From an uncultured Verrucomicrobiae bacterium (GTDB lineage Bacteria; Verrucomicrobiota; Verrucomicrobiia; Palsa-1439): a stretch of DNA of 64,000 nt. The notes under the pieces were generated by a model. The model searched no databases. It worked only from the letters and a program-made list of their open reading frames with translations, and was not told the DNA's origin. The stretch is taken from NCBI GenBank assembly GCA_963812605.1, contig CAWEWF010000008.1, positions 185,107 to 249,106 of the forward strand, given 5' to 3'. Below, piece by piece: positions 1 through 64,000 of the stretch. The translations under genes were made by a program, and so were the position numbers. Position 1 is the stretch's first letter. The number at the start of each line of letters is the position of its first letter.

Positions 1-163
1 CGTGCCGCATCTGCTCGTAGCTTTCCGGGTCTTGGAGCACCGCCCGCGCCTTGCCATTTTGCGTGATGATCACCGGGCGGTGTGTGGCGTTGATTTGCGC
101 CAACAAATCCGCCGCGCTGCCTTTCAGATAGGTCATTGGACGAATGTCTTCTTTAGCCTTCAA
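1..163 (-). CDS. Phd/YefM-family antitoxin (partial, runs off window; absent from ORF track)
   Basis: Manual translation from TTG at 163 with upstream AAGGA: MKAKEDIRPMTYLKGSAADLLAQINATHRPVIITQNGKARAVLQDPESYEQMRH. Contains the Phd motif 'PVIITQNGK.RAVL'. Confidence 0.85.
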   Translation of the reverse strand, partial: MKAKEDIRPMTYLKGSAADLLAQINATHRPVIITQNGKARAVLQDPESYEQMRH

Positions 164-180
164 AGTCGCGGTTCCTTGCG

Positions 181-206
181 GTCTGAATACAGTACTGAAT
201 TCAGAC
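181..206. promoter_or_regulatory. Palindromic operator upstream of antitoxin
   Basis: GTCTGAATACAGTACTGAATTCAGAC is a 26-bp near-perfect inverted repeat just upstream of the phd start. Confidence 0.65.
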
Positions 207-331
207 CGATATGCCAACTGGCGTGTTAACGGTTTCTTGGCCCGCCCATGATGTGCGACCCCACCACGATCGACTTCGTCGCCAAACATGTCGACAGCGC
301 GTTGGGCGAGACACGCCGCAATTAATCCGTC

Positions 332-1556
332 TTACTGCGTCCCAAGCCGGTTGAGTATGTCTCGCACACGATCGACCTCATCTGTACGACCGGCTGCTGA
401 GAAGCCTGCAAGAGCCTCTCGATACACGGCGACTGCTTCGGCTCGCCTTTGTGGTTGATTCGTGAGTAGTTGCCCAAGATTATCCAAACAGAATGGTTTT
501 TCCTCCGCGGACGCAAGAACTAAAGACTTCTTGATTAGCTCTTCTGCTTCCTTCCAGTGGTTGGAATCGGCAGTCAGCATGGCTCCCAAAGAGTTATATG
601 CCAACGCGTTGTTTGGTGTAAGACGTATGACTTCTCGGCAAGCTTCTTCTGCGTCGAGCAAATTACCTTCGTTGAACTGGTGTCTACCCTTGCCTTCTAT
701 CAAGAATTGCGCAAGTAGCTTTGAAGCCATCGGATCGGAAGGAGAGAGGCGAACCGCCTCTCGAAACTCTTTCTCGGCCTCGGTCAGTTTTCCCTGTAAC
801 CAGTAGAGCGAGCCCAAATTGCTGTGAATATCATGGAAGCCCGGGTTTATACGGAGAGCCTCTTGAAAACTCCTTTTCTGCTTCTCCCAGGCGATCCATC
901 TTCATCAAGAACAAACCGAGGGCGTTATGGGTTTTGGCTCTCTGGGGTTGAAGTCGCACCGCTACTCGATATTCTGCCTCTGCCTCTTTGAGCTTTCCCC
1001 GTTGAAACAGGATTTCAGCTAAAGTGGTATGGGGCATTGCCAGACCGGGGTCGAGCCGCATGGCTTCGCGAAGATGCACTTCAGATTCGTCCAAACGACC
1101 CAATGCGAGAAGTGAGGCGGCGAAATCGTTTTGCAACTGGGCGATTGATGGATCCAAATCGACAGCTTTCCGCATCCACGGTTCGGCCTCCGCGGGACGC
1201 CCAAGAAAAAACAACGCCGCTCCTAATCCGCCTGCGGCATACGCAGATTTTGGCGCCAGCGCAACTGCCTTGCGGTACGCTCGCTCCTGCTCGTCGTACC
1301 GCCCAAGCACTTCCAACGCGGCGCCGAGATGCTCCCAGCTCCATGAGTCGTTCGGGGCCAATACGAGGCTGAGTCGTGCCATCCGCTCGGTGTTGGCCCA
1401 ATCGCCCGCCTGTTCGTACGCGTAAGCCCTTAGACGGAAGCGGTAAGCGAGCCACTTCCGACCAGGTCCAAATGCTGCATACATCAACGCGAAGCAGGCA
1501 ATTGCCGCGAGACTTATACAGGCGACACGCCTGCCCCTGTTTGTTCCTGTTTGCAT
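332..1556 (-). CDS. TPR-repeat protein with N-terminal TM, split by a frameshift near 860
   Basis: ORFs 831..1556 and 332..817 both consist of TPR units (EAEAEYRVAVRLQP, EAEKEFREAVRLSP) and join by a frame change. Confidence 0.8.
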
Positions 1557-1798
1557 GGAACGACACGGGGTCTGGTGTATTCTTTGACCATAGTCACGTC
1601 CTCGCCGCTTGGCAACGGGGGAAGTGACGATGCTTCACTCAACAACAGGGAAGGGAGACTTTTTTGGACTGTTGACTCGGAGGCGGAGATAATTTGTCTT
1701 TGAGGCGTTGGAATGCTTGTTTTTCTCTTTCGTTCTAGCCGCAAAGCAGTATTTTGCAAGCGTGGTGTGAGTCTTTGTGAAAGCAAGTTGGTAGCCAT

Positions 1799-3031
1799 AT
1801 GAAGAAAAAAGTTGTTCTCGGATTCTCCGGGGGGTTGGACACCACATTTTGTGTCCTGGGGCTTCGCGACAATGGGTTTGAACCGGTCTGTGTCTGTCTG
1901 GATATCGGCCAAAGCGCCGATCTCGCCGAAGTGAACCGTTCTGCCAAGCTGCTGGGTGTAACCAATGTCAAAGTAATTGATGGCAAAGACAATTTCGCCA
2001 ACATGTTCATCGCACCCGCTCTTAAAGCGAACGCCCTCTACCAAGGTGTCTATCCCCTAGCGACCGCGCTGAGCCGGCCTTACATAGCCAAAATACTCGT
2101 CGATGCTGCCCGAGAGGAGGGAACCAATTACATCGCCCATGGATCTACTGGCAAAGGAAATGACCAGGTCCGCATTGAAATGGGGGTTCGTGCCTTGCTT
2201 CCGAATGCTGAAATCGTTGACCCGATCCGGGACAACAGTTTGAGCCGGGATTACGAAATTGATTTCCTCCTGAAACAAGGGATCGATCTGGGTTACACGC
2301 GGAAAAAACCCTACAGTGTCGATCAGAATATTTGGGGTAGAAGCATCTGTGCCGGCATTCTTGAAGATCTCCACGTTGCTCCGCCGGAAACGGTTTTTGA
2401 ATGGACGAAATCGCCGGAAAACTGTCCCAATGAGCCGAGGACCGTTGAAATTGAATTTGACGGCGGGTTACCGGTTGCTCTGGATGGCGTACGGACTTCG
2501 TTTATTGATCTCATTACTCAGTTGAACAAAATCGGCGGCGAACATGGCATTGGCCGTATCGACCATATTGAAGACCGCCTGGTAGGGCTCAAATCGCGCG
2601 AGTTGTACGAAGCACCCGCCGCAATTATTTTGATCAAAGCGCACAAACTACTGGAGTCGCTCACATTGGCGAAATCTTCGCTCGATTTCAAACAAACCGT
2701 TGATGAGGAATACGCCCGGATGATTTACCTGGGCAACTGGTTCTCCCTGCATCACCTAGACCTTCTTGCGTACCTGCAGCAAAATCAGTCCATGGTGAGC
2801 GGAACGATCCAACTCAAATTGTACAAGGGGAATTGCACGGTAATAAGCCGGGAATCCACTAACTCTTTGTACAAGCCAAACCTGATCACTTACGGCGAAA
2901 AGAGCGAGTTTGATCAAAGGAATGGCGCTGCATTTTCCCGTATGCTCGGGATGGAAAGCTTTGTGCAAGCTTCCGTCCAGATTTCCAATATCGGGAACAA
3001 GATTGAACGGCTAATCGGCCCTGCGCCATAG
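1799..3031 (+). CDS. argG: Argininosuccinate synthase
   Basis: SGGLDT, HGSTGKGNDQVR, PYSVDQNIWGRS, GRIDHIEDRLVGLKSRELYEAPA motifs. Confidence 0.93.
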   Translation: MKKKVVLGFSGGLDTTFCVLGLRDNGFEPVCVCLDIGQSADLAEVNRSAKLLGVTNVKVIDGKDNFANMFIAPALKANALYQGVYPLATALSRPYIAKILVDAAREEGTNYIAHGSTGKGNDQVRIEMGVRALLPNAEIVDPIRDNSLSRDYEIDFLLKQGIDLGYTRKKPYSVDQNIWGRSICAGILEDLHVAPPETVFEWTKSPENCPNEPRTVEIEFDGGLPVALDGVRTSFIDLITQLNKIGGEHGIGRIDHIEDRLVGLKSRELYEAPAAIILIKAHKLLESLTLAKSSLDFKQTVDEEYARMIYLGNWFSLHHLDLLAYLQQNQSMVSGTIQLKLYKGNCTVISRESTNSLYKPNLITYGEKSEFDQRNGAAFSRMLGMESFVQASVQISNIGNKIERLIGPAP

Positions 3032-3138
3032 GAATCCGTAACACCTCGCGGCTATGGTTCCAGCCCGAATTCTCTTGAAGTCACGCGGGGTTCTGTTTAC
3101 TTTGCCCGTGCGAGTTCTTTGAGTCGTTTATGTCTCAA

Positions 3139-3297
3139 CACGTCGGCGCAGGGAATGCCGTGAGATTCGGCAACAGTGGCGCTGCTGTAACTGGTTACGA
3201 AAGCCCAACCTCGAAAATATTCGGGGTGGACAGCCATCCAAACGGAGAAGGCGGGCGAGTAGGTCTGAGGCCAGAAGTCAGAATAACGGCCAACGTG
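3139..3297 (+). ncRNA. Cobalamin (B12) riboswitch
   Basis: AGGGAA-TGCCGTGAGATTCGGCA-ACAG..GCTGCTGTAA core, AGCCAT..GGAGAAGG, and a B12-box-like AAGTCAGAATAACGGCC. The ends CACGTCGGC and GCCAACGTG can pair. Lies 36 nt upstream of the next gene. Confidence 0.8.
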
Positions 3298-3333
3298 GCA
3301 TCCAACAATCCTTCGAACCAAAGGAGTAGTGTC

Positions 3334-4335
3334 ATGTATCACCGCAGATTATTCGTCGCCGCCATTACCGGGGCCATCGCCACGGTGTCTTTCGTTTCTC
3401 AAACCTTCGCCGACTGGACGCAGTTTTCTCTGCCCAATCTCACCGACGCATTTTCCCCAACCGCAATCACTGTTTTGCCGGATGGGCAATACGTGTTCGC
3501 CAACGAGGGCACCTACTACCAACAGAACGCGTTTGGTCTTCCCAGTTATACCGCCTACAATAATGTCTCGCCGGGAGACAGTGCGGATCCCTCTTTCCTC
3601 GCTGTTTGGGACGGGACGCATGCCGTGGCCGGCGGCGGCGGGTTTGGAGCCAGTGATCTTTATCAGTTCAATCCGGCATCCTTGAGCGCGCCGAGTTTTA
3701 CCGCGCAGGGTCTGTCCCTGCAGAACTTCTCGGGTGTCTTTCGCGATGCGAACAGCCTGTATGTCGGAGGCGGCAATGGCACGAACTCCACCCACGCCAT
3801 CAGCTACGTCAATCTCGCGACGGATACCACCAAGGTAATCATTGATGACATATCAACCTACAGTTGCGCCTTCGCGCAAGATTCTGCCGGCGATCTTTAC
3901 GTCGGTGATGAGGACAATCAGAAAGTTTATAAGTTTACGGCCGCCCAGTTGAACCTGGCGATTTCCGGCTCGCCGTTGTCCATTACCAACGGCACCTTCG
4001 TCTATCAATCCATCAACTCGTTGGGCTCCATGGCCATTGATGGTCAGGGACGGATTTGGACGAGTGGTTACTTGGCGAACGGTCTGCAGGTATTCGACCC
4101 GGTATCCGACACGGAAACCACGGTGGTCCCCGGTTTGACGAATGCCAACTACATGGTCACCACGTTTTCCGTGAGTGGCCAAAATTATGTCGGTTACACA
4201 GACGAGGCCAATCCCTTCGAAGGGGGGACAGCCCAGTATTACGGATTTGAAGCCGTACCCGAGCCGGGGGCATTTGGCCTCACCGCCGCCGGCGTGATAG
4301 CGCTGGCGGTGTGTCGCCGCAAACAACGTCGTTGA
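3334..4335 (+). CDS. Secreted beta-rich (probable beta-propeller) PEP-CTERM protein
   Basis: AAGGAG RBS, signal peptide, blade-like repeats (DSAGDLYVGD, DGQGRIWTSG), C-terminal VPEPG + TM + RRKQRR. Confidence 0.85.
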   Translation: MYHRRLFVAAITGAIATVSFVSQTFADWTQFSLPNLTDAFSPTAITVLPDGQYVFANEGTYYQQNAFGLPSYTAYNNVSPGDSADPSFLAVWDGTHAVAGGGGFGASDLYQFNPASLSAPSFTAQGLSLQNFSGVFRDANSLYVGGGNGTNSTHAISYVNLATDTTKVIIDDISTYSCAFAQDSAGDLYVGDEDNQKVYKFTAAQLNLAISGSPLSITNGTFVYQSINSLGSMAIDGQGRIWTSGYLANGLQVFDPVSDTETTVVPGLTNANYMVTTFSVSGQNYVGYTDEANPFEGGTAQYYGFEAVPEPGAFGLTAAGVIALAVCRRKQRR

Positions 4336-5450
4336 ACTTAAAAAAACAGTTGGCATTCACCATGGCGGCGGCGCTGATTGCGGTCAGCGCCGCCGCCGGG
4401 CCATTTCCCGACTATAACCAGGGGATTCTGTCCAACGACGCGCGCATTGTCGGCTGGGCCACCGGCTGGCAGGATTTCATCCAACCCGATCCGGCCAGTG
4501 GCGGGTTCGCCCACAATAACAGCAACCAAATCGACTCGATTGACCAGGCCATCCTGGGCGCGCCGACCGACTTCACGCTGAATGGCACCACGAAGCATGT
4601 ATTGTCTCTAGGTCACGGCGCTTCCATTACGCTGACGTTTGGTCGCGCCGTACCCCGGCAGGGCAACTGGAGTTTTGCCGTGTTTAACAATGCGTTTCTG
4701 TCTACAGCCCCCGGTCTTGATGGCCGCGGGGGGGGTACCAATTACGTATATAACGGGCTCGGCACCAATCTGGTCTCCGTCGCCCGCGGCGATAACTTCG
4801 TATGGTGCAAGCCGGCATTTGTGGACGTTTCTTCGGATGCGACCAATTGGGCGCGTTTCCCCGTGACCTATTGGAACACAGACGTTCTGTTTCAGGCATC
4901 TGTACCCGATACGCCCGATCACTGGCTCAGTCAGGATGTGACCATGATCGACGGTCTGGCCGGAAAAGTTATCTTGCAGTACGGAACACCCTTTTCGTTG
5001 TCCACGCTGACCAATTCTTCCCCGGTGATCAGCGGCTCCGTTAACCTGGACAATATTCGTTACATCCGCCTGACCGACGTGATTGGGGACGGCAGCACCA
5101 CGGACCAGTATGGGAACGTAATCCGCTCGCCATATTATGATGGCACGCAATTACCCGCACTCGTTGCCGCACCCGATTCGAGCACGGATGGCTTTTGCTT
5201 GCGAGGCGTGGCCATTCTCGAAACTCCCGCGCCGACGATCAGCGGAACAGCGATGTCGCAAACCGGTTTCCTGATCAACGTCAGTGGACTATTCAGCGGC
5301 CAGACTTATTGCGTGCAGACTACCACCAATTTGGCGGTCGCCTCCTGGACGAATGAAACAAACTTCGCGGCCAGTGGCAATTCCGCCACCTTGACCAACG
5401 ACCCTGGGAACACCCCAAAGAAGTTTTACCGAATTGGGCAAATGCCGTGA
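4332..5450 (+). CDS. Secreted protein with BtuH-like/cell-surface domain and C-terminal FYR-tail domain
   Basis: TTG start overlaps the upstream TGA; signal peptide; '[48 protein letters not shown]'; C-terminal '[14 protein letters not shown]...KKFYRI'. BtuH similarity is recalled, not computed. Confidence 0.7.
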
Positions 5451-6286
5451 TTGGCAAGCGTACATCGACTGTTCCTGTGCCGTCGCAATCGCGCTCGTTG
5501 CGGGAGGGGACCGGCTTCACTCTCATCGAGTTGCTTGTGGTACTCGCAATCATTGGTTTGCTAACGGCGCTATTGCTGCCCACCTTGTCACAAACGCGCG
5601 AGAGTGGTCGCCAGGCGGCTTGCCTCAGCAATCTGCGGCAACTGTACCTGGCCAACCTCACCTATGCCACGGAGTGCGGTTACTACGCCCCGGCCGCGCC
5701 GGATATTTGGGGCAATAACCTGATTCGGTGGTATGGTTCGCGCCCGGCCGCGGGAGTCCCGTTTGACTCGCGCGGCGGTCCGCTGTCTCCGTACCTGGGC
5801 GGGAGCAAAGGCGTGCGCGCTTGTCCTTCGATGGTGAAGTGGAATTTTCTGATGACGGGAGACAATGCCTTCGAAGCGGGTTGCGGCGGCTATGGCTACA
5901 ACTATCTCGGCGTGGGCTCGCAGAGTTATTCCATGGGCTATACGGAAGCTGCCGGCCTGTCGGGCATGCATCCGGAGGACATCAGCCGCCCAACGACAAC
6001 CGTCATGTTTTGCGACACCGCCTTTTCCCAATTCAGCGGCGGCCAAACCTACTTGATCGAGTATTCCTTTGCGGAGCCCGACAAATTCCTCAGCGCCGCG
6101 GGTGTGATGTACGGCCAACCGACTCCGTCCATCCACTTCCGACACCGCCAGCGCGCGAACATTGTCTGGTGCGACGGCCATGCTACAGCCGAACCCCTGA
6201 CGCGCTCCGACTCCAGTCTTTCAGAGAAACTCATGGTGGGTTGGTTCGGGAATGAAATTAGCAACTACTATTTCGCCCCTTTTTAA
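5447..6286 (+). CDS. Prepilin-type N-terminal cleavage/methylation protein with H-X9-DG motif (DUF1559-like)
   Basis: [17 protein letters not shown]; CLSNLRQL; [13 protein letters not shown]; GTGA overlap with the upstream gene. Confidence 0.92.
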
Positions 6287-6352
6287 ATCACGACCCATGG
6301 CCATCTTTAAGGAGAATGGAAGGCTGTTCCGGCAAGTTTACCGACTACCGTA

Positions 6353-7733
6353 CTAGGCGCCAATTCGCTCTCGGATCCGTCCCGCGATTTCGTCGGCGAA
6401 TGATTTGATCTGGTCGCCGTCGGGGCCTTCGATGAGGAGGCGCGCTTTGGGTTCGGTGCCGGAATAGCGGAGCAGAACGCGACCCTGGCCGCCAAGCTTG
6501 GCCTCGACTTCTTTGACGAGCCGCGTAACGTCGGGCAGCGTGTCCCAGGCGGGTTTGTCTTTTACCCGCACATTGACGACGATCTGCGGGAACTTCGTAC
6601 AGACCTGGCGCAATTCACTCAGCGTCTTGCCGGTGTCCATCATGATGCGCAGGACTTGCAGCGCGCTGACGATCGCCGTCGCCTGTCGTGGTGAAATCGC
6701 GGAAAATCATGTGACCGGATTGCTCGCCGCCGACGTTCAGGTCGTCCTGCAGCATCTTTTCGATGACGTAACGGTCACCGACCTGTGTTCGCACAACCTT
6801 CCCGCCTGCCTCGCGAATCGCGTGGTCGAGCCCGAGGTTGCTCATTACGGTGGCCACAAGCGTGTTTTTCTTGAGCGCCCCGCGCGCGAGCCAGTCCAAC
6901 GCCGTGATCGCCAGCACGTCATCGCCGTCGACGAGATTGCCAGCTTCATCGCACAACTGGACACGGTCACCATCCCCGTCGTGCGAGAGGCCGATATCGG
7001 CGCCGTGCTGGCTTACCGCGCGGCAAATCACGTCTGGATACGTGCTGCCGCATTCCTTGTTGATATTCGTGCCGTCGGGCGCGTCGTTCAGCACGGTGAC
7101 TTTTGCCCCCAACTCCCGCAGCACGCACGGCGTGCTCTTGTAGGTGGCGCCATTTCCCACGTCCACCACGACGCGCAAGCCCTCCAGCGTCATGCCCTTG
7201 GGAAAAGCCGCCTTCACAAACTCAACATACCGGCCGAGGGCGTCGTCAATGCGCATCGCCTTGCCGATGGCGTCGGCGGTCGGGCGGATCTTCTCGACCT
7301 CGCCGCTGAAAACCAGGTCCTCAATCTGTTTCTCGATGGCGTCATCGAGTTTGTAACCGTCATCGCGAAAAAACTTGATGCCGTTGTCCTCATAGGGATT
7401 GTGCGAGGCGGTGAGCACGATGCCCGCGTCGGCGCGCAACGAGCGTGTCGTGTACGCAACACCGGGAGTGGGCAACGGACCGATCAGCAATACGTCCACT
7501 CCCATCGAAAGGATGCCGGCGGAGATCGCGTTCTCCATCATGTAGCCGCTCAGCCGCGTGTCCTTGCCGACGACGATCTTATGGCGGCCATGCCCCTTGG
7601 CCACGGGTGTGCGGGTTTTGAAAACATGCGCCGCCGCGCGGCCCAGTTTCAGGGCTGTTTCCGAGGTGACCGGCTCGACGTTGGCCACGCCGCGCACCCC
7701 GTCCGTCCCGAACAGCTTCTTGTCATTCCCCAT
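6353..7733 (-). CDS. glmM: Phosphoglucosamine mutase (frameshift near 6670)
   Basis: [28 protein letters not shown]; C-terminal '[15 protein letters not shown]' is in ORF 6353..6643. Confidence 0.92.
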
Positions 7734-7738
7734 AAATT

Positions 7739-8428
7739 CTACGGCCTTTGTTCTATCCCGCGCCCCGGCGCGACATCCACCGCGTGTCCCGTGCCAATCC
7801 GCACGTCCACTTCCACCCAATGCCGCTGCGCCAATCCTTCCGGAAACGCCAGCGGCGCCAATTCAACGCGCTCGCGAAAGGAAGTGCGCCGTCCGGTAAC
7901 GTCGATCGGCAGCGTGGCGATACTGTTCATTCCACTCAGGAGTGTTTTCGGTCCCTTCACCTTCACGGTTTCGGGCTGCGTAATCACGCGTTCGACGGAC
8001 AAATTGGGAGGCAATTCGCCGCCAAATTGCGGCTGCACGGGCAGGTCGCGCCCAATCATCTCGTCAACCTTGACGGTCACCTCCGCCGGATCCACTTCCG
8101 TCACCTGCACGTGCTGTGAGTGCCGCACCGAGGACGGCGAGAGCCGGACGGTGATCGGTCCTCGGCGATCGTCGCGTGTCAAATCCACTACCGCGGACAA
8201 ATCCTGCCGCGAAACCTGCCGCACGTCTTCGCGTGTGCCGCGCACCGTTACGCTGACCGTCGCGGCGCTGGTCTGCAAGACAGTCACCCCCGGCTCTGCC
8301 TTGACCTCCAACGGCACGCCGTCGATCGTGCGCCAATCGCTGGTAATACGCTTCACAAAAAACCACGCGCAGGTCGCCAGGACCAACGACGCTACCTTGA
8401 GACCGGCATTATTGGAGAGCCAGCCCAT
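7739..8428 (-). CDS. cdaR: CdaR/YbbR-like regulator
   Basis: N-terminal TM '[15 protein letters not shown]', YbbR-like repeats, located between cdaA and glmM. Confidence 0.8.
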
Positions 8429-9363
8429 TAGCGCCGAGCCTCTTTGCGTCGCTCCTGACTATGCTCCCCTTCCGTGTCAGCGTCGTGGCCCTCGAACCCC
8501 TCGACTTTGTCGTCAATTCCTTCCTCGGTTCCCGAGGGCGTCTCACGGACCGCCAGGCTGCCGAATACACGCCGTCCCAGTTCCGCCAGCCAATTGCTGC
8601 GACGCGGGACGGATGTCAACGTCGTTGTCAGGAACGCCCGCAAGCCGTCGGGATCCAGTCCCTGCACCAAATGGCCGCGATGCGCGACGGAGATTTCGCC
8701 CGTCTCTTCGCTTACCACCACCACGACGGCATCCGAGTCCTCGGTCAATCCCAGCGCCGCCCGGTGGCGCATCCCCGTGCTGGCGCTCAATCCCTGTCGT
8801 TGCGTCAGCGGAAATACGCAGGCCGCCGCGACGATCTGGTCGCCCCGCAATACCACGCCACCGTCGTGCAGGGGCGTGTTCGGGAAGAAAATCGTCGTCA
8901 GCAACTCGGGGGTGGCCTTCGCGCCAATGGGCACGCCGGTTTCAGACACGCCGCGGAAACCAATTTCGCGTTCGACCGCCATCAAGCCGCCGCAACGTTT
9001 CTGCGACAGCGAACGAGCGGTCTCCACCAGCACATCGATCATCTCGCCGCGTTGCTTCGGGCTCGAGAACAATTGGCGGCTGCCGACCTCCGCCAGGGCC
9101 CGCCGCCACTCGGGTTGGAAGATGACCAACACGGCAATGGCCAGGAAGGTGAAGAAGCGGCCGAGGATCCAGCTGATGACATCCAATTGAAAGAGCTGCG
9201 TCAGTCCCACAATGACGAGCAGGACAATGACAAAGCCGGTAAGCACCGCCGCCCCGCGGGTCCCGCGGAACAGCAAAAACATGTAGTAAATAAACGCTGC
9301 CAGCAGCGCGATCTCGAAGACCGGCTTCCAATAGGCGGCGATGAATTCCAGGACAATTTCCAT
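8428..9363 (-). CDS. cdaA: Diadenylate cyclase CdaA/DacA
   Basis: Three N-terminal TMs, 'IFQPEWRRAL', 'PLHDGGV', 'GMRHRAALG'. Confidence 0.93.
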   Translation of the reverse strand: MEIVLEFIAAYWKPVFEIALLAAFIYYMFLLFRGTRGAAVLTGFVIVLLVIVGLTQLFQLDVISWILGRFFTFLAIAVLVIFQPEWRRALAEVGSRQLFSSPKQRGEMIDVLVETARSLSQKRCGGLMAVEREIGFRGVSETGVPIGAKATPELLTTIFFPNTPLHDGGVVLRGDQIVAAACVFPLTQRQGLSASTGMRHRAALGLTEDSDAVVVVVSEETGEISVAHRGHLVQGLDPDGLRAFLTTTLTSVPRRSNWLAELGRRVFGSLAVRETPSGTEEGIDDKVEGFEGHDADTEGEHSQERRKEARR

Positions 9364-9368
9364 GATTA

Positions 9369-10205
9369 CTATCGGGCCTGCTGTACGGCCTCTATCATCC
9401 GCACCACGTCGGACATCTCGGCCACATCGTGCACACGCAAGATGCGTGCCCCGTGCGCGACGGCCCAGGCGACGGTGGCGGCTGTTCCCCAAAGCCGCCC
9501 GTCCGCCTCGCGCGCCGTCCGCGATCCGGACGGGGCGAGCACCTTGTTAATGAATGACTTGCGGGACGTGCCCACCAAGAGCGGACAGCCCAGCGAGCTG
9601 AATACGTCCAAGCGTGCCAGCAACCGCAAGTTGTCTTCAACAGTTTTGCCGAAGCCGATACCGGGGTCAACGGCGATTTGCGTTTTTTTTAGCCCCCGCG
9701 CCTCCGCAAACGCGATTCGCTCCGCCAAAAACGAGCTTACTTCCCCAACCACGTCATCGTAATGGGGCCTTTGTTGCATCGTTTGGGGTGTGCCTTGCAT
9801 ATGCATTAACACCGTGCCGGCGCCAGCGTCTCGCACAACATCCACCATTTGCGGGTCGAACCGCAGCGCGCTAATATCATTTACGATGCGCGCACCCGCC
9901 GCGAGAGCCCGTTCCGCAACCGCGCTTTTTGTTGTGTCCACGGAAACGACCAAATCCCGCAACTGTTCGACCACCGGCAGGACGCGCCGCAATTCCTCCT
10001 CCGCGCCGACGGGTTCCGCACCCGGCCGCGAGCTTTCCCCGCCAACATCAATGATGTCCGCCCCCGCTTGTGCCATTTTGCGCGCGTGCTCAAGGGCGCG
10101 ATCAACGTCCAGAAACTTTCCGCCGTCAGAAAATGAATCGGGGGTCACGTTCAACACGCCCATGATAAGCGCGCGCGATGTGTCCCAGTGAAACGTCGTT
10201 GCCAT
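9369..10205 (-). CDS. folP: Dihydropteroate synthase
   Basis: MGVLNVTPDSFSDGG, DPGIGFGK, SRKS, RVHDV. Confidence 0.96.
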   Translation of the reverse strand: MATTFHWDTSRALIMGVLNVTPDSFSDGGKFLDVDRALEHARKMAQAGADIIDVGGESSRPGAEPVGAEEELRRVLPVVEQLRDLVVSVDTTKSAVAERALAAGARIVNDISALRFDPQMVDVVRDAGAGTVLMHMQGTPQTMQQRPHYDDVVGEVSSFLAERIAFAEARGLKKTQIAVDPGIGFGKTVEDNLRLLARLDVFSSLGCPLLVGTSRKSFINKVLAPSGSRTAREADGRLWGTAATVAWAVAHGARILRVHDVAEMSDVVRMIEAVQQAR

Positions 10206-10288
10206 AAGCCTAGTTTACGCCAGCTGGGACATACATACACTGGAAAAACCTTGCCGAGCCGAGGCGTCTTGCTAACTTTGGAGAGTAT

Positions 10289-11290
10289 ATGGCGCTTCCC
10301 AACCCGTTCCGAGCCCTGATCCTTGAAAATCCCGATGGGGCCATCCGTGCTGGCGTCAAGGAACTCCCGATCGGCTCCCTGCCCGCTGGAGACGTTCTCG
10401 TTTCGGTTGCGTACTCGAGCCTGAATTACAAGGACGCGCTCGCGGTCACCAATCGCGGCAAGATCGTGCGCCGCTTCCCGATGGTACCGGGCATCGATTT
10501 GTCTGGCGTCGTGGCGGAGTCAACGTCGGGCTCGTTCAAAACCGGTGATCCGGTCGTACTCACCGGCTGGGGCGTGGGCGAGGAACATTGGGGTGGGTTC
10601 GGGCAACTGGCACGCGTGAAGTCGGGCTGGCTTTTGCCCCTGCCTCAGGGATTGACATTGAAACAGGCCATGCAGATTGGCACCGCCGGTCTGACGGCGA
10701 TGTTTTGCGTGATGGCGCTGGAGGAACACGGCGTGCGACCCGACAAAGGCGAGATCGTGGTCACGGGCGCGACCGGCGGCGTGGGCTGCATCGCCGTGCT
10801 GTTGCTGGGGAAACTCGGTTACAAAATCGTAGCCTCCACCGGCAAAGCTGATGCGCACGAGTTCCTGAAGTCTCTCGGCGCCCACGAAGTGATCGATCGC
10901 AATAAGTTGGCGGCGCGGAGTGACAAACCGCTGGAGCGAGGGCGCTGGGCGGGCGCTGTGGACTCGGTTGGCGGGGAAACGCTTGCCACGCTGCTGCGAC
11001 AGATGGAACGCGAGGGCTGCGTGACATCCGTCGGCCTGGCCGGTGGCGCCGAGCTTCGCACGACCGTCTATCCGTTCATCCTGCGAGCGGTGAGCCTCGT
11101 CGGCATTTCGTCCGTGTACATGGCGACGGAACGACGGCGCGCGGCATGGACACGGCTGGCAGGTGAACTGCCGATGGAAACGCTGGATCGATTGACCCAG
11201 ATAACGCGATTGGCCGATGTGCCCGCGCTGGCCGAGCAGATGATCGAAGGGAAAATTCGCGGACGCGCGGTGATCGATGTAAACGCGTAG
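10289..11290 (+). CDS. acuI: MDR-family oxidoreductase, YhdH/AcuI-like
   Basis: YSSLNYKDAL, PGIDLSG, IGTAGLTA, TGATGGVG, GAVDSVGG, PFILRAV. Confidence 0.85.
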   Translation: MALPNPFRALILENPDGAIRAGVKELPIGSLPAGDVLVSVAYSSLNYKDALAVTNRGKIVRRFPMVPGIDLSGVVAESTSGSFKTGDPVVLTGWGVGEEHWGGFGQLARVKSGWLLPLPQGLTLKQAMQIGTAGLTAMFCVMALEEHGVRPDKGEIVVTGATGGVGCIAVLLLGKLGYKIVASTGKADAHEFLKSLGAHEVIDRNKLAARSDKPLERGRWAGAVDSVGGETLATLLRQMEREGCVTSVGLAGGAELRTTVYPFILRAVSLVGISSVYMATERRRAAWTRLAGELPMETLDRLTQITRLADVPALAEQMIEGKIRGRAVIDVNA

Positions 11291-11307
11291 AACCGGCCGC
11301 GGACCGA

Positions 11308-13341
11308 TCAGGCATTTGCCGGTGACGGACCAATACCGGGCGCGGGGAAAGGTTCGGGCTTTGTCTCTCCCTTGGCCTTCTCAGCCTGGGGCGCCGCCGG
11401 GACCGACGAGGAAAGTCCCGGAGGACGGGTCGGCGGATTCTGCAGCTTGCCGGTGTCGATGATTTCCGTGATCTCCGCCGCATCGAGTGTTTCGTACTCG
11501 AGCAAGGCTTCCGCCAACGCGATGAGCTTGTCCTTGTTGGTAACCAGAATCTCCTTGGCGCGGGAATAAGCCTCGTCAATGATCCGACGCACTTCTCCAT
11601 CGATGTCGCGCGCGGTTTGCTCGCTGACCTCGCGGCCCTTGAAAAGGTCGCGACCCAGGAACATGTGCTCTTCGTGTTCGCTGACGTTGACCATGCCGAT
11701 TTTCTCGCTCATGCCCCATTCCGTGACCATCTTGCGAGCAATGTGCGTCGCCTGTTTGATATCACCCGAGGCTCCGCTTGTAGAATCACCGAACGCCAGT
11801 TCCTCCGCAATGCGACCGCCCATGATCCCCGCGACTTCGTCGAGCAACTGCTTCTTGCTTTCGTGGTACTTGTCCTTGACCGGCAAGGAGAACGTGGCCC
11901 CCAGGTACATGCCGCGTGGAATGATGGTGACTTTGTGCAATGGCTCGGTGAAATCGAGTTTGAACATCACCAGGGCATGGCCCGCTTCGTGATAGGCAGT
12001 GACCTTCTTGTCCTTCTCGTCCATCACGCGGCTGCGGCGCTCGCGGCCCCAGCGCACCTTGTCGCGGGCCTCTTCGAGCTCTTCCATCCCGACGCCCTTC
12101 TTGTCGTTGCGGGCAGCCAGCAGCGCGGCCTCGTTGATCAGGTTGGCAAGGTCAGCACCGGAAAAACCGGGCGTCCCCCGGGCGATGACGGTGAAGTCAA
12201 CGTCCTTCGAGAGTTTCACGGCGCGGGCATGGACTTTCAAAATCTCTTCGCGACCCACGAGATCCGGCATATCGATGACGATCTGGCGGTCGAAACGGCC
12301 GGGGCGCAACAACGCCGAGTCCAGCACGTCGGGCCGGTTCGTGGCGGCAATGATAATGACGCCTTCCTGCGTGTCGAAACCGTCCATCTCGACGAGCAAC
12401 GCGTTGAGCGTCTGCTCGCGTTCATCGTGGCCGCCGCCGATGCCGCTGAAGCGCGAACGACCGACCGCGTCGATTTCGTCAATGAAAATGAGGCAGGGCG
12501 CGTTCTTCTTGCCCTGTTCGAACATGTCGCGCACGCGGCTCGCGCCGACGCCGACGAACATTTCCACGAAGTCCGAGCCGCTGATGCTGAAGAACGGCAC
12601 ATCGGCTTCGCCCGCGATGGCCTTTGCCAGCAGCGTCTTGCCCGTTCCCGGCGGGCCAACCATCAAGACGCCCTTCGGAATGCGACCACCGAGCCGCTGG
12701 AATTTCTTGGGGTCTTTGAGGAATTGAATGATCTCCTCGACCTCTTCCTTGGCTTCCGCCATACCGGCGACTTCCTTGAACGTGACTTTGTTCTTGTCGC
12801 GGTTGAGCATGCGGGCCCGCGATTTGCCGAAACTCATCGCCCCTTTGCCGGCCAGCTTGATCTGACGAATGAAAACAAAATAGATGACCGCAAAAATCAA
12901 AATCACCGGCAATAATCCCGAGGTGATCAACGCCATCCACCACTGGTTCGCCTCGGTGTACTCGAGCGAAATATTGTGCGCCTTGAAAAACTTGCGAATG
13001 TCGTCGCTGTATTTGACCTTGGCGGCAAAACCGACGCTCTTGGTTTCAACGCCGTTCTTGGCCGGCACTTCATAAACCCCTTTGATGGTGTCCAGGGAAC
13101 CTACGCCGGCAACGACTGTGGCCTTCTTGACCACGCCATCCTCAACCTTCTGTTCCAGTTGCCCGTAAGTGAGGTCCTCGACGCTGTCCTGCTGGGATTG
13201 GCGCAATTTCCAGAACAACGGCACCATGATCAGGACGACCACCCAAATGAGGATCACCCGCATCGGGAATCGCGGATCGCGACTGTCGCCCGGCCGCTTC
13301 AATCGGGGCAACCGTCCCTTTTTATTGTCGTTGTCTTCCAT
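11308..13341 (-). CDS. ftsH: ATP-dependent zinc metalloprotease FtsH
   Basis: Two TMs, [17 protein letters not shown] region [23 protein letters not shown]. Confidence 0.98.
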
Positions 13342-13485
13342 TGTAATAAGTCCTGCCTAATCTACTTCACCGGGGGCCATTGTGCCACGGCAAAAAAACT
13401 TGCGGCAACCTAGCACACGCCCCCGGGCAATGCAACAGGATAGGTTTGCGCGAACGCAGCGTCCTGCTATGATGTGGGATCGCGC

Positions 13486-14370
13486 ATGGTTATTTTTCAT
13501 TCCCCCCGGTGCCTCGATTATGCGGCGGCCGGCCATCCCGAAAGCCCGCAGCGCGTCCGCTCCGCTGTCGCCCAACTCCAGAAGGGCTTTCACACCTGGA
13601 TGACCCCCACGCCCTGCGCCGACGAGGACATTCTGCGTGTCCATACCCGCGAACTGCTCAGAGCCGTGGCGCTGGGCGCATTTGAAGATGCGGACACACC
13701 CGCGTTCCCGGAGATCTTCGATCTGGCGAAGCTCTCGGCCGGTGCCGCCATCGGCGCCGCTGAGCAGCGCGCTCGCCGGCCAACCCGCCTTTTCGCTCAT
13801 GCGTCCACCTGGCCATCACGCGGAACGCAACCGCGTGATGGGCTTCTGCTATCTCAACAACATCGCGATTGCCGTCGCGCACGCGCTTGGTTCCCCTTCT
13901 CCCGTCCAGCGTGTCGCGATTCTGGATTTCGACTGTCATCATGGAAATGGCACAGAAGATATTTTCCGGGGCGACGAAAGAGTGTTGTTTGTCTCGCTGC
14001 ACCAATCCCCATGCTATCCGGGCACGGGCCTCACGACGCAGGACAATTGCCTCAACTATCCACTGCCGCCGGGCACCCGGCCCGGGCAATTTTTGGCGGC
14101 TTTGGACGACGGCCTCGAGCCGCATCCGTGATTTCCAGCCGGGCTTGCTCGCGGTCTCGGCGGGATTCGATGCCTACAAGGGTGATCCGATCACCAACAT
14201 GGATTTGGAGATCGAAACCTTTTATGAAATTGGTCGCCGCGTCGCGGATGTTACGGAACGCGCACCGAGTGCGCCGGCGGTGCCCTGTTTTGCTGTACTC
14301 GAAGGCGGATACTCCCGCGAATTCGCGCGAGTGCGTAGAGGCCTTCGTAAACGGCTGGGAGCAACGCTGA
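13486..14370 (+). CDS. Histone deacetylase/acetylpolyamine amidohydrolase family (several frameshifts)
   Basis: HPESPQR, RPPGHHA, GFCYLNN, DFDCHHGNGT, SAGFDAY, LEGGY spread over three frames. Confidence 0.88.
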   Translation: MVIFHSPRCLDYAAAGHPESPQRVRSAVAQLQKGFHTWMTPTPCADEDILRVHTRELLRAVALGAFEDADTPAFPEIFDLAKLSAGAAIGAAEQRARRPTRLFAHASTWPSRGTQPRDGLLLSQQHRDCRRARAWFPFSRPACRDSGFRLSSWKWHRRYFPGRRKSVVCLAAPIPMLSGHGPHDAGQLPQLSTAAGHPARAIFGGFGRRPRAASVISSRACSRSRRDSMPTRVIRSPTWIWRSKPFMKLVAASRMLRNAHRVRRRCPVLLYSKADTPANSRECVEAFVNGWEQR

Positions 14371-14435
14371 GATTCCGTCTCGACGCCGTCGAATCCGCTG
14401 TGCGAAAATACCGTTGCCCTGCGATCAAGTTGACA

Positions 14436-15977
14436 ATGTCCGCGCCAACCGAAAATACTTCAACCACGCCATCGCGATCCGACAAGGGTCTGTGGCTGGC
14501 CGTCGTCTGCATGGTGGCCGCGCTGACCCTGTTGCGTTTCTCACTCTGCGGCGCCATCGAACTGCTGCCCGAAGAAACGTACTACTGGACCTATGCGCAA
14601 CATCCGGCCTTCGGCTATTTCGACCATCCGCCGATGGTGGCCTGGATCATCACTCTCGGGACAACTTTGTTCGGTGACACGGCACTGGGCGTGCGCATCG
14701 TGACATTTGTACTTTGGATGGTCTCGGCTGGTCTGCTGTTTCTGACAGGGAGAATGTGGTTTGGACGGCGAACGGCCCTGATGGCCGCCTTGTTTTTCAC
14801 TCTGCTGCCCATTTACGTCGGGATGGGGCTGATCGTGACACCGGACGCGCCGCTTGTGTTTTTCTGGGTGGCGACATTATACATGATCTCGAAGGCGCTG
14901 CACACTGGTCGGGGCGTCTACTGGTTGCTCGCAGGCGTGACGTTCGGCGGCGCATTGCTCTCCAAGTACTACGCGCTTCTGCTCGCGCCGTCGCTGCTGG
15001 GGTTCCTGTTGCTGTCGCCAAACCATCGTCGCTGGCTCCGCCGTCCGCAACCGTGGCTGGCGTTACCCATCGCGCTCGCGGTTTTTAGTCCTGTGATTAT
15101 TTGGAACGCGCACCATCAATGGGCGTCATTTCTCTTTCAGTCCACCCGCACGGCCGGACCGCCGAAAAACACCTTGCGCAATGTGTCCTCCTTCTGGCTT
15201 GTGCAACTTGCCATGCTGACCCCGCCTTTCTTCGTCCTGTTCGCCGCCGCGGCAGCACGGGGAATCCGCCGCGGCTGGTTACAACAGGACGACCGTTGGA
15301 ACTTCGTCGCCTCGTTTTCGTTGCCGCTGTTTTTCCTGTTCGCCGCCGCCAGTTTCAAAACGGAGATCCATGTGAACTGGACCGCCCCCGCGTTCTTGTC
15401 GTTGGCGCTTGGCGGGGCGGTGATTCTGCTGGAAGGCCTCGACAGCGCGGAGCCGGCGCGCGCCAGACGTTGGCGCGCGGGCGCGTGGGCGACGATCGCT
15501 TTATGCGGGTTGGCGATTGTGTTTGGGCACACGAGTCTCGCGTGGGGATTCCCGAGGTTCCTGGTGTACACCCACGCCGGCGGCTGGCGGGCGACGGCGC
15601 AGCAGGTGGATGCCATGCGCACCCGGATTCGAAATGAAACCGGCCAGGAGCCCTTTGTGCTGGGAATGGAAAAATACAGCGCCGCCGAAGTGGGCTTCTA
15701 CCTTCACCAGCCCTATGAGTGTGTCAACACCTATGCGCTCGGCGCGCAGGGATTGGGTTATCGTTATTGGACGGACCTGAACAAGCTCGAGGGTCGATCC
15801 GCCGTGGCTGTGCTGCTCAAACCCTCCGAGAATTCGCTGGATCAACTTCGCCTGCATTTTGACCATGTTGGCGAACCAGAGCATTTCCAAGCGCCCGGCA
15901 CGCGCCACCGCGAGTTGTATCTCGTCGACTGCACCGGCTACCACGCCAAAGAACAACCGCTTTCCGGTCCGCGTTGA
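14436..15977 (+). CDS. GT-C family (ArnT/PMT-like) membrane glycosyltransferase
   Basis: 'EETYYW...GYFDHPPMVAW', 'TPDAP', 'SKY', many TMs. Confidence 0.88.
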   Translation: MSAPTENTSTTPSRSDKGLWLAVVCMVAALTLLRFSLCGAIELLPEETYYWTYAQHPAFGYFDHPPMVAWIITLGTTLFGDTALGVRIVTFVLWMVSAGLLFLTGRMWFGRRTALMAALFFTLLPIYVGMGLIVTPDAPLVFFWVATLYMISKALHTGRGVYWLLAGVTFGGALLSKYYALLLAPSLLGFLLLSPNHRRWLRRPQPWLALPIALAVFSPVIIWNAHHQWASFLFQSTRTAGPPKNTLRNVSSFWLVQLAMLTPPFFVLFAAAAARGIRRGWLQQDDRWNFVASFSLPLFFLFAAASFKTEIHVNWTAPAFLSLALGGAVILLEGLDSAEPARARRWRAGAWATIALCGLAIVFGHTSLAWGFPRFLVYTHAGGWRATAQQVDAMRTRIRNETGQEPFVLGMEKYSAAEVGFYLHQPYECVNTYALGAQGLGYRYWTDLNKLEGRSAVAVLLKPSENSLDQLRLHFDHVGEPEHFQAPGTRHRELYLVDCTGYHAKEQPLSGPR

Positions 15978-16081
15978 GTCGGACAGGAACGCCTGATGAA
16001 TGGCGCCATTGGGCCAAAATCACCTTTTGTTTCCAAGCGTTTCGTTGTATCGTTTTGCGGTGAAACTACAGGAGCTGCATC

Positions 16082-16627
16082 ATGGGTGAACAGTCCGAGG
16101 GGATTTCTGTCGGGGGCGTGTGCAATCGGGTCCATGCCCGTGTGGTAGGCCGCGGGACATTCCAGAACAGCCAGCCGCTGCGCCAATTCGCGATGGAGAA
16201 GATCGATCAAGGACGGGAAGAATTCGTTATCGATCTCGGTCTTTGCCAGGCCATGGATAGCACCTTTCTCGGTATGTTGGTGGGGATTGGACTGCGGCTG
16301 CGGCAACGCGGTCCAACAGCTTCCATCCGCATCGTCAACATGAGCGCTCGCAACCTGAACGTGCTTCAGACGCTGGGATTGGATGGCCTGTTCCTCATCA
16401 ATGGCGACGCGCCCGCGCCCCTGGCGAATGCTGACTATTATCCGTTGCCAGGCACCGACCTCGCCCAACTCAAGCATCCATTGGACAGGGCCGAAACCGC
16501 CGATCTGATGATCGAGTCGCACGATAATCTCGTTCGCGTCAACCCGCGCAACACACCGCGGTTCAAAGAGCTGGTCCGGTTTTTGCGCGAAGCGAACCGG
16601 TCATCAACTCCACCAGCAGCGTCATAA
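16082..16627 (+). CDS. STAS-domain protein (anti-sigma antagonist-like)
   Basis: 'GRGTFQNS', 'IDLGLCQAMDSTFLGML', 'LQTLGLD'. Confidence 0.85.
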   Translation: MGEQSEGISVGGVCNRVHARVVGRGTFQNSQPLRQFAMEKIDQGREEFVIDLGLCQAMDSTFLGMLVGIGLRLRQRGPTASIRIVNMSARNLNVLQTLGLDGLFLINGDAPAPLANADYYPLPGTDLAQLKHPLDRAETADLMIESHDNLVRVNPRNTPRFKELVRFLREANRSSTPPAAS

Positions 16628-16652
16628 TGACAATCTGGAGGACACGACATTC

Positions 16653-17003
16653 ATGAAAGATTTTCGAATCGATCAAGAGTCCCGCGGTGCGGTGCAGATC
16701 ATCCGCCTGGCTGGCTCGCTGGACATGTATTCATTCCCTCGGCTGGAGTCCCAGTTCAACGCCCTCTTTCAGCAAGGCCGCTATTCCCTGGTACTGGATT
16801 GTCAGGAACTGGATTATATCGGCAGCGCGGGACTCGGCGCGCTGATCGGCTTTGCCAAACAAGCACGCGAGCATAAAGGCGATCTTCACTTGCTTAATGT
16901 GCCCGAACGCATCTACAAGATCATCGAGTTGCTCGGTTTTACGAAGGTTCTCAAGGTCCATCAAACCGAGGAAGACGCTCTCGCCGGTTTTCAAGCGAAG
17001 TAG
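16653..17003 (+). CDS. STAS anti-anti-sigma factor (RsbV/SpoIIAA-like)
   Basis: 'LDYIGSAGLGAL', 'IIELLGF'; GGAGG RBS. Confidence 0.9.
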   Translation: MKDFRIDQESRGAVQIIRLAGSLDMYSFPRLESQFNALFQQGRYSLVLDCQELDYIGSAGLGALIGFAKQAREHKGDLHLLNVPERIYKIIELLGFTKVLKVHQTEEDALAGFQAK

Positions 17004-17027
17004 ATCGAAACCCCTTTTGCAGGCCGC

Positions 17028-17507
17028 ATGGAATTACCCGAAAATATTCACCGCAAGGAATTCGCGGAGAAGCTCCTGATCCAGACGCCGGGCCACGGTA
17101 GTTATCTGGCCTATATCCGCATGCTGGTCGGCGATCTGGCCCGCAAGGTTGGATTTGACGAGGGAGAAGCCGCCAAAATCGAAATGGCCGTTGACGAAGC
17201 CTGCTCCAACGTCGTCCGCCACGCCTATTCGCCGGACAAGGCATGGTGCTGGCAGCATCGCGATCCCGAGATCCGCCTCGATATCCGCGTTGAGGGCAGC
17301 CACCTGGTCATCGAGATCAACGATCACGGCCAGCGTTTCGACTTCGCCAACTACCGTCCCGCCAAGATGGGGGATCACCTGCGGGAAATGAAGCCCGGTG
17401 GCTATGGCATCCCGATCATGCGCAGTTTCATGGACGAAGTGCAGTACAGTTCCAACGACCAGACTGGCAATACCCTGAGAATGGTCAAATACTTGAAAAA
17501 ACCCTAG
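17028..17507 (+). CDS. Anti-sigma factor Ser/Thr kinase (RsbW-like)
   Basis: 'MAVDEACSNVVRHAY', 'DHGQRFD', 'GGYGIPIMRSFMDEV'. Confidence 0.9.
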   Translation: MELPENIHRKEFAEKLLIQTPGHGSYLAYIRMLVGDLARKVGFDEGEAAKIEMAVDEACSNVVRHAYSPDKAWCWQHRDPEIRLDIRVEGSHLVIEINDHGQRFDFANYRPAKMGDHLREMKPGGYGIPIMRSFMDEVQYSSNDQTGNTLRMVKYLKKP

Positions 17508-17538
17508 CTCTCCCCCATTGTAATTGCAGAGGTTTCTT

Positions 17539-18169
17539 ATGAGTAAGAAAGACAAGCACGTAAAATCTGCGCCGCCGACTGCCACGGACGAAAGTACGGA
17601 CGCGATCAGAGGACGAGACCACCGCCGAGGTCCAGCCGGATTCCATTTCCGTCGAGGAATTGGCGGACTTGAAGGCCAGGGCGGCGAAGGCTGACGAGAA
17701 TTGGGACAAATATCTGCGCGCCGTCGCCGATCTCGACAATTACCGCAAGCGGGTGGCCCGCGAGAAGGAGGAGCTTGCTCGCTTCACCACCGAGCGCGTC
17801 GTCACCGCCCTGTTGCCCACGCTCGACAATCTCGAACGCGCCATTGATGCCGCCCAAACGCACGGCGCCGAGAATTCCTCGCTCCTCCAGGGCCTCACCC
17901 AGGTCCATGGTCAATTTCGCCGGACGCTCATGGAATTCGGCCTCCAGGAAATCATCGCCGACAAGGGCCAGCCTTTCGACCCGAATCTCCACGAAGCTGT
18001 CAGCCAGGTCGAATCCCCCGAACACGCGGAAGGCCACGTCGTGGAGCAGTTCCAACGCGGCTACAAACTCGCCGATCGCCTGTTGCGTCCCGCGCGCGTC
18101 GTCGTCAGCAAAGGCTTGTCGCAGGAAGACTCTGGTGGCGCGGGCGTCCCTGCCCGCGATCCGAAATGA
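17539..18169 (+). CDS. grpE: Nucleotide exchange factor GrpE (probable frameshift near N-terminus)
   Basis: '[13 protein letters not shown]', 'FDPNLHEAV', '[16 protein letters not shown]'. The ATG at 17539 is out of frame with the body. Confidence 0.92.
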
Positions 18170-19332
18170 CCAAGCGCGATTACTACGAGGTGTTGGTGGT
18201 CACGCGGGAGGCTTCGGACGAGGAAATCAAGAAATCCTATCGCAAGCTCGCGCTGAAGTACCATCCCGACAAGAACCCGGGCAACAAGGAAGCCGAGGAA
18301 AAATTCAAGGAACTGGGGGAAGCGTACGAGGTGCTGAGCGATTCGCAGAAACGCGCCGCGTATGACCGCTTCGGTCATGCCGCCTTCGGGCCGGGCTCCG
18401 GCGCGGGGGCCAGTCGTCCCGGCGGTGGCTTCCATGATCCCTTCGAGATTTTTCGCGATGTCTTCGGAGGCGGAGCGGGCGGTGGCGGCATCTTTGATGA
18501 TTTTATCGAGCAGGCGTTCGGCGGCGGCGGCCGCTCGTCACGCGGGGGCGGACAGCGCGGCAACGATTTGCGGTATGATTTGGAGATCGAACTTGAGGAT
18601 ACTGTCGCCGGGCTGGAAAAGGAAATCAGCTTTACCAAGCTCGACACGTGCACAGAATGCCGCGGTCGCGGCGCGGCGGAAGGCTCGAAGGCCGAGACTT
18701 GCCCGACGTGTCGCGGCCAGGGTCAGGTGGCCCATTCGCGTGGTTTTTTCACCGTCGCGTCCACCTGCCCGCGCTGCAACGGCGCCGGCCAGATTGTGAA
18801 GAACCCGTGCAAGCGCTGCGGTGGTGAAGGGCGGATGCAGAATCACACGAAACTGAAGGTCCGCATCCCCGCCGGCATCGAAGATGGCTCGCGCCTGCGC
18901 AGCTCGGGCCACGGCGAGGCCGGGGTGCGCGGCGGCCAGTCCGGCGACTTGTACGTCGTCGTCCATATTCGGCCGCACGACATTTTTTCACGTCATGGTG
19001 ACGACCTGCTTTGTGAAGTCCCGATCAGTTTCCCCATGGCGGCCCTGGGCGGCGAGATCGAAGTGCCAACGCTCAATGGCGCCGCCCGCCTGAAAATTCC
19101 GCCCGGCACGCAGGGCGCCACACTCTTCCGCCTCCGCGGCAAGGGCCTGCCCAACGTGCACGGTCGCGGTCACGGCGACCAGCACATCCGCGTTCTCGTC
19201 GAAGTACCATCCCGGCTCTCCCGCAGCCAGCGCGAGAAACTCGACGAGTTCGCCGCCATCGCGAGCGAAGACTCCTACCCGCAACTCAAGACCTTCCTCG
19301 AAAAGGCCAAGCGCTTCTTCGTCGGGAAGTGA
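18166..19332 (+). CDS. dnaJ: Chaperone DnaJ
   Basis: J domain with HPD, G/F region, four CxxCxGxG repeats. Confidence 0.98.
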
Positions 19333-19357
19333 CACCGTAGAAAAATGCCGCCCAGCC

Positions 19358-20071
19358 ATGCACCGGTTTTTTCTACCCAACCTCCAGCAAGCGATGCTTG
19401 ACGCGGAGGAGGCGCATCATGCGTTGCATGTGTTGCGGCTCAAGGCGGGTGACACGGTCAATGTGTTCGATGGGCGCGGACACGAGGCGCAGGCGCTCAT
19501 CTCGCAAATCTCCAATCAATCCGCGCAACTGAAGCTCCTCACGCCGTCCGGCACCGCGCCGCTGCCCTGCCGCATCACGCTGGCGCAGGCAATCCCGAAG
19601 AAGAGCATGGACTTGATCGTGCAGAAAGCGACAGAGTTGGGCGTGGCGACGATCGTGCCATTGGTGTCGGAACGGTCCGTCGTGAAACTCGACGACGATT
19701 CCAAGAAAACAGAACGCTGGCGGGAAATCGCGCTCGAATCCTGCAAGCAATGCGGGAACAACTGGCTCCCGGAAATTCAATCGCCGCGCAAGGTACACGA
19801 TTTTCTCGCAGCGCTGCCGCAATACGATCTCAAACTTATCGGCTCGCTCCAACCCGACGCCAAGCCATTGAAGAAAATCCTCGGTGGCTCTGGCAAGCCG
19901 CCGTCCGTCCTGATTCTCATTGGTCCCGAAGGCGACTTCACGCCGGCTGAGATCAGCCTGGCAAAATCCGCCGGTTGCCTGCCACTTTCCCTGGGCCCGC
20001 TCGTGCTCCGCGCCGAGACCGCAGCGATTTACACCCTCAGCATCCTGCATCACGAGTTGCAGAACCACTAA
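19358..20071 (+). CDS. rsmE: 16S rRNA m3U1498 methyltransferase
   Basis: HVLRL, QKATELGV, IGPEGDF, SLGPLVLRAETA. Confidence 0.95.
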   Translation: MHRFFLPNLQQAMLDAEEAHHALHVLRLKAGDTVNVFDGRGHEAQALISQISNQSAQLKLLTPSGTAPLPCRITLAQAIPKKSMDLIVQKATELGVATIVPLVSERSVVKLDDDSKKTERWREIALESCKQCGNNWLPEIQSPRKVHDFLAALPQYDLKLIGSLQPDAKPLKKILGGSGKPPSVLILIGPEGDFTPAEISLAKSAGCLPLSLGPLVLRAETAAIYTLSILHHELQNH

Positions 20072-21218
20072 CCGCCGCCACGGCGACGGACAACAGGAAT
20101 TTCTCCAGTGTCTGCGCAGCGTGAAGAACTTCCTTCCACTCGACGTATTCATTGGCGGTGTGCGCCTGGGCGATGCTGCCCGGACCGAAAGCGACGGCGG
20201 GAACGCCATATTGCGCCAAAATCCCCGCATCACAGAACCAGGGCGCGCCAACGAGTGCGCTCTTTGGATTCCCCGTCGCGTGGGCCAGTTTCTGCACAAA
20301 CGGGTTTTGCGGGTCGGTCCGCAGCGGCGGGCAGTCGCTGAGGATTTCCGTCGTGATGGGAACCTGACGGAACCTCTGGCGCAGCGTCTCCAGAATGTCT
20401 TCATGAACCTCGCCCGGTACCGTGCGGCGATCGATCTCGATCTCGCAGTAGTCCGGCACGATGTTGTTTTGCGTGCCGCCACGGATGGTGCCTACATTCA
20501 CCGTCGGCGCCCCCAGGACCGGATCGGCGGACTTTGCGAGAGAGCGTGTGTAATCGCCGAGGAGATACTGCACCACCTCCGCCATTTTCCCGATCGCGTT
20601 GACGCCTTTTTCCGGCAGGGAACCGTGGACGCTTCGGCCGTGTGTGACAACCTTGCACCAAAGCGCGCCCTTATGGGTGTAGACGACGCGGCCCTCCGTC
20701 GGCTCGCCTGCCACCGCAAAATCCGCCCGAAACCCCGATTCGGCCAGCGCCTTGACGCCATGATTGCCGCTTTCTTCACCCATCAAGGCGCAAAAATACA
20801 CATCGAGGTCGCCCTCGCGAAATTCCTTTCGTCGCACCACGTTGGCGAGGGCGGCGAGCATCGCCGTCAGCGAGCCTTTCGCGTCGGACGCGCCGCGACC
20901 GAAGAGTTTCCCGTCGCGAATCTCGGCGGCAAACGGGTCAATCGTCATCCCCGCCACGCTGACGGTGTCGGTGTGCGGCGCGAAGGCGAGGGAACGTTTC
21001 GCGCCGCGCGAGGCGAATTTCCCAATGACATTCGGGCGGCCCGGTTCGACTTCCCGCAATTCCACATCGAGCGCAAGCTTGCGGAGGACCTCAGCGATGT
21101 AGTCGGCGATATGGGCTTCGCCGGTGTTTTTTGGCGCGGTGCCGGGATCGCCATGAGGGTTCACGCTCGGAATCCGCACGAGATCCTGCAGGAGTTGTTG
21201 GATCTGCTCGTCGTTCAC
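20037..21218 (-). CDS. M20 metallopeptidase (ArgE/DapE-like)
   Basis: HTDTV, GRGASDAKG, GEE, GEPT, HGS, AHTANE; GTG start overlaps the upstream stop. Confidence 0.9.
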   Translation of the reverse strand: MNDEQIQQLLQDLVRIPSVNPHGDPGTAPKNTGEAHIADYIAEVLRKLALDVELREVEPGRPNVIGKFASRGAKRSLAFAPHTDTVSVAGMTIDPFAAEIRDGKLFGRGASDAKGSLTAMLAALANVVRRKEFREGDLDVYFCALMGEESGNHGVKALAESGFRADFAVAGEPTEGRVVYTHKGALWCKVVTHGRSVHGSLPEKGVNAIGKMAEVVQYLLGDYTRSLAKSADPVLGAPTVNVGTIRGGTQNNIVPDYCEIEIDRRTVPGEVHEDILETLRQRFRQVPITTEILSDCPPLRTDPQNPFVQKLAHATGNPKSALVGAPWFCDAGILAQYGVPAVAFGPGSIAQAHTANEYVEWKEVLHAAQTLEKFLLSVAVAAVSGSATRDAGC

Positions 21219-21808
21219 GATTTGCGCCGGGGCGGTTCCACGAGTACCCATTGCATATTGGCGGCCCGGGCCGCGGCGATGCCGGCGCTCGTGTCCTCGA
21301 AGACGAGGCAGTTTTGCGGAACGACACCGAGTTGGCGCGCGGCCTCGAGAAACGGGTCGGGCGCCGGTTTGCCGTGGCGATAATCTTCCACGGTGACGAT
21401 GGTTTGAAATTTGCGCAGGATTCCCAACGCCTCAAGGGTCCGGGTCACAATGTCCCGCGTGCCTCCCGACGCAACGGCCAGCGGTTTCATCCCGTGGAAT
21501 TGATGCACCAATTCGACCACCGGCTCGATCGGGAGCGTCTGCGGGATCATCTGGATGAAGAGTTCATCCTTATAGGTCGCGGTTTCCCGCACGGGCATCG
21601 AACAGCCGTGGCGTTCGTTGAGAATCTCGACAATCCGATCAGTGGGCACTCCGCCAAGTTCGTAGAACAGCGCTTCCGGGAAAGCGCAGTCGTACTCTTT
21701 CAGGGCCGCGAGCCAGGCCTGGTAATGCAGCGGCATCGTGTCGGCCAGGGTGCCGTCACAGTCAAAGATGTACGCCTCGAAATCGCCCGCGGGTAATTTG
21801 ATCTTCAT
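21215..21808 (-). CDS. HAD-family phosphatase (YqaB/beta-PGM-like)
   Basis: FDCDGTLAD, GKPAPD, VFED. Confidence 0.9.
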   Translation of the reverse strand: MKIKLPAGDFEAYIFDCDGTLADTMPLHYQAWLAALKEYDCAFPEALFYELGGVPTDRIVEILNERHGCSMPVRETATYKDELFIQMIPQTLPIEPVVELVHQFHGMKPLAVASGGTRDIVTRTLEALGILRKFQTIVTVEDYRHGKPAPDPFLEAARQLGVVPQNCLVFEDTSAGIAAARAANMQWVLVEPPRRKS

Positions 21809-22749
21809 GTCGGCTTCCGAAACCAATCCACAAATCGCTGGATGCCTTCCTCAATGTTTACTTGTGGGTCATAGCCCAGCAACCGTTTCGCTTTTGAGAT
21901 GTCGGCATACGTGATGGGCACATCGCCCGGTTGCGGAGGCAAGAGCCGCAGTTGCGCCTTTTTCCCGGCCGCTTTCTCAATCAATTGCACCAGTTCGCGC
22001 AATTCCACCGTGCGCGACTCGCCGAGGTTCACGATCTCGAATCCCGCGCAACGGTCGAGCGCGGCCAGGAAACCCTGCACCACGTCGTCGCTGTAGGTGT
22101 AGTCGCGCGCTGTCGTGCCGTCGCCATACATTTCGACCGGCTTTCCGCGCAGGATGGCGCTGGTGAATTTATGGATCGCCAAATCAGGCCGCTGGCGCGG
22201 ACCGTACACGGTGAACAATCGCAGGCACGTTACGTTCAGGCCGTGCAAATGATGGTACACATGGCCCAACGCCTCCGCCGCAAGTTTCGTGGCCGCATAG
22301 GGCGAGATGGGGTGCAACAGGGCCGCGTCTTCTCGAAACGGCGCCGCCTGGCCAACACCATAAACACTCGAAGAGGACGCGAAGACAAACTTTGGCACGC
22401 CAAATTCGCGCGCCAACTCGAGCAGATTCTGGGTGCCCAGCACGTTGACTTCCGTGTACAGCCGCGGCTGGGCCACGGAAGGACGAATGCCCGCGCGCGC
22501 CGCAATGTGCGCGACGGCATCGAGGCGGCCTGTAGAAAAGGTCGCGCGCAATGCCGTGGCGTCTCGAATATCCGCCTCAACAATGGTGGCACGATTCGCG
22601 AATGCCGCGACATTGCGCCGTTTCAGCGCGGGATCATAGAAGTCATTGAAATCGTCCACGACCGTGACCTTATCTCCCCGCGCGAGCAGGGCATCGACCA
22701 CGTGCGAGCCGATGAAGCCCGCGCCTCCGGTGACCAAAATCGTCATCAT
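21805..22749 (-). CDS. NAD-dependent epimerase (UDP-glucuronate 4-epimerase-like)
   Basis: GGAGFIGS, ASSSSVYG, YAATK, FTVYGPRQRPDLA, PQPGDV. Confidence 0.9.
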   Translation of the reverse strand: MMTILVTGGAGFIGSHVVDALLARGDKVTVVDDFNDFYDPALKRRNVAAFANRATIVEADIRDATALRATFSTGRLDAVAHIAARAGIRPSVAQPRLYTEVNVLGTQNLLELAREFGVPKFVFASSSSVYGVGQAAPFREDAALLHPISPYAATKLAAEALGHVYHHLHGLNVTCLRLFTVYGPRQRPDLAIHKFTSAILRGKPVEMYGDGTTARDYTYSDDVVQGFLAALDRCAGFEIVNLGESRTVELRELVQLIEKAAGKKAQLRLLPPQPGDVPITYADISKAKRLLGYDPQVNIEEGIQRFVDWFRKPT

Positions 22750-22815
22750 AAAGTAACGTAACACGAACCGCTTTGCGGTTGCAGCCTCGAAAATCGACGG
22801 TACAATCCGTCGCTC

Positions 22816-24354
22816 ATGCGCGTTCTTGCCATCGTTCTATCGGTTATTTTGTCCGCTGCGGTCACTGGATTCGCCGCCGGCAAGGCCGAGCACGTGGTGG
22901 TCGTCGTGTGGGACGGCATGCGACCGGACTTTGTCAATGAAACCAATACCCCGACACTCTACGAACTCGCGCGCGAGGGCGTGTTCTTCCAGAATCATCA
23001 CGCCGTCTATCTCAGTTCGACCGAGGTCAATGGCACCGCGATGGCGACGGGCTGCTACCCGAACCGCAGCGGCATTCTCGCCAACCGCGAGTACCGCCCC
23101 GCAATCAATCCGCTCAATCCCATTGATGTTCAGGACTTCGATGCCGTCCGCAAGGGCGACGCGATCACCCACAACCATTACCTCCAATTGCCCACGCTCG
23201 AAGAAATCCTGCAGCGCGCCGGAATGAAAACGGCCATCGCGGGCGCCAAACCGGTCGTACTCTTGCACGATCGCCTGGAAGAGGGCCGGGTCTGCGCGGA
23301 TTGTGTGAATCTGTTCGAGCACACCACCGTCCCGGCCGCCGCCATGAAGAAACTGGATTTGCCGGCGCTTCCGCCCAGGGACACCCCGAACACGCGCCAG
23401 GATGAAGTCGCAACCCGTGCGCTGATCGGCCCGATGTGGGACAAGGCGGTGCCGACATTTTCGTTGCTCTGGCTGAGCGAGCCGGACTACACCCAGCACG
23501 CCTCGGGCCTGGGATCGGCGAGGTCGCTCAAGGCACTGAAGGGTTCCGACGACAATCTTGCCGGCGTGCTGAAGGAGTTGACCGCCCGCGGTGTCCGCGA
23601 CAAGACCGACGTGTTCGTCATTTCCGACCACGGGTTTTCGACGAGCTCCCGCACGGTGGACGTCGCCGCCTTTTTGAAAAAGGCGGGCTTCAATGCCGTA
23701 CGCGAGTTCCCGCAGTCGCCCGTGAACGGCGACATCATGGTGATCGGCAACGGCGGAACGGCATTGCTCTATGTGATCGGTCATGATTCCAAACTCACTC
23801 ATAAGATCGTCGAGCTTCTTCAGGCCCAGGATTTCGCCGGCGCGATTTTCACGCGCGAGCCGATGGAAGGAACGTTCACCCTCGATCAAGTTCGCATCAA
23901 TACGCCGGATGCACCGGACATTGCGCTCTCGTTTCGCTGGACGGCTGACAAGAACATCGCGGGGATCGCCGGCTTGGTTGCCAGCGATGGCGGTTACGGT
24001 GTGGGACGCGGGACCCACGCCAGCCTCAGTGCATTCGACTTGCATAACACACTCGTCGCCGCCGGCCCGGATTTCCAAAAAGGATGGGTCGATCACCTGC
24101 CCTCGGGCAACATCGACCTCGCGCCAACGATCCTGCACATCCTGGGAGTTCAGTCACCCGAACGCATGGACGGTCGTGTCCTCACTGAAGCGCTGGTCGA
24201 AAAAATGTCCAAGTCCCCCGACCCTGTTACCCAGACTTTGACCGCGACCCGCGATCTCGGCGCCACCGTCTGGCAGCAGTACTTGCGCGTGACCGAATTT
24301 GACGGAACCACCTACCTCGAAGAAGCCAACGGTCATTCGGAACCGAAGAAGTAG
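22816..24354 (+). CDS. Alkaline phosphatase superfamily / nucleotide pyrophosphatase
   Basis: Signal peptide, WDGMRPD, EPDYTQH, SDHGF, GTHAS, DLAPT. Confidence 0.88.
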   Translation: MRVLAIVLSVILSAAVTGFAAGKAEHVVVVVWDGMRPDFVNETNTPTLYELAREGVFFQNHHAVYLSSTEVNGTAMATGCYPNRSGILANREYRPAINPLNPIDVQDFDAVRKGDAITHNHYLQLPTLEEILQRAGMKTAIAGAKPVVLLHDRLEEGRVCADCVNLFEHTTVPAAAMKKLDLPALPPRDTPNTRQDEVATRALIGPMWDKAVPTFSLLWLSEPDYTQHASGLGSARSLKALKGSDDNLAGVLKELTARGVRDKTDVFVISDHGFSTSSRTVDVAAFLKKAGFNAVREFPQSPVNGDIMVIGNGGTALLYVIGHDSKLTHKIVELLQAQDFAGAIFTREPMEGTFTLDQVRINTPDAPDIALSFRWTADKNIAGIAGLVASDGGYGVGRGTHASLSAFDLHNTLVAAGPDFQKGWVDHLPSGNIDLAPTILHILGVQSPERMDGRVLTEALVEKMSKSPDPVTQTLTATRDLGATVWQQYLRVTEFDGTTYLEEANGHSEPKK

Positions 24355-24418
24355 CGAAGCTGAGAGCGCTGCTACGAATCAGGTTGAGCAGTCAACAAAG
24401 TGAGTGATAGCCTGAACC

Positions 24419-26143
24419 ATGAAGAACGCGTGGAGACCACTGGCCGTGGTGTGCGCGCTGGTGATCGGGGCTTACGCGTACCTGGACCAGTCGGGTTTAT
24501 TGGAACTGCTCAGTCCGGATGCGGCCAGCACTCACTACAATTTACTGGTGCAAGGTTTTCGCGCCGGCCAACTCAACCTAAAAGCGGATGTTCCACCCGG
24601 CCTCGCGCAACTCGCCGACCCTTACGATCCGGTCGCCAACGCCCCCTATCGCATTACTCCTTACCGGCTGCACGACCTGAGCTACTACAAGGGCCGGCTC
24701 TACCTCTACCACGGCGTTACGCCCGCCCTGATACTTTTCTGGCCGTTCGTCGCGCTGACCGGGTACTATCTCTTCCACCGGCAGGCTGCGGCGATTTTTT
24801 GCACGATCGGATTTCTGGTCAGCGTGGGACTGCTGTACGCGTTGTGGCGGCGCTACTTTGCCGAAGTAAGCGTCGGGGTGGTCGCGGCGTGCGCGCTGGC
24901 GCTCGGGTTGGCGACCGGCATGCCGATCCTGTTGTCGCAGGCCGATGTTCATCAGGTGTCGATCAGTTGCGGGTATATGCTGACCATGCTGGCGCTGGCG
25001 GCAATCTGGTGCGCGTTGCACGAACCAGAGCGGCGCTCTCTATGGCTGGCAGCAGCGAGCGTAGCGTACGGGCTGGCCGTGGGGGCCCGGCCCTCATTGC
25101 TGTTCGGCGCGGTAATCTTGCTGGTGCCGGTGGCCCAAGCCTGGCGCGAGCGTTGGCCCCGAAAGCTTTCGGGGCTGGTCGCGGCAATTGGTCCGATCCT
25201 GCTCATCGGGTTGGGGCTGATGCTCTACAACTACCGGCGATTCGACAATCCATTCGAATTCGGCGTGCGCTACCTGTTGTCCGGGGACAGTCGCTCGTCT
25301 TCCGTGCGCCATTTCAGTTTGGGTTATCTCTGGTTCAACCTCCGCCTCTATTTCTTGAAGTCAGTGAGCTGGAGCGGTCATTTTCCTTTCGTGCAGAGAA
25401 TGGTGGTGCCGCCCCTGCCGCCGGGTCATGGCACCGTGGAAAAACCTTTTGGCATCCTGACGAACATTCCCCTCGTGTGGCTGGCGCTGGCCGTGCCATT
25501 GGCATTGCGGAGTCAATCGGCGGTGGCCACCTCAACCTTGCGCTGGTTTGTGTCGGTGGTGGCCATGCTCTTCGGGATCAGTGTGTTGACCATTGGTCTT
25601 TTCTATTATACCGCTGTCCGTTATGAGGTGGATTTCCTGCCGGCACTACTGCTGCTAACCGCGGTTGGCATCCTCGGATTGGAACAGGCTCTGGCGGACC
25701 GGCCAACCTGGAGGCGTGCTTCACGCTGGGTCTGGGGCCTGTTGTTGGGCTACTCGGTGGTGTTTAATCTGCTGGCGAGCGTTGAGTATCACGCCGAGGC
25801 ACACCACGTCCTGGGCACTCAACTGTCCCAGGCAGGTAAAATCCCGGAGGCGATCGGGCAATACGAGCAGGCCCTGCGTCTCAACCCCGATTTCCCCAGG
25901 GCGCACCGCGACTCGGGAGTCGCCCTGGAGCGAACGGGCCGGCAGCCAAGAGGCGATCGAACAATACAAGAGGCCCTGCGTCTCAACCCCGATTACATCA
26001 TGGCACACTATAACCTCGCCGTTGCCCTGGAACACACCGGTAAAATCCCCGACGCCATCCAACACTATCAGCAAGCCTTGCGGATCAAACCCGATTTCAC
26101 CGACGCGCAAACCGCCCTTGCGCGGCTGCAACCCGGCCAGTAA
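24419..26143 (+). CDS. Polytopic membrane protein with C-terminal TPRs
   Basis: 'DLSYYKGRLYLYHGVTPAL', many TMs, TPRs 'EAIGQYEQALRLNP'. Confidence 0.8.
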   Translation: MKNAWRPLAVVCALVIGAYAYLDQSGLLELLSPDAASTHYNLLVQGFRAGQLNLKADVPPGLAQLADPYDPVANAPYRITPYRLHDLSYYKGRLYLYHGVTPALILFWPFVALTGYYLFHRQAAAIFCTIGFLVSVGLLYALWRRYFAEVSVGVVAACALALGLATGMPILLSQADVHQVSISCGYMLTMLALAAIWCALHEPERRSLWLAAASVAYGLAVGARPSLLFGAVILLVPVAQAWRERWPRKLSGLVAAIGPILLIGLGLMLYNYRRFDNPFEFGVRYLLSGDSRSSSVRHFSLGYLWFNLRLYFLKSVSWSGHFPFVQRMVVPPLPPGHGTVEKPFGILTNIPLVWLALAVPLALRSQSAVATSTLRWFVSVVAMLFGISVLTIGLFYYTAVRYEVDFLPALLLLTAVGILGLEQALADRPTWRRASRWVWGLLLGYSVVFNLLASVEYHAEAHHVLGTQLSQAGKIPEAIGQYEQALRLNPDFPRAHRDSGVALERTGRQPRGDRTIQEALRLNPDYIMAHYNLAVALEHTGKIPDAIQHYQQALRIKPDFTDAQTALARLQPGQ

Positions 26144-26259
26144 GCCGGTAGTGCCTTAATTTCCGAATGGGAGGGACGCGCTCCGTCGCGTCCGCTGTCG
26201 TCAACGATCCCGGACGGCTACGACGGAGCGTGGCCCTTGTATCTAGAATTTTTGGTACT

Positions 26260-27427
<1,168 letters not shown>

Positions 27428-27511
27428 AAAGACAGTTGCTCCAGATTAGGGCACCACCAGTAAGCCGGGAAATGGGTTTGCAACAAGTCGGCCTTGAGAT
27501 AATGTTACCGT

Positions 27512-27742
27512 GTGACTGCGACTTTGCTAAAGCAGGTGAAGGCACTGCCCGCAAATGAGCGGGCGGAACTGGCACAAGTCCTTTGGGAAAACCTGATTGA
27601 AAGCGGTTACGATCCGGAAGTTACCCCCGCCCAGCGAGCCGAACTGGATCGCCGCCTCAAGGCTCACGCCAAAAATCCCGCCAATGTCGTGCCGTGGGAG
27701 ACGGTGAAAGCCGACCTCGCCAAAAAATACGGCAAGCCGTGA
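27512..27742 (+). CDS. Putative addiction-module antitoxin component (TIGR02574-like)
   Basis: 'LPANERAELAQVLWENL...AQRAELDRRL...VVPWETVK'. Confidence 0.8.
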   Translation: MTATLLKQVKALPANERAELAQVLWENLIESGYDPEVTPAQRAELDRRLKAHAKNPANVVPWETVKADLAKKYGKP

Positions 27743-27795
27743 AGAAACGCCGGCTGATGCCGATATAGATGATGTAGCTACAAGAAAACGATAAG

Positions 27796-27942
27796 ATGAA
27801 AAGAGAGAAACGAGAGAAGCTGGAGAAGGCTGGTTGGCGAATCGGTAGCACGGCAGATTTTCTTGCCCTGACACCAGCAGAGGAACGCCACGTCGAAATG
27901 AAAGTGGCGCTAACGCACAAGTTGAGTGCCCGACGGCACTGA
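27796..27942 (+). pseudogene. Truncated N-terminus of XRE/HigA-like antitoxin
   Basis: MKREKREKLEKAGWRIGSTADFLALTPAEERHVEMKVAL..., which stops before any HTH. Confidence 0.55.
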
Positions 27943-28018
27943 ATGCTCGGCGCGTCATGCCCATGTCCCGCAGCGAAGGCGGCAATCTACAAAACCCTCC
28001 AATTTCCTAAGAGATGTT

Positions 28019-28042
28019 GTAGGCCGCGTGCCCTCACGCGGC
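28019..28042 (+). repeat. Single GTAG-type REP
   Basis: GTAG-GCCGCGTG-CCCT-CACGCGGC hairpin. Confidence 0.7.
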
Positions 28043-28131
28043 GGTTGTTTGGGTCGCGGTAAAACAGCTTGCCCGAGCTCGCACAGGAGGCGTAGATTTC
28101 CTGAACGCACACAGGAAAGGGAAAGACCGTC

Positions 28132-28830
28132 ATGAAAGCTGCGATCCTTACGATGTTGCTGCCGCTGCTCGCAGGTTCGATCCAAGCAGAAGAAACCAAT
28201 ACGCCGCCCGCTCCCACCAGTGCCACCAGCAACGTCACGCCCAGTAGCGTCACAAGCAATGTCGCCCCTAGCACCATAACAATCGACGGCACAACCTATG
28301 AAGAAGTCCGCTGGGGCAGACTAACGCCTTCCACTGTCACCATTTTCCATAAGACAGGTGTTGCGACAATCGCACTGGCAAAATTACCCCCTGAATTGCA
28401 GAAGAGATTCGGGTATGACCCGCAGAGGGCTGCTGCTTGGCAGACCGCCGAGCAGAAGTCCGCAGCAGCCAGAGCAAAGGTTGAAAGGCAACAGGCACTT
28501 TTGAGCCAATACGGAGCCAAAAAAATAAACCCTGCACAAGTCGGTGCAATCGGAAAACTTGGTAGCGGCTGGACTGTCCTCCAAGTTCTTGACACGAGCA
28601 GGATGCTGATTCGTGGCTACATCAGACCCGACCCTATGACTGGGAGCGGGCCGAGTTTCACCTCACCCTTCTGCCTTCAAGGGTTTCCAACGAGCAACTA
28701 TACTGACGGACAAAACTTGCAGCTAGATTGGACAGGCATGGTTGTCAAAGTCACACACACTATGACTTATGATTCCACTGAAGGCGCGCAGCGAACGATT
28801 TTTGTTATGGAGCCGTACGACGGCAATTGA
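28132..28830 (+). CDS. Hypothetical secreted protein
   Basis: Signal peptide, (TSNVxPS) low-complexity repeats, 'LPPELQKRFGYDP' motif. Confidence 0.7.
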   Translation: MKAAILTMLLPLLAGSIQAEETNTPPAPTSATSNVTPSSVTSNVAPSTITIDGTTYEEVRWGRLTPSTVTIFHKTGVATIALAKLPPELQKRFGYDPQRAAAWQTAEQKSAAARAKVERQQALLSQYGAKKINPAQVGAIGKLGSGWTVLQVLDTSRMLIRGYIRPDPMTGSGPSFTSPFCLQGFPTSNYTDGQNLQLDWTGMVVKVTHTMTYDSTEGAQRTIFVMEPYDGN

Positions 28831-28900
28831 CGGCGAACTGCCATCGTGACAAAGAAGAAATCGCGCGACTTCGTAAAATGGACGATAAAGCGGGTAGCTG

Positions 28901-29371
28901 CTAATACTTCGCGAACTCCACATGTGTCAGTGTCTTGTCGAATCTGGGATAAGGGGTAGGCGGCAAGTTCTGCATAGCTTGGGCAAAGCCCTTGAATCTC
29001 GGCCAAAACCTGCGGATTCCATCGGCGTCAACAGGATCGAAAACTTTAATCGACTTCGGCTTTAAGTAAAGCGTCCCTCGGAAGCCTCGTTTGTAATACT
29101 TGCCGGCACAGCCGTCATCTGTCGGTTTCTTAAACGCATTGACCTTTTTTGACACGGCGCTCGCGACGATTCTACCCTTGTATTGAAATAGCACGGTCGT
29201 ACCTGCCTTAGCGTCTGGCCGCTTTGAGAGGTATAGGTATTCGCCTTCATTTTCTAAAGGCAATTCATCCCGAAAGAATTCCTGCTGAACGTCATGCCAC
29301 TTCCCATAGTCTTTGAACATTTTTTTACTGTCCATTGGTAGGACTAGCACGGCTAGTGGTGTTTTGCTCAT
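28901..29371 (-). CDS. Hypothetical protein (lower GC)
   Basis: 156-aa ORF from MSKTPLAVLVLPM with an upstream GGGAA; no confident family. Confidence 0.6.
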   Translation of the reverse strand: MSKTPLAVLVLPMDSKKMFKDYGKWHDVQQEFFRDELPLENEGEYLYLSKRPDAKAGTTVLFQYKGRIVASAVSKKVNAFKKPTDDGCAGKYYKRGFRGTLYLKPKSIKVFDPVDADGIRRFWPRFKGFAQAMQNLPPTPYPRFDKTLTHVEFAKY

Positions 29372-29561
29372 AAAGTCATTCCCGCCATGCCGATTTCTTA
29401 CTGCTCTATATCGGGGAAGACAAGCTGAAAGGCCGCCTGTAACGAATAGACACATGTGGCCTCTTCCCAGCGAATCCAGATGTGTAAGTGCTTGAGTTTT
29501 GGCTTGCTTTCGCACGTGGCCCCGCTATCTTTCCCGCAAAGAAAGGGGTGGGGACCTCATC

Positions 29562-32500
29562 ATGTATCTGAAGAGCCTTCAGCTCATTGGCTTCAAGTCA
29601 TTTGCTGAAAAGACTACGCTGGAGTTTTTGCCGGGCGTGACCGCGGTGGTCGGTCCGAACGGTTGCGGGAAATCCAATATCTCCGACGCGATCCGCTGGG
29701 TGCTCGGGGAGCAATCGGCCAAGGCGTTGCGCGGCAGCGAGATGGCCAACGTCATCTTCAACGGCACCGACGGCCGCCGGGCCATCAACCTCGCCGAAGT
29801 CAGCATGACCTTCGCGGAAGTCGATCCCACGAGCCTCTCGCTCCCGGGCGTCAATCTCGATTTCTCCGAGATCACGATCTCGCGCCGCGTCCATCGCGAC
29901 GGCAATGGCGAGTACTTCATCAACAAGACGCCGTGCCGCCTGCGCGACATCCAGGGCCTGTTCATGGACACGGGCATTGGCCGGTCGAGCTATTCGCTGA
30001 TGGCGCAGGGACAGATCGACCAGATCCTCAGCGCGCATCCCGAGGATCGCCGCACGATTTTTGAGGAAGCCGCGGGCATCAACAAGTACAAGCACCAGAA
30101 GAAAGAAGCGCTCCGCAAGCTTGAGTACACCGAGGCCAACCTCGTCCGCATCACCGACATCATCAAGGAAGTCAAACGCCAGATCATTTCGCTGCAGCGC
30201 CAGGCCGGCAAGGCCCGCCGTTACAAGGAACTCTTCGACCAACTCAAGGGAATCGACACGCGTCTCGCGCGCCACAAGTACGACCTGCTGCATTCTGAAA
30301 TCCCGGGTCTGGAATCCCAGATCACCAACTTTGTCCACCAATCCGAGGCGTTCTCCGCCCAAATCGCCGAGAAGGAACAGCAGATCGCCGATCTCCGCCG
30401 TTCGCTCGCGGAAATCGAGCGCGCCATCAGCGAAGCCGTCAACCGCGATCACGAACTCAAGAGCGAAGCCGACCGTCACCAGCAGCGCACGACGACCAAT
30501 GCCGAGCGGATTACCGAACTCGAAGAACTCATCGAGAACAATCATCGCGAGACCGCGGGCGCCGAGGAAAAAATTCGCGTCCAGGAGGAATTGCTCTCGT
30601 CGCTCAACGCCGAGTTCGAGCAGATCGACTCCAGCCTCGCCTCCGAACAGGCCAAACTACAGGCCCAGCAGGACGCCGTGCGGCAACTCGACGCCGACCT
30701 TTCGCAGAAGAACATTTTGCTAACCGAAGCCAAGTCCGCGCTCCTGGACCTGGAGAGCGCCGTCGCCCACAGCCGCAACGAACTGGCGGGACTCGACCAG
30801 AAGAAGAAATACGATGTCGTTCGCGCCGAGCGTCTCTCGACCGAGCGCCTGCAACTCGAAGACCAGCGCCGCGCCCTCGAGCAACGGCTGCAGGCCTACA
30901 ACAACGGTCTCGCCGAATTGCGGAGCAACGTCAATACGCTCCGCGCCGCATTGGCCGCGAAACAGTCCGAGTTGAGCGAGGTTTCTTCGCAGGCAAGCGC
31001 CGCATCGCAGACGCATCAAGACGGAATCTCGGACGCCTCGCAGAAGAGCACACGCCTTGATGTGCTTCGCCAATTCTTCGCCGCGCCGGATGGCCGCACA
31101 ACCCTCGGCAATATCCTCGACGTGGAACCGCAATACGGTGCTGCCATTGAAGCCGCCTTGCATCATGCGATTCACACGATTTTGACCGATGACCTCAATG
31201 CTGCGCGTCAATTGCTCGCGAGCGGCTTGCAGAATCCGTCAGTCGCCACGCCAGACCTTGCGGTTGCCGGTCGCGTGCCCTCACACGACGAGATGGACAA
31301 CGCGAACGCCGCTTGGGGAGGCGCGGCCTACAACAAAGTTGCAGCGGTTTCAGTCGTACGTGTCCGCGATGCGCGCTTTGAACCGCTCGTGCGCGCGTTG
31401 CTGGCAAACTGCATCATTACAGATGATCTCGACACAGCCCTGGCGGTACGCGCGACCAATCCGCACTTTGCCGTCGCCACGCTGCGGGGAGAACTGGTGG
31501 ACGAGCACGGAATCCTCAGCGCCGTCTCCAAGAGCCACATCGCGGAAATCAGCGAACTGACCCAGGAAGTCGCGGAGCTTCAGGCGCGCGTTTCCGGGCA
31601 GAAAACCGCCAGGGCTGAACTGGAGCAGAGAAAAGCCGCGCTCGAAACGGAATTTTCCATTCTCCGCGCCGATCTTCACGCAAAAGAAATCGCCCTGGCC
31701 GCGAAGGAAGGTGAACTCAACGCCCTGGCGACCGAAGGTCGCGACCTGGAAAGCAAGGTCCATACAGTAGTGTTCGAATTACAGGCGATCGAGCAACAGG
31801 ATGCCGACGAGAAGCAACGCCGCGAGACGATCCTGGCGAGCCTGCGCGGGTCGGAGGCGCGCCAGGGCGAATTGCGGCAGCAAATGAGCCGTGCCCAACA
31901 AGCGGTGGATGAACTGCTCGTTCGCAAAGAGCAGATGACCCAACAACTCACCGAGTTGCGCGTCAGTGTCGGCGGCATCGAGCACAAGCGGCGGGCGATT
32001 GAGAGCCAGCGCGAGCCCATTGCGGCCCGCGTGCGCGACCTGCATGAGCGCATGGAGATCTGCGCCGGCGAAATCACCAGTTATACGGCGAAGATCGAAC
32101 AGTTTCGGGTGGAGATCCGCGAGTCGGAGCAAAAGATCGGCGAACTCGCCAGTGCCCGCGAGCAATCGCAGCAGCAAATTGGCGGCCTCCAGCACCAGCG
32201 CGCGGAAGTTGCCACCGGCATCGAACACGCCGAGGAAGAACTGCGCGCCATCCGCAAACAGGCCAACGATGCGCAGTCGCAAAAATCAGGCTTGGAAGTC
32301 CAACTCGCGCAAAAGCGGATGGAAAGCCAGAACCTCAAGGACCGCGTCTGGCAGAAGTACCAGGTGAATGTTGAGGATGTCCGCGGCGACCTGATCAATA
32401 TCACGGTTGCCGACCGGGGTCCCGCGATCACCGAGCAGGTCGAGCTGCCGGTCGATTGGGACGCGCTCGAACTCCAGGTCACCGAGATGCAGTCGAAGCT

Positions 32501-33428
32501 CGACGCGATGGGCCCGGTGAACGTGGAAGCCATCAATGAGTTTGAGGAGTTGGAGCAGCGCCACAATTTCCTCTCGCAACAGCACGAGGACCTCGTCAAG
32601 GCGAAGGACCAGCTCTTGCAGGTCATCACCAAGATCAACTCGACCACGAAACAGCTTTTCCAGGAAACCTTCGAGAAGATCCGCGAGAATTTCCAGATCA
32701 TGTACACCGAGTTGTTCGGCGGCGGCAAAGCGAACCTGATCCTGCTCGACGAAAACGACCCGCTCGAAAGCGGCATCGAGATCGTCGCGAAACCACCGGG
32801 CAAGCAACTCCAGAGCGTCACCCTGCTCAGCGGCGGCGAGAAAACACTGACCGCCACCGCCCTGCTGTTCGCCATCTACATGGTCAAACCGTCGCCGTTC
32901 TGCGTGCTCGACGAGTTGGACGCGCCTCTCGATGAATCGAACATCAACCGCTTCGTCCGTATCCTGCAACGGTTCATCACGCAATCGCAGTTCGTCATCA
33001 TCACGCACAACAAGCGCACCATCGGCATGGCCGACGCGCTTTACGGCATCACGATGGAGGAGCACGGCGTTTCGAAGGTGGTTAGCGTGAAGTTCAGCCC
33101 GCGCGAGGAAGCCCAACGCAAACAGACCGAGAAGGCGCGCGAGCAACAGGAAGAACGGATCGACGGTGCTGCTGCCATCGCAGCTGACCTGCGTCCACAC
33201 GAGGAAGAGTTGCACAACGATCTGCTCGTGAATAAAGAGCAGACCGTCGCGCCGATTGCCGACGCCGCACCCGTCCTCGTGGAAGCCGTGCCCGCTTTGG
33301 GCCAGCCCGCCCCCGACGATATCAAAGCCGAAGTGCAAGCCGCCATCGCCAATGCCGTCGAGGCCGGCGAATCGTCGAAGAGCACGGCGGAAGAGGCATC
33401 GTCCGAACCCGCCGAGCCGCAGTCGTAG
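29562..33428 (+). CDS. smc: Chromosome partition protein Smc
   Basis: GPNGCGKSN, FEEAAGI, long coiled coils, hinge, LSGGE, LDELDAPLD; acidic C-terminal extension. Confidence 0.96.
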   Translation: MYLKSLQLIGFKSFAEKTTLEFLPGVTAVVGPNGCGKSNISDAIRWVLGEQSAKALRGSEMANVIFNGTDGRRAINLAEVSMTFAEVDPTSLSLPGVNLDFSEITISRRVHRDGNGEYFINKTPCRLRDIQGLFMDTGIGRSSYSLMAQGQIDQILSAHPEDRRTIFEEAAGINKYKHQKKEALRKLEYTEANLVRITDIIKEVKRQIISLQRQAGKARRYKELFDQLKGIDTRLARHKYDLLHSEIPGLESQITNFVHQSEAFSAQIAEKEQQIADLRRSLAEIERAISEAVNRDHELKSEADRHQQRTTTNAERITELEELIENNHRETAGAEEKIRVQEELLSSLNAEFEQIDSSLASEQAKLQAQQDAVRQLDADLSQKNILLTEAKSALLDLESAVAHSRNELAGLDQKKKYDVVRAERLSTERLQLEDQRRALEQRLQAYNNGLAELRSNVNTLRAALAAKQSELSEVSSQASAASQTHQDGISDASQKSTRLDVLRQFFAAPDGRTTLGNILDVEPQYGAAIEAALHHAIHTILTDDLNAARQLLASGLQNPSVATPDLAVAGRVPSHDEMDNANAAWGGAAYNKVAAVSVVRVRDARFEPLVRALLANCIITDDLDTALAVRATNPHFAVATLRGELVDEHGILSAVSKSHIAEISELTQEVAELQARVSGQKTARAELEQRKAALETEFSILRADLHAKEIALAAKEGELNALATEGRDLESKVHTVVFELQAIEQQDADEKQRRETILASLRGSEARQGELRQQMSRAQQAVDELLVRKEQMTQQLTELRVSVGGIEHKRRAIESQREPIAARVRDLHERMEICAGEITSYTAKIEQFRVEIRESEQKIGELASAREQSQQQIGGLQHQRAEVATGIEHAEEELRAIRKQANDAQSQKSGLEVQLAQKRMESQNLKDRVWQKYQVNVEDVRGDLINITVADRGPAITEQVELPVDWDALELQVTEMQSKLDAMGPVNVEAINEFEELEQRHNFLSQQHEDLVKAKDQLLQVITKINSTTKQLFQETFEKIRENFQIMYTELFGGGKANLILLDENDPLESGIEIVAKPPGKQLQSVTLLSGGEKTLTATALLFAIYMVKPSPFCVLDELDAPLDESNINRFVRILQRFITQSQFVIITHNKRTIGMADALYGITMEEHGVSKVVSVKFSPREEAQRKQTEKAREQQEERIDGAAAIAADLRPHEEELHNDLLVNKEQTVAPIADAAPVLVEAVPALGQPAPDDIKAEVQAAIANAVEAGESSKSTAEEASSEPAEPQS

Positions 33429-33440
33429 CACAAAAGGTTT

Positions 33441-33463
33441 GGCAAGCGGAGCGCTTGCCCTAC
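33441..33463 (-). repeat. Single GTAG-type REP
   Basis: Minus strand reads GTAG-GGCAAGCG-CTC-CGCTTGCC. Confidence 0.7.
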
Positions 33464-33475
33464 AATCTCCTGCCT

Positions 33476-34246
33476 ATGTTGGAAACGGCCATCGAGGCGG
33501 CGAGCGCCGCGGGGAAATTGTTGCGGAAGAATTTTGGCTCGACGCTGAACGTCAACCTCGCCACGCAACACGACATCAAGCTGGAGATCGACGAGCAGGC
33601 GCAGGAGGTCATCACCCGGGTCATTCTCGCGGATTTTCCCGACCATTGCATTCTCGGCGAAGAAGCGGTGACCGGGAATCCAAACGCGGATGTGCGCTGG
33701 GTCGTCGATCCTCTCGATGGGACGGTGAACTATTTCTACGGCATCCCGCATTACGCGGTGTCCATCGCGGCACAGGTGCGATGTGCCCCCGATCATTGGG
33801 AGACAATCGCCGGTGTGGTGCTTGCGCCGGAGATTGATGAATTGTTCGCGTCGGCGAAGGAACAGCCGGCGACGTTGAACGGTCGGCCGATTCAAGTGAG
33901 TAATCGGACGGACATTGGCGAGGCTATTGTCGTGATGGGATTTTTCAAGAGCACAAGAACGATTGACCAGGGCCTGCAAAGTTTTGGCCGGATCATCCAC
34001 CAGGTGCGCAAGATTCGCCTGATGGGCGCGGCGGCGCTGGATGTGGCGTATGTGGCTTGCGGCCGTTTCGACGCGTATGTGGAATACGGCATCAAGCTCT
34101 GGGACATCGCCGCCGGCCAACTCATCCTCGAAAACGCCGGGGGTCGCGTGGAAAGCAAACCTCTTCCCGAGCCGCATTCCTTTGATGTGCAGATGTGGAA
34201 TGGAAAGATACCGCTGGCGGAATTATTACAACCGGCCCAGCCGTGA
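33476..34246 (+). CDS. suhB: Inositol monophosphatase family
   Basis: GEE, WVVDPLDGTVNY, GAAALD, WDIAAG. Confidence 0.9.
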   Translation: MLETAIEAASAAGKLLRKNFGSTLNVNLATQHDIKLEIDEQAQEVITRVILADFPDHCILGEEAVTGNPNADVRWVVDPLDGTVNYFYGIPHYAVSIAAQVRCAPDHWETIAGVVLAPEIDELFASAKEQPATLNGRPIQVSNRTDIGEAIVVMGFFKSTRTIDQGLQSFGRIIHQVRKIRLMGAAALDVAYVACGRFDAYVEYGIKLWDIAAGQLILENAGGRVESKPLPEPHSFDVQMWNGKIPLAELLQPAQP

Positions 34247-34274
34247 GATGTGGCATCGCGACGGAACCGACGGC

Positions 34275-34736
34275 CTATTTTTTTCCCAGCATCCGCGCCC
34301 AGAAGCCCGCCGGTTTGGCCAATTGCGTCACGGACCCGCGACACTTCGGGCAAACCGTCGATAATTTGCCGGCGACCTGCTGCGAGAGCAGTTTCGACTC
34401 CGGCCAGACCGCGCCGCAGTTGGGGTTGTTGCAACGGTATTGTCCGCCCTTGCCGGGTTTTCCAAGAGTCGCGACCGACGGGCCGACATCGGCGACAGGT
34501 GCCGGCGCCTCGGCGGGTGCCTCGGCTCGCAGGCGCGGCAAAGTCCGCGCTCCCGGCTTTACCGGCTGCACCGCTCCCCCCGACTGTTGGCCTGCCGACT
34601 GCGGTGCCTGGGCCTTGGCGAGCGACGGAATGGTCACTACGGCCTGGCAGCCAGGGCAATTGATTTGTAGTCCAGCGCCCGATTCATCAATCTTGATGCG
34701 CTGCTTGCAATGCGGACATTCAAAACGGATATCCAT
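34275..34736 (-). CDS. Double zinc-ribbon hypothetical protein
   Basis: CPHC..CPGC at the N-terminus, CNNPNC..CPKC at the C-terminus, Pro/Ala linker between. Confidence 0.7.
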   Translation of the reverse strand: MDIRFECPHCKQRIKIDESGAGLQINCPGCQAVVTIPSLAKAQAPQSAGQQSGGAVQPVKPGARTLPRLRAEAPAEAPAPVADVGPSVATLGKPGKGGQYRCNNPNCGAVWPESKLLSQQVAGKLSTVCPKCRGSVTQLAKPAGFWARMLGKK

Positions 34737-34788
34737 AATTCCAAACTACATTGTAAGAGTCCGTCTGGCAAAGTAAAGTTCATCCTTC

Positions 34789-36195
34789 ATGAACGGCGCG
34801 CTGATAAATCCCTGGAGAGGGCTGGTTCTGGCAACTGCGGAACCGCACCCCTTGATGGTCGCGCCATTCGTTCTCCTGCTCCTGGCGATCGCGCTGCTGC
34901 CATTCGTCCTCAAGCACCATTGGGAAAACCACTACCCGAAAGTGGCCATCGGCCTGGGGCTGATCACCGTGGCTTATTACGTGCTGATTTTACACAACAC
35001 GCCACGGATGCTCCTGGGTCTGATCGACTACGTCGGCTTCATGGCGTTGATCGGATCGTTGTATATAATCGCGGGCGGCATTCATATTAATATGACAGGT
35101 CGCTCGACGCCCACGGTCAACACCGGTTTGCTGGCGCTCGGCGTGATCCTTGCGAATATCCTCGGCACCACGGGCGCATCGATGTTGTTGATTCGGCCCT
35201 TTTTGCGAATCAACAAGCCACGCATCGCGCCGCATCACGTCGTGTTCTTTATCTTCCTCGTCAGCAATATCGGCGGGGCGCTGACGCCCATCGGCGATCC
35301 GCCGTTGTTTCTGGGTTACCTGAAAGGCGTGCCGTTTTTCTGGTTGATGCAAAGGCCGCAAGTGATGTTGGCGTGGTTGCTCTGCGTGGGTGTGTTGCTC
35401 GGGCTGTTTTTTATCATCGACTCATCCAACTTCCACCGGCACAAGTTTGCTGTCGCCAAGCAGGCCAGGGACCGCATCGAGCTGGAAGGCTCGCACAATT
35501 TCCTCTGGTTGTTCGTCATCATCGCGCTTGTGCTCGCGCAAAAGTCAGAATGGCTCGCACGATTGGAGCATTGGCCGGCCATGGCCTCCCTCGGAGACAC
35601 GTTGGGCTGGAGCGCTGCCAAGGCAGCGGCAAGCTTCACGACGCTGATCACCGCCTTTTTGATGATTGGGGTGGCGAGGTTGTCGCATAAGTTCGCCAAT
35701 CGGGATGCGTTGAGGGAGAACCAGTTTGATTTCGTTCCCTTGCGCGAGGTTGGACTGCTGTTCGTGGGCATCTTCGCGACGATGGTGCCGGCGCTGGACT
35801 TGTTGGAGAATCATGCTGCCAGCCTCGGCATTGCCACGGTGCGGGAATTTTATTGGGGCAGCGGATCTCTGTCCGCCATACTGGATAGTGCGCCCGCGTA
35901 TCTCAATTTCCTGGCCGCCGCGTTTGGCTTGCGGCACATGTCGTTGGAAAACCCGGCGCATGTGCAGGCCTTCTTGCTCAATCCGGACACGTGGAAATAT
36001 GTCGTCGCCGTGTCGCTGGGTTCGGTCTTCTTCGGCGCCGTGAGCTACATCGGCAACGGGCCGAATTTCATGGTCAAGAGCATCGCTGAATCCGCGGGAG
36101 TGAAATGCCCCAGCTTCTTCGGTTACGTCATCAAATACGCGCTGCCCATCCTGATCCCGCTGCTTGCAATCGTGTCTTGGCTGTTCTTGAGCTGA
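34789..36195 (+). CDS. Ion-transporter superfamily (putative Na+/H+ antiporter, CitMHS-like)
   Basis: GTTGASMLLIRP, SNIGGALTPIGDPPLFLG, SYIGNGPNFMVK. Confidence 0.85.
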   Translation: MNGALINPWRGLVLATAEPHPLMVAPFVLLLLAIALLPFVLKHHWENHYPKVAIGLGLITVAYYVLILHNTPRMLLGLIDYVGFMALIGSLYIIAGGIHINMTGRSTPTVNTGLLALGVILANILGTTGASMLLIRPFLRINKPRIAPHHVVFFIFLVSNIGGALTPIGDPPLFLGYLKGVPFFWLMQRPQVMLAWLLCVGVLLGLFFIIDSSNFHRHKFAVAKQARDRIELEGSHNFLWLFVIIALVLAQKSEWLARLEHWPAMASLGDTLGWSAAKAAASFTTLITAFLMIGVARLSHKFANRDALRENQFDFVPLREVGLLFVGIFATMVPALDLLENHAASLGIATVREFYWGSGSLSAILDSAPAYLNFLAAAFGLRHMSLENPAHVQAFLLNPDTWKYVVAVSLGSVFFGAVSYIGNGPNFMVKSIAESAGVKCPSFFGYVIKYALPILIPLLAIVSWLFLS

Positions 36196-36234
36196 CTCTC
36201 TCACCGCTACGCTGCCCGGCTTACAAGATTGGGG

Positions 36235-37449
36235 TCAGTTAACCACAAGTTCCGGCAGGCGATAGGCTGCGGCGCGGTCCGCTGCCGTCTGCGTTGCGTT
36301 GCCGTCTCCAGCGCTGACGGCTTCTGCGCCTTCGGCGGCTGCCAACAGTTCTTCCTCCGTCCACGGCTGGCCCTTGGGCGAACGGCATTGCGGGAGCGAA
36401 CCCATGCGCTTGAGGAATTCTTCCTTCGCAATGGCCCTCTGGTAAGCCTCGGCGGGCTCCACGATGTCTTTGGCGACAAGATCCAAAAGCGAATCGTTCA
36501 GCGAGCACATGCCTTCTTTGCGCCCCATCTGGATGAAGTTGGGAATCTGTTGCAGTTTGCCCTCGCGAATATTCGCGCTGAGTGCGTAACTGCCCATCAG
36601 AATCTCCAGCGCCGCGACGCGTCCGCCACCTTTCTTCTTGCACAAGGTTTGGGAGACAACGCCCTTCAAACCTTCTGCCAGGCTGGTACGGACTTGCGGC
36701 TGTTCGTCTGCGGGGAATTGGTTGATGAGCCGGTCCACCGTCATGTGCGCGCTGTTGGTGTGCAGCGTGCCGAAAACCAAATGCCCCGTCTCGGCCGTTT
36801 CGAGCGCGATGGCCACGGTTTCGACATCGCGCATTTCGCCGACAAGCACGATGTCGGGATCCTCGCGCAACGCCGCCCGCAACGCGCGCTTGAAGCCGTC
36901 GGTGTGGGAATGAACTTCACGCTGGTTGAGGAGGCATTTCTTGTTCGGGTGCACGAACTCGATCGGGTCTTCAATGGTAATGATGTGGTCCGTGCGGTGT
37001 TCGTTGATGAAATCAATCAGCGCCGCCAGCGTGGTCGATTTTCCGCTGCCGGTCGGCCCGGTGACGAGCACGAGGCCCTTTTGCAGGAAACAGAGTTTCT
37101 TGATGGTATCGGGCAGACCCAAATCTTTGAAACTGCGGATCTTCGAGGGGATGAGGCGGAAGACTGCGCCGATGCCATTGCGGTCGGCGAATACATTACA
37201 GCGAAAGCGCGCCGCGCCGCTCAGGTCGTAGGCAAAGTCGGTATCGTGAGACTGTTCCCATTCGACACGGTTGCGTTCGGGCAGTATCTCATAAATGAGC
37301 GATTTGACGGCGTCAGCCGTGAGAATTTCCTTACCGACGGTGGTCATCGTCCCGCCGATGCGGAAGGTGGGGCGATTCCCGCTGGAGAGATGGAAATCCG
37401 AAGCGTTCTTGGTCACCATTTCGCGGAAGTACTCGTCTAATTTAGGCAT
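36235..37449 (-). CDS. pilT: Type IV pilus retraction ATPase
   Basis: GPTGSGKSTT, IEDPIE, ALREDPD, GEMRD, TGHLVFGTLHT. Confidence 0.95.
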   Translation of the reverse strand: MPKLDEYFREMVTKNASDFHLSSGNRPTFRIGGTMTTVGKEILTADAVKSLIYEILPERNRVEWEQSHDTDFAYDLSGAARFRCNVFADRNGIGAVFRLIPSKIRSFKDLGLPDTIKKLCFLQKGLVLVTGPTGSGKSTTLAALIDFINEHRTDHIITIEDPIEFVHPNKKCLLNQREVHSHTDGFKRALRAALREDPDIVLVGEMRDVETVAIALETAETGHLVFGTLHTNSAHMTVDRLINQFPADEQPQVRTSLAEGLKGVVSQTLCKKKGGGRVAALEILMGSYALSANIREGKLQQIPNFIQMGRKEGMCSLNDSLLDLVAKDIVEPAEAYQRAIAKEEFLKRMGSLPQCRSPKGQPWTEEELLAAAEGAEAVSAGDGNATQTAADRAAAYRLPELVVN

Positions 37450-37509
37450 GGGGCAAATTAAAGCAGGGGCGATGCCATGATATAGACGGCCCGGAAGGGC
37501 ATACAGGAC

Positions 37510-37642
37510 AGCAGTGTCTTAATTAGTCGCATCACTCATCGTTCGTGTTTTGTAGCCGAAGCGTAAGCTTCGGGAATCCACATTGCTACCACCGAAGCTT
37601 ACGCTTCGGCTACAGTTGGCGGCTGAAAATTAAGACATCACC
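37510..37642. repeat. REP doublet (REPIN-like) in MITE-like IR shell
   Basis: GTAGCCGAAGCGTAAGCTTCGG (37552-73), an 18-bp spacer, then the inverted copy (37592-613). Outer IRs are AGCAGTGTCTTAATT and AATTAAGACATCACC. Confidence 0.85.
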
Positions 37643-37782
37643 AACACGGCCTTGAACTGGATCGCGCAACGGCTTAGAATCGGGATAGTGTTTCAGTCAC
37701 TGACTGATGGGCATGGCGCTACGGTGAAAGAGTGCAGTTGACCCCAGTAACTGCCTCGACTGATACGCTGGCGCTAAAAGCA

Positions 37783-39266
37783 ATGCAATCAAGAATCAAC
37801 TGCATCATCGCACTTATTTTCAGTTTGTGTCTCTGGCAGGCTGCTTATCGAATTGTCAACATGGACGTCGGTTCCGATGAATTGACAGTAATCCAGGATG
37901 TGCAAACGCCGGGACATTCCAGGTTTTTCTTCACGCATGTAGAGGCCGATAGCAATAATCCCCAATACTCCTTCAGCAAACATTTTCTTATGGCCCTGAT
38001 CGCAGAGCCATGCGTCAGGTTGCTGCCGCTCGACGAAGTCACCGCTTCCCGTCTGCCATCCTTGCTCGGTCTGGTTTTATTCCTGTGCGGGGCCTGGAGA
38101 CTCAAAGATAACTTCACCGGATGGTCCCAGGTACTGGTTGTATCCGCCTTGATCGGCAATGCCTTTTTGCTGGATTTCTTTTCTGTGGCTCGAGGATATG
38201 GGCTGGCCATGGGAGCCACTGCCCTTTCGCTTTCTTATTTGGTACAATTTTGGTACAATCCTCCGGATCCTCAAGCGGCTACCCCAAGCGGCTACCCCAA
38301 GCGGCTACCTGGGCGTTGGTGTGGGCTGGCGTCTCGGCATTGGCCTGTCTGTCCTGGACATACTACTTCGTGGCGGTACTGGCGATTCTTTGGTTGCTCA
38401 AATGGCAGAAATGCGAACGCCTTGAGGGATTAAGCTGGTTGGGTAGCTCCCTATTCGGCCTTGCGATTCTGGTCTTGTATGTTTTTCCAAGAATCATCTA
38501 CGCCAGCCAAGCCAAATTCATACTCGATGAGGGTGGGAATCCGATCCAATTTGGATTTTTCGGGGAAACGATCTTGTCACTACTGGACTATTGCAGCTAC
38601 GGACAGTGGGCTGCGGAAACCCTGGTCGTAGCCGGCTGGTTTATCGCGTGGATGATCGTCTTGCTGGGGATTCATGCCTGGCAATACGACAAGGTCGAAA
38701 TGAAGATATTGTCAGCCGTTATGGTGACCGTCTTTATCATTTCCGAATTGGCCGCGATGTTCGGAGGGGTTCAATTGCTACGGGAAAGAACAGCGCTGTT
38801 TTTCCTGCCGATGTTTATCCTCCTGATTGCTTTCGCCGCCCAAGAATACCACTCCAAGGCACTATGGGCTTTTTTGGCATTGGCCTTACTGGTCGGCATG
38901 AAGCCGTATAGCCTGCATTATACCTATATTTGGAGAAGCGGGTCGGATGTTTCCAGCATGATGCAGCGCGTCGAATCGTTCCATAAAAAGACTGGCAAGA
39001 ACGTCGTTTTGGGAATCAGCAATGGGATCAAGTGGAATGTTTGGTACTACGCCCAGAAGCAGCTCCATTTGCCTGATAACGCCGGGAACAAACACGCGAT
39101 TCACGACCGGCAATTTGACTGGCTGACGGTCAAGGAACTGCATCATGGCTCCGGCCCCCCGGTTGTCGGGAATACCAACCTGCTATTCCTCGACCCCACG
39201 GATACGGCTGACATCGGCTTGCGAGGAACCTATTTTCCCTCGTCTGGTTGGACGCTCTCGTGGTAG
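37783..39266 (+). pseudogene. GT-C-like polytopic membrane protein disrupted by a 13-bp tandem repeat
   Basis: 'DELT..SRLPSLL..LLDFFSVARGYG' in ORF 37732..38433 continues in ORF 38121..39266 after the repeat at 38272-38310. Confidence 0.7.
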
Positions 39267-39306
39267 GTTCAAGCAACGGTGATAGCCCGCATTTCTGTTT
39301 GTCTTA

Positions 39307-39544
39307 TCGCTCAATTCATGATCTTTTTGTATTCGGCGGAAGCGCGGGCCAAATCATTAGTGATTTGAAAGGATGTCCTGGAGCAATTTTTCGTTCAATC
39401 CCATCGGATGTCCGATCCAGGCAATGCGTCCTTGCTTGATAACAAACGCATTGGGAATGGTGTGGTTGTTTACCTTTCGTTTCCACAATGTTCCGCCATA
39501 AAGCCGCCTGCTTCCTGGCTCTTGTCATCGAGCGTGACACGATA
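39307..39544 (-). pseudogene. Partial duplicate of tlpA-like 3' end
   Basis: Near-identical direct repeat of 41879-42117. Confidence 0.85.
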
Positions 39545-39744
39545 CGGTTTTTCATGTTTGCGGAAATACTGGAAGGCTGACGTCCAGGTGGAGCAGGGGG
39601 ATTTGCAGAGGACCTTCTGGCCGGAGAGAAGTGTGAGAGGAACTTCTTGCAATGAATGCGGTGCGGGCGTACTTGCTCGGAGTTGAATGACGTGATGGGT
39701 GCCATGGAAAAACATTTACAGAAAGAAGAATGTGCCCCACTTCC

Positions 39745-41703
39745 ATGAAACAATCCTGGAAGACGGCAAGACTCGGCGGCGCGTTCATTGTCTTGTTGAC
39801 GGTGGCTACCTATATACCCGCCATGCGTGGAGGGCTTATCTGGGATGACGGCTTCCTGATCACCGAAAATCGAATGGTTCAAGCTCGCGATGGATTGTAC
39901 CGGTTCTGGTGTACGACGGAAGCCTCGGATTACTATCCATTGACATCAACCTTGTCGTGGCTGGAGTGGCGGCTATGGGCGAAACTTGCTGCGGGCTACC
40001 ATGTCGTCAATGTACTGCTCCATGCCATCAACGCACTGCTGGTATGGATGGTCCTGCGACGACTAAAGATTCCGGGAGCATGGCTGGCTGCGCTGTTGTT
40101 TGCGCTTCACCCCGTAAACGTGGCCACCGTGGCCTGGGTCAGCGAACAGAAGAACATTCTCTCAATGCTCTTCTATCTGACGGCGATCCTTTTCTACCTG
40201 CGGTTCCTCGAAGAGGACCGCCAGCCCCGAGCGGTCGTGCGGGCCTGGTACGCTTTTTCATTGGTGAGCTTTCTGCTGGCTCTGCTCAGCAAGACCGCGG
40301 TCGTCATGCTGCCAGTTGTGCTGTTGGGCTGCGTCTGGTGGACCCGAGGCCGGTTGCGAGGGAAAGATCTCATAGGCATTGTTCCGTTCTTTACTCTATC
40401 TTTGGTCGCTGGATTGGTGACGATCTGGTTTCAGCGATATCGGGCATTGGCAGGACACGCAATTCGGACGGAAGGTTTCCTCCCCCGCCTGCTCGCGGCT
40501 GGCTGGGTGCCTTGGTTTTATCTCTGCAAGGCCCTGCTGCCAGTGAATTTAATGGTCGTTTATCCGAAATGGAACGTGGACGTTTCCCGTCCGTCCTCTT
40601 ACCTGCCCGGTTTGGTTCTGATGGCTTGCTTCGCTGTTTTCTGGTGGAAACGTACTGCGTGGGGACGGCCATTGTTGTTCGGTTTGGGCTATTTCGTGGT
40701 GACCTTGTTCCCGGTGATGGGATTCTTCGATCAGGGATTTTATCTATACTCGCTCGTGGCCGATCATTGGCAATACTACGCGATTGTCGCGCCGATTGCC
40801 CTGGTGGTCGCCGGCGGGGAGAGCATCTGTCGCCGACTGGCTGAGCAAAGATCACGCTACTATTTGGGGACAGCGGCTGCCGTGGCTGTGCTCGTGGCGC
40901 TGGAAGCGACAAGTTGGAAACGCGCCCGGCTTTACGAAGACGCTGAAAGGCTCTGGAGAGACTCACTGGCACGGAATCCGAGCGCTTGGATCGTGCACAT
41001 CAACCTGGGGCATGTCTTTTTGGATGAGGGCAACCCACAGGAAGCAGCCGAGCAGTTCGAGCAAGCGCTGCGCATTGAGCCCAACCTTTACACAGCGCAG
41101 ACCGATCTGGGTGTGGCCCTTTGGCGAATGGGCAAACCGCAAGAGGCGATCAGCCACTACGAGCAATCGGTGCAACTCGAACCGGATTACGCCGATGCGC
41201 ACTACAATTGGGGGGCAGCCCTGCGGCGGACAGGCAAGCCGCAGCAGGCAATCGAACAGTTCCAACAGGCGTTACGAACCATGCCGGATGATGCTGAGAC
41301 ACACAATGAGTTGGCACTTGCCTTGTCGGAAGTAGGCAAACCGAACGAGGCTGTTGGACATTGGGAACAAGCAATCCAGCTTAGGCCCGATTACGCCGAG
41401 GCGAAGAACAACCTCGCCTGGTTGTTGGCCACAATCGCTCCGACGGAAGGCGGTGACCCTCTACGAGCCGTAAGTTTGGCGGAGGAAGCCTGTCAGCTCA
41501 CGGAAAATCGGATGCCAACGTACTTGGACACCCTCGCCGTAGCCTACGCAGCCACTGGCCGGTTCAACGATGCGATTGCCACCGCCGGAAAGGCCGTCGA
41601 AGTGGCTCGCGCCGCTGGCCAGCAACAGGAGGTCAGTGAGCTCGAGACACGGCTGCAATTATATCGCAGCGGGCATCCGTACCGTCTTCCTGCCAGCCCA
41701 TAA
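39745..41703 (+). CDS. TMTC-like membrane glycosyltransferase with TPRs
   Basis: 'IWDD', 'YYPLT', 'YHVVNVLLH', 'FALHPVNV..VAWVSEQK', TPR tail. Confidence 0.88.
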   Translation: MKQSWKTARLGGAFIVLLTVATYIPAMRGGLIWDDGFLITENRMVQARDGLYRFWCTTEASDYYPLTSTLSWLEWRLWAKLAAGYHVVNVLLHAINALLVWMVLRRLKIPGAWLAALLFALHPVNVATVAWVSEQKNILSMLFYLTAILFYLRFLEEDRQPRAVVRAWYAFSLVSFLLALLSKTAVVMLPVVLLGCVWWTRGRLRGKDLIGIVPFFTLSLVAGLVTIWFQRYRALAGHAIRTEGFLPRLLAAGWVPWFYLCKALLPVNLMVVYPKWNVDVSRPSSYLPGLVLMACFAVFWWKRTAWGRPLLFGLGYFVVTLFPVMGFFDQGFYLYSLVADHWQYYAIVAPIALVVAGGESICRRLAEQRSRYYLGTAAAVAVLVALEATSWKRARLYEDAERLWRDSLARNPSAWIVHINLGHVFLDEGNPQEAAEQFEQALRIEPNLYTAQTDLGVALWRMGKPQEAISHYEQSVQLEPDYADAHYNWGAALRRTGKPQQAIEQFQQALRTMPDDAETHNELALALSEVGKPNEAVGHWEQAIQLRPDYAEAKNNLAWLLATIAPTEGGDPLRAVSLAEEACQLTENRMPTYLDTLAVAYAATGRFNDAIATAGKAVEVARAAGQQQEVSELETRLQLYRSGHPYRLPASP

Positions 41704-41928
41704 GCCGCACTCGCCAGCGCCAACCACGAAACATTTTTGTGCGGAAACATTTTCCCCTGGACATCGAATTTCGATAGTTGTATGATCCTGAGTATGGATT
41801 TTCTGGATAGAAAGAGGAATGGGCGAGACAGCTGTCACACACCGGCGAGGGCCGGGGGTGGCATACGGGCTGCATCATTCGCTCAATTCATGATCTTTTT
41901 GTATTCGGCGGAAGCCCGGGCCAAATCA

Positions 41929-42465
41929 TTAGTGATTTGAAAGGATGTCCTGGAGCAGTTTCTCATTCAATCCCATCGGATGTCCGATCCAGGCAATGCG
42001 TCCTTGCTTGATAACAAACGCATTGGGAATGGTGTGGTTGTTCACCTTTCGTTTCCACCAATGTTCCGCCATAAAGCCGTCCGTTTCACGGCTCTTGTCA
42101 TCGAGCGCAACACGGTAGGTCATTTTGTCGCCCATCTTTTTCACGAAGGCCGGGACATCGCTATCATTGTCCCACACGTTTTGTCCGATGACGACGAGGC
42201 CCTGGTTTTTGAATTTCTGCCACAACTCGTTAAGGTGGGGAATGGAGGCGACACAGGGCCCGCACCAGGTGGCCCAGAATTCGACAATGTAAACGTGGTT
42301 GGTCTCGAATTCCTTCACCGGCTCGCCCTGAACCCATTTGCCAACCTGAAGTTTTGGCGCGGGATCGCCGATCGCGAGTTCGGCCTGTGCCATCGGCGCG
42401 GCAACCGCAAAAAAGGCCGCTGCCAGCGCAGCCACCGTTTTCATGAACCCAGGCTTTTGTGGCAT
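41929..42465 (-). CDS. TlpA-family disulfide reductase/redoxin
   Basis: Signal peptide, IGDPAP, EFWATWCGPC, WIGHPM. Confidence 0.9.
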   Translation of the reverse strand: MPQKPGFMKTVAALAAAFFAVAAPMAQAELAIGDPAPKLQVGKWVQGEPVKEFETNHVYIVEFWATWCGPCVASIPHLNELWQKFKNQGLVVIGQNVWDNDSDVPAFVKKMGDKMTYRVALDDKSRETDGFMAEHWWKRKVNNHTIPNAFVIKQGRIAWIGHPMGLNEKLLQDILSNH

Positions 42466-42582
42466 AAGATACTCGTGACTATCAGCGAGCCATTCGGTCT
42501 CGCTGACCGGAATACTATCCTCCCGGATGGCCTCATCAAGCCTTTTGTCGGCGCCAAGGCCAGATTTCTGACTCGCTACATC

Positions 42583-42673
42583 GGTGATGTCTCAATTTGT
42601 ATCCGTCAACTGTAGCCGAAGCGTAAGCTTCGGGAATCCGCATTGCTACCACCGAAGCTTACGCTTCGGCTAC
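42583..42673. repeat. REP doublet, second copy of the 37.5-kb element
   Basis: IR GGTGATGTCTCAATT (42583-97); identical REP arms at 42612-33 and 42652-73. Confidence 0.85.
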
Positions 42674-42707
42674 AAAACCTGCATGGCGACAGTCAAAATG
42701 CACTCGC

Positions 42708-42723
42708 TGGCACACGGGCTGCA
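42708..42723 (+). promoter_or_regulatory. Putative sigma-54 promoter of exeA-exeB
   Basis: TGGCAC-ACGGG-CTGCA has -24/-12 spacing and lies about 60 bp upstream of the ATG. Confidence 0.6.
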
Positions 42724-42785
42724 TCAGACAGCTTGTCAGCAAGCGGAGATGGTGGTAGCATCCACCGCAGTTTGGAGTAAGGGCG

Positions 42786-43637
42786 ATGTATAAAGAATTT
42801 TACGGACTGCGCGAGTATCCGTTCAACATGACGCCGGACCCGGCGTTCCTTTTCCTGAGCCGCCATCATCGCGTCGCCCTCGATGTGCTGCTCTATGGCA
42901 TTCGCGAACGCAAAGGTTTCATCGCGATCACCGGCGAGGTCGGCGCGGGTAAGACCACTCTCTGTCGCGCGCTACTGAATTCACTCGACGCCAATACCAA
43001 AACCGCGCTGATTCTCAATCCGTCCTTGTCCGACTCGCAGGTGTTGCGGTCGATCACCGACGAGTTCCGTTTGCAGCCCGCCAAGACGACGAAGAAGGAC
43101 TTGTACGACACGATCAACGGGTTCCTGTTACGCGAGCTGGCAGCGAACCATAATGTCGCGTTGATCGTGGACGAGGCACAGAGCCTCAAGCCGGGCGTGC
43201 TGGAGCAGATCCGTTTGCTCTCGAACCTGGAGACCGAGAAGGAGAAGCTCCTGCAGATTGTCCTCGTGGGCCAGCCCGAGTTGGCGCAGATCCTCGACCA
43301 GCCGAGTTTGCGGCAGCTCAAGCAGCGCATTTCGCTGCGCTATCACGTCGCCTCGCTCGCTCCCGAGGAAGTCGGTGAATACATCGAGCACCGCTTGCGC
43401 GTGGCCGGCGGCGACGGCCGGATCCAGTGGGCGCCGGAAACATTGACCTTCATTTATTCCTACTCCCGCGGCATTCCGCGCCTGATCAATGTGCTGTGCG
43501 ACAAAGCCCTGCTGGCCGGCTACATCGCGGGGACGTTTGTCATCACCGCGCGGAACATCAAGCGCGCCATCGAAGACACCGAGTGCAAATTGCCGGCAAG
43601 CGCCATCGAACAGATGGCGGGGATAACCACCGCATGA
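42786..43637 (+). CDS. ExeA/GspA-family AAA ATPase
   Basis: MYKEFYGLREYPF..TPDP, GEVGAGKTT, VDEAQ, LVGQPEL, GIPRLIN. Confidence 0.92.
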   Translation: MYKEFYGLREYPFNMTPDPAFLFLSRHHRVALDVLLYGIRERKGFIAITGEVGAGKTTLCRALLNSLDANTKTALILNPSLSDSQVLRSITDEFRLQPAKTTKKDLYDTINGFLLRELAANHNVALIVDEAQSLKPGVLEQIRLLSNLETEKEKLLQIVLVGQPELAQILDQPSLRQLKQRISLRYHVASLAPEEVGEYIEHRLRVAGGDGRIQWAPETLTFIYSYSRGIPRLINVLCDKALLAGYIAGTFVITARNIKRAIEDTECKLPASAIEQMAGITTA

Positions 43638-44275
43638 GCCTGGTCCACGAAGCGCTCCAGAAAGCCGAGCGCGAAAAGCAGCGCAAACTCGGCACAACGC
43701 CAAGCGCGCCGGTTTCTCCAGCCGCCCCGCCGCCGGTTTCTGCGCCCGTCATTCACGCGCCGCCCACGACCGCACCGGTGACTCACATTGCGCACGCGCC
43801 GGTTTCCCACCAACCGGCCGCTGCTGTTGAAGAAACGCCGGAGAAAAACAACTTTCTGCTGCCCGCGCTGATCGGTTGCGTCGCCATCGTGGCGATCATT
43901 GCCATCGTCTTTCTCGTGAGCAGCGCGACTTCGGTACTGCGACAATCCCGCGAGAATCCGCCAGTCACCGCGCCGGCTGCTTCTGCCGCCGTGGCGCCAT
44001 CGACTTCGCCTGCCGCGCCACAACCGACTGTGCCGTCGCCGGCCGATTCCGCGGCTCCCGCCACCGTGTCGCCACCGGCAGCGCCCGCGACCGATGAGGC
44101 GAAGTACAAGATCACCGGGGTCATGAAAGATCCTGACGGCAAGCCCTCGGCCGTGCTTAATGGCCGGGTCGCCTACGAGGGTTATTTCATAGACGGCGCG
44201 ACGGTGAAGAAGATCGAGACGGACCGCGTGACGCTGGACGTCAAGGGCCAGGAACTCGTGCTGCGTCTCCACTAA
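43634..44275 (+). CDS. ExeB/GspB-like membrane protein
   Basis: MSLVHEALQKAERE, Pro-rich linker, TM, C-terminal 'SAVLNGR...EG..IDGATVKKI'; ATGA overlap with exeA. Confidence 0.8.
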   Translation: MSLVHEALQKAEREKQRKLGTTPSAPVSPAAPPPVSAPVIHAPPTTAPVTHIAHAPVSHQPAAAVEETPEKNNFLLPALIGCVAIVAIIAIVFLVSSATSVLRQSRENPPVTAPAASAAVAPSTSPAAPQPTVPSPADSAAPATVSPPAAPATDEAKYKITGVMKDPDGKPSAVLNGRVAYEGYFIDGATVKKIETDRVTLDVKGQELVLRLH

Positions 44276-44285
44276 GACCGGTTTG

Positions 44286-44804
44286 CTACCGAAGCTTCCA
44301 GCGAATCAGGATTCCCATGAGTTCGTTGACGATGATCGTGGGCGTTTTATCCGACGGTTTGACCTGGTCGGGGTGGTCGAGGCGATGTGTGTCCGGTGGG
44401 GGAGCATGAGTGTCGGGTATCCGCGCATCCTTGAGCCAGTGCGGCTGAATATCAATGCCCGCATCCGTGAATGCCTTGTCGCCGATGACCAGAATGGCGC
44501 TCGCGCCAGCCGCGACGGCTGCAAGCGAGGCATGTTTCACGAGCAGGTCTCCGCTGGCGGACACCGTGCCGAGGACCTCATAGGGCCGATCAGGCAATTG
44601 GTCGTAGATGGCGACCCCGGCCCGGCCCATCTCGATGGGGGCCACATGCTTATTGGAGCGAGGCCAATCCTGCTGTTGACCCGTATAGGCAACGTAGCCA
44701 CCCTTTTTCAGCGCTTTCTCCGGCGTCATGGCAACGGCCACCGGGCCACTGGACAGAAAAACCGCCGAGGGAACCAAACAGAGAATCAGGGCAGTAAGCT
44801 TCAT
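44286..44804 (-). CDS. Hypothetical secreted protein
   Basis: Signal peptide; 'PDRPYEVLGTV..AVAAGASAIL'. Confidence 0.65.
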   Translation of the reverse strand: MKLTALILCLVPSAVFLSSGPVAVAMTPEKALKKGGYVAYTGQQQDWPRSNKHVAPIEMGRAGVAIYDQLPDRPYEVLGTVSASGDLLVKHASLAAVAAGASAILVIGDKAFTDAGIDIQPHWLKDARIPDTHAPPPDTHRLDHPDQVKPSDKTPTIIVNELMGILIRWKLR

Positions 44805-44888
44805 GATACAGGGCCTCACTTTCGATGGCCCATTATTTCGGATGGCTGCGGCGGGTGTCAAGAACGCCCTGCGACCACTGTAATCAGC

Positions 44889-45010
44889 GACGCATCTTGA
44901 CACTGCCACCAACGAGCCAACCGCCCTTTGTAGCCGCGAAACATTTTCGCGGGGAAAGGCCGCGAATGCGATTCGCGGCTACAATCCAGTGGCACTGCCA
45001 AGATGCACCC
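44889..45010. mobile_element. MITE-like element with internal REP doublet
   Basis: IRs GCATCTTGACACTGCCAC and GTGGCACTGCCAAGATGC; direct repeat GTAATCAGC at 44880-88 and 45011-19; internal GTAGCCGCGAA..TTCGCGGCTAC. Confidence 0.8.
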
Positions 45011-45014
45011 GTAA

Positions 45015-45473
45015 TCAGCTCCGCTGCTTCGTCCTGTCGGCAATGGCGCGCTGGATTTCGCGGTCGGCGGTCTTGCGTTTCAGGGTTTCGCGCTTGTCGA
45101 TCTGGGATTTGCCTTTGCCGATGCCGAGTTGGACCTTGGCGAACCGCTTGGTGAAGTAAATTTTCAGGGGGATGATTGCCATGCCCTGCGTGTTGAGCTG
45201 GTTGCCGAGACGGACGATTTCTTTCTTGTGGAGCAGCAGGCGGCGGGGACGGAGCGGGTCGACGTTGTTGCGATTGCCGAACTCGTAGGGATTGATGTGC
45301 GCGTTATACAGCCAGCACTGGCCGCGCTCGACGCGGGCGAAGGCTTCGTCAATCGAAGCGCGGGCGTTGCGGAGGGACTTGACCTCCGTGCCCTTCAACT
45401 CGATGCCCGCTTCGTACGTCTCGGTGATGAGATAGTCGCGGCGGGCTTTGTGGTTGAGAATCTGTGAAGCCAT
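45015..45473 (-). CDS. smpB: SsrA-binding protein
   Basis: EAGIELKGTEVKSLR, RRLLLHKKEI, GKGK..DKRE. Confidence 0.97.
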   Translation of the reverse strand: MASQILNHKARRDYLITETYEAGIELKGTEVKSLRNARASIDEAFARVERGQCWLYNAHINPYEFGNRNNVDPLRPRRLLLHKKEIVRLGNQLNTQGMAIIPLKIYFTKRFAKVQLGIGKGKSQIDKRETLKRKTADREIQRAIADRTKQRS

Positions 45474-45523
45474 CGCCGGCCAGTATATTGGCCGCGGCCA
45501 CGCAATCCCAACTCAAAAACGCG

Positions 45524-45763
45524 CTATTCGATAGGGAGAGCGGGCACTTCCGGCAAAGCCTCGGTGTCGTTGGGGAATTCGTACCCGAGCTTGCCTTCGC
45601 TGATTTCCTTCAGCGCGATCTCCGAGTAATCCATCCGTGGATCCGTCTGCGTGAGGGGCCGATGTCCCTGGGCCAGCTGGCGCACACGACGCGAAACCAG
45701 GTTGATGAGCAATTCAGGATTCGGGATGCGTAGTTGGGCGGGTTCCATAAAGTTGCTCTTCAT
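45524..45763 (-). CDS. rpoZ: RNA polymerase omega subunit (start uncertain)
   Basis: 'LLINLVSRRVRQL..GHRPL..IALKEISEGKL'. Confidence 0.8.
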   Translation of the reverse strand: MKSNFMEPAQLRIPNPELLINLVSRRVRQLAQGHRPLTQTDPRMDYSEIALKEISEGKLGYEFPNDTEALPEVPALPIE

Positions 45764-45939
45764 TCGTAATGGGACGATGACTTTAGGTGTTTCTGGTTCC
45801 ATGGACAAGCCTTATTTTCCTATTTGAGCGAACTGGAAGTGTATGGAAAGCCCATCAATGATGCAACTTCTAATTTTTGCCGCACAAAGCGCCTGAAGCG
45901 GTATCTTGCAGAAGGGAGAGCCTGTGGTATAATTCAACA

Positions 45940-46182
45940 GTGCCAACGGTCCACCGTGAGTCCGGGTTTGAGTTTTATTTCTACGCGGAAGAAGGCACCG
46001 AGCCACCGCATGTACATGCAGATAAGGGTGATGGAACAGCCAAGGTGTGGCTTGATCCGGCGGGTTTGGCATGGACCGAGGGATTGAAGGTAAGTGAAGT
46101 TCGACAGATTTTGCGAATCACGGAGCGACAACGGTCAAAACTATTGAAGGCTTGGAATGAGTTCTTCGCGCGCAAAAATTAA
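45940..46182 (+). CDS. DUF4160-family TA component
   Basis: 'PTVHRESGFEFYFY..EPPHVH..AKVWL..AWNEFF'. Confidence 0.85.
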   Translation: MPTVHRESGFEFYFYAEEGTEPPHVHADKGDGTAKVWLDPAGLAWTEGLKVSEVRQILRITERQRSKLLKAWNEFFARKN

Positions 46183-46438
46183 GAATGTGGTCGTCAACCA
46201 CGAGACGCTCACAGCGGAACTTGTGGATGGACGCGTCATCAGCGTGCCATTGACCTGGTATCCGACACTGCTGCAGGCCACGGCCAAGCAATTGCGCAAC
46301 TGGAAACGATGCGGCACCGGGACCGGCATCCACTGGCCCGCCCTAGACTATCACCTGAGCATCGATGGGCTGCTCCAGGGTGCGCACGAAGCCGAAGGCG
46401 TCACCCGCCGCCTCCTGGCGCATACGCAACATAGTTAG
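46157..46438 (+). CDS. DUF2442-family TA component
   Basis: 'LVDGRVISVPLTWYPTL..GIHWPALDYHLSIDGLL'. Confidence 0.88.
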   Translation: MSSSRAKIKNVVVNHETLTAELVDGRVISVPLTWYPTLLQATAKQLRNWKRCGTGTGIHWPALDYHLSIDGLLQGAHEAEGVTRRLLAHTQHS

Positions 46439-46638
46439 TCCTGCTTTTTTAGAGCGACTAATGTATTCTCCTGCCACACGATCATTTCAGCAACTTCTTT
46501 AGATCCTTAAAATACAGGTCGAGCGCCTTTCCATGTAAACGTCAGCACCTCAACACCGTTTCTTCAAAGCCGCGAAGGCTTTATCACTCTTTTTTGCGTC
46601 TGTGACAGGAACCAAACTCATGAATTCCTTGGAAGCAG

Positions 46639-46664
46639 AAAGGGGCGGGCCAACGGCCCGCCCC
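46639..46664 (-). terminator. Intrinsic terminator after groEL
   Basis: GGGGCGGGCC-GTT-GGCCCGCCCC followed by TTTCT on the minus strand. Confidence 0.7.
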
Positions 46665-46694
46665 CTCTGAATAACAGTTGCTTGCCATCTTAGC

Positions 46695-48348
<1,654 letters not shown>

Positions 48349-48359
48349 TTATCTATTCG

Positions 48360-48649
48360 TTATTCCAGGATCGCCGAGGATCTCGGCTCTCTTCCATGAT
48401 CAGATATTCTTTGCCGTCAATCTTGATTTCCGTGCCGCCATACTTGCTGATCAGCACGCGATCGCCCTTCTTCACTTCAAACGGAATGAGCTTGCCGTCC
48501 TCATCGCGCTTGCCGGTGCCCAGGGCAATGACCTTGCCTTCCTGGGGCTTTTCCTTGGCGGTGTCGGGAATAATGATCCCGCCCTTCTTCACTTCCTGCT
48601 CTTCAACCGGCTGCACCAGCACCCGATCGCCCAATGGTTTTACGCTCAT
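48360..48649 (-). CDS. groES: Co-chaperonin GroES (indels near 3' end)
   Basis: [30 protein letters not shown]. Confidence 0.96.
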
Positions 48650-48692
48650 CGTTTTCTGCACTCCTGTTTGGTTTATGTTTGTTGTTTAAGCC

Positions 48693-48760
48693 CTGGTGGC
48701 GCAGGCGTCCCTGCCTGCGATCAATCGTCCCCCGCAAGCACGGAGGCTTGCGCCACCACC
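48693..48760. repeat. REP-like doublet between dnaK and groES
   Basis: GGTGGCGCAGGCGTCCCTGCCTGCG ... CGCAAGCACGGAGGCTTGCGCCACC form an inverted pair. Confidence 0.75.
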
Positions 48761-48766
48761 GGAAAC

Positions 48767-50724
48767 TCACGCCTTCTTCTTATCCTCGTCCACCATCTCG
48801 AAATCGGCGTCCACGACGTCGCCCTCTTTCCGGCCGGCTTCGCCGGTTCCGCCGTTGCTTCGGGCTGGGGCCCGGGTCCACCGGGGGCCGCGCCGGGCGT
48901 GGACTTCTCGCGCGCCTTCGAATAGATGTCCGACGAAACCGCATGCCAAACCTCGGTCAATTGCTCCTCGGCGGTCTTCATCGCGTCGAAGTCTTCGCCC
49001 TTGAGCGCGTCCTTGACCTTCGCCAGCGCGTCTTCCAGTTTCTTGCGCTGGTCGTCGCTGATGAGGTCCTTGTGCTCCTTCATCAACTTCTCGGTCTCGT
49101 ACACGCGCGCGTCGCTGCGGTTCTTCAATTCGATCTGCTCGCGCAGCTTCTGATCTTCCTCGGCGTGCGCTTCGGCTTCCTTCCGCATCTTCTCGACCTC
49201 TTCCTTCGAGAGGCCGCTGGACGCGGTAATGGTTATCTTCTGCGATTTGCCCGTGCCCAGGTCCTTCGCGCTGACATGCAGGATGCCGTTGGCATCGATG
49301 TCGAACCCGACTTCAATCTGTGGCACGCCCCGCGGCGCCGGCGGAATGTCCGTCAGGTGAAAACGCCCGATGGTCTTGTTGTCGCGCGCCAGCGGGCGTT
49401 CGCCCTGCATGACGTGGACCTCGACGCTGGTCTGGCTGTCGGCCGCTGTCGAGAAAATTTCGCTCTTGCGGGTCGGGATCGTCGTATTGCGCGGAATGAG
49501 CGGGGTGAAAACGTTCCCCAAGGTCTCAATGCCGAGCGACAACGGCGTCACATCGAGTAGCACGATGTCCTGTTTGACCTGGCCCGTGAGCACGCCGCCC
49601 TGGATGCCCGCGCCAATCGCGACGACTTCGTCGGGATTCACGCCCTGATGCGGCGCTTTGCCAATAAGTTTGCGTGCTGTCTCCACGACCTTCGGCATGC
49701 GCGTCATGCCGCCGACGAGCACCAGCTCGTCCACTTTCGAAATGTCGAGTTTGCCGTCGCGCAAGCACGCTTCCACGGGAGGAATGGTGCGCTCGATCAA
49801 TTCGTCGCAAAGTTGTTCGAGTTTCGCCCGCGTCAATTTCTTGACGATATGCTTCGGCCCGCTGGCGTCCGCGGTGATGAACGGCAGGTTGATCTCGTAT
49901 TCCATCGCGCTGGAAAGCGCGATCTTGGCCTTTTCGCTTTCTTCCTTGATGCGCTGGAGGGCGTCGGGCTGTTTCTTCAGGTCGACCCCGGTTTCCTTCT
50001 TGAAGTCGTCGATGATCCAATTCATCACACGCTCGTCGAAATCGTCACCGCCGAGATGCGTGTCGCCGTTGGTGGCGAGCACCTCGAAGACGCCGTCGCC
50101 GATGTTCAGCAGTGAAATATCGAATGTGCCGCCGCCGAGGTCATACACGGCGATATGCTCGTCCTTCTTCTTGTCGAGGCCGTAGGCGAGCGAGGCGGCG
50201 GTGGGCTCATTGATGATGCGGAGGACTTCCATCCCGGCAATCTTGCCCGCGTCCTTGGTCGCCTGGCGCTGCGCGTCATTGAAATACGCGGGAACCGTGA
50301 TGACGGCCTGGGTGATCTTTTCGCCGAGGTAGGTTTCGGCATCCGCTTTCATCTTGGCGAGGATCATCGCGGAGATTTCCGGCGGCGTGAATGTTTTCTC
50401 TTCACCGCCAACCGTGACCTTGACGCCGGCGTCGCCGTTGGACGCGCGGACGACTTGATAGGGAACGCGTTTGCGTTCCATCTCGACCTCGTCGTACTTG
50501 CGCCCCATGAAACGCTTGATCGAGTAAACCGTGTTCGTCGGATTGACGACACCCTGCCGTTTGGCGGCCTGGCCGACAAGCCGTTCGCCGGATTTCGTGA
50601 ACGCCACGATCGATGGCGTTGTCCGCCCGCCTTCCGCATTGGGGATGACGACGGGTTCTCCGCCCTCCATGACCGCCATACACGAGTTGGTTGTGCCTAA
50701 ATCGATTCCTAAAACTTTTGCCAT
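48767..50724 (-). CDS. dnaK: Chaperone DnaK (frameshift near 3' end)
   Basis: [25 protein letters not shown]; C-terminal [10 protein letters not shown] is in the alternative frame. Confidence 0.97.
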
Positions 50725-50771
50725 TGTAGTAAGTGCTCCTCTCCAGTGGAGTAAAATTCGATACATCCCTT

Positions 50772-50787
50772 AGCAATGCCAATGCCA
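50772..50787 (-). promoter_or_regulatory. Putative sigma-54 promoter of dnaK-groES-groEL
   Basis: Minus strand reads TGGCAT-TGGCA-TTGCT, 47 bp upstream of dnaK. Confidence 0.7.
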
Positions 50788-50960
50788 TGAAATTTATTTC
50801 ATGCGCAAGTTATTGTTGATAAACCTGTTGGAAATATGCTGGCGAAGAAATCATGTGTGCCATGGCACAGTAGCGGTGACACACTATCCCCTTCTGCTGT
50901 CTCACACGCGCCATCGTGTCACAGCTTGACCAGCTCGTCGCGGGTGGTCAATATCACGGC

Positions 50961-51923
50961 ATGGTTTGGAAGATTCTGGTAACGCGCCGCATACCGGCTG
51001 AGGGCATGGATCTGCTTCGCCAAAGCGGCGCGGAGATCCTTTTGCATGACGAAGAAGCTCCCTTGCCGCGCAATGAACTCCTGGCGCAAATGCGCTCCTG
51101 TGATGGCGTCATCATTGGGGGCGGTGAACGCGTCGATATCGAATTCCTCGACGCGGCGCCAAAACTCAAAGTTGTTTCCTGCATCGCCGTCGGCTACGAC
51201 AACGTCGATCTCGCGGAGGCCACTCGTCGCCACGTTGCCGTTACCAACACGCCCGATGTTCTCACCGACGCGGTTGCCGATCTCACGTGGGCGCTGATTC
51301 TCGGCGTCGCGCGCCGGGTCGTCGAAGGCGACCGTCTTACCCGCTCCGGCCAATGGCGGGGCCTGTCGCCCACGCTCCTGCGCGGCGTCGACGTGGCGGG
51401 CAAGACCCTCGGCATCGTCGGGGCCGGCCGCATCGGCGCGGCGGTGGCGAAACGCGGCACGGGTTTTTCGATGCGTCTTCTGTATTTTGCGCGCGGTGCG
51501 AAGCCTGAGATGGAAGCGCTCGGCGGCCGGCGCACCACCTTCAACGAGATCCTGCGCGAATCCGACTTCCTGTGTATCCACGTCCCCCTGACGCCCGACA
51601 CGCGGCATCTGTTCGGCGAGGCGGAGTTCCGAAAGATGAAACCAACGGCGTTTTTCATCAATATGGCCCGTGGCGCCGTGGTCGATGAAGCCGCGCTGGT
51701 AAAGGCGCTGCAAGAAGGTTGGATCGCCGGCGCAGGACTGGATGTTTACGAACACGAGCCGCAGATCAGTCCGGGATTGGTGCCGATGTCGAACACGTTG
51801 TTGCTGCCGCACCTTGGCAGCGCGACCGTGGAAACCCGCCGTCGCATGTCGATCCTCGCTGTGGAGAATTTGCTGGCAGTGCTGGAAGGGCGGCCATGCC
51901 CGAATGTCGTCAACCCATTTTGA
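50961..51923 (+). CDS. D-2-hydroxyacid dehydrogenase (glyoxylate reductase-like)
   Basis: VGYDNVD, TNTPDVLT, GAGRIG, NMARG, LDVYEHEP, PHLGSAT. Confidence 0.92.
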   Translation: MVWKILVTRRIPAEGMDLLRQSGAEILLHDEEAPLPRNELLAQMRSCDGVIIGGGERVDIEFLDAAPKLKVVSCIAVGYDNVDLAEATRRHVAVTNTPDVLTDAVADLTWALILGVARRVVEGDRLTRSGQWRGLSPTLLRGVDVAGKTLGIVGAGRIGAAVAKRGTGFSMRLLYFARGAKPEMEALGGRRTTFNEILRESDFLCIHVPLTPDTRHLFGEAEFRKMKPTAFFINMARGAVVDEAALVKALQEGWIAGAGLDVYEHEPQISPGLVPMSNTLLLPHLGSATVETRRRMSILAVENLLAVLEGRPCPNVVNPF

Positions 51924-53034
51924 AGCCGAGCGCCGCAAACTTGGCGCGCAATTGCTCGGTTGCGCCTTGTAGCACCAAACTTATGTTAAAAAACTCGCGT
52001 CTCTTCCAATATTCAGCACGAAGCTTGTCGAATTGCTGGATGCCCGCGCGCAACGCTGCATCATCCGCAACGATGTCGTAGACGCGTTCGATAATACCTC
52101 GCAACACGGCTTCGTCGTCATCATCAGGATTGAATCTGCCCTGCATGGAAGGCTCAGGCGGTAAGTCCAGTTCAGGCTGCCAATCTGGTTCAACTCGAAA
52201 AAACTCACACACGGCACGATAGATCATCTGGGTGCCATTCACCTTGCCATCGAAGCTGTAACCGGCGATGTGCGGCGTGCCGAGATCAACCACTTCGAGC
52301 AATTCGGGCGAGATGTTCGGTTCGTTCTCCCAAACGTCCAACACCGCGCCTCCAAGTTTCCCACCGTCAATTGCCTTGAGGAGTGCCTTGTTATCAATGA
52401 CCGCGCCACGCGAGGTGTTGATAAGAATCGGCAATCGATCCTCCAGGGCGGAGAGCGTGTCCTTCGCAAACAGATGGTGCGTGGCATACGCGCCCGCTTT
52501 TGTCAGCGGGACGTGCAGTGAAATGATGTCCGCCTCGGAGAGCACCCGCCCGATCGCGACAAAATCAGTGAGCCTCTCGGCGCGAGCCCGCGGCGGGTCG
52601 TTCTGCAACACGCGCATGCCGAGCGCTTCGGCATAGCAGGCAACACGGGAACCGACGTTGCCTACCCCGATTACGCCGAGCGTTTTGTCGCGCAGCCTGA
52701 ATTTCCGCCGTTGGGCCATTTCCAGCATGGCCGCCACTACGTATTCCGCGACGGAATTCGCGTTGCTGCCTTGCGCACTGGCAAAGCCAATACCCTTGGC
52801 CAACAGGTAGGCCTGGTCGATATGGTCGGTGCCAATAGTGGCCGTGCCGACAAACTTCACCGGGCTGCCGTCCAGCAAGGCGGCATTTACGGGTGTGACG
52901 GACCGCACCAGCAGCGCATCGGCATCGCGCACTGTTTCCGCCGTGATTTCGCGCCCCGGCGCCAGCCGCACCTCGCCCAGCGGGCCAAACGCCTCCTGGA
53001 CGAAGGGGATATTTGGATCGGCAACGATTCTCAT
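51910..53034 (-). CDS. pdxB: Erythronate-4-phosphate dehydrogenase
   Basis: LLVRSVT, GTATIGTDH, NANSVAEYV, TPHIAGYS.DGK, FDKLR.EY.RREF. Confidence 0.92.
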   Translation of the reverse strand: MRIVADPNIPFVQEAFGPLGEVRLAPGREITAETVRDADALLVRSVTPVNAALLDGSPVKFVGTATIGTDHIDQAYLLAKGIGFASAQGSNANSVAEYVVAAMLEMAQRRKFRLRDKTLGVIGVGNVGSRVACYAEALGMRVLQNDPPRARAERLTDFVAIGRVLSEADIISLHVPLTKAGAYATHHLFAKDTLSALEDRLPILINTSRGAVIDNKALLKAIDGGKLGGAVLDVWENEPNISPELLEVVDLGTPHIAGYSFDGKVNGTQMIYRAVCEFFRVEPDWQPELDLPPEPSMQGRFNPDDDDEAVLRGIIERVYDIVADDAALRAGIQQFDKLRAEYWKRREFFNISLVLQGATEQLRAKFAALGFKMG

Positions 53035-53128
53035 GTATTGTGATGAGCCAGTGTAACAACGATTTTGGCGTTTGACGATGGCGGAGCGCGCGGGTATCCT
53101 CCCCGAGCTTCATTACGGAATACAAAAT

Positions 53129-54820
53129 ATGTTTATTAGCATGCAGGCATTGGTCCACAAACATGGACCGTTGATTTTGGGAATCATCCTCGCCGTCAGC
53201 GTGGGCATGGGGCTTTTGTTCACCCCGTCAGGCTCCCTGATGGGGGGAAAGGAGAAGACCCAGGACTTGCCGACGATTGCCGGCAAACCGGTCAATCCCG
53301 CGGAATTTCAGACCGCCAAGAACGCCGTGATGACGCAGGTTGTGTTCAGCAGCGGCCGGCAACCCTCTCGCTCGCTTGAATTTGAGGACCAGCTCAACAT
53401 CGACGCCGTGGAACGCCTCATCTTGATGCGCAAGGCCAAAGAATTCGGCATCAGCGCCACCGAGGATGAGGTGGTCCAGGAGTTGCGCGCAATGCCCGCC
53501 TTCCTCAACGAGCAGAAACAATTTGACCCTGACCGTCTGGTCCGCTACCTGAACTTTCTCAACAATCTCGGCATTAGCGAAGAGCAGTTGAAGGAAACGA
53601 TCCGCGAACAAATCATGCTGGCCCGGCTCCGCGCGTTGATTGCCACGGCGGCAAAGGTCACGCCGACCGAATTGAAGCTCGCCTACATGCCGCTGCATGA
53701 GGAAACGACTGTCGACTATGTCGAGTTCAACGCGGCCGACCACAAAGAAAACCTCGACATCAAGGATGACGAGGCCCGGACATTCTATGACCTGAACAAA
53801 GAGAAGTTCCGCAAGCCTGCCCAGGTCAAGGTTCGCTATGTCTATTTCACGATTTCGGATGCCCGGAAGTCCGTCACGCTCGGTGAGGACGAGATCGGGG
53901 AGTATTATGAACTGAACAAGGCCAAGTACCTCGACGACCAGGACAAACCCAGGCCGCTGTCCGACGTGAAGGACGAAGTGAAGAAGGATTTGCTCGACCT
54001 TCGCGCCGCGCGGCTCGCGGGTGACCGCGCCACCGGGTTCTCGGTCAAACTCGTGCACGAGCCGGGCGCGGCCCGGCCTGATTTTGCGAAAATCGCGTCG
54101 GACTTCGGTCTCACCCCGAACGAGACGGATTTCTTTAGTTTGCGGGGCACGATCGCCGGCATTAACGCCGGGCTGCAATTCAATCAGGCGGCGTTCTCGC
54201 TGAGCCCGGAAGTGCCCTTCAGCGATCCCGTGCGCGGAGAAGATGGTTATTACGTGCTGGAATACCTCGCCGACCGGCCGAGCGAGGTCCCGCCATTCGA
54301 CCAGGTCAAAGAAAAGGTCATCGATCTCCTGAAACAGCAACGGGCCGTTGATGCCGCGGTCAAACAGGGTCGCGAACTCGACGCGAAGGTAAAAGAGGCT
54401 GTTGCCGCGGGCAAGAGCTTCAGCGATGCGTGCGCTTCCGCCCATCTGAAGGTCAAAGCGCTCGAGCCATTTTCCATCGCGCAGGAAACAACCAATATCC
54501 CGTTCGCCAATCGGGTCACGGACATGGCGCTGGGGATGCCGACGAACGCCGTCAGCGACTTCATCCTTACGGGGGATGGCGGGTTGTTCTTCTATCTCAA
54601 GCAACGCACGCCGGCGAATCCCGAGGCTTTCGAGAAGGACAAGGCGCAAATGGCCATGCAGCTTCTCGATCGCAATCGCCAGGCGCTCTTCGAAGATTGG
54701 GTGAACACGGTCATGCGAGACGAGCGCATTGAATACAAACGCAAGGCGCATCCAAAACAACAGGAATCGCCCGCCGAAGACGCCGAACCCGTCGATCAGT
54801 CGGCCCCCGCGAAAAGTTAG
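53129..54820 (+). CDS. PpiD/SurA-N-like periplasmic chaperone
   Basis: N-terminal TM, 'PAFLNEQKQFD', 'PAQVKVRYVYF', rotamase-like 'SDPVRGEDGYYVL'. Confidence 0.8.
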   Translation: MFISMQALVHKHGPLILGIILAVSVGMGLLFTPSGSLMGGKEKTQDLPTIAGKPVNPAEFQTAKNAVMTQVVFSSGRQPSRSLEFEDQLNIDAVERLILMRKAKEFGISATEDEVVQELRAMPAFLNEQKQFDPDRLVRYLNFLNNLGISEEQLKETIREQIMLARLRALIATAAKVTPTELKLAYMPLHEETTVDYVEFNAADHKENLDIKDDEARTFYDLNKEKFRKPAQVKVRYVYFTISDARKSVTLGEDEIGEYYELNKAKYLDDQDKPRPLSDVKDEVKKDLLDLRAARLAGDRATGFSVKLVHEPGAARPDFAKIASDFGLTPNETDFFSLRGTIAGINAGLQFNQAAFSLSPEVPFSDPVRGEDGYYVLEYLADRPSEVPPFDQVKEKVIDLLKQQRAVDAAVKQGRELDAKVKEAVAAGKSFSDACASAHLKVKALEPFSIAQETTNIPFANRVTDMALGMPTNAVSDFILTGDGGLFFYLKQRTPANPEAFEKDKAQMAMQLLDRNRQALFEDWVNTVMRDERIEYKRKAHPKQQESPAEDAEPVDQSAPAKS

Positions 54821-54824
54821 CCGC

Positions 54825-55535
54825 TCATCCGCCTGCGCGGCACGCCTTCACGAACTCCCGAAAAAGTTTTTGGAACTGCGGCGCCTTTTTCACGAGCCGT
54901 TCCGGATGGAATTGCACCCCGCAACAAAACCGTGATCCCGGTTGCTCCAGCGCCTCGATGGTCCCGTCGGGCGCGCGCGCAACCACGACAAAACCACGCG
55001 CGACGCGGTCCACTGCCTGGTGATGGCTCGTATTCACGCGGTCGAAGCCTTCCATCGCCCGGTGCAATCTTCCCGGCTTCGTCCATTCGATCTTGTGCGC
55101 GAAGGCGTCGGGTTGCGGATTACGATGGCCGGCAAGGTGCGGCAGCAGCGTCCCGCCGAAGGCCACATTCATCACCTGGATCCCCCGGCAGATTCCGAAC
55201 ACGGGTTGGTCGCGCTCCCGCAGCTTGCGCAATACGTAAATCTCCATCTCATCACGCACTTCGTCCGCGCCCGAGATTTTCTTGCGTAGCGCGGCGGACA
55301 TCCGCGGCGCGTAGAACTTCGCGGCCACGTCGCCGCCGCCAGTCAACAGCCAACCGGCGCACGTCCCAAGAAAATGGTCGAGCACCCGCGGATCGCGGGT
55401 CAGCGGTACGATGAGCGGGATGCCGCCGCCCAGTTCGATGGCCTCCGAATAGGAGACGCCGCAAAACGAGCCGCGCCCATCGATCCGCGACGGTAGCGTG
55501 ATGGCTTCGGGCGTAATGGCGATGACGGGTTTCAT
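54825..55535 (-). CDS. Peptidase C26 / gamma-glutamyl-GABA hydrolase family
   Basis: LLTGGGDV, GICRGIQ, VNTSHHQAV, GVQFHPE. Confidence 0.92.
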   Translation of the reverse strand: MKPVIAITPEAITLPSRIDGRGSFCGVSYSEAIELGGGIPLIVPLTRDPRVLDHFLGTCAGWLLTGGGDVAAKFYAPRMSAALRKKISGADEVRDEMEIYVLRKLRERDQPVFGICRGIQVMNVAFGGTLLPHLAGHRNPQPDAFAHKIEWTKPGRLHRAMEGFDRVNTSHHQAVDRVARGFVVVARAPDGTIEALEQPGSRFCCGVQFHPERLVKKAPQFQKLFREFVKACRAGG

Positions 55536-56669
55536 AGGGTCTCTTGCCGATCACGCCACAAATAAACCAAAGCGGTCCCAACAATCAATCCTAGCGCGTA
55601 CCCGTATGGCAGGCCGGCCGCCATCAGCCCCACCAACATCGCGATGCGGAGGTCGATTTTTGAATTGGCGAGGTCCCGAACCAGCAGCAGCATGGCGAGT
55701 CCTTCGAATGCCAACATTACGCCGAGAATCGGTTTCGGGAAGACCTGAATTAGTTGCGCAAAGCAGCCGCTGAAGAAAAGTCCCAGGGACAGGTACAGGC
55801 ATCCATAGATGATCACCGAGCCGCCGGTGCGTGCCCCAAACGTATAGTGCCCCGCCATCCCGCCCGACCCGTGACAGGTCGGGATGCCGCCAAACCAGGG
55901 ATTGACCAGATTCATGATCGAATAGGTGAAGCTGATCTGGCGAATGGTCAATGGCCGTTCGGGGAAGAAATCCTCGGCCACCTGCCGCGTCGCGAGGATC
56001 GAATTCCCCAGCGACAGCGGAATCTGCGGCACGGCAAGGACGATCAGGCCTGTCAGCAAATCCTGTCGGGTCACCACGTGCAGTTGCGGCAGATGCAACC
56101 CAGTGCCATGCCACACCAGACCAAAATCGACCTTGAAAATGAGGGCGTACGCGATACCGAGCGCGATCACAAACAACGCGGCTGGAAACCGCCGGTTACC
56201 CATCAAGATAACCGTGATCACAAACCCGGCTGCCGCCAGCGCGTACCCTGCGGCGCCGTCGGCCGGTACGTAATCCTTCGCAGCGAGCATCGCAAGTTGC
56301 AACCCAAGTCCAAACTGAATTCCTCGCACGACGGTTTTCGGTACAACCTGCGCCAGCCAGTCGATCAAACCCGTCACCGTGAATAGCCAACATCATTACG
56401 CCAATTGCCAGGCCACCGCCGAAAAGCACACCGCCGCTCAGTTTTTGCGCAATCACCAGCGTCGCCATGGCCTTCAGTGGCTGCACCGGCATGGGAATCC
56501 CATAGCGCAAACCGGTAAAAACCTGCATCACACCGAACATAATTAGCACGCTCGCGGCGTCGAGCCCCGCCACGAGAATCATCGCAATGATAAGCGGTAA
56601 GTCGGTCCCGATGTCACCAAACGCACCGGCGAGTTCGTTGCGATCGAAGCGAATCCAGCCCTTACGCAT
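55532..56669 (-). CDS. MOT1-family molybdate/sulfate transporter (frameshift near 56385)
   Basis: 'ELAGAFGDIGTDLP', 'PMPVQPLKA', 'PQIPLSLGNS', 'PTCHGSGGMAGHYTFGART'. Confidence 0.9.
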
Positions 56670-56701
56670 GGGTGCTGAGTATAGCATAGGGAAGAATTGA
56701 T

Positions 56702-57610
56702 TCAGTCTCCTGCGTCAACTCTGTAGAACCGTTGCGACAATGCCGCCGCGCCCGGATCCGTGATGGTCACAATGCCGCCGGTGCCAGGGATGTTATTTGT
56801 CAAGGTGCTCCAACTGCCGGTAACGAGGTTGCTGTTGTCCTCGACGGCGTAGGAGACGCCGTTGGTGGTCGTGAAACTGATTTTCACGTCGGGACCGACG
56901 ATGACCAGCGACGTGACCTGCGAAATCGGGACCACCGTGATTTCCAGGAAGGGCAGTTGATTCGTGTCCACAAAATTGCGCGAGTGAAACGTGAATCCGA
57001 CAGTGCTATTGGTGGTCGCTGTCAGGAAAAGGTTGACCGCGCCTCCTGTCAAGAGATTGCTGACGAAACCCGCGGACGTTCCGAGTGACAGTCGCACCAC
57101 GCCGTCCGTGCCGCCATTGACGAACGTGCCCAGCGACTTGTCCAGGTTGGAGTTCAGGATGGATGGTTCATCGCTGTACACGACGCCGTCAGTCGTCGGG
57201 TTGTTTGGTTTGCCGGTGCCTTCCACCCAGTTCGTATTCGCAATCCAGCGGATCTCGAACGGGCCAACGCCGCCATTAAAGTCGATGTTGTTGACGTCCG
57301 TCTGCTCGACGACATTCAGGATCAGCTTGCTGATCCCCCAATGTCCGGCTCCGTAAATATTATTGAAGTTGCTGACGACGCTGATCACATCGAAGCGCAT
57401 GAACGAATCCAACAGTCCCGCCTGTTGGCCGACGGCATTGGTGGCGATGGGCCCCGAGACCGACAATGCGCCGGCCCCGCCGTAGTTATGGGTGGGATCC
57501 AGGGAACGGACGAAGGTATCGGCCACCGGCAGGTTGGTGGTAACAACCTGTGCCGTAACGGAAGAGGCGGCAACCAGCCACAGGCAAGCAATCAAAAAAC
57601 GCGTGTTCAT
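56702..57610 (-). CDS. Secreted DNRLRE/CBM96-like protein with FYR-tail domain
   Basis: Signal peptide, 'ADTFVRS..PTHNYG', 'WVEGTG', C-terminal 'YAVEDNSNLVTGSW...QRFYRV'. Confidence 0.75.
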   Translation of the reverse strand: MNTRFLIACLWLVAASSVTAQVVTTNLPVADTFVRSLDPTHNYGGAGALSVSGPIATNAVGQQAGLLDSFMRFDVISVVSNFNNIYGAGHWGISKLILNVVEQTDVNNIDFNGGVGPFEIRWIANTNWVEGTGKPNNPTTDGVVYSDEPSILNSNLDKSLGTFVNGGTDGVVRLSLGTSAGFVSNLLTGGAVNLFLTATTNSTVGFTFHSRNFVDTNQLPFLEITVVPISQVTSLVIVGPDVKISFTTTNGVSYAVEDNSNLVTGSWSTLTNNIPGTGGIVTITDPGAAALSQRFYRVDAGD

Positions 57611-57616
57611 GAGAAT

Positions 57617-58453
57617 TTATTCTTCGCCAATCGGGAAAAAAAGCGGCACGCCATCGGGTTGCTTGGCCGCGAAGTCCCGGAGGAATTGCTGCCCTTTTTC
57701 GGAAGTCAGGTAATCCGCCAAGGCTTGCGCGCCCGGCACATTCGTGTTCGGGAAACGCTTCACGTTGGCCACCATCACGACGAATGGGCGGCGCATATCT
57801 GGATCGCCGCGCACCATGATTTCCATGCCTTCCGAGTCCATCTTGCCTTTTACGACAGGAATCCGGCCAACGATCACGTAAGCGTGATGTTTCTGCGCGA
57901 ACATCACCACCCCCGGCCCATGATCGCTCTCGTCCTTCAGCACCCAGTCGCCCTGCGGCACGAGGCCCGTCTTCTTCCAAAGCTTGTCGGCCACTTGCCG
58001 CGCGCCCGCGTCGAAGAAGTCCACATACGGCGCGTGCGCCTCGGCGATCTTGCGCAAGGCGGCGGCGCCGTCGGTCATGCCCTTAATGTGCGCAGGATCG
58101 TCGGGCGGCCCGACGATGACCAACTCATTGCGCGCCCACGGTTTCATTCCCAGGGCATAGCCGTCCGCCACAAGATTCATCGCGTCGTCGGTCGAATGCA
58201 TCGTCAGGAAATCCACATCGCCTTTGCGGAAGGATTCGACGAGAACCTGTTTATTTCCGGCCATCACCACCTTCACTTTGTAGCCGGTATCGGCCTCGAA
58301 CCTTTTGGAGATCTCCTGCCATACACCCGTCATGACCATGCCGCCGATGACGGCGACGCGAACCGGGGGCCTCGGCGGCGGCGAAGATGGCCCACATCCG
58401 TTTGTGACAGCCAGAACCACGGCGAGACCGGCAGAGAGGAGTCGCAGTCTCAT
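57617..58453 (-). CDS. TupA-like (tungstate/molybdate) substrate-binding lipoprotein
   Basis: Lipobox-like AVTNGC, 'RFEADTGYKVKVV', 'NELVIVGPPDDPAHIKG', 'DYLTSEKGQ'. Confidence 0.8.
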   Translation of the reverse strand: MRLRLLSAGLAVVLAVTNGCGPSSPPPRPPVRVAVIGGMVMTGVWQEISKRFEADTGYKVKVVMAGNKQVLVESFRKGDVDFLTMHSTDDAMNLVADGYALGMKPWARNELVIVGPPDDPAHIKGMTDGAAALRKIAEAHAPYVDFFDAGARQVADKLWKKTGLVPQGDWVLKDESDHGPGVVMFAQKHHAYVIVGRIPVVKGKMDSEGMEIMVRGDPDMRRPFVVMVANVKRFPNTNVPGAQALADYLTSEKGQQFLRDFAAKQPDGVPLFFPIGEE

Positions 58454-59154
58454 GGTAACGGCGCCTGGTTGATGCCGGCGGTGAGCGTTTGCCAGCGGAT
58501 GTCGGGTCGCGTCGGCTCACCAACCCCGCAGCCAAGATAATCACCAGAGAATGAGTCGACACGTCCGTCCACAAACACGACGTTGGCGCGCCCGGAATGC
58601 CGCGCCAGGACAGTGTATCCCAACTGGGACGGGACCGTGGATGAGTATTGACCGGGCGCGTCCGCCATGAAAGCGAGTTGTCCGGGATTGGGGATCTCCG
58701 GCAACCGATGTTGTGACGGGCGAATCCACGGCGAGAGGTACATGTTCATGGCGTAGGGTAGAAAATAGGCCCCGCCCGGATTCTTCGCGCTTGGATCGAT
58801 AAATATCGACGAGGCATCGCCCGCCCGCGGCGGCGCGCCTTGCGCGACCAGATTGTTGAACGACTGCGACCCAAGGTATCGCGGCAGACAATTGAACCAA
58901 TCTTCCGGTCGATTGATCAGGAACAACGGCTGGATCCCCTGACCCCGTCGCGGAATGTATTCGTTGTAATCACCGATGTACAACTGCAACGCCAGCCCCC
59001 ACTGTCGGAGATTATTGGCGCAACGGGCGCTCTCTCCGCGGGCGCGGGCCCTTCCCAGCGCGCTGAGCGCCAGGCCCGCCAGTACCCCGATGATGGCCAT
59101 GACGACCAGCAATTCAACAAGAGTGAACGCAACTCGTCTAGTCGGCTGCCGCAT
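58450..59154 (-). CDS. Prepilin-type N-terminal cleavage protein with H-X9-DG motif
   Basis: AFTLVELLVVMAIIGVL; CANNLRQW; H-SGRANVVFV-DG. Confidence 0.92.
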   Translation of the reverse strand: MRQPTRRVAFTLVELLVVMAIIGVLAGLALSALGRARARGESARCANNLRQWGLALQLYIGDYNEYIPRRGQGIQPLFLINRPEDWFNCLPRYLGSQSFNNLVAQGAPPRAGDASSIFIDPSAKNPGGAYFLPYAMNMYLSPWIRPSQHRLPEIPNPGQLAFMADAPGQYSSTVPSQLGYTVLARHSGRANVVFVDGRVDSFSGDYLGCGVGEPTRPDIRWQTLTAGINQAPLP

Positions 59155-59944
59155 GCCTGCTTTTCCTGCGACGACGGCCCACCGCGGCCAGAGCCGCACC
59201 TGACAAGCCCAGCAATACCACCGTCGCCGGCTCGGGAATCGCGACGGCTGTAAGAATCAGGCCCGGCCGCGCCGAGGCCGTCCCGAAATTTTCCGAGGGG
59301 AACGTGAACCCAACGGTGCTATTCGGAGTCTCTGTCATGTAAAGACTGACCAGGCTGCCGGTCGAAATCTCGCTGATAAAACCCGAGGGCAACCCAAGCG
59401 ACAGGTTCATCCGGCCACTGGTGGCCCCCCCGTAGGTAAACGTCCCCAGCGACTCGTCTACGTTGGAGTTCAGGAGAGAGGGCTCTTGCGCATACGTGAT
59501 GCCATTGGTCGTCGGGCTCCCCGGCGTGCCGGTGCCTTCCAGCCAGGAATTATTCCCGAGCCAGTTCACCGCAAACGGGCCGGCGCCAAAATTAAAGTCG
59601 GTGTTGTTCGGGGGTTGCGCAGTAACGCCGAGCGTCACGCTGCTAATCGCCCATTGCCCCACGCCGAACGCGCTGTTGAAACTGGCAACCGCGTTGGTCA
59701 CATTGAACTGCAGGAACGAGTCCAACAATCCCCCCTGGGCGCCCAGGGTATTCGTGGCGATCGATCCTGAAACCGAAAGCGCGCCCGCAACGCCATAGTT
59801 TTGCGTGGGCTGCACGGACCGGACAAACGCGTCCTGGGTGGGATTATTTGTCACCGTAATTTGCGCCAGAACATTGCCCGCTCCCGCCAGCCACGAACAA
59901 CCCGCCAGACACACCGCGCCCTTGATGATGATAAACCCTCGCAT
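59138..59944 (-). CDS. DNRLRE/CBM96-like PEP-CTERM protein
   Basis: Paralog of 56702..57610; C-terminal IPEPAT + TM + RRRRK. Confidence 0.85.
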   Translation of the reverse strand: MRGFIIIKGAVCLAGCSWLAGAGNVLAQITVTNNPTQDAFVRSVQPTQNYGVAGALSVSGSIATNTLGAQGGLLDSFLQFNVTNAVASFNSAFGVGQWAISSVTLGVTAQPPNNTDFNFGAGPFAVNWLGNNSWLEGTGTPGSPTTNGITYAQEPSLLNSNVDESLGTFTYGGATSGRMNLSLGLPSGFISEISTGSLVSLYMTETPNSTVGFTFPSENFGTASARPGLILTAVAIPEPATVVLLGLSGAALAAVGRRRRKSRHAAAD

Positions 59945-59987
59945 ACCGCATCTTCCCTTCATTATCGAATTAAACTCGCCAGCGTAT

Positions 59988-60013
59988 CCGTTATATTTCT
60001 ACAGATATATCGG
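59988..60013. promoter_or_regulatory. ModE-type operator
   Basis: CCGTTATAT-TTCTACAG-ATATATCGG matches the ModE box pattern CGTTATAT-Nx-ATATAxCG. Confidence 0.8.
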
Positions 60014-60050
60014 GGATAAACGCAAGAAAAAAGCCGGGCGAGGGGGATGA

Positions 60051-60425
60051 CTATCGCAATTGTTCCAACAACTGCTTGCGAACTGTCTGCGTGGCCTTGA
60101 GACTCTGCGCCTCGAAACGGCGGTACAAAGCCAGCACGCTCTCGCCCGTCTCCGTCAGGATTGCCGTTCCGCGTTCCGCGCCGCCACGTTTGGTCTGCAC
60201 CAGCGGCGCTTTGAAACAGCCATTCATCGTACGGATCAGCAGCCACGCGCGCATGTAGGACATCCCCATCGACTCGGCGGCACCCACGATGGATCCAGTT
60301 TTGCGAACGGCCTCCAGTAGATCCGCCTTGCCCGGACCAATCGCAATATCTCTCCCGCGATAGAGCCGTGGTCGAACCTGGAATTGTGGACCGACCTCCT
60401 TGTGCTGCGGATGTTTGCTCTTCAT
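60051..60425 (-). CDS. modE: ModE-family winged-helix regulator (HTH only)
   Basis: 'IGPGKADLLEAV..TGSI..AA..MGMSYMRAW..LVQTKRGG'; no C-terminal Mop domains. Confidence 0.85.
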   Translation of the reverse strand: MKSKHPQHKEVGPQFQVRPRLYRGRDIAIGPGKADLLEAVRKTGSIVGAAESMGMSYMRAWLLIRTMNGCFKAPLVQTKRGGAERGTAILTETGESVLALYRRFEAQSLKATQTVRKQLLEQLR

Positions 60426-60446
60426 GGACGACACTGAAAGATCCGA

Positions 60447-61295
60447 TCAAGGTGTCCGGACCAACAGCACGGGGACTGTGGCTTTGCGGATGACATGCGA
60501 GGTGGTGGACCCGAGGATGAGTTCGCGAATGCGTGTATGGCCGTACGCGCCCATGACGATGAGGTCGGCGCCAAGCGTTTCCCGGAGTTGGAGGATTTCC
60601 TCTTCGGGATCGCCATGCAGGACTTCCACTTCAGCCTTGACGCCGTTCCCCAGCGCCCGCTGTTTTGCCTTCTCAAGAACCGCCGCGGCAGCGTCTTCGC
60701 CCCCCAACGCCGCGACCGTTGTAATCGTCACCTTCACTCCCAGGGCCGGGGCCAGCGCGATGCCCGCGCGCAGGGCCTTGCTCGATTCCTCGCTGCCGTC
60801 GTAGGCGATGAGCATATGGCTGATCTCATGAAACTTCTCCGGCGTGACGAGACACGGCTTGACCGATGCGCGCACCACGCGTTCAATGCTGGACCCAAGC
60901 ATCCCATCGGCCCACTCCGCATGTTCGCCATGCTGACCGAGAACGACGAGATCCGCCTGTCGCTCCTGATCAAGGATCGCCTGCACCAGGGTGCCGGTTT
61001 CATGGACTGTCTCGCACGCGACATTGCTTTTACAGGCGCGGTCACCGGCCGCCGCCAGGATCATCGCCGCCTTCTCTTTTTGGATTTGTTCCATTTGCGG
61101 CAGCACGGCGGCGTAGGGCTGCGCGCCGACCGCGCCCGACAAATCCGCCAGCCAGGGACCTTCCAAAATGCGAATGTCCGTGACATACAGCGCCCGCAGG
61201 GAGGCGCTGAGTTTCCGCGCGAACCAGATCGCGTAATCCCCCGCGACCTCGGCGGCGGGTGAACCGTCGGTGCACAACAAAATGCTTTTATACAT
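60447..61295 (-). CDS. Tandem universal stress protein
   Basis: Two USP domains: 'ILLCTDGS', 'LGSSIERVVR', 'AYDGS', 'MGAYGHTRIRELILGSTT'. Confidence 0.92.
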   Translation of the reverse strand: MYKSILLCTDGSPAAEVAGDYAIWFARKLSASLRALYVTDIRILEGPWLADLSGAVGAQPYAAVLPQMEQIQKEKAAMILAAAGDRACKSNVACETVHETGTLVQAILDQERQADLVVLGQHGEHAEWADGMLGSSIERVVRASVKPCLVTPEKFHEISHMLIAYDGSEESSKALRAGIALAPALGVKVTITTVAALGGEDAAAAVLEKAKQRALGNGVKAEVEVLHGDPEEEILQLRETLGADLIVMGAYGHTRIRELILGSTTSHVIRKATVPVLLVRTP

Positions 61296-61405
61296 GGCTC
61301 TCTCCGTTCGCGGCTACCGGCGCTACAACCTGCGTCCCGCACGATGATGACCGCCAAACCACGGCGTTGACAAGGGGGTGTTTTGCCTGTAATGCTTTTG
61401 GTTGC

Positions 61406-61479
61406 GGGCGCTTAGCTCAGTTGGCTAGAGCACCTCGTTTACACCGAGGGGGTCAAAGGTTCAAGTCCTTTAGCGCCCA
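61406..61479 (+). tRNA. tRNA-Val(TAC)
   Basis: Cloverleaf with acceptor GGGCGCT..AGCGCCC-A and anticodon arm CCTCG-TTTACAC-CGAGG; no encoded CCA. Confidence 0.95.
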
Positions 61480-61582
61480 TTCCCTGCAAGCGCAGGGAAA
61501 TTCGAAACTCGAAGCACGAATATCGAAACAGATTTGTTTCGGATTTCGGATTTTGACATTCGGATTTCCGCTGCAAGCGGCT

Positions 61583-61660
61583 GGGGGTGTAGCTCAATTG
61601 GTTCAGAGCGCTGCCCTGTCACGGCAGAGGTTGCGGGTTCGAGCCCCGTCACTCCCGCCA
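61583..61660 (+). tRNA. tRNA-Asp(GTC)
   Basis: Acceptor GGGGGTG..CACTCCC-G-CCA; anticodon arm CTGCC-CTGTCAC-GGCAG. Confidence 0.96.
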
Positions 61661-61795
61661 ATTTCTACTTTGTCTAAGCAACTGATTTGCGGCGGCTGGT
61701 GTCGGATTGGTTGGCTGGGTACCTTTGTGAAACTGTCAAGAGTCAAGGGCCTGTTGCCCAAATGTCTTTTCCGGTTGTAGATACCGTCTTGGTTG

Positions 61796-62773
61796 TCAAT
61801 GGGTCGTTGCATAGTTGGGGTCAAAAGGGGTGGCGTGTTTGAGGACGCCATAAGCCTGGTGCAGCAGTTTGCGCATGACGGCGCCGACGATGACCATCGG
61901 GGGCTTACTGCGTTCCCGCAGCCGCTGGGCAAACTTTTTGAGCAGCGGATTGTAACGCATCGCCACCACCGCTGGCAGATACAGAGCGCGCCGCAGGCGG
62001 GCGTTGCCAATCTTGCTGAGACGACTTCGCCCGCGCACGGAACTGCCCGAGGTCCGCTGTTGGGGGTTGAGCCCCGCATAGGCCACGGCTTGACGGGCGC
62101 TGGACCACTGTGCCAGACCGGACATCTCGGCTAACAGTTTGAGCGCGGTGGTCTCACCGATGCCGGGGATACTTTGCAACAGATCGTTCTGGTGTTGCAA
62201 CCCGGGATGGGTGCGGACGTGTTGGCGGAGACGTTGTTGGAGACAGCGTAATTGCGCGTCCAGATGAGCCAAGTGCTCGCGCAAGGAATCGGCCACCAAG
62301 CTGTCGTCGGCTTCCAGATCCAAACGGTTGCGTTCTTGCTGGCGCATCGCTTGGAGCGCCTCGACCCGACGCACGAGAGCTTGCAGTTGACGCTGTTCGG
62401 GCGGGGGTGGCGTCCAAGGTGGCGTTTGCTGAGTGGCCACGAAGCGGGCGATCAGCGCCGCATCCAAAGGGTCGGTCTTGTTGCGCGACAATTCGCTCTG
62501 GGCGAAGGCGTGGATCCGGGTCGGGTTGATCACGCTGACGCGTAGGCCTTGCTCGTGCAGGAACAGCGCCAGCGCATTGCCATAGGTGCCCGTGGCTTCC
62601 AGGCCGGCGTGAACAAGGCCGGTGGCGTGTTGGCGCAGCCAGGCCGCCAGTTGTGCGAAACCGGTCGCAGAATTGGTGAATTGGCGGTGGCGATAGCGCC
62701 CGTTCTCCAGCAGTAGCGCTGCGTCGAAGCTGCGTTTGGCGACATCCAGGCCCAGCGGGTGATGACTTGTCAT
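61796..62773 (-). CDS. IS110 recombinase/transposase
   Basis: GLDVAK, LEATGTY, NKTDPLDA, SIPGIG, YAGLNP..SGSS, RRALYLPA, AVMRKL. Confidence 0.96.
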   Translation of the reverse strand: MTSHHPLGLDVAKRSFDAALLLENGRYRHRQFTNSATGFAQLAAWLRQHATGLVHAGLEATGTYGNALALFLHEQGLRVSVINPTRIHAFAQSELSRNKTDPLDAALIARFVATQQTPPWTPPPPEQRQLQALVRRVEALQAMRQQERNRLDLEADDSLVADSLREHLAHLDAQLRCLQQRLRQHVRTHPGLQHQNDLLQSIPGIGETTALKLLAEMSGLAQWSSARQAVAYAGLNPQQRTSGSSVRGRSRLSKIGNARLRRALYLPAVVAMRYNPLLKKFAQRLRERSKPPMVIVGAVMRKLLHQAYGVLKHATPFDPNYATTH

Positions 62774-62799
62774 GGTCGTCTCCTTGTGGTTGAGTGTGG

Positions 62800-63010
62800 G
62801 CGGTGGACAGATCGGTTGGCGGGCCGAGCTTGTGCATACAGGTTCACTCCGAAGGCGTTCGGAGGACCTCCGATACCGTTCGGCCTGAGCCGACCACGGG
62901 GAAAGGGATCGAATCTACAGCTCAGGCTCATGGGCCTGGCCGCGCTTACGGATTCACCTTTCCCCGGCATGTCCACCATGGTCGGTTCCCCTACGGGACT
63001 ACAGTAAGGA
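62800..63010 (-). ncRNA. Predicted bridge RNA of IS110 #2 (boundaries approximate)
   Basis: Minus-strand order AAGCGCGGC (62947-39), TGTAG (62919-15), ACGGTATC (62879-72), ACAAG (62833-29) matches the target and donor halves. Confidence 0.82.
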
Positions 63011-63225
63011 CCCATCTGGGCAAGATACAAGCCGCGCTTCTGTGAAGCGCGAGCCGTTCATTTTCCCAATAAAATCTGGTGCTCTGAAAACTTTCGGAGC
63101 GCCGCGACACGAAATCCAATGGATTTCGATTTGGGCAACAGACCCTCAAGCGTTGACCCCCTTTTCCCTTCTGAGGGCATTTTTGTAGGCCCGGCGGCTT
63201 CCTACAGCACTGGCTGGTGGCTGGC

Positions 63226-63558
63226 TCAGAGAATCTTATCCAAAGCGGCAATCAGCGGCGGCAAGTCCTGGGTGACGATTTGCCAAAGGATGTCGAAATC
63301 CACGTTGTCGTAGCCATGAATAAGCCGGTTGCGAAGTCCGACAATCTGTGGCCATGGATGCCGGGATAGCTCACGCGTTCCGGTGGCGGGACACGGCTGG
63401 CCGCTTCGCCCACGATTTCGAGCAGACGAACGAGGGAGAGATTTCAGCGGACGATCGGTATCCAGGTCCGCGCGCGTTCTGCCCTGTGCCATCTGCGCGG
63501 CTTCGCGGGCGGCGTCAAGCATATGCCGTAAACGCGCCGGCGTTTCATGCTGCGGCAT
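63226..63558 (-). CDS. HEPN/DUF86 ribonuclease toxin (internal compensating indels)
   Basis: 'RLRHMLDAA', '[29 protein letters not shown]' with RX4H. Confidence 0.88.
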
Positions 63559-63852
63559 ATTGCACTTCGGCCTCCTCCATTACCCGGTCGCGGAAATAGG
63601 GACTCAGGAACTGCGGTGTGTTCAAATCCACCTTCCGCCCCAACAAATCGGATAGTTCCTGCTCCATCGCAAAGAACGCCAGCCCCGGGACGTGGCCCGG
63701 CTCGAATTCCACCAGCACATCAAGATCGCTATCCGCCGGGCATCGCCACGCAACACCGAGCCGAACACCGCCAATTTGCGGATATGATGCCGTTGGCAAA
63801 ATTCCGCGGTCTGGCGCTGTGGCAATCGGGTGTGGGTCTGATCAGTCCTCAT
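63545..63852 (-). CDS. Minimal nucleotidyltransferase (MNT) antitoxin (frameshifted)
   Basis: '[18 protein letters not shown]', then '[18 protein letters not shown]' in another frame. Confidence 0.88.
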
Positions 63853-64000
63853 GATTCGCTAATTATCCCGCAACTCGCCATGTCTGGCAAGCTGCGCCTT
63901 GCGGGGTAGTTCGTGTGTCGTCCAAGCCCTCTAAGACGGCCTTCGTAAAGGGGTCATAAAGGGGTCAGTCCTTAGTATTGACACTACAGGCCGCAAGCGT

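Follow-up and report, generated by a model that had tools for sequence, protein, structure and literature searches.

A probable IS621-type bridge recombinase element with guides that match a REP-like target in an uncultured Verrucomicrobiae bacterium

We analyzed an insertion on the minus strand of a 64,000-nucleotide stretch of DNA (the window) from an uncultured Verrucomicrobiae bacterium (GenBank assembly GCA_963812605.1, contig CAWEWF010000008.1). It very probably (roughly 90%) represents an intact IS621-type element of the IS110 family, which encodes a bridge RNA in its left end and carries guide segments of its own that match a REP-like target. A first-pass annotation, made from the sequence alone, had already assigned it to the IS110/IS621-type elements with a bridge RNA, and the recombinase, the boundaries, the guide matches and the covariation of the RNA all agree with this identification. 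We describe here the anatomy and boundaries of the element (Table 1), its guide matches, the covariation in its left end and the purifying selection acting on it, and we compare it with a second, retargeted copy in the same genome. It is a clearly bounded bridge recombinase element from a phylum that has received little study, and its left end is one of at least seven natural left-target-guide variants that retarget a common scaffold.

Table 1. Positions of the element, its parts, its insertion site and the other IS110 element, numbered from the first letter of the window
Feature	Position	Strand	Remarks
IS110-family IS621-type element	61779..63029	-	1251 bp including one CT core copy
Left CT core copy	63030..63031	-	end of left target half
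Right CT core copy	61779..61780	-	end of left donor half
Right target half ACA	61776..61778	-	
Composite repeat, left part	63030..63145	-	whole repeat ~148 bp, inverted termini
Composite repeat, right part	61748-61778	-	
REP-like hairpin	63032..63052	-	9-bp stem, ACA loop; 3' arm = left target half
Recombinase gene	61796..62773	-	325 aa; PF01548 + PF02371
Ribosome-binding site AAGGAG	62780-62785	-	upstream of recombinase gene
Non-coding left end (predicted bridge RNA)	62774..63029	-	256 nt; MFE -100.5 kcal/mol
Target-binding stem-loop (predicted)	62897..62966	-	basal stem, internal loop, apical hairpin
Donor-binding stem-loop (predicted)	62813..62896	-	predicted fold and covariation
Left target guide AAGCGCGGC	62939..62947	-	same sense as left flank plus core C
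Right target guide TGTAG	62915-62919	-	reverse complement of CT-ACA
AU following right target guide	62913-62914	-	
Left donor guide ACGGTATC	62872..62879	-	same sense as right end plus core C
Right donor guide AU-(GC)-ACAAG and following C	62828..62837	-	ACAAG at 62829-62833
-35 hexamer TTGACA, right end	61794..61799	-	overlaps recombinase stop codon (61796-61798)
-10-like hexamer TATCTT, left end	63022..63027	-	
Other IS110 element (element 1)	26238-27440	+	same family, same domains

The recombinase combines a DEDD RuvC-like domain at its N terminus with a C-terminal Tnp domain, both well above their Pfam cut-offs (PF01548, E 1.1e-29, 103.7 bits against 29; PF02371, E 3.4e-28, 98.3 bits against 21.3). 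Its stop codon lies only 17 nt from the right end of the element. The closest solved structure is that of the IS621 transposase (8wt6, E 1.5e-73), followed by the ISCro4 transposase (9t56, E 3.8e-71, residues 5-320), compared here at the level of the recombinase protein. Letters counted in the alignment give ~137 identities over 316 positions with IS621 (~43%), a clear difference between the two proteins. The nearest relatives, at 70% and 65%, come from Verrucomicrobiota MAGs and point to a probable host in this phylum. Asp-10, Glu-59, Asp-101, Asp-104 and Ser-242-Gly-243 align with Asp-11, Glu-60, Asp-102, Asp-105 and Ser-241-Gly-242 of IS621, where Asp-11, Glu-60, Asp-102, Asp-105 and Ser-241 (with Gly-242) are described as catalytic (PMC11208158). 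The enzyme therefore shares with IS621 the same Pfam domains and the same catalytic D-E-D-D and S-G residues.

We next to these protein features consider the boundaries of the element. On the minus strand its left flank reads ...AAGCGCGG-CT, followed by TGTATCTTG, and its right end reads ...ACGGTAT-CT, followed by ACAACC. We joined both flanks of this copy (copy A) in silico and used the resulting empty site as a genome query. Three paralogues run uninterrupted across the junction (C1:100554-100614, 92% over 61 bp; C14:303171-303228, 90% over 58 bp; C1:218555-218693, 83% over 147 bp), and all of them read ...GAAGCGCGG-CT-ACAACCGG... with a single CT. It follows that the element comprises 1251 bp with one core copy and is placed between CT and ACA, having inserted at the CT core common to donor and target without a longer duplication. 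The span given in the first-pass annotation, 61779-63031, located the element but takes in both core copies. An alignment with the second genomic copy (copy B) delimits the same unit: homology spans exactly CT|TGTATCTTG (TGTAT...) to GGTATCT|ACA, and the flanks are unalignable. Contigs with related elements from a peat metagenome run depart from the window at 61774-61776, directly past the common ACA. Terminal inverted repeats are absent, the ends of the element being TGTATCTT... and ...ACGGTATCT. The longest of the three paralogues further indicates that the target hairpin belongs to a composite repeat of ~148 bp with inverted termini; this repeat around the host palindrome had not been mentioned before.

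The left end of the element is strongly structured in both copies (folding z -3.47 against 200 shuffles in copy A, z -3.29 against shuffled controls in copy B). Its predicted fold consists of two long stem-loops, in which guide segments flank each internal loop on both sides. We aligned ten left ends, namely those of copies A and B and eight from other genomes, representing several phyla. The consensus structure contains 31 pairs, 17 of which are changed on both sides; 87.4% of the cells are paired, whereas sliding the partners by 1-3 columns lowers this share to 26-53%, and the covariation score was reached by none of 500 shuffles. In the target stem-loop, helices 1 and 2 (basal and apical) keep their pairing through two-sided changes, and helices 3, 5 and 6 of the donor stem-loop contain nine pairs with such changes. 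Helix 4, in which the two donor guides pair with each other, is the sole helix without compensatory change, and we read it as an artefact of the partial complementarity of these guides. A scan of positions 61000-64000 against Rfam 15 (E up to 1) returned two tRNAs only and no bridge RNA family, a negative of little weight, as Rfam may contain no such family. Contigs of two RNA libraries, which hold sequences of relatives and may reflect DNA carry-over, overlap parts of the left end with 88-97% likeness. A terminator-like reading, in which the target hairpin is followed by the T-rich start of the left end, was dropped, as one such site was found and 1.9 are expected in shuffles.

To locate the guide segments, we searched the 256-nt left end for exact matches to the flanks and the element ends. 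The left target guide, at left-end positions 83-91, is a 9-nt exact match to the left flank, for which we calculate a chance expectation of ~0.001 for a 9-mer in 256 nt. It is followed by the right target guide at positions 111-115, found in copy B as AGCTGTAG, by the left donor guide at positions 151-158, an 8-nt exact match to the right end, and by ACAAG at positions 197-201, the reverse complement of CT-TGT. The exact runs of 9, 5, 8 and 5 nt thus occur in the expected order. The target, the donor, the four guides and their order had all been named in the first-pass annotation, and sequence reading together with the exact-match search recovered every one of them. Two further features had gone unmentioned there. 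The right donor guide is longer than ACAAG and discontiguous: AU...ACAAG is the reverse complement of CT-TGTAT and covers seven donor bases, while the two guide bases in between are looped out. The right target guide, in turn, is followed by an AU that is complementary to the last two left-donor bases, a handshake-type position.

Additional pairing and conservation are seen around these segments. The last left-target base has its complement in the C that follows ACAAG (position 62828), and the base after CAAG shows this complementarity in all nine elements with tabulated flanks (C/G in four, G/C in five). GTAGAT is nearly invariant in the ten aligned left ends, and the left donor guide is invariant or almost so. 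Past the core, the right flank matches the right target guide over 6 bases in copy B but over only 3 in copy A, a point against our reading.

We compared the element with IS621 and other IS110-family members. As in IS621, an Escherichia coli element of the IS110 group of the family, the core is CT, and the left end would code for a bridge RNA that has one loop for the target and one for the donor. The first-pass annotation had called the donor near-IS621, and indeed 13 of its 14 positions are identical to an IS621 donor oligonucleotide given in PMC13396178, the remaining one being different. The discontiguous right donor guide corresponds to the nine-on-seven pattern described for IS621 (PMC11208160), the AU after the right target guide to the wild-type IS621 handshake bases A81/U82 (PMC11208158), and the target, as described for IS621 in PMC11208160, is a REP-type palindrome. 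Thus every trait that defines the IS621 type and can be read from sequence is present. Besides their protein sequences, the two elements differ in several respects, all of them matters of degree. A blastn search (word size 11) against 5,426 E. coli genomes returned no nucleotide match to the element. The left end measures 256 nt, compared with 191 in IS621 (PMC11208160). The IS621 donor is described as 7 bp on the left and 2 bp on the right, and its target as nine non-core positions (PMC11208160), which by analogy with the donor we take to be 7 left and 2 right. Set against these figures, the left target match comprises 8 non-core bases here and 7, an inferred number, in IS621, and the right target match 3-6 bases here and 2 in IS621. 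Together with the panel of guide variants, these slightly longer target matches could help to compare guide rules between elements. By their published descriptions, ISPpu9 and ISPpu10 of Pseudomonas putida, also IS110-family elements, use REP or stem-loop sequences as targets and likewise lie beside a repeated GC-rich hairpin. In ISPpu10 the target stem-loop itself is reported to contribute to specificity (bioRxiv 10.64898/2026.03.19.712850), and similarly the left target half of our element is the 3' arm of a hairpin. REP targeting, the CT core, the junction promoter and the handshake bases are already published IS621 biology, and the element thus adds a member to a known group and leaves the known working of IS110/IS621 elements unchanged. 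Published lists of natural IS110 targets and guides might already include it or its relatives.

Copy B, which had escaped the earlier annotation together with its retargeted guide, lies on another contig (C4:305341-306595) and is 87% identical in nucleotide sequence over the whole query. The 15-contig, ~90% complete assembly contains no further copy of this type. Their recombinases are 90% identical, with a dN/dS of 0.09 at a dS of 0.61, and both lineages have consequently long been under purifying selection. The left ends agree in 240 of 258 alignment columns (about 93-94%), compared with 85% identity in the coding sequence, and are conserved much more strongly than silent sites. Within the core of both loops we found five differences, three of which fall in the left target guide, AAGCGCGGC in copy A and GACCGCCGC in copy B. 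Copy B sits after ...GACCGCCG-CT, and each of the three guide differences is mirrored in the copy's own target. The donor guides and the ends of the two copies are identical. The pair thus shows cleanly how a guide has been reprogrammed in nature within a single genome.

Retargeting is also apparent among relatives. Elements from the same bacterial family have this scaffold with the left target guides GAGCGCCG, GAGCGCGG, CGCCGTGG and AGCCGTGG, and the genomes of the order add GCCTGCGG. Wherever the left end is complete, these guides show 0-1 mismatch to their own flanks; one copy lies in a one-mismatch site (L038), and another has no left terminus (L034). Given a one-column register shift between two sequence groups, we compared guides with flanks by register-free run length. 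In seven of nine elements the guide region and the element's left flank have in common an exact run of 6-10 nt that extends to the core C, compared with a longest run of 5 nt and a mean of 1.65 in non-cognate pairs. Of the other two, one with U at the core position (L011) matches its own flank at 8 of 8 non-core bases, and one whose contig is the element alone (L018) has a single internal mismatch between guide and flank. Concordance of guides and targets across natural IS110 elements has already been published (PMC11208160).

The position of the left end directly upstream of the recombinase gene would also suit an RNA that mainly regulates recombinase expression, and small RNAs of ISPpu9 were once proposed as modulators of this kind, as recounted in PMC11208160. 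The guide matches would then be by-products of site recognition by the protein. We regard this as highly improbable, as the guides change with the flanks while scaffold and protein stay conserved, and the stems covary while the loops bear the guides. In addition, the IS621 RNA is described as both required and sufficient to confer specificity in vitro (PMC11208160). A bridge RNA thus remains our reading of the left end.

The target belongs to a large family of palindromes. Hairpins with at least 7 of 8 stem pairs that are directly followed by CTACA occur at 271 sites in the genome, compared with 2-78 sites for seven control tails. Their stems vary; before CT, 10 hairpin sites have the 8-mer GACCGCCG and 5 have AAGCGCGG, among others. 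The exact 13-mer target of copy A is present at 5 sites and that of copy B at 12, all of them unoccupied, where we calculate an expectation of ~0.12. The left guide thus picks the stem and the right guide reads the common CT-ACA, such that the two copies aim at two variants of one palindrome superfamily. A link to RAYT (Y1 transposase) genes appears weak: four Y1_Tnp matches exceed the cut-off, and a hairpin of this type is located within 1.5 kb of only one of the four.

How the two guide variants came to reside in one genome may be explained in more than one way. Copies A and B could have arrived separately by horizontal transfer, with their guides preset, from relatives that harbor the same palindrome superfamily. 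A dS of 0.61 is large for paralogues of one genome, and the same scaffold with other guides has a patchy distribution, being present in 7 of 47 genomes of the order, this one included, and in 3 of 17 other genomes of the genus. For AGCCGTGG, the guide variant of a relative, the present genome likewise offers 7 hairpin sites. However, A and B are mutual nearest relatives, with left ends 94% identical compared with at most 87% for elements of other genomes, although sampling is thin. On balance we consider separate arrival a serious contender, at somewhat below even odds. A further proposal, which we put forward tentatively and consider rather doubtful, is that one IS621-type scaffold of this bacterial family, in which the donor module and the CT-ACA guide stay constant, has radiated into left-guide variants that track the stem variants, and that A and B may share their bridge RNAs in trans, with either circle landing in either variant. 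If this were true, the two copies would form a shared-donor, split-target arrangement instead of two orthogonal systems.

By analogy with IS621, the left end of the element would be transcribed into a bridge RNA of ~200 nt with two internal loops. The guides of the target loop would read the 3' arm of the REP-like hairpin, then CT and then ACA, and those of the donor loop the element's own joined ends, ACGGTAT-CT-TGTAT. The DEDD/serine recombinase would, as in IS621, excise the element as a circle, and the joining of the ends would place the TTGACA of the right end 17 bp from the TATCTT of the left end and so drive transcription of the bridge RNA. The complex of RNA and protein may then recombine the circle with the target at the CT core. 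Copy B would work with the same donor module and scaffold, its left target guide being aimed at another stem variant. Transcription, circle formation and present-day mobility are in this scheme predicted from the arrangement of the element and its likeness to IS621.

The promoter at the joined ends could be assessed in silico. The junction reads TTGACA-17-TATCTT, as the first-pass annotation had proposed, and at the sequence level scores 10 of 12 against TTGACA-17-TATAAT, an E. coli-type consensus that may not fit this host. The best promoter in the integrated left end and its flank scores 6 of 12, and a scan of 61650-63250 revealed no promoter-like site upstream of the left end. Of 15 related elements, 10 have a perfect TTGACA at an unchanged distance from the core; among the others, one has 5 of 6 bases, one is shifted by one base, and three alphaproteobacterial copies have 3-4 of 6. 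The bases directly after the -35 hexamer are variable. At the -10 position, 12 of 14 tabulated left ends are TATNNT-like, and the remaining two read TACGTT. For IS621, too, joining of the ends is described to restore a promoter, whose -35 is supplied by the right end (PMC11208160). The annotation had further claimed that the promoter is formed only on circularisation. The difference between 10 of 12 in the joined and 6 of 12 in the integrated form speaks for a junction promoter, but "only" appears biologically too strong, because integrated IS621 loci are reported to express bridge RNA weakly (PMC13626964) and excision needs such expression.

Contigs of four public runs contained no joint, which says little about circles or empty sites, contigs being prone to drop rare forms; the best run covered 0.22 of the sampled words. 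The result would agree with the view that the element is immobile, as if it were a fixed relic with inactive RNA and recombinase, its guides matching simply because it has never moved since insertion. The assembly also holds just one copy per guide variant, with 5 and 12 perfect sites left free, and the presence of two copies only despite 17 free perfect targets suggests that activity may be low or nil. However, the open reading frame is intact and contains all catalytic residues, dN/dS between the copies is 0.09 at a dS of 0.61 with left ends 93% identical, and related copies are found in differing flanks in relatives and in metagenome contigs. We therefore think it quite unlikely that the element is a relic, and favor an intact element with matching guides.

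The window contains another IS110 element, element 1, which allows for a comparison within one genome. Four full copies and one truncated copy of it are present, with 97-100% identity. Its donor is ACAGTTG-CT-TGTAT and its target CGTGGCC-CT-CCA, from a different palindrome family, with guides CGTGGCCCT / TGGAG / ACAGTTGC; all five copies are found after GGCCACGACGGAGCGTGGCC-CT and before CCA or CCG, and 12 exact 12-mer targets are free. That the two IS110 elements of the window target different palindrome families, as had been claimed, is evident from their guides, their flanks and the site counts in the genome. The annotation had also suggested that the two may be orthogonal and that they partition the palindrome families as niches. 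Partitioning into niches is an evolutionary reading that the data permit; as many perfect sites are unoccupied (5, 12 and 12), saturation or competition is not indicated. With regard to orthogonality, copies A and B are probably not orthogonal to each other, since their donor guides and ends are identical and their recombinases 90% identical. Element 1, in turn, is probably orthogonal to both, judging from the sequences. It resembles copy A in its CT core, in the first 7 bases of the left end (TGTATCT) and in the order of its guides, but its recombinase is only 37% identical, and its left donor, ACAGTTG compared with ACGGTAT, differs at 3 of 7 positions.

We examined the sequence context of the target hairpin, the REP-like palindrome (window 63032-63052) whose 3' arm supplies the left target half of the IS621-type element. 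The hairpin is part of a composite repeat of ~148 bp, which is represented by window positions 63030-63145 together with 61748-61778 and has the inverted termini GGGYCTGTTGCCCAAAT ... ATTTGGGCAACRGGCC, with a second palindrome inside. This repeat resembles a MITE. A search of the source genome returned only one full-length paralogue (contig C1, 218555-218693). On contig C14 of the same genome, 15 GGCAAGCGGGCCGCTTGCC-CTACAA hairpins are packed densely on both strands into ~1 kb (656600-657600), a cluster that overlaps a sub-threshold Y1_Tnp match of 22.3 bits. The cluster also contributes a good share of the 42 sites that make up the commonest stem class, CGCTTGCC.

Related elements in two genomes of the same order were compared as well. 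In one of them (L038, G015:C2), the target site GATCGCCG differs by one mismatch from the left target guide GAGCGCCG, the bridge RNA segment matching the left flank; this element is one of two identical copies in that relative. The other (L034, G043:C16) has lost its left terminus and keeps both RNA loops.

The target hairpin, followed by the T-rich stretch that opens the left end (63022-63031), fits a simple terminator pattern on the minus strand, and a real terminator at this position would keep read-through transcription out of the bridge RNA of the integrated element. We rejected this reading, as 1 site was found versus 1.9 expected in shuffles. Contigs from two wetland metatranscriptome libraries (X15 and X16) cover window 62751-62968, the bridge RNA region, as it occurs in related elements; these contigs come from relatives rather than from the source genome. 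The covering contigs (records 14 and 23) differ from the window by 9 and 5 letters, respectively. They give a hint of expression in nature, with DNA carry-over as a possible source. Most of the depth in the public runs, which are kept as contigs, is due to the two tRNA genes listed in the table.

Immediately upstream of the insertion lie two small ORFs that overlap each other and whose domain matches suggest a HepT/MNT toxin-antitoxin pair. On the other side, the nearer tRNA gene lies ~120 bp from the element's right end, and a universal stress protein gene is found beyond the tRNA genes.

Genes around the insertion and two more copies of the other IS110 in the window (26238-27440, plus strand)
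Feature	Location	Strand	Match or state
110-aa ORF	within window 63226-63799	minus	HepT-like ribonuclease PF01934, 4.4e-15
84-aa ORF	within window 63226-63799	minus	nucleotidyltransferase domain PF01909, 8.5e-06
tRNA gene 1	window 61406-61479	plus	Rfam 70.1 bits
tRNA gene 2	window 61583-61657	plus	Rfam 68.6 bits
282-aa tandem universal stress protein	window 60447-61295	minus	PF00582, two stretches, 4.3e-47
Other IS110, truncated copy	G000:C4:364702-365486		cut off after 795 bp
Other IS110, full length	G000:C4:299861-301144		98% identity

Contig C4 of the source genome, which carries this full-length copy of the other IS110, is also home to copy B, the sister of the element studied.
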